DNA of 16,087 bases from positions 1 to 16,087 of the IMG/VR virus record IMGVR_UViG_3300021255_002910; one strand, written 5' to 3'. Shown here piece by piece: positions 1-16,087 of this stretch; the stretch's first letter is position 1, and each line of letters begins with the position of its first letter. The notes beneath the pieces are model-generated. The model had not been told where the DNA came from, ran no database searches, and worked only from the letters and a program-made list of their open reading frames with translations. A program made the translations under genes and the position numbers. Source of the stretch: a virus. Lineage: Duplodnaviria; Heunggongvirae; Uroviricota; Caudoviricetes.

Positions 1-540
1 CTCCATGTAGTCCTGAAGATGTCGGTATTCGCGCCACGAGAAGTCCTGGAGCAGTTCGCCGGGGGCGAGCCAATGCTTCTTCAGGAAAGGCGGACGGAGC
101 TGGAGGCGCGGCTCCCACAGCAGTTGCTTGTAGGGGAAAAGGAGCAAGGGTGCGGCCTTCGGGTCATCAATCCATGCGAGATGCTGCTCGATGAACGACT
201 GCACCTGCCAGATGTAGATGGGGAAAGAAGAAGCCCCTCCGCCACCATGCCCACGAAAGGAAAGGAGCCTACCCTGACGGGCACGCCGCACGAGGAAGGC
301 GCGGTGCTGGTATTCGGGGTCGTCGTCCACGGGGTCGGACACTTCGCCTGTCACCTCCAGGCCGGTGAGCAGGAAGAACAGTTCGGTCTTCACCGACAGC
401 CAGTCGAATGGGTGATAGCGGTCCTGTTGCTGCGTGTGGCGCAGGATGGTGGCGGCTATCAGCTCCAGTTGCTCGGTGGTGCATTGGTTCCACGAGCGGG
501 GCAGTGTGAGGTCGATATGGGTGGGTTGTTCGGTTATCAT
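1..540 (-). CDS. Conserved hypothetical phage protein downstream of the DUF6712-like gene; 3'-truncated by the window edge
   Basis: Missing from the ORF track because there is no stop in the window. ATG at 540, 4 nt after the upstream stop, opens 180 stop-free codons to base 1: MITEQPTHIDLTLPRSWNQCTTEQLELIAATIL...PGELLQDFSWREYRHLQDYME. The LPRSWN start and position resemble the gene that follows DUF6712 in Bacteroidetes prophages (recalled, not searched). Confidence 0.8.
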   Translation of the reverse strand, partial: MITEQPTHIDLTLPRSWNQCTTEQLELIAATILRHTQQQDRYHPFDWLSVKTELFFLLTGLEVTGEVSDPVDDDPEYQHRAFLVRRARQGRLLSFRGHGGGGASSFPIYIWQVQSFIEQHLAWIDDPKAAPLLLFPYKQLLWEPRLQLRPPFLKKHWLAPGELLQDFSWREYRHLQDYME

Positions 541-544
541 TATT

Positions 545-1804
545 TTATAGTAATGGTGGGGTGACGAGTAGAGCGGCTGATGAGGACGATAACGAGGAGG
601 ACATGGCGGTGTCCTGACCGTCGTTGTGACAGCAGCATGGGCGGGTGGAGGAGGTTCCCGCCGTTTCTCCGGCGGACACGGTGGCTGGGGCGACGAAATA
701 GGGACTGGAGGTGTAGGGGGCCTCGGCTTCGAGGCACGCTTGAAGAATATCTTCTTCTATCTGTTCTCGCTCGTCGGGCGATAGCAGGGCGGCAGCAGTG
801 GCAGGCAAACCACGGAGCTCGTCGAGCGCCTTTAATACCTCTTCTTGGTGCTGCTGACAGTATTCACGCAACGACGATAGCAGGCGCACGGCTTCGTCGC
901 GGGCGGCAATGCGGCGTTCCTTGTCTATCTTCATCACCACGGTGCGGGCTTCGAGCATGGTGGCCACAACCTTGCGCAGCTTGTGGAGCAGGCGGCGCAG
1001 CATCGGGGGGATGTCGGCATCGTCGGCCAGCGTCACTGGCTTGGCGGTGGTGGCGGCAGTGGCGTCGCGCTTGGTACCAGAGGCTATCTGTAGAGAAACG
1101 AGTAGTTCGGTCATGTCCTCGCCGATGACGGGCGCCACCTGTTCTTCTTGAATAAAGTGCAGGTCTGGCAGCATCTGAATGAAGCGCTCACGGTTCTCGT
1201 AGATGTTCAGATATTCTTGTAGCACACGGGCCGAGGGGATGAGCAACTGCGCCACAAGGTAAAAATAGCGCGACGACCGCCACGACTTCACGATTTCCAC
1301 AAGTTCGGCATCATCCTCAGTAGCATCCTCGTTGGCAGGGCAGTCCTGCGTCCATTGCTCCAGCTGCTCCAGCAGAATGTTCAGCGCCTTGCGGGCTTCA
1401 CGCTGATAGGCGGTCTTGGCGTTGACAATAGCCTTGTCGCTGGCCTGCTGGTAGTCATCGGCAGTAGAGAAATTGACGCCGGCATTGTTGAGCGATACAG
1501 CCTGCACGTCGATGGCCGATGCCAGGGCGTCGAAGGCCACACAGCGCTGCGCGAGGTACAGCAGTTGCAGGTAGTATTGTCCGTCGGTCTGACCGCTGCG
1601 GATGCGTTCTACATAGTCCTTGACGGCGTCGCCCTTGGTTATTTGGCGGTAGTGCTCACAGAGCTTGTCGTAAAGCGGCTGGCCGAGCGGCTGTCGGAGG
1701 AAGTCGTGCTCGGAGTTGGTGATAAAGCCTGCGAGGGCTTCCACGTGGTCGATGGCGTGACTGGGGATAGCGAGACGGAGCTCTTCTTCGGTGGTTATCA
1801 GCAT
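545..1804 (-). CDS. DUF6712-like protein, putative head completion / head-tail adaptor
   Basis: 419-aa ORF directly after the portal. The N-terminus MLITTEEELRLAIP...FITNSEHDFLRQPLGQPLYDKL and the internal FIQMLPDLHFIQEEQVAPVIGED match my recollection of the DUF6712 pattern. The function is inferred from synteny. Confidence 0.7.
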   Translation of the reverse strand: MLITTEEELRLAIPSHAIDHVEALAGFITNSEHDFLRQPLGQPLYDKLCEHYRQITKGDAVKDYVERIRSGQTDGQYYLQLLYLAQRCVAFDALASAIDVQAVSLNNAGVNFSTADDYQQASDKAIVNAKTAYQREARKALNILLEQLEQWTQDCPANEDATEDDAELVEIVKSWRSSRYFYLVAQLLIPSARVLQEYLNIYENRERFIQMLPDLHFIQEEQVAPVIGEDMTELLVSLQIASGTKRDATAATTAKPVTLADDADIPPMLRRLLHKLRKVVATMLEARTVVMKIDKERRIAARDEAVRLLSSLREYCQQHQEEVLKALDELRGLPATAAALLSPDEREQIEEDILQACLEAEAPYTSSPYFVAPATVSAGETAGTSSTRPCCCHNDGQDTAMSSSLSSSSAALLVTPPLL

Positions 1805-1861
1805 GATGATTTCGTTGTTACGTTATTACGATATTTCGACATTCCCTGCTGGGACGCAAGA

Positions 1862-1880
1862 AATTCTTCATTCTTCATTT
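1862..1880 (-). repeat. Heptamer tandem repeat (ATGAAGA)2 abutting the portal stop codon
   Basis: The minus strand reads TAA-ATGAAGA-ATGAAGA-ATT. Confidence 0.85.
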
Positions 1881-3786
1881 ACCGCGAGGTATCTTCGGCG
1901 GTGGTGACGCCGGTCTTGCTGTTGTCGAGAGTAGTGAGGACTTCGCGCTGGATTTCCCAGGTGAGGTGAGTGTCCCACTGGTTGCGGGTGCCGAAGATGT
2001 CCATCACGGAGAGTACGAGGCGCTGGAGGGTGGACATCTGCACTTGCTTCAGAAGATAGCGCTCGCGCAGGTCGGTGCCGCCGGAGGATGATACGTCGCC
2101 GGGGGTGTTACCGATAAGGCGGCTGTCGGCACCCCAGGCGAAGAGGATGATGCTGGAGATTTCGGCCAGTTCCTTCTGGTTGGCTTCGGCGGTCTGCTTC
2201 GAGGATTCCTGGATTTCGACGATTTCCCACGACTTGTATTCCTTGCCGTCGGCACCGGTAAAGGTGTAGGCGAGCATGGGCTTACCGCTGTTGTCGCGGT
2301 TCTGCAGGAAACGGTTGATGGGGGCGATGATCTGTTCGTTGAAGAACTTCATCTTCTCCTGCTCGTCGGTGATTTGGCGTTGCATATACATGCGCTGCAC
2401 ATACTCGTCGTTCAGATAGAGGATGCGGCCTATCACGTTGGCATTGTCGCGGCGCTTTTTGCGGTCGCTCACGAGCAGCGAGGCGTAGGTATAGACATCG
2501 CCGGAGAAGACGGAGTACCAGGCAGGGACGGGGTAGTAAGGGTGGCCGTACTGGTTGTAGCAGACGGGGCAGGAGAAGTGGGTGGGGCGGCGGTTGCGGT
2601 GGACGTTGGCCTGGCGGGTTTCGCGGGCGATGCGCTCCAGGTCGGCGGCTGCGCTTTGGGAAGAGAGGGCGCGGACGGCATCAATCTTGCCGTTTGTGCC
2701 GTCGGGGATGGCTGTGGGGTCGTCGAGCCAGAGGTTTGAGACGTAGGTGTAGTCGATTTTGTTCTCCTTGTTCATCTGCCCGAGACGGGCGGTCTTGGCA
2801 TTGCGCCAGCGGAGGGCGACAGCCTTGGGGTTCCACTTGTAGGTCTTTACCTCTTGGTTGGTGTCAGGGTCGATATAGGTCTGCTGGAGCTCGATTTCGG
2901 GGAAGCAGATGTTGTAGAGCAGCATGTCGGCGTAGAGCTGCTGGAAGGTCTGCAGGAGATTGTTGTTCTGGAGGAAGGTCTTCAGCTCGGCGTTGGTGCG
3001 CTCCCAGGTGGCGAGGTCGGATTCTATCTCGGCGAGGCGGTCGAGGAGGGCTTGGCGGTAGTCGCTGACGGGCTCTTCGGCGGGAGAACCGCCGAGCACA
3101 CGGTCGTTGGTGGTGACGGTGCCTGACGATGGCTGATGGCTGATGGCTGATGGCTGACCGCCGCCGGCTTCGCGTTCCTGGCGATCGAGGTCGTTGAGCT
3201 GACGGAGGATGTCGATTTTCCAGCCTTTCAGGAGGGTGCCTGCGGAGTCGTAGCTGATGGTCTTGTGGGAGAGATTGCCGCCAACGAACTGGGTGTAGCT
3301 ATACATCGGCTTGGGACCCATGCCCGTGGCGAGGTCGATATTGAACTTCAGGGCGGCGGCGGTGTAGGGGGAGAGGGAACAGAGCAGCGAGACGACGTTG
3401 GGGAGGCGGTTGCCTGCGCCCCAGGTGATGTACTTGCCCTCGTGGCCGTTGGCGGTCTTTACCGGCTGGGCATAGCCGCTGCTGACGTGGAGCAGGGGGA
3501 GGTCGGTCTTGCCCTGCTGTCCGCAGTCGCCCTCGCAGGCGAGCTTGGAGGAGATATAGGCGGCGTAGTCGGGATGGAAGCCGCTGCCGCCTGTGCCGCC
3601 GCCGAGGGCACCGGGCACTTCGTAGTAGCCAGACTGACGCAGGCGCTCGGCCTCCTGACGGAACTCTGAGAGGGAGGTGACGGTGGTGATGTTGCCCTGG
3701 TGGCCAGCAGGAGATGCTGCTGGCACGGGGGCGGCTGATGCCGACGGGGCGGCGGACGAGGGGCGATGGTATTTTCTCTTTGCCAT
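1879..3786 (-). CDS. Phage portal protein (Bacteroidetes type)
   Basis: 635-aa ORF immediately after the large terminase. Motifs ITWGAGNRLPN, HPYYPVPAWYSVF, FLQNRDNSGK and LIGNTPGDVSSSGGTDLRERYLLKQ...WEIQREVLTTLD resemble Bacteroidales prophage portals. Confidence 0.85.
   Translation of the reverse strand: MAKRKYHRPSSAAPSASAAPVPAASPAGHQGNITTVTSLSEFRQEAERLRQSGYYEVPGALGGGTGGSGFHPDYAAYISSKLACEGDCGQQGKTDLPLLHVSSGYAQPVKTANGHEGKYITWGAGNRLPNVVSLLCSLSPYTAAALKFNIDLATGMGPKPMYSYTQFVGGNLSHKTISYDSAGTLLKGWKIDILRQLNDLDRQEREAGGGQPSAISHQPSSGTVTTNDRVLGGSPAEEPVSDYRQALLDRLAEIESDLATWERTNAELKTFLQNNNLLQTFQQLYADMLLYNICFPEIELQQTYIDPDTNQEVKTYKWNPKAVALRWRNAKTARLGQMNKENKIDYTYVSNLWLDDPTAIPDGTNGKIDAVRALSSQSAAADLERIARETRQANVHRNRRPTHFSCPVCYNQYGHPYYPVPAWYSVFSGDVYTYASLLVSDRKKRRDNANVIGRILYLNDEYVQRMYMQRQITDEQEKMKFFNEQIIAPINRFLQNRDNSGKPMLAYTFTGADGKEYKSWEIVEIQESSKQTAEANQKELAEISSIILFAWGADSRLIGNTPGDVSSSGGTDLRERYLLKQVQMSTLQRLVLSVMDIFGTRNQWDTHLTWEIQREVLTTLDNSKTGVTTAEDTSR
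3128..3157. repeat. Heptamer tandem repeat (GATGGCT)4 inside the portal coding sequence
   Basis: Four exact copies. On the coding strand it is (CAGCCAT)n, translated as QPSAISHQPS. Confidence 0.95.
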
Positions 3787-3810
3787 AGTTGTTTGCGTTT
3801 TTTTCTAAGG

Positions 3811-3818
3811 CAAAGATA
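3811..3818 (-). promoter_or_regulatory. Bacteroidetes -7 promoter box (TATCTTTG) upstream of the portal gene
   Basis: Exact TAnnTTTG consensus 24 nt before the portal ATG. No canonical -33 TTTG is seen. Confidence 0.6.
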
Positions 3819-3881
3819 AAGGAAAGGGAGAAATGGGTTGGTACTAAGGATGGAGAGGGGACGGTGGTAGGGGGGGGGGGC

Positions 3882-4180
3882 GGGCTTCGCCCTTGAAATT
3901 GGGTTAAAAATTAAGGTTAAAAATTGGGTTAAAAATTCTTTGTATGATTGTGTTGAGTCGGCTACGCCGAGAAATTATATAAAAATTAAGTCCAAAAATT
4001 ATATAAAAATTACTTTTAATTTCAGGCCGATAGGCCACTCAAAAAAAGGAGTCGCTGACGCGAGAAATTAAAAGAAAATTGGTAAGAAAATTAAAAAAAA
4101 GAAATTTCTGGCCGATAGGCCCTTTAATTTTTGAATAGAATTTTTGTTTAATTTTTGGCCGTAGGCCACTCAAAAAAAAG
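3882..4180. repeat. AT-rich composite repeat region between terL and the portal
   Basis: GGTTAAAAATT x3 (3901-3937), AAATTATATAAAAATTA x2 (3972-3988, 3996-4012), GGCCG(A)TAGGCCACTCAAAAAAAGG x2 (4025-4049, 4157-4180), and several mini-hairpins. Confidence 0.9.
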
Positions 4181-4195
4181 GCGGGCGGCGGGGAC

Positions 4196-6193
4196 TTATG
4201 CCCCTCCCGGCGTCATCAGATAGCTGGTGCGGAAGCGGTAGAACTTCACGCCGAGGTAGAGCGAGTCGAAGGCGTCGGTGATGTCGGTGCGCTGCTGCAG
4301 GGGCACGCCGCCGTCGGTGTCGGCGAGCTTCTCGCCGGATTTGTTTTTGGAGATGGTCTTCGACTGGCCGCTGTAGCGCTCACGGATTTCGGTCATCTGC
4401 ATGGCGATGATCAGCTCCTCGTTGCGGAGCATGTTGATACGGATGCCGGGCGAGGTGAAGCCACCGAGGGCCTCGTTGATAATCTTGTACTTCTCGTGAT
4501 GCCGCATCGGGGCACCCATGTCGATGCCCACCACGTCCCAGCCGTAGTGCTTCAGTTGGGCGATGATGGTGTTGCGGAAGTCCTCGCTGCCCTCGATGGC
4601 GTAGCCACGGAATTTGGCCGTCGCGTCGTAGTAGTAATACACGGTGCGCTGCTTGGCCCGGTGGGGGGCATAGTAGCGGTTCCAGTCCTCGACGAGGGCG
4701 TGAATTTTACGGTCGTAGAGGGCGTACATCGAGGAGAGCACGTTCAGCTGCTCCACGCCGTCGCGCTTGTAGCACTGGCCCGTGACCATCGTGGTGATGT
4801 TCGCGTTGTAGTCGAAGGCGATGTGCAGGGGCAGCACGTCGATGCAGTCGGCATCCTGTCGGCAGTCGTCGATGCGGGCCAGTCGGTCGTAGTCGGGCGT
4901 CTCGTATTCCTCTGAGTACATCGTGCCGGCCTTCACGTATTTCGACGTGGCCACCTTGCGGGTGTTGTCGATGATGCTCGCGTCCTCGGGGATATAGCCG
5001 TGGACGTTCTCGATGTCGAGGTTCGTATAAAAACCATCGTTGGCCTTGCCGCGCTTCATGTTCAGGATAGATGTAGAGAAGACATTCGGCGACAGGTCGC
5101 GGTACATCTGTGCGATATACTCGAAGCCCACGATGTCTGCATTGTCGAGCGTGCTGGCCCGCCAGAAGTAGAAGGCGTTGGCTCGCAGGGCCTCGATGCG
5201 CTTCAGGTAGGAGCGGCCCAGTTGGAGCGTCAGCAGTTCGTCGTGCTCGGCGCGGGTGATGAGATACTTATGGTCGAAGAGCAGTTCGGCGGTGTCCTGG
5301 TCGATGAGCTTATAGCTGACGAGCATCTGGCAGACGCCCTCGGTGATGTTCTTATACTGCCGGGGCAGAATCTTGTACGGCCCCTCGTGCGCCGTGACGG
5401 CCTTGGCCAGCGCCTCAATCTCGGCCTTACGCTCGGGCGATACCTCGCGGATGCTGTGGCCCTCCTTCTTGGCGTAGTAGAGCAGGTCGTTCCACTTGAT
5501 AGTGGAGCGGGCGAACTGCTCCAGCTCCTGCTGAATCTCGCCGTAGGTCATCGCCGTGAACGGGCCTACCAGCGGGTGCTCCTTCAGCTTCTCCTCCTCC
5601 TGCTCCAGCCAGGCGGTGCTCTGCGTGAGTGCCGCGTCCGAGACGAAGCACGTGCCGCGATAGTAGGGGTTGGCGCTTGAGAAGAGCGGGTCGTTGTAGG
5701 GGTGCGTCTCGCCCGAGTTGGCGGGCACCACCTCGGAGTACATCTTCTGCTTCTTGGTGAAGCGGCACTCGTCCCACGACACATGGCTGAACGTGTAGCT
5801 ATTGCCCGAGCCCACCTGGGCAGCCGACAGCAGCTGCATGATATGTCCGTTGGCAAACCAGATGGAGTCGGCCTTCTTGTCGGGGTCGTTGATGGGCTTG
5901 GGCACCCATTTCGGGGGGGTGCCGCCGCCGAAGTGCGTGCCCTCGGTCAGTCCGTAGAAGCGGCACATGGCGGTCTTGGCCGACGGCCACGTCTTCATCA
6001 TCGTCTGCGCCCTCGACACGCCGCCGAAGCCGCTCTTTCCACGCGGCAGGTTGCGCACCACCTGGAACTGGCGGTCGCCCAGCCGCTCCGACTTACCCGT
6101 GCGTCGGCCAGCCACACCGCGCTCGTCGTGAGCACCGATGTGGTGGGCCATCCGCTGCGGTCGGTTCATGTAGATGTTTACTGTGTCTGCCAT
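4196..6193 (-). CDS. terL: Terminase large subunit
   Basis: 665 aa. Walker A-like GVAGRRTGKS, Walker B-like VSWDECRF, RNase H-like nuclease motifs LHIAFDYNA, YYYDATA and TDITDAFDSLY. Adjacent to the portal. Confidence 0.92.
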   Translation of the reverse strand: MADTVNIYMNRPQRMAHHIGAHDERGVAGRRTGKSERLGDRQFQVVRNLPRGKSGFGGVSRAQTMMKTWPSAKTAMCRFYGLTEGTHFGGGTPPKWVPKPINDPDKKADSIWFANGHIMQLLSAAQVGSGNSYTFSHVSWDECRFTKKQKMYSEVVPANSGETHPYNDPLFSSANPYYRGTCFVSDAALTQSTAWLEQEEEKLKEHPLVGPFTAMTYGEIQQELEQFARSTIKWNDLLYYAKKEGHSIREVSPERKAEIEALAKAVTAHEGPYKILPRQYKNITEGVCQMLVSYKLIDQDTAELLFDHKYLITRAEHDELLTLQLGRSYLKRIEALRANAFYFWRASTLDNADIVGFEYIAQMYRDLSPNVFSTSILNMKRGKANDGFYTNLDIENVHGYIPEDASIIDNTRKVATSKYVKAGTMYSEEYETPDYDRLARIDDCRQDADCIDVLPLHIAFDYNANITTMVTGQCYKRDGVEQLNVLSSMYALYDRKIHALVEDWNRYYAPHRAKQRTVYYYYDATAKFRGYAIEGSEDFRNTIIAQLKHYGWDVVGIDMGAPMRHHEKYKIINEALGGFTSPGIRINMLRNEELIIAMQMTEIRERYSGQSKTISKNKSGEKLADTDGGVPLQQRTDITDAFDSLYLGVKFYRFRTSYLMTPGGA

Positions 6194-6200
6194 TTTTTAA

Positions 6201-6240
6201 GTGAAGAGTGAAGAATGAAGAATGAAGAATTGGCTACCGC
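6201..6240 (+). repeat. Heptamer array (RTGAAGA)4 plus tail AATTGGCTACCGC
   Basis: Read directly. It fills most of the gap between the membrane gene stop (6241) and the terL start (6193). Confidence 0.92.
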
Positions 6241-6876
6241 CTATTTGCCCGGCTCCTCGTCTATCTGCATGAACTTCTCACGGTTTTTGTGATATACGAC
6301 AAGCCATCCAATGTTGTCGAGTCCACAGGTCAGCCCGAAGGTGAACATGGCAAACTGCAACGACGGCATATAGAGCAGCGCACAGACGTAGCCGACTATG
6401 CAGTAGATACCGCAAACGACATCGTTGTTGTTGTCGTACACCTCACGCTCATGCTCATTCCATAGTTTCGGGCGGAATGTCATCAAACATTTGCCGATAA
6501 ACTCCGACACCAGCGTACCATAGAGCAGGCACGCGATGGCCAGCACCCACACGTTGTACTCCACAAAGCAGAGCCACATGCCGACTGCAAAGCCCGCTGC
6601 CGACTCAACGATGCAGAGCACCGTGAACCAGCGGATAGCCTTGCGTCGCACCCATCCTTTCCATATCATGCCTACCACGAGTCCCACAACCGAGTAGGTG
6701 AGCGACTGGAAGGCCAGCCACTCGGCGGGCAGTTCTGAAATCCACGCCTTTGTGATGGCTGGCTCGACGTAGGTGTAGAGCAGACCTGTCACAAAGAGGG
6801 TCGAAAGAGTCCACCTCTGATTGTGGTCGGGATGAATATTGAAGAAGCCGAGTATTCGCTTGAAAAGTCTTAGCAT
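6241..6876 (-). CDS. Multi-pass membrane protein (about 6 hydrophobic segments), function unknown
   Basis: The track ORF is 6241..6906. The likely start is ATG 6876 (MLRLFKR), which overlaps the upstream stop at 6870-6872 and suggests translational coupling. Alternating hydrophobic stretches run throughout. Confidence 0.75.
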   Translation of the reverse strand: MLRLFKRILGFFNIHPDHNQRWTLSTLFVTGLLYTYVEPAITKAWISELPAEWLAFQSLTYSVVGLVVGMIWKGWVRRKAIRWFTVLCIVESAAGFAVGMWLCFVEYNVWVLAIACLLYGTLVSEFIGKCLMTFRPKLWNEHEREVYDNNNDVVCGIYCIVGYVCALLYMPSLQFAMFTFGLTCGLDNIGWLVVYHKNREKFMQIDEEPGK

Positions 6877-7202
6877 ATTCTCACCCCCTTCCATTTCTCC
6901 AGCCATGCGGCATAGATGTTCAAGTTGTGTTGCAGCTTCACCGTGCCGTCACGGAAATAGGCTATTATCTCGTCAATCATTGCTTCGTCCTGCTGCGTCC
7001 ATTCGTCCACCTTCATGCGGCTGAACGTAGCCTGCAGTTCGCGGAAGCACTCATGGTAAGCCTGCCGTTTCAGGTCGATAGCCTGTTTCTCGTATTTGAA
7101 CTTGTGCTCCTCCATGTAGTCCATCTTGTCGTAGCACTCGTCTTCGCGGCGGTCTATCTTGTCGAGCACCGCCTGTAGTTGTTCTCTTTCTGCTTGTGTC
7201 AT
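6870..7202 (-). CDS. Hypothetical protein with a WTQQDE...W motif seen in Bacteroidetes phage proteins
   Basis: 110 aa with A-rich start context (ACGAATTATG). The C-terminus EWTQQDEAMIDEIIAYF...YAAWLEKWK resembles the WSEEDE...WLKSLK module (recalled). Confidence 0.7.
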   Translation of the reverse strand: MTQAEREQLQAVLDKIDRREDECYDKMDYMEEHKFKYEKQAIDLKRQAYHECFRELQATFSRMKVDEWTQQDEAMIDEIIAYFRDGTVKLQHNLNIYAAWLEKWKGVRIC

Positions 7203-7242
7203 AATTCGTTCAATTCGTAAAATTTGTAGTCGTAATCCGTTT

Positions 7243-7590
7243 CTAATATTTCTCCGTGACGAAGATGGTGGGTTCCTGTGTGACGATGCTCATGGTCATC
7301 TGGAAGCCGGCCATCTTGAGGTCTTCGATGTAGAGCTTGAGGGGGTCGCCGAGTCCGCAGACGTAGGCTTTGAGGGTTTCGCGGAGCCGTGCGTCGGTGA
7401 AGGCCACGGCTCCGGGGGTGAACTCGTCGGCGGGGCGGTAGGCGGCGACGAAAGCCTGTACCTTCGACTCTATCACGAAGTCGCGCAGGGAGACCTTCTC
7501 CACCTCCGGCTGGGGGTCGATGTCGGCTACGTCGGGCTCGTCCTGCCAGTCGTAGTCGTCGAGGGGGCGTTTATGTTTCTTCTTTGCCAT
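7243..7590 (-). CDS. Hypothetical protein
   Basis: 115 aa, co-oriented with its neighbours, GC3-rich codon usage, A-rich start context. Confidence 0.7.
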   Translation of the reverse strand: MAKKKHKRPLDDYDWQDEPDVADIDPQPEVEKVSLRDFVIESKVQAFVAAYRPADEFTPGAVAFTDARLRETLKAYVCGLGDPLKLYIEDLKMAGFQMTMSIVTQEPTIFVTEKY

Positions 7591-7609
7591 TGGGTCTTTG
7601 GTTTTTGAG

Positions 7610-7769
7610 TTCGCTTGCGCGAAGAAATTAAAAGAAAATTTATAAGAAAATTGAAAGACGCTTCGCGTCAGAAATTGGAAGTATGCTCATTTGTTTTCCT
7701 TTATATTTCAGGCTCGCAGAGCCTTTTAATTTTTTTACTAATTTTCTTTTAATTTCTCGGCGAAGCCGA
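7610..7769. repeat. Imperfect inverted-repeat AT-rich element with four mini-hairpins
   Basis: AGAAATTAAAAGAAAATT at 7623-7640 (+) and 7740-7757 (-). Hairpins at 7610-7623, 7657-7669, 7710-7724 and 7757-7769. Confidence 0.88.
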
Positions 7770-7779
7770 TTCCATAAGT

Positions 7780-8256
7780 TCAATACGGGTTCTGCTCCTG
7801 CTCCCCTCCGGCCATGCGGCGCTTCTCCTCGTCCACGGCGCGGTCGAGGTCCTGCTTCATCTGGCGCAGGCGGTCGAAGGTGGCCTTGGGTGTGCGGGGG
7901 CAGCCCTGGTGCCAGGCGCGGATGTTCGGCACGGTCATGTTGAACTCATGCGCATCGAGGCAGTAGTCGAGCCACTCGCGGGCCTCCTGCTCCGGGACGT
8001 TCTCGCGGACGATGTAGATGATCTCGTCCATCCCGAGCGGCATGTCGTCGCCGTAAATCCACGTGCCGCCCACCTCGTCGGCCACCCAGTAGCCGTAGCG
8101 GGCGTCGAGGTCCCACTGGTTGCACAGCTCCGCGAGCCATGCGTTGCAGGCGCGGTCGTACTGCTCCTGCAGGTGGCGCACCACGGCCCGCTGCTCCTGC
8201 TTTTTCTTTTCTGCTTCTTTCATATCGTCTAACAGGTCTTCGTATTCTATTGTCAT
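7780..8256 (-). CDS. Hypothetical phage protein
   Basis: 158 aa with coiled-coil ends and a Trp/Tyr-rich core (WLAELCNQWDLDARYGYWVADEVGGTW). Typical codon usage and ACGGATTATG start context. Confidence 0.75.
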   Translation of the reverse strand: MTIEYEDLLDDMKEAEKKKQEQRAVVRHLQEQYDRACNAWLAELCNQWDLDARYGYWVADEVGGTWIYGDDMPLGMDEIIYIVRENVPEQEAREWLDYCLDAHEFNMTVPNIRAWHQGCPRTPKATFDRLRQMKQDLDRAVDEEKRRMAGGEQEQNPY

Positions 8257-8275
8257 AATCCGTTGTTAAATTATC

Positions 8276-8410
8276 AGCCCCTTCCCCAACCCCTGCCCCG
8301 TAGGGAGGGGAGTGCTATGCGGCTTACTTTTTTTGACTTGAAGTGAGGCAGGGATGGTGCCGCCGATAGCTGCTTCCCTCCCTTGTAGGCGAGGGGTCGG
8401 GGGAGAGGCT
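8276..8410. repeat. Inverted doublet of REP-like C/G-run palindromes
   Basis: AGCCCCTTCCCCAACCCCTGCCCCGTAGGGAGGGGAG (8276-8312, +) and AGCCTCTCCCCCGACCCCTCGCCTACAAGGGAGGGAAG (8373-8410, -). Confidence 0.75.
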
Positions 8411-8416
8411 TTCACT

Positions 8417-8962
8417 TTACGGCTCCATCTCACCGCCGCCCTGCTGGTCGTCGCCACCTTGGTCGGTAGAGCCGCCGCCCTCGTCAGGGTTCACGTCGGT
8501 CTCCACGTCCTGCGTGGTGGTCTTCACCTTGGTGGCCGTCTTGGCCAGCGAGAACTGCTTCGAGGTCTTGATGCCCACGATGGCCGCGAGCACCCAGTTC
8601 AGGCGGTCGGGCGTGAGGTCGGCTTCCTCGGCCTTGGTGCGCTCGCCGTTGGTCAGGCGCTGGATGTCGAGGTCGCTGATGCTGCCCGTCACCTTGGGCT
8701 GTATGGTGACGAGCCGCTGGCCCTTCTCGTCGGCGAGGGTTACGCGGTTCGACTCGCAGCACTCCTCCATCACGATGTCGGCGATGGCGGCGATGACTGC
8801 CTGACACTCATAGCTCTTGAAGCCCGTGCGTGCTGCGATGCGCTGCGCCAACTCGACGTTGGTGATTTCCTGGTCAATCACTGCCTCGGCAAACCACGAG
8901 GCTGAGCCTTGCTGGCCCTGTTTGGGCACGAAGTGGCGTGCCCGCCATTTTGTCTTTGCCAT
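8417..8962 (-). CDS. HU/IHF-like DNA-binding protein (Bacteroidetes HU-related family)
   Basis: ITNVELAQRIAARTG...CQAVIAAIADIVMEECCESNRVTL fits the HU N-terminal helices. The acidic Gly-rich tail (DEGGGSTDQGGDDQQGGGEMEP) is typical of the Bacteroidetes HU-like family. Confidence 0.75.
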   Translation of the reverse strand: MAKTKWRARHFVPKQGQQGSASWFAEAVIDQEITNVELAQRIAARTGFKSYECQAVIAAIADIVMEECCESNRVTLADEKGQRLVTIQPKVTGSISDLDIQRLTNGERTKAEEADLTPDRLNWVLAAIVGIKTSKQFSLAKTATKVKTTTQDVETDVNPDEGGGSTDQGGDDQQGGGEMEP

Positions 8963-9032
8963 AATGCAAAAAATTTAAGTTAGACATAATTGTTACTTTA
9001 TCTCGTCGGGCCTCCCGTAGGGGCCTTCTGAT

Positions 9033-9091
9033 TCTTGGTCTATCAAGAGCGGTGCTCTTGGTCTATCAAGAGCCGGCTCTTGGTCTATCAA
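9033..9091. repeat. Three tandem copies of the palindromic unit GCTCTTG-GTCTAT-CAAGAGC
   Basis: Copies at 9033-9050 (lacks the first 2 nt), 9054-9073 (complete) and 9076-9091 (lacks the last 4 nt). A degenerate CTATCAA follows near 9108-9114. Confidence 0.93.
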
Positions 9092-9123
9092 CTCTGCCGC
9101 GCCCGCTCTATCAACGACACCTG

Positions 9124-9131
9124 CAAAGGTA
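9124..9131 (-). promoter_or_regulatory. Bacteroidetes -7 promoter box (TACCTTTG) upstream of the HU-like gene
   Basis: TACCTTTGCA context just downstream of the methyltransferase stop and upstream of the palindromic repeats. Confidence 0.6.
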
Positions 9132-9169
9132 AGCATTCCGGCTGACGGAAATGGGACAGCACGGGGCGG

Positions 9170-9952
9170 TCAGCCGTCGGCGAAGTCCAGCTGCGGTTGC
9201 TGTCGCTCCAGCCGGATGCGCCGCTGAGCAATGTCGAAATACTCCTTGTTCAGCTCGAAGCCGAGGAAGTGCCGATGCTCCTTCAGACAGGCGATGGCCG
9301 TCGTGCCGCTGCCCATGCAGGAGTCGAGAACGAGGTTATCGGTGTCGGTGTAAGTGCGTATGAGGTAGCGCAGCAGGTCAACGGGCTTTTGGGTTGGGTG
9401 AACTGCTGTTCCACCATTGTGGACGTTGGAGAACTCCAATACCGATTTCGGATAGAAATTGCCGCCATTGCCTTGGTGTATGTACCCCTCTCGCTCAACA
9501 TATCCGTTATGCACTCCCCGCTTTCTGCTCTCATTCAGATGTTGAACTTTTGCGCCCGTAAACTCGCCGTCGTGTCGCCATTGCGGATTGAATGTAGGCA
9601 GCGAGCGATAGAATACGCAGATATCTTCAGTCCAATTCATAAACTGCTTTTTTGCGTTCATTACATTGGTCGGTCTTGTTTTTACCCAAGTCAGCTTTTG
9701 ACGGAACTCTTTTAGGTTTGACATGATTAAGAACGAAGTAAACGGCTCGACCGCAAAAAGGACTATAGCCGCATTTGGCTTACATATACGATGATATTGT
9801 TCCCACAGCGGCTCAAACGGGATTACTACATCCCACTTGCAAACCGTCGTGCCAAACGGCGGATCCGTAATGATGCAGTCCACCGATGCGTCGGGTATGC
9901 GCTTCATGCCCTCCAGGCAGTCCTCGTTGTAGATTTGGTCTAACTCTATCAT
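9170..9952 (-). CDS. Orphan DNA methyltransferase, N6-adenine/N4-cytosine, class beta
   Basis: IYNEDCLEGMKRIP, catalytic ITDPPF, HPTQKPVDLLRYLIRTYT and SAM-binding VLDSCMGSGTT...FLGFEL. The catalytic motif precedes the SAM motif, which is beta order. No cognate endonuclease is in the window. Confidence 0.93.
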   Translation of the reverse strand: MIELDQIYNEDCLEGMKRIPDASVDCIITDPPFGTTVCKWDVVIPFEPLWEQYHRICKPNAAIVLFAVEPFTSFLIMSNLKEFRQKLTWVKTRPTNVMNAKKQFMNWTEDICVFYRSLPTFNPQWRHDGEFTGAKVQHLNESRKRGVHNGYVEREGYIHQGNGGNFYPKSVLEFSNVHNGGTAVHPTQKPVDLLRYLIRTYTDTDNLVLDSCMGSGTTAIACLKEHRHFLGFELNKEYFDIAQRRIRLERQQPQLDFADG

Positions 9953-9985
9953 AATTCGTTTCGTTTCGTTCTCTGTTTTTATTGT

Positions 9986-10227
9986 TCATTCATACTCCAC
10001 GAAGAGCATCTGCTGGCAGTCGCCAGCCATGAGTGTGCCCGAAACTGCCCCCCCTCCTTGACCCGTGCGCGGCGCAGTTCGCTGGTGGGGTAGGCGGCAT
10101 CGAACACGCCAGGCGAGCGGCACTCGATATAGCCCTGCACCGTGGCCTGTCGCACGCGCAGCACCCCTCGCTCGGCCAGCGCGAGGAAGGGGCGCTCGGT
10201 GGTGGGATAGTGTCTAACCTTGGTCAT
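9986..10227 (-). pseudogene. Small gene for a domain usually embedded in phage C5 cytosine methyltransferases; apparent frameshift at a G7 tract
   Basis: ATG at 10227 gives MTKVRHY...LRVRQATVQGYIECRSPGVFDAAYPTSELRRARVKEGG. One extra G in the tract at 10048-10054 continues it as AVSGTLMAGDCQQMLFVEYE* (stop 9986-9988). This matches the recalled RQAT.KGY.EC...DLSYP.S..RRGRV..GG..CPTL pattern better than the track frame does. Confidence 0.55.
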
Positions 10228-10233
10228 TGTTGT

Positions 10234-10350
10234 GCGGTAGCAAATTGGCTTTCGCCCATTTTGCTGCTCGGCTCGGCAAAGCTCATGCGAGCATGGCTCT
10301 GCTCTCGCCGATTGCAAAATTCTTCATTCTTCATTCTTCATTCTTCATTT
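10234..10350 (-). repeat. Heptamer array (ATGAAGA)4, a ~70-nt palindromic insert, and tail AATTTGCTACCGC
   Basis: It follows the putative terS stop directly. The insert is bounded by ATTTTGC...GCAAAAT, with internal CATGC-TC-GCATG and GGC-GAAA-GCC hairpins. Confidence 0.9.
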
Positions 10351-11139
10351 CTAAGAGAATGGGTCGTAGGTGTCCGGCTCGTCGGTGGGCTTGCCGTCGG
10401 GCGCGAGGGTCTGCTCGTCGCTGTCGGTCTCGTCGTCGTCCTCGTCCGTGTCGTTGGCGGGCACCATGATGCCGTTCTCGTTCTCGATAAACTCCTGAAC
10501 GTCCTCCACGCGGGCACCGATTTTCTTGGCGAAGGCGGCCATCTCCTCGGGCGTGTAGTTCTCCTTGCGCTTGATGATCGACACGTCGTTGGTCACGTTG
10601 CGCTCCACGCCCGGACGGAGAGCGTCGGCGGGGTTGTCGTTGTCCTTCCAGTCGTTGTTCATCTTCTCCAGGTTGCGCTGCGCCTCGCGTATGGCGCTGA
10701 CGTTGCCCGTCTGCTGCCCGAAGTGCGAGAGCCAGCGGGTGTTCGTCTGGTAGAGCACCTTGTCGAGGTGCTGCTGCGACACGTTCAGCCGGCCTACGAG
10801 CTGGTTCACGCAGTAGATGTCGTTGGCAATCTCGTTCTCCTTGCGCGGCGGGATGTTGCCGTCCTTGTCGCGGCGGATGCCCACGGCCTCGCACACCTCG
10901 CGGCTCTCCTCGTCGCCCATGTCGGCCTTGGCCAGGAGGAGCGAGTAGTTGCGCATGGCGATGCGCCGCACGATGTCGCGGACGGGCGTGGTGGGGTTTT
11001 CCATGAATTTGTGGTAGCAGTCGAGCACCAGCAGCGCCCTGAACCGCTGCGCCGGCGAGAAGTGTACCTGCTCCAGCGCCAGCCCGCCGTAGGCCCAGCG
11101 CGTCACCTTGTCGATGAAGTTTTGTGAGGGTTGTGACAT
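10351..11139 (-). CDS. Putative terminase small subunit
   Basis: 262 aa, helical, with an acidic tail. It resembles the conserved protein that normally sits just upstream of terL in Bacteroidales prophages. The TerS role is inferred from position. Confidence 0.5.
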   Translation of the reverse strand: MSQPSQNFIDKVTRWAYGGLALEQVHFSPAQRFRALLVLDCYHKFMENPTTPVRDIVRRIAMRNYSLLLAKADMGDEESREVCEAVGIRRDKDGNIPPRKENEIANDIYCVNQLVGRLNVSQQHLDKVLYQTNTRWLSHFGQQTGNVSAIREAQRNLEKMNNDWKDNDNPADALRPGVERNVTNDVSIIKRKENYTPEEMAAFAKKIGARVEDVQEFIENENGIMVPANDTDEDDDETDSDEQTLAPDGKPTDEPDTYDPFS

Positions 11140-11149
11140 TTCGCTTCGC

Positions 11150-11177
11150 TAAATGATAAATGATAAATGATAAATGA
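11150..11177 (+). repeat. Heptamer array (TAAATGA)4
   Basis: Four exact copies between the 105-aa gene stop and the putative terS start. Confidence 0.95.
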
Positions 11178-11181
11178 GCCG

Positions 11182-11499
11182 TCAGTGCGTCACCACGCGG
11201 AAGCCGTCAATCTCGATGATGAGATAGTCGCGCAGGATGCGTATCTGATTGGAGTTAATGAATTTCACCTTGCGCTGATGGCGGCGCAGGTCCACCTTGA
11301 GCGTGATGACCTCGCCCTGCTCCAGTACGCCACGGCCAGTGACGTACTTCACGAAGTAGGGCACCTGCTGCTTCTCCTTGGCATCGGCAGGCGGATTGAA
11401 GCCCGTGACGCGAGCCCCCGTCTTGGGGTCGCGCCACGAAAACTTCTCCGTCAGGTTGCGGACGGCCTGAAAACTGATGGTGGGCTGAGTTCGGGGCAT
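11182..11499 (-). CDS. Conserved small hypothetical phage protein
   Basis: 105 aa. PYFVKYVTGRG...VKFINSNQIRILRDYLIIEIDG resembles a small beta-rich protein recurrent in Bacteroidales prophage head modules. Confidence 0.75.
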   Translation of the reverse strand: MPRTQPTISFQAVRNLTEKFSWRDPKTGARVTGFNPPADAKEKQQVPYFVKYVTGRGVLEQGEVITLKVDLRRHQRKVKFINSNQIRILRDYLIIEIDGFRVVTH

Positions 11500-11513
11500 G
11501 GTTGCGCTAAAGC

Positions 11514-11548
11514 TAAATGAGAAATGATAAATGAGAAATGATAAATGG
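11514..11548 (+). repeat. Heptamer array alternating AAATGAG/AAATGAT, about 5 units
   Basis: AAATGAG-AAATGAT-AAATGAG-AAATGAT-AAATGG between the 471-aa stop and the 105-aa start. Confidence 0.93.
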
Positions 11549-11556
11549 CTGCGCCG

Positions 11557-12972
11557 TTATTTGTCGCCGTCTTTGTGGTCAGCGGTTTGTCCGCTGACTT
11601 CTGCGGCCTTTGCAGCCTTCTCCTCCTCCGAAGCCTTCTTGTATTCTTCTTCGATGGCGGTGACGAGCGGCTTGTAGGTCTTGGCCATGTCCTTGCCAAG
11701 CAGCTCCACAAGGCGCTTGTATTTCTCGCGGGCGGTCTTCACGCGCTGCTCGCTGGCCGCCTTGTCCTTGCGCCGGAGATACCTCAGTATTCCGTCCACC
11801 TCTTCCTTCTTCTCCTTCTCGGCTTTCACCTTGGCGGCATATTCGGGGCTCTCCTGCTCGATGATGGTGCGGCAGCGCAGGTCGAACTCGGGAGACTGTA
11901 CCTTCTTGTAGTAGGGCTTCAGGTCGTCGGCGATGCGGGTGAGGTCGCTGATGCGGTGCTTCTTCTGGAACTGCTCGCGGAACGGCTCGTCGTTCTTCAG
12001 GCGGAAGAAGATGGTGGCCAGCTCGGTATCTACCTCGTCGTAAATCTGCTCATACGCCTCGGTCTTCTTTGCGGCCTCCTGAGCGTAGGGCTCCACGGCC
12101 TCCGGCTGCTCGCCGTGCTCGGCCATGTCCTTGGCACGGGTGGCGGCATCGGCGGCCTCCATGCGCAGCGTCTGCACCATATCGACGCGCTGCTGCAGGT
12201 CGGGCGAGAGAAGGATGCGCAGCTGATTCAGGTGGTAGCGCGTCTCGCCAAGGTCGGCAATGGTGGGGGCGGCACTCCCTGCGGCAGAACCGCCGGGCAC
12301 AGTGGCGGCGGGCTGTCCCGTAGGCTGCTGTACTACAGCAGCAGACTGGACGGCGGCAGCCGCTCCCCTCCCATCAAGGGGAGGGGCAGGGGTGGGGTCA
12401 GTATTCCCAAACAGCGACGGGTTCTGCGCTGCCTCGCGCTGCTGGCGCATCTGTCGGTCGATGGCCAGCTCGGCATTGTTCTTCTCGCGCAGCGTCTGGT
12501 TGGTGACTACCTCCACGCCTAAGAGCCGGGCCACGGCCTGCTGGCGGCGGCTCTCCACGTCGTCGGTGGCTGCGGTGACGGTCTTGGCAAAGGCTTCCTC
12601 GCGCGTCGGACGGCCACGGCGGCGGTACTGCTGCTGCAAGGCCGGCACAAAGGCATACGACTTGCCGTCGGCAGCCGTCACGGCCACGCCACGCGACACC
12701 TCGCCCTTCACCTTATCTATATATATGCGCATACGGCGAACCCGCGCCTTGTAGTCGCCATAGCGCAGTGCCTTCGTCACGAAGTCACGCGCAAAGGGGA
12801 ACGCCCCTATCAGCGCCAGTCCCGTCTCCATGTCGCGGCGGTCGTCGGGGCTCCATGCCCCATCAATCTGCTCCAGCCGGGGCAACTTCTCCTGCACAAA
12901 CACGGTGAGGTCGGCCACAAAGCGCAGCTGCTCCTCACTACTCATCGTCTTGTAGTCCTTGATGTTCGTCAT
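11557..12972 (-). CDS. Hypothetical coiled-coil protein with a central Pro/Ala-rich linker
   Basis: 471-aa ORF with GC3-rich codons and its own upstream TAATTTTG box. Confidence 0.8.
   Translation of the reverse strand: MTNIKDYKTMSSEEQLRFVADLTVFVQEKLPRLEQIDGAWSPDDRRDMETGLALIGAFPFARDFVTKALRYGDYKARVRRMRIYIDKVKGEVSRGVAVTAADGKSYAFVPALQQQYRRRGRPTREEAFAKTVTAATDDVESRRQQAVARLLGVEVVTNQTLREKNNAELAIDRQMRQQREAAQNPSLFGNTDPTPAPPLDGRGAAAAVQSAAVVQQPTGQPAATVPGGSAAGSAAPTIADLGETRYHLNQLRILLSPDLQQRVDMVQTLRMEAADAATRAKDMAEHGEQPEAVEPYAQEAAKKTEAYEQIYDEVDTELATIFFRLKNDEPFREQFQKKHRISDLTRIADDLKPYYKKVQSPEFDLRCRTIIEQESPEYAAKVKAEKEKKEEVDGILRYLRRKDKAASEQRVKTAREKYKRLVELLGKDMAKTYKPLVTAIEEEYKKASEEEKAAKAAEVSGQTADHKDGDK
12363..12399 (-). 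repeat. REP-like C/G-run palindrome inside the 471-aa coding sequence
   Basis: The minus strand reads GACCCCACCCCTGCCCCTCCCCTTGATGGGAGGGGAG, the same architecture as the 8276/8373 copies. It is translated as DPTPAPPLDGRG. Confidence 0.75.
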
Positions 12973-13000
12973 AACTGTGGTTTTTATTCGTTTCTTGTGC

Positions 13001-13008
13001 CAAAATTA
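13001..13008 (-). promoter_or_regulatory. Bacteroidetes -7 promoter box (TAATTTTG) upstream of the 471-aa gene
   Basis: Consensus box 28 nt before ATG 12972, just after a terminator. Confidence 0.55.
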
Positions 13009-13037
13009 ACATTTTTGCCCAAAACCGTAGGCACAGG

Positions 13038-13067
13038 AAAAGGCGGCTCCCCGCGAGAGAAGCCGCC
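13038..13067 (-). terminator. Intrinsic terminator after the putative tail tube gene
   Basis: The minus strand reads GGCGGCTTCTC-TCGC-GGGGAGCCGCC-TTTT, a GC-rich stem followed by a U-tract. Confidence 0.75.
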
Positions 13068-13116
13068 CAAACTAAACGAATCTGAAACGAATTACGAATT
13101 GGTGAAGTAGTGTGTG

Positions 13117-13722
13117 TTAGACTGCCTCGGCCAAATAGTCGTCGAGTGTCTTGCCCTCGGTCAACTCCACGTAGTACATGGGGTAGATGACGGGCTTCAG
13201 CTTGTACTCCAGCGTGATCTGACGGTCGCTGTCGGCTGCGTCGCCAGTGTCGCCTGCAATACCGCCGCTGTCGGCCTTGACCTTGCGGATGGGGTCATAG
13301 ACGATGAGAAGTTTGCCATCATTGTCCTGGAAAATGATGAACAGGTCGAGGTTGTTCATAGCACGGAGAACACGAGCCGTGCGCTGGTTGACTGCTTCGA
13401 GGATGAGCGTGCCGGTAATCTCGTAACCCTTGCGACGGTTGAGCGACGAGAAAGCATACTTCTGCGACTCTTCTTTGCAGTCAAAGCGGTAGAGACCCTT
13501 GCCGTTCTTGAACGAGCCGCCGGTGCGCTCGGCACCCGTGCCTGTCCCGAAGTCCAGCTTATAGACATTATCCTCTTCGGTGTCTTCGCTGATGGAGAGA
13601 GGGCCGTTCAGGTCGGCCTTGTTGCCAATATAGACCACCGAGCCAAGGCCAGCCAGGTTCTCCATGCACTCTTCGCTCGACAGGATATTCCCCAAGGTGG
13701 GGCAAATTACAGTGTCTGCCAT
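13117..13722 (-). CDS. Putative major tail tube protein
   Basis: 201 aa, beta-rich, directly after the capsid gene. The pattern CPTLGNI...C.ENLAGLGSVVY...LFIIFQDNDGK...GDTGDAADSDRQITLEY resembles Bacteroidetes siphovirus tube proteins. It is followed by a terminator. Confidence 0.55.
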   Translation of the reverse strand: MADTVICPTLGNILSSEECMENLAGLGSVVYIGNKADLNGPLSISEDTEEDNVYKLDFGTGTGAERTGGSFKNGKGLYRFDCKEESQKYAFSSLNRRKGYEITGTLILEAVNQRTARVLRAMNNLDLFIIFQDNDGKLLIVYDPIRKVKADSGGIAGDTGDAADSDRQITLEYKLKPVIYPMYYVELTEGKTLDDYLAEAV

Positions 13723-13766
13723 AATCTTATTCTTTTTAGTGTTTGTGTTGCGGTTGTTTGTAAGGG

Positions 13767-13812
13767 AAAAGGGCGGGAGGTTATCGACCTTGCGTCGGCC
13801 TCCCTTACCCTT
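13767..13812 (-). terminator. Hairpin with a short U-tract between the capsid and tail tube genes (terminator or RNA-stabilising stem)
   Basis: The minus strand reads AAGGG-TAA-GGGAGG-C-CGAC-GCAAG-GTCG-ATAA-CCTCCC-G-CCCTT-TT. Confidence 0.5.
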
Positions 13813-13827
13813 CCGTTTCCTGAGAGA

Positions 13828-15138
13828 CTAAGCGTTCTCCCTGAAGATAGCCGTGATGCTCATCGGGTCGCCGGTGGCTACGACGTTCAGCGGGTTCTCG
13901 GTCGAGCCGGTGCTCCACTTCACGAAGGTGGTGCCCTTCACGACGGGATCAGCCGTTGCGTCGGCAGCGATGCCCGTAGCGGTCAGCGTCAGGGTGGTGC
14001 CCTTGGCTACCTCGGTGCCGCTCACGATGGTGTCAGAGCCGTTCTTGATAACGACAGTACCCATAGCCTTGCCGTTGGCATCGGCGTTGGCCGTGACATA
14101 GACGGCATCCTTGGTGTAGTCGCCGCTGTTGAAGGTCATCTCGGCAGCGCCGCCGTTGGTCACGAAAGCACGGGCGGTGGGATCAACCAGCATGAAGCCG
14201 AAGATACCCTGAATCTGCATCACGAGGTCCTTCACGTCCTGAGAGGGCTCGGGAACGACCTTTACGAAGGAGTCGTCGCTCTCGTTGTTCACGCCGAGCA
14301 GGAGGTTGCCCTCGATGGTGGCGAACACGAGGTTGCCCTTGATGTCGTCCACGGGGATGAAGGTCAGCTTCTGCAGGCCGTTGCTCTTAATCTGGAAGTT
14401 GCCGTTGTCCAGCTCGGTGACGCTCTTGTGCGAGCGGTGCTTCTGCTCGTAGGCATCGCTGATGGCCTGTGCGATGTCGGTGGGCATATAGACGTTCACC
14501 TTCTGCTTCTTCAGGCGGGCATCCCACTTATTGAACCAAGCCAGGAACTCGTCGAAGGCAGCGGAGTCGCCCTCGCTCTGCGGAGCATCGAACACACCGC
14601 TGGGAATGAGGTTCTTCTTCTCCTGCGAGACGGTGGCGTCGTTGATGTCGGTAGCCATCACGGTGAGCAGACCGTCGAAGAGGTTCATCTCCTCGTCCTG
14701 GCTCGTAGCGTCGCCGCCGATGATGTTGTTGAACACGTCCTGAGAGAACAGGCTGGCCTGCTCGGTCATAAAGAGCTCGGTCTTCTCGAAGTGCATCTCG
14801 GCAGAGCCGTTGATGGTGATGTTGCCGGGCTTCTCCTGGAAGTCGTCTTCGTTACAGCGAATGCGATGGACGCAGATGTTCGCCGTCAGCTTACGAGAGA
14901 ACAGGTAGCCGAGCTTCGACTCCTTGACGTTGCCCACCTCCTTGCGGCGCGTCTGTCCGCCCTTGCCGGCGAAGACGGTCTTGGTGAGCTGATACTGCAC
15001 GCCCGTCTCGACCTTGATACCGAGGCGGTCCAGTTCGTCCTTCATGTAGAAGGCCGGGCCAATCACAATGTTCGGAGAGAGCTTGTTGGCCACGCTCTGT
15101 ACGTTCTCCAAACCGATGAATTTAGCTTCGTTTGCCAT
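13828..15138 (-). CDS. Major capsid protein with a C-terminal Ig-like (InlB B-repeat-like) domain
   Basis: 436 aa directly after the protease/scaffold gene. LFDGLLTVMATDINDATVSQEKKNL resembles Bacteroidales prophage capsid proteins. The last ~90 aa (GTEVAKGTTLTLTAT...FVKWSTGSTENPLNVVAT...SITAIF) form an Ig-like/B-repeat pattern. Confidence 0.78.
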   Translation of the reverse strand: MANEAKFIGLENVQSVANKLSPNIVIGPAFYMKDELDRLGIKVETGVQYQLTKTVFAGKGGQTRRKEVGNVKESKLGYLFSRKLTANICVHRIRCNEDDFQEKPGNITINGSAEMHFEKTELFMTEQASLFSQDVFNNIIGGDATSQDEEMNLFDGLLTVMATDINDATVSQEKKNLIPSGVFDAPQSEGDSAAFDEFLAWFNKWDARLKKQKVNVYMPTDIAQAISDAYEQKHRSHKSVTELDNGNFQIKSNGLQKLTFIPVDDIKGNLVFATIEGNLLLGVNNESDDSFVKVVPEPSQDVKDLVMQIQGIFGFMLVDPTARAFVTNGGAAEMTFNSGDYTKDAVYVTANADANGKAMGTVVIKNGSDTIVSGTEVAKGTTLTLTATGIAADATADPVVKGTTFVKWSTGSTENPLNVVATGDPMSITAIFRENA

Positions 15139-15205
15139 AATGTTTAGAATTTTGTGTTTGTGTTGTTAATATGAGAGTTGTTTGTGTTGGTTGAGGGTGC
15201 GGCGA

Positions 15206-16087
15206 CTACTTGCCCTGCTCGAAGGCGTCCTTGCGCTTCATATTCTCCTTGTAGGAGAGATTGGGGTCATAGACGTACTGGCCTACGCCGACGGTGGGAG
15301 CCTGTGCGCCCTGTCCGTTGGTCTGGGGGGCTGCGCCTGCCTGGGGAGCCTGACCGGGGTCGTTCTCCAGCTCGGCGATTTGAGCGTTCAAGTCGCTAAT
15401 CTGCTGGTCGCGCTCGGCGAGGGTCTGCTCGGCGGTAGCGACGGCGGCCTTGGCATCGTTGAGCTCGGTGGTCAGCGTCTCGATGTTCTCAGCCTTGGCA
15501 TTCACATCGGCCTGCAGGTCGGCCTTCTCCTGCTCCAGGGCAGCGAGAGCGTTCTGCTTGTCCTCGACGGTAGCGTTCAGTTCGTCCACCTTGGTCTGGT
15601 GCTCAGCCTTCAGCGCGTCGATAGCCTGGGCATGCTCGGCGTTCAGCGTGTCGATTTGGGCTGAGAGTTCAGCCTTCTCGGTGGTCAGTTGGTCGGCCAA
15701 CTGCTTGGCGGCGGTCAGTGCCTGGTTGTTCGCCTCGATGGTTGCGTTCAGAGTTTCGAGCAATCCCATGTTCAGGAAGGCTCCGTCCTCTGACATCTGC
15801 ATCTCCTCCACCTGGAGGGCTGCAAACAGTGCGGGAAATTTCTCTTTCATGTTGATGTCTGTTTTGTTATTATTGTTGAAAATTGTCTGTCGCTGTGCGG
15901 CTTGTGCGGCTTGGTTGCCACGAGCGGCTGCGTCTTTGATCATCTTGGCGAACAGGTCGCCGAGTGTCGATTGGGCGTCCATTAGGATGCCTTTCACATC
16001 GGCAGCATCGAACACTTTGCCGTGCAGATGCTCGTCGGTAGCCTTCGGACAGGCTTTCTTCACGTCAGCACGGAACTCCACACCCAG
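15206..16087 (-). CDS. S49-family prohead protease fused to a scaffolding domain; 5'-truncated by the window edge
   Basis: The frame is open to base 16087, so the track's GTG start at 16081 is internal. EFRADVKKACP...LHGKVFDAADVKGILMD fits the C-terminal end of S49/SppA peptidases. It is followed by a long acidic coiled coil and a Pro/Gln linker. The catalytic part lies outside the window. Confidence 0.72.
   Translation of the reverse strand: MGVEFRADVKKACPKATDEHLHGKVFDAADVKGILMDAQSTLGDLFAKMIKDAAARGNQAAQAAQRQTIFNNNNKTDINMKEKFPALFAALQVEEMQMSEDGAFLNMGLLETLNATIEANNQALTAAKQLADQLTTEKAELSAQIDTLNAEHAQAIDALKAEHQTKVDELNATVEDKQNALAALEQEKADLQADVNAKAENIETLTTELNDAKAAVATAEQTLAERDQQISDLNAQIAELENDPGQAPQAGAAPQTNGQGAQAPTVGVGQYVYDPNLSYKENMKRKDAFEQGK

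Follow-up and report, generated by a model that had tools for sequence, protein, structure and literature searches.

Inverted heptamer repeats next to terL in a tailed phage: probable copies of a dispersed intergenic module beside two variable gene slots

Background

In the window analyzed here, a stretch of 16,087 nucleotides that is part of an 80,087-bp phage record (Caudoviricetes, IMG/VR IMGVR_UViG_3300021255_002910), two inverted copies of one short sequence enclose several genes located ahead of terL. The question that this locus raises is whether these repeats delimit one cassette that can move or invert, as a first-pass annotation had proposed, or whether they came to face each other for another reason.

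Intergenic direct repeats of a heptamer, TAACTGA, have been described in marine Beggiatoaceae, cyanobacteria and some Bacteroidetes, and belong to the wider class of heptanucleotide long simple-sequence repeats, or cyanobacterial STRR (MacGregor 2015, PMC4679880). The mosaicism of phage genomes has its junctions at gene boundaries, and both short conserved boundary sequences, an established proposal, and illegitimate recombination have been discussed as its source (PMC3029335). In Bacteroidetes, translation starts follow rules of low mRNA structure, an A at position −3, and depletion of AUG around the start (PMC6847099).

Results

The repeats and the genes at their borders

A sequence check bore out the exact 23-mer at 6209-6231 (+) and its reverse complement at 10318-10340; the inverted repeat extends to 33 nt (6199-6231 and 10318-10350), with 31/33 positions (94%) complementary. 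As proposed, its ends lie at gene borders, given that the left array stops 8 nt short of the terL ATG (6193) and the right array is found immediately past the stop codon of the 262-aa ORF. A pair of 13-nt tails had also been reported to follow the arrays; AATTGGCTACCGC (6228-6240) and AATTTGCTACCGC (10234-10246, minus) are indeed 12/13 identical, but the right tail does not adjoin its array and is located 72 nt inward, beyond an insert that forms a hairpin when region 10225-10355 is folded as RNA (−38.9 kcal/mol, z −3.6). Positions 10272-10308 are the sole part matched by many metagenome contigs, with loose ends. Inspection by eye showed no target duplication of more than 4 nt at the repeats. 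The features of the locus are collected in Table 1.

Table 1. Coordinates of the modules, genes and other elements of the locus
Feature	Coordinates	Strand	Remarks
Module B1, third (GAAGAAU)n array of the window	1863..1879	-	overlaps stop of ORF 1879-3786
TerL, large terminase subunit, 665 aa	4196..6193	-	tblastn matches
Module A1, (TGAAGAR)x4 array + tail	6199..6240	+	in front of terL
Slot 2 cargo	6241..7202	-	ORF 6870-7202 (110 aa) and ORF 6241-6894 (217 aa, three hydrophobic segments)
Leader of slot 2 cargo	7203..7242	-	holds 9-nt tandem array 7203-7228 (TRF)
Core gene o7243, 115 aa	7243..7590	-	adjoins terL in most of 35 relative loci
AT-rich inverted repeat, phased 11-12-nt units, small GC hairpins	7611..7769	.	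between slot 1 cargo and o7243
Slot 1 cargo	7780..10227	-	four ORFs
Slot 1: ORF	7780..8256	-	phrog_35741
Slot 1: HU-HIG-like ORF	8417..8962	-	
Slot 1: N6_N4 DNA methyltransferase	9170..9952	-	
Slot 1: ORF, 82 aa	9979..10227	-	
Displaced tail of module B2	10234..10246	-	6 nt ahead of ATG of ORF 9979-10227
Hairpin-forming 72-nt insert between B2 array and B2 tail	10247..10318	-	RNA fold
Module B2 array, (GAAGAAU)x4.4 in gene sense	10319..10349	-	1 nt past stop of ORF 10351-11139
262-aa ORF (putative terS of the first-pass annotation)	10351..11139	-	kept upstream of o7243-terL in relatives

By tblastn, TerL matched annotated terminase large subunits of Porphyromonas, Polaribacter and Microcystis phages with 22-31% identity (best E 9e-27), and it gave no match in Pfam or PHROG. 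Pfam, PHROG and PDB-fold searches with the 262-aa ORF were all without a match.

A dispersed module with an orientation rule

The window carries 8 matches to the motif against 0.07 expected from window shuffles, and the composite module, (TGAAGAR)n followed by TTTGCTNCCGC, occurs in five copies in the complete record, including two at 40942-40982 and 54808-54848. Three of the five are oriented one way at stop codons, and two the other way, 5-8 nt ahead of start codons. Sites of the form TTKGCTNCCGC are limited to four in the record, all intergenic, and three of them are attached to arrays, the B2 tail being the exception. Short tandem arrays are found in 35 of the 87 intergenic gaps, with a period of 7 in 12 of these; when five arrays were placed at random in the 87 gaps, a convergent pair within 5 kb arose in 26% of the trials.

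The module is not restricted to this phage. The exact 23-mer was found in at least 120 species genomes, most of them from rumen Prevotella, Prevotellaceae and Bacteroidales, as well as on 10 IMG/VR contigs (11 stretches). Arrays of three units were matched 45, 77 and 55 times in three Prevotellaceae genomes (0-2 for the reversed control), and in host genomes close convergent pairs, with tails inward and 7-300 nt apart, dominate by 48 to 1. Four ruminant gut metagenomes show 30-100-fold depth spikes at both arrays, with many contigs matching the module alone. The first-pass annotation had itself set a motif common in the host against its reading of the repeats as specific cassette ends, and this motif is very common in Prevotellaceae hosts; the two repeats are probably ordinary, independent copies of a dispersed 7-base tandem spacer of rumen Prevotella-type genomes and their phages.

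The orientation of the arrays follows the gene end that they abut. Among 148 arrays, the stop-codon side carries the GAAGAAU sense in 26-34 cases versus 2, and the start-codon side the UUCUUCA sense in 24 versus 8 (Fisher p = 1.6e-9); unpaired arrays alone also obey the rule (p = 1.2e-4), so that a common origin of both arms is not needed. The window repeats are probably mutually inverted because one abuts a stop codon and the other a start codon. In the GAAGAAU sense UGA is present in all three frames, whereas the UUCUUCA sense is devoid of G, AUG and stop codons. Read on the gene strand, module A1 begins with the complement of the tail and continues as a G-free, AUG-free (UUCUUCA)n leader that ends 8 nt from the terL AUG. 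The regions upstream of the phage genes are A-rich (62% A at −3), G-poor and lack a Shine-Dalgarno signal, in agreement with the Bacteroidetes initiation rules (PMC6847099).

A core gene between two variable slots

It had been stated that everything between the repeats is non-structural cargo; instead, o7243 is a conserved core gene beside terL in most relatives. Most of the 35 relatives keep o7243 ahead of terL, commonly at 117 nt or less (about 120), and in 21 it comes after the 262-aa ORF, with a gap of 2-106 nt in 15 of them and of 1-2 kb in 6; in one relative, L147, the 262-aa ORF abuts terL directly. The core gene also holds its position in relatives without any arrays. Its predicted structure (pLDDT 79, confident) gave no significant match in the PDB. 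Given that o7243 is conserved between the repeats, the supposed cassette is a core gene with a separate variable slot on each side. The slot 1 cargo is absent from 15 relatives and is partly common to L141 (in another order), L163 and L140, while the slot 2 cargo is missing from most relatives, and L163, L140 and L139 have unrelated genes in its place. Between slot 1 and o7243, the block at 7611-7769 looks like a promoter/terminator block; it includes one terminator-like match (7669-7657 on the gene strand), with match counts not above those of shuffles.

Comparison of the closest relatives, which covers the left, terL-side boundary of the interval and stops short of the 3' end of the 262-aa ORF, revealed that the genes before terL really have been swapped. 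In L139, L163 and L140 the terL DNA is 95.5-97.6% identical, yet directly upstream of the tail and array module there are unrelated genes: a D12-class methyltransferase, a 312-aa ORF without known function, and an N6_N4 methyltransferase. All three keep the terL module with 3-4 units, with variation in units and in copy number by 7 nt. The breakpoints are located at the outer edge of the left tail, where homology of L139 and L163 to the window starts exactly at 6240, and at the ATG of the cargo, up to which L163 conserves the slot 2 leader ahead of its own, different gene. L163 also retains a scar of 26 nt that is the 3' end of an L140-type methyltransferase, which indicates serial replacements at the site. 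The proposal of a swappable slot thus stands insofar as the region before terL is a hot spot at which accessory genes are exchanged, with alternative cargo beside the same terL module; the variation is distributed over two slots around o7243 and not over one unit bounded by both repeats.

Neither of the rearrangements that the first-pass annotation had envisaged was seen in the Logan metagenome contigs, which drop rare variants: excision of the interval was not found, and none of the 15 joints listed out of 74 is an inversion joint at the arrays. The copies of the repeat in metagenome contigs are foreign only; joints that skip sequence have sides of at most 34 nt with foreign letters between them, which identifies them as hairpin copies of other organisms.

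Discussion

Taken jointly, these results are probably best explained by an intergenic module, (TGAAGAR)3-4 and then TTTGCTNCCGC, which is dispersed and is oriented according to the gene end, together with a core gene flanked by two hypervariable slots. The module would be part of a vocabulary of heptamer tandem repeats of rumen Prevotellaceae that is common to their phages, its GAAGAAU-sense copies lying mainly behind stop codons and its UUCUUCA-sense copies just ahead of start codons. From position and composition we infer that the latter may give terL a leader free of structure and decoys, on which initiation can do without a Shine-Dalgarno sequence. The accessory genes, which for the most part encode DNA methyltransferases along with small proteins that bind DNA or lack a known function, are exchanged ORF by ORF at gene boundaries, presumably through recombination, with the terL leader module as the presumptive fixed downstream boundary of slot 2.

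The array modules could themselves be the short conserved boundaries at which accessory ORFs are exchanged by short-homology recombination when phages co-infect a cell, perhaps also with hosts. This idea is compatible with the explanation above and supplies a mechanism for it, although we consider it rather unlikely. Exchange at the modules should place breakpoints exactly at their edges, as is the case at 6240; the leader array that L163 shares suggests that a whole ORF was replaced between two conserved array-bearing spacers, and the methyltransferase scar also fits. The recurrence of the module at other phage junctions and across host genomes means that homology is on hand, and the boundary-sequence model provides a precedent (PMC3029335). 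However, a search for a donor locus with any cargo gene between the same modules found none, the homology on offer is only ~40 nt, the 80-kb record yielded no annealing protein of the RecT or ERF type, and selection for intact genes would anyway leave the breakpoints of illegitimate recombination at gene boundaries. A common ancestry of the two arms, in a host-type spacer hairpin before terL that came to span 4 kb as genes inserted into its loop, is in our opinion very doubtful. The ancestral order would have been stop, F-arm, tail, loop, complementary tail, R-arm and start, filling a short gap; in line with this, such close pairs dominate in hosts, the window pair has their orientation, the enclosed genes begin 6 nt from one tail and run right up to the other (0 nt), and the 262-aa ORF of L147 abuts terL. 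Against it, o7243 occupies the same place in relatives devoid of arrays, unpaired arrays keep the same orientation, and the left arm is a closer match to the copy at 54.8 kb than to the right arm.

It is highly improbable that the arms act as a long-range duplex on a polycistronic transcript, in which the GAAGAAU arm after the 262-aa ORF anneals to the UUCUUCA arm ahead of the terL AUG and the accessory genes are looped out, so as to re-couple translation of the packaging genes or to create an RNase III processing site. The predicted energy of −43.0 kcal/mol (−10.3 +/- 3.2 for shuffles) and the adjacent stop and start codons agree with such pairing, but the terL-side arm pairs better with the copy 48 kb away (−62.9 kcal/mol), the promoter/terminator-like block lies between the arms, and the terL-side units vary in sequence and number in relatives without a known compensating change. 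In addition, a buried leader should lower, not raise, initiation in Bacteroidota (PMC6847099). As for the original proposal, in which the repeats are the termini of a single mobile or invertible cassette served by an enzyme encoded elsewhere, the 33-nt repeat, the inward tails, their exact placement at the borders of the accessory block and the different cargo of relatives speak in its favor. Nevertheless, it is contradicted by the dispersed module family, with five phage copies and dozens per host genome, and by the core gene inside the block with cargo variable on both sides of it. Family searches of the window ORFs found no recombinase or transposase, as had been noted, and the 80-kb record likewise yielded no integrase, resolvase/invertase or transposase; the Logan contigs gave no excised form and, among the joints listed, no inverted one, a comparable pair arises by chance in about a quarter of random placements, and the left array pairs better with a distant copy than with its supposed partner. 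We regard this proposal as extremely unlikely.

The locus shares features with several known systems. As in MITEs, transposons and invertons or shufflons, an inverted pair of ~33 nt surrounds accessory genes; unlike in these elements, copies of the repeats also occur elsewhere, the block includes a core gene, and no recombinase, inverted or empty form, or target duplication of more than 4 nt was found. The host module resembles REP and BIME in being highly repeated and often a close convergent pair able to form an intergenic hairpin, but its arms are made of tandem heptamer words, and those of the window are 4.1 kb apart and do not form one palindrome. What the locus has in common with phage mosaicism, morons and hypervariable accessory slots is that unrelated accessory genes sit between core genes (terL, o7243) that are almost identical in close relatives, with breakpoints at ORF boundaries and a 3'-end scar of an earlier occupant; the conserved boundary is here a host-type tandem-repeat module instead of a unique linker, and is a candidate mediator of the exchange. 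The likeness to the TAACTGA repeats includes tandem 7-nt units in 2-6 or more copies, many dispersed intergenic sets per genome, a strand-biased placement at junctions between genes, one orientation with stops in all three frames, strain differences in 7-nt steps and a patchy spread across phyla; for both, a role in SD-independent translation initiation is a proposal only. In contrast, the unit is here TGAAGAA or TGAAGAG with a conserved GC-rich tail, and the stop-rich orientation follows stop codons while the stop-free, G-free one precedes starts, whereas in most TAACTGA sets it is the stop-rich orientation that faces the start codon; furthermore, copies of the present module are located in a phage genome, at the edges of variable gene slots.

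Gene content of the terL region

The 80,087-bp record (about 81% complete) is part of a 133.8-kb gut-metagenome scaffold, and 117 of its 122 called genes are located on the minus strand. The terL ORF encodes a divergent large terminase; by tblastn it matches annotated large terminase subunits from phages of Porphyromonas, Polaribacter and Microcystis. The 262-aa ORF, named terS in the first-pass annotation, is at most a putative small terminase: no Pfam, PHROG or PDB-fold match was obtained, and the conserved place of the ORF upstream of terL is the sole support for the name. The AlphaFold model of this protein has a pLDDT of 68 and no PDB match with E ≤ 0.001, and the fold search of o7243, the 115-aa ORF located between the repeats, gave no significant PDB match. 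Exact-protein look-ups of the 262-aa ORF and of the 82-aa ORF returned only the source scaffold and one 100% identical contig of 2.3 kb.

Coordinates of the features of the terL region (window positions unless a related locus or the 80,087-bp record is named)
Feature	Position	Remark
terL	4196-6193 (-)	
Left arm of the inverted repeat	6199-6231	exact 23-mer at 6209-6231
Left tail	6228-6240	
o7243, 115-aa ORF	7243-7590 (-)	between the repeats
phrog_35741 protein	7780-8256	between the repeats
N6_N4 DNA methyltransferase		between the repeats
HU-HIG-like protein		between the repeats
110-aa ORF		between the repeats
217-aa ORF		between the repeats; three hydrophobic segments
82-aa ORF	9979-10227	between the repeats
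Right tail	10234-10246	
Strong hairpin	10247-10318	10225-10355 folds at -38.9 kcal/mol, z -3.6
Part of this hairpin	10272-10308	candidate separate element
Right arm of the inverted repeat	10318-10350	reverse complement of the 23-mer at 10318-10340
262-aa ORF	10351-11139 (-)	
Composite module, five copies	1863, 6202, 10319, 40942, 54808 (80,087-bp record)	
Cargo directly upstream of the terL module	L139	D12-class methyltransferase
Cargo directly upstream of the terL module	L163	unknown 312-aa ORF
Cargo directly upstream of the terL module	L140	N6_N4 methyltransferase
Scar before the terL leader	L163:2340-2366	26 nt of an L140-type methyltransferase 3' end
Methyltransferase frame entering the module tail	L140:1660-1696	TAG of the tail is the stop codon
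Gene order o7243, 262-aa ORF, terL	L147:461-1671	
G-quadruplex-type run	8277-8301 (gene strand)	four GGGG tracts
Inverted copy of this run	2564-2588	76% complementary
Imperfect-palindrome unit of 23 nt, x2.6	9033-9091	between methyltransferase and HU-like gene
AT-rich blocks	3896-4180, 7611-7769	GC about 33-44%
TAAATGA x4	11150-11177 (+)	
AAATGAG x4.7	11515-11547 (+)	
Longer motif with tail-like core	32904, 48793, 61355 (80,087-bp record)	beyond the window

The inverted repeats are copies of a dispersed heptamer module

The exact 23-mer and its reverse complement were confirmed, and with a repeat finder the pair extends to 33 nt with 94% complementarity. Each arm consists of a tandem array of 7-nt units (TGAAGAA x4.1 and ATTCTTC x4.4; TRF, period 7), and the motif has 8 matches in the window against 0.07 expected from window shuffles. 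It had also been noted correctly that the array ends coincide with gene ends: the left array stops 8 nt before the ATG of terL, and the right array begins 1 nt past the stop codon of the 262-aa ORF. Regarding the 13-nt tails, their likeness (12 of 13 positions) holds, but the right tail does not directly follow its array, being located 72 nt inward of it with a strong hairpin in between. Many contigs from three other ruminant metagenomes match only a part of this hairpin; that part may be a small repeated hairpin of its own that was inserted between array and tail.

The inverted repeat exists, but there is nothing special about it. Five copies of a composite module, (TGAAGAR)3-4 with TTTGCTNCCGC behind it, are present in the record, all of them intergenic or overlapping a stop codon. 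The tail motif has only four sites in the 80 kb, all intergenic; three are joined to arrays and the fourth is the displaced right tail. Short tandem arrays occupy 35 of the 87 intergenic gaps of the record (period 7 in 12 of these), and when five arrays were placed at random in these gaps a convergent pair within 5 kb was obtained in 26% of the trials.

The exact 23-mer occurs in at least 120 species-representative genomes, its carriers among the matches listed being mostly rumen Prevotella, Prevotellaceae and Bacteroidales, together with some cyanobacteria and others, and in IMG/VR it was found in 11 stretches of 10 contigs. In three Prevotellaceae genomes the 3-unit array has 45, 77 and 55 matches, against 0-2 for the reversed control. 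When contigs of four ruminant gut metagenomes were placed on the region, the summed depth rose 30-100-fold in exactly the two array bins, and dozens of contigs matched 6199-6240 or 10317-10350 only and then continued into unrelated sequence. Because the 23-mer and the array are this widespread in host-type genomes, the reading of the repeats as cassette ends fails by the standard that the first-pass annotation itself had set; with five copies in the record and the host counts mentioned, neither are they specific to the two ends of an element. The phage, one of rumen Prevotella-type bacteria, writes its intergenic spacers in the heptamer-repeat vocabulary of its host.

We class the arrays among the intergenic direct repeats of heptamers and, generally, among the heptanucleotide simple-sequence repeats: the 7-nt units lie head to tail in at least 3 copies, and the word is found at many dispersed, mostly intergenic loci. 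Whole units are gained or lost, with 3 units before terL in the related locus L140 against 4 in the window and in loci L139 and L163, and unit variants (CATT vs CACT) differ between relatives whose flanking DNA is 95.5-97.6% identical; such variation in unit number and unit sequence is typical simple-sequence-repeat behaviour. Intergenic TAACTGA heptamer repeats have been described in Beggiatoaceae, cyanobacteria and some Bacteroidetes (PMC4679880); in contrast, the phage module has another word, a conserved GC-rich tail and another orientation facing start codons.

Array orientation follows gene ends

Read on the gene strand, three of the phage copies are in the GAAGAAU sense, at stop codons, and two are in the UUCUUCA sense, 5-8 nt before starts. 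In a set of 148 arrays in 131 loci obtained from pattern scans, arrays located behind the stop codon of a long ORF are in the GAAGAAU sense in 34 cases vs 2 (26 vs 2 in a strict window), and those at most 25 nt upstream of a long-ORF start are in the UUCUUCA sense in 24 cases vs 8. The strand bias relative to the gene end is significant over the 148 arrays (Fisher p = 1.6e-9), and arrays without a nearby partner follow the same rule (p = 1.2e-4). The mutual inversion of the two window copies follows from this rule, without any recombination.

In the GAAGAAU sense each of the three frames contains UGA, and an AUG recurs every 7 nt; the UUCUUCA sense is devoid of G, AUG and stop codons. The upstream regions of the phage genes are A-rich (62% A at -3) and G-poor, and no Shine-Dalgarno signal was found in them. 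Bacteroidetes tune initiation through low mRNA structure and an A at -3, and AUG is depleted near their start codons (PMC6847099). From the array composition, these upstream regions and the Bacteroidetes rules, we infer a plausible functional basis for the orientation rule, in which the array before a gene would act as an unstructured, decoy-free leader and the array behind a gene as a three-frame stop tract. The rule itself (stop-rich sense behind genes; G-free and AUG-free sense before them) offers a testable handle on the role of the repeats in expression in bacteria without Shine-Dalgarno signals.

Three other roles were considered and rejected. A promoter role does not apply here: a reverse-complement -7 box (CAAAnnTA) is located next to the array head in 25 of 138 host copies, and both start-side copies of the phage lack a TAnnTTTG box in the stretch from the array to the ATG. 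The tail as the start of a secreted protein (MKNLLP...) finds an ORF of at least 60 aa opened in only 5 of 25 tail-bearing copies. The tail as a remnant of a methyltransferase 3' end fails because the paralogues of this enzyme have different ends beyond a common LDF motif, and the ORF of L140 merely runs into the tail.

Two variable slots around a conserved core gene

By TerL similarity we gathered 35 related loci, 7 from IMG/VR and 28 from JGI metagenomes. In most of the loci that reach upstream, o7243 is placed directly before terL, and in 21 of these the 262-aa ORF is found upstream of o7243. The 262-aa ORF and o7243 are separated by 2-106 nt in 15 loci, by 1-2 kb in 6 and by 2,760 nt in the window. 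From o7243 to terL the distance is at most 117 nt in most loci, but reaches 317 nt in L144, 770 nt in L140, 877 nt in L147 (where the 262-aa ORF fills it), 1,043 nt in L163 and 1,049 nt in the window. Since the gaps on either side of o7243 vary separately, the supposed cassette consists of two slots that vary independently, with a conserved core gene between them, and not everything between the repeats is cargo, as had been proposed. As judged from the gene order in L147, the core of the packaging region has been permuted at least once. The relatives with short gaps have no TGAAGAA array in these gaps, and often have other short tandem words before terL, e.g. GTAAATC x4.6 in L002.

The terL DNA of L139, L163 and L140 is 95.5-97.6% identical to that of the window, and all three loci keep the tail and the array before terL, with 3 or 4 units and with unit variants. 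Together with the window, they present four unrelated cargos upstream of one terL leader. For L139 and L163, homology to the window sets in precisely at the outer edge of the tail, position 6240. In L163, o7243 and the leader array after it are shared as well, up to the ATG of the different cargo of this locus; a whole ORF block was therefore replaced between two conserved spacers. A short methyltransferase scar precedes the terL leader of this locus. Given the unrelated cargo upstream of the same module in near-identical relatives, the slot before terL is truly swappable, as the first-pass annotation had proposed, and the left repeat is its fixed boundary; what fails is the idea of one unit bounded by both repeats. 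Slots that vary in this way are a case of the ordinary mosaicism of phages at gene boundaries. The junctions before terL are a hot spot at which nearly identical phages exchange genes of the anti-restriction type (DNA methyltransferases), and this exchange bears on the arms races between rumen phages and their hosts.

Inversion and excision of the interval

A single cassette bracketed by inverted repeats is contradicted by the dispersal of the repeats, the core gene inside them and the variation of the cargo in two slots. No recombinase or transposase was found among the window ORFs (Pfam, PHROGs), in agreement with the previous description; nor was a recombinase family detected in the 80,087-bp record, about 81% complete, from which PF00589 and PF00239 are absent. 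The empty or inverted sites expected in relatives were not encountered: o7243 is kept between its flanking genes and the two slots vary separately, the left end being comparable in close relatives. Among the joints listed from contig mapping across the junctions, in which rare variants may be missed, there was no inversion or excision joint of this phage; stretches without contig cover are uninformative either way. The joints that skip about 4,080 nt between the arrays have sides of at most 34 nt with foreign letters between them and are therefore read as hairpin-type copies of other organisms, not excision. An IMG/VR pattern scan for a DTYDPF-type C-terminus plus array gave three unrelated chance matches. 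A false lead is removed, the inverted repeats being no new kind of mobile cassette within the packaging operon.

Possible causes of the exchange

We consider it unlikely that the heptamer-array modules are portable linkers by which rumen Prevotella phages, and perhaps their hosts, swap accessory genes (DNA methyltransferases above all) with single-ORF precision, by short-homology recombination between these ubiquitous spacers, the slots before terL being one such exchange point. The module might provide homology for recombination, in line with the model of short conserved boundary sequences (PMC3029335). No donor copy of the alternative cargo genes turned up in any of the loci obtained, and no RecT- or ERF-type protein was detected in the 80-kb record. 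Selection may instead account for the pattern, if terL keeps its leader and breakpoints survive only at gene boundaries.

Regarding the window pair itself, close array pairs in host genomes are convergent with their tails inward (48 vs 1) and lie 7-300 nt apart; the window pair has the same relative orientation, so that in theory its arms might come from a single spacer hairpin that insertions have split. However, the core gene o7243 is placed between the arms, unpaired arrays obey the orientation rule, and the left arm matches the copy at 54.8 kb better than its partner (duplex of -62.9 vs -43.0 kcal/mol). A long-range RNA duplex between the two arms is thermodynamically possible, but the pairing is not specific to them, and such a duplex would bury the terL leader and would need to span the promoter/terminator-like block at 7611-7769.

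Other repeated elements in the region

The G-quadruplex-type run is located 25 nt upstream of the ATG of ORF 7780-8256; a depth spike and loose ends of metagenome contigs at 8276/8312 indicate that this element is repeated in the community. The palindromic units at 9033-9091 look like operator or iteron sites for a DNA-binding protein. The two AT-rich blocks carry phased 11-12-nt repeats and small GC hairpins; each is an inverted copy of the other (36 nt at 94%), and they look like promoter-like units. As for expression signals of the cargo itself, phased promoter-like repeats and small hairpins are present at 7611-7769, the terminator scan was not above shuffles, and the sigma-70 scan is the wrong model for Bacteroidota.

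The further heptamer arrays on the plus strand, TAAATGA and AAATGAG, are in a G-free sense 10-15 nt before the starts of ORFs 10351-11139 and 11182-11499. Beyond the window, three sites have a tail-like TTGCTACCG core as part of a longer motif that ends in GGGACGCAAGAA; this motif is also similar to the flank of the array at 1863. The sites form a further small family of repeats with the same vocabulary as the modules; the sites at 32904 and 48793 share about 50 nt, and two of the three are intergenic, that at 61355 being inside a called gene.
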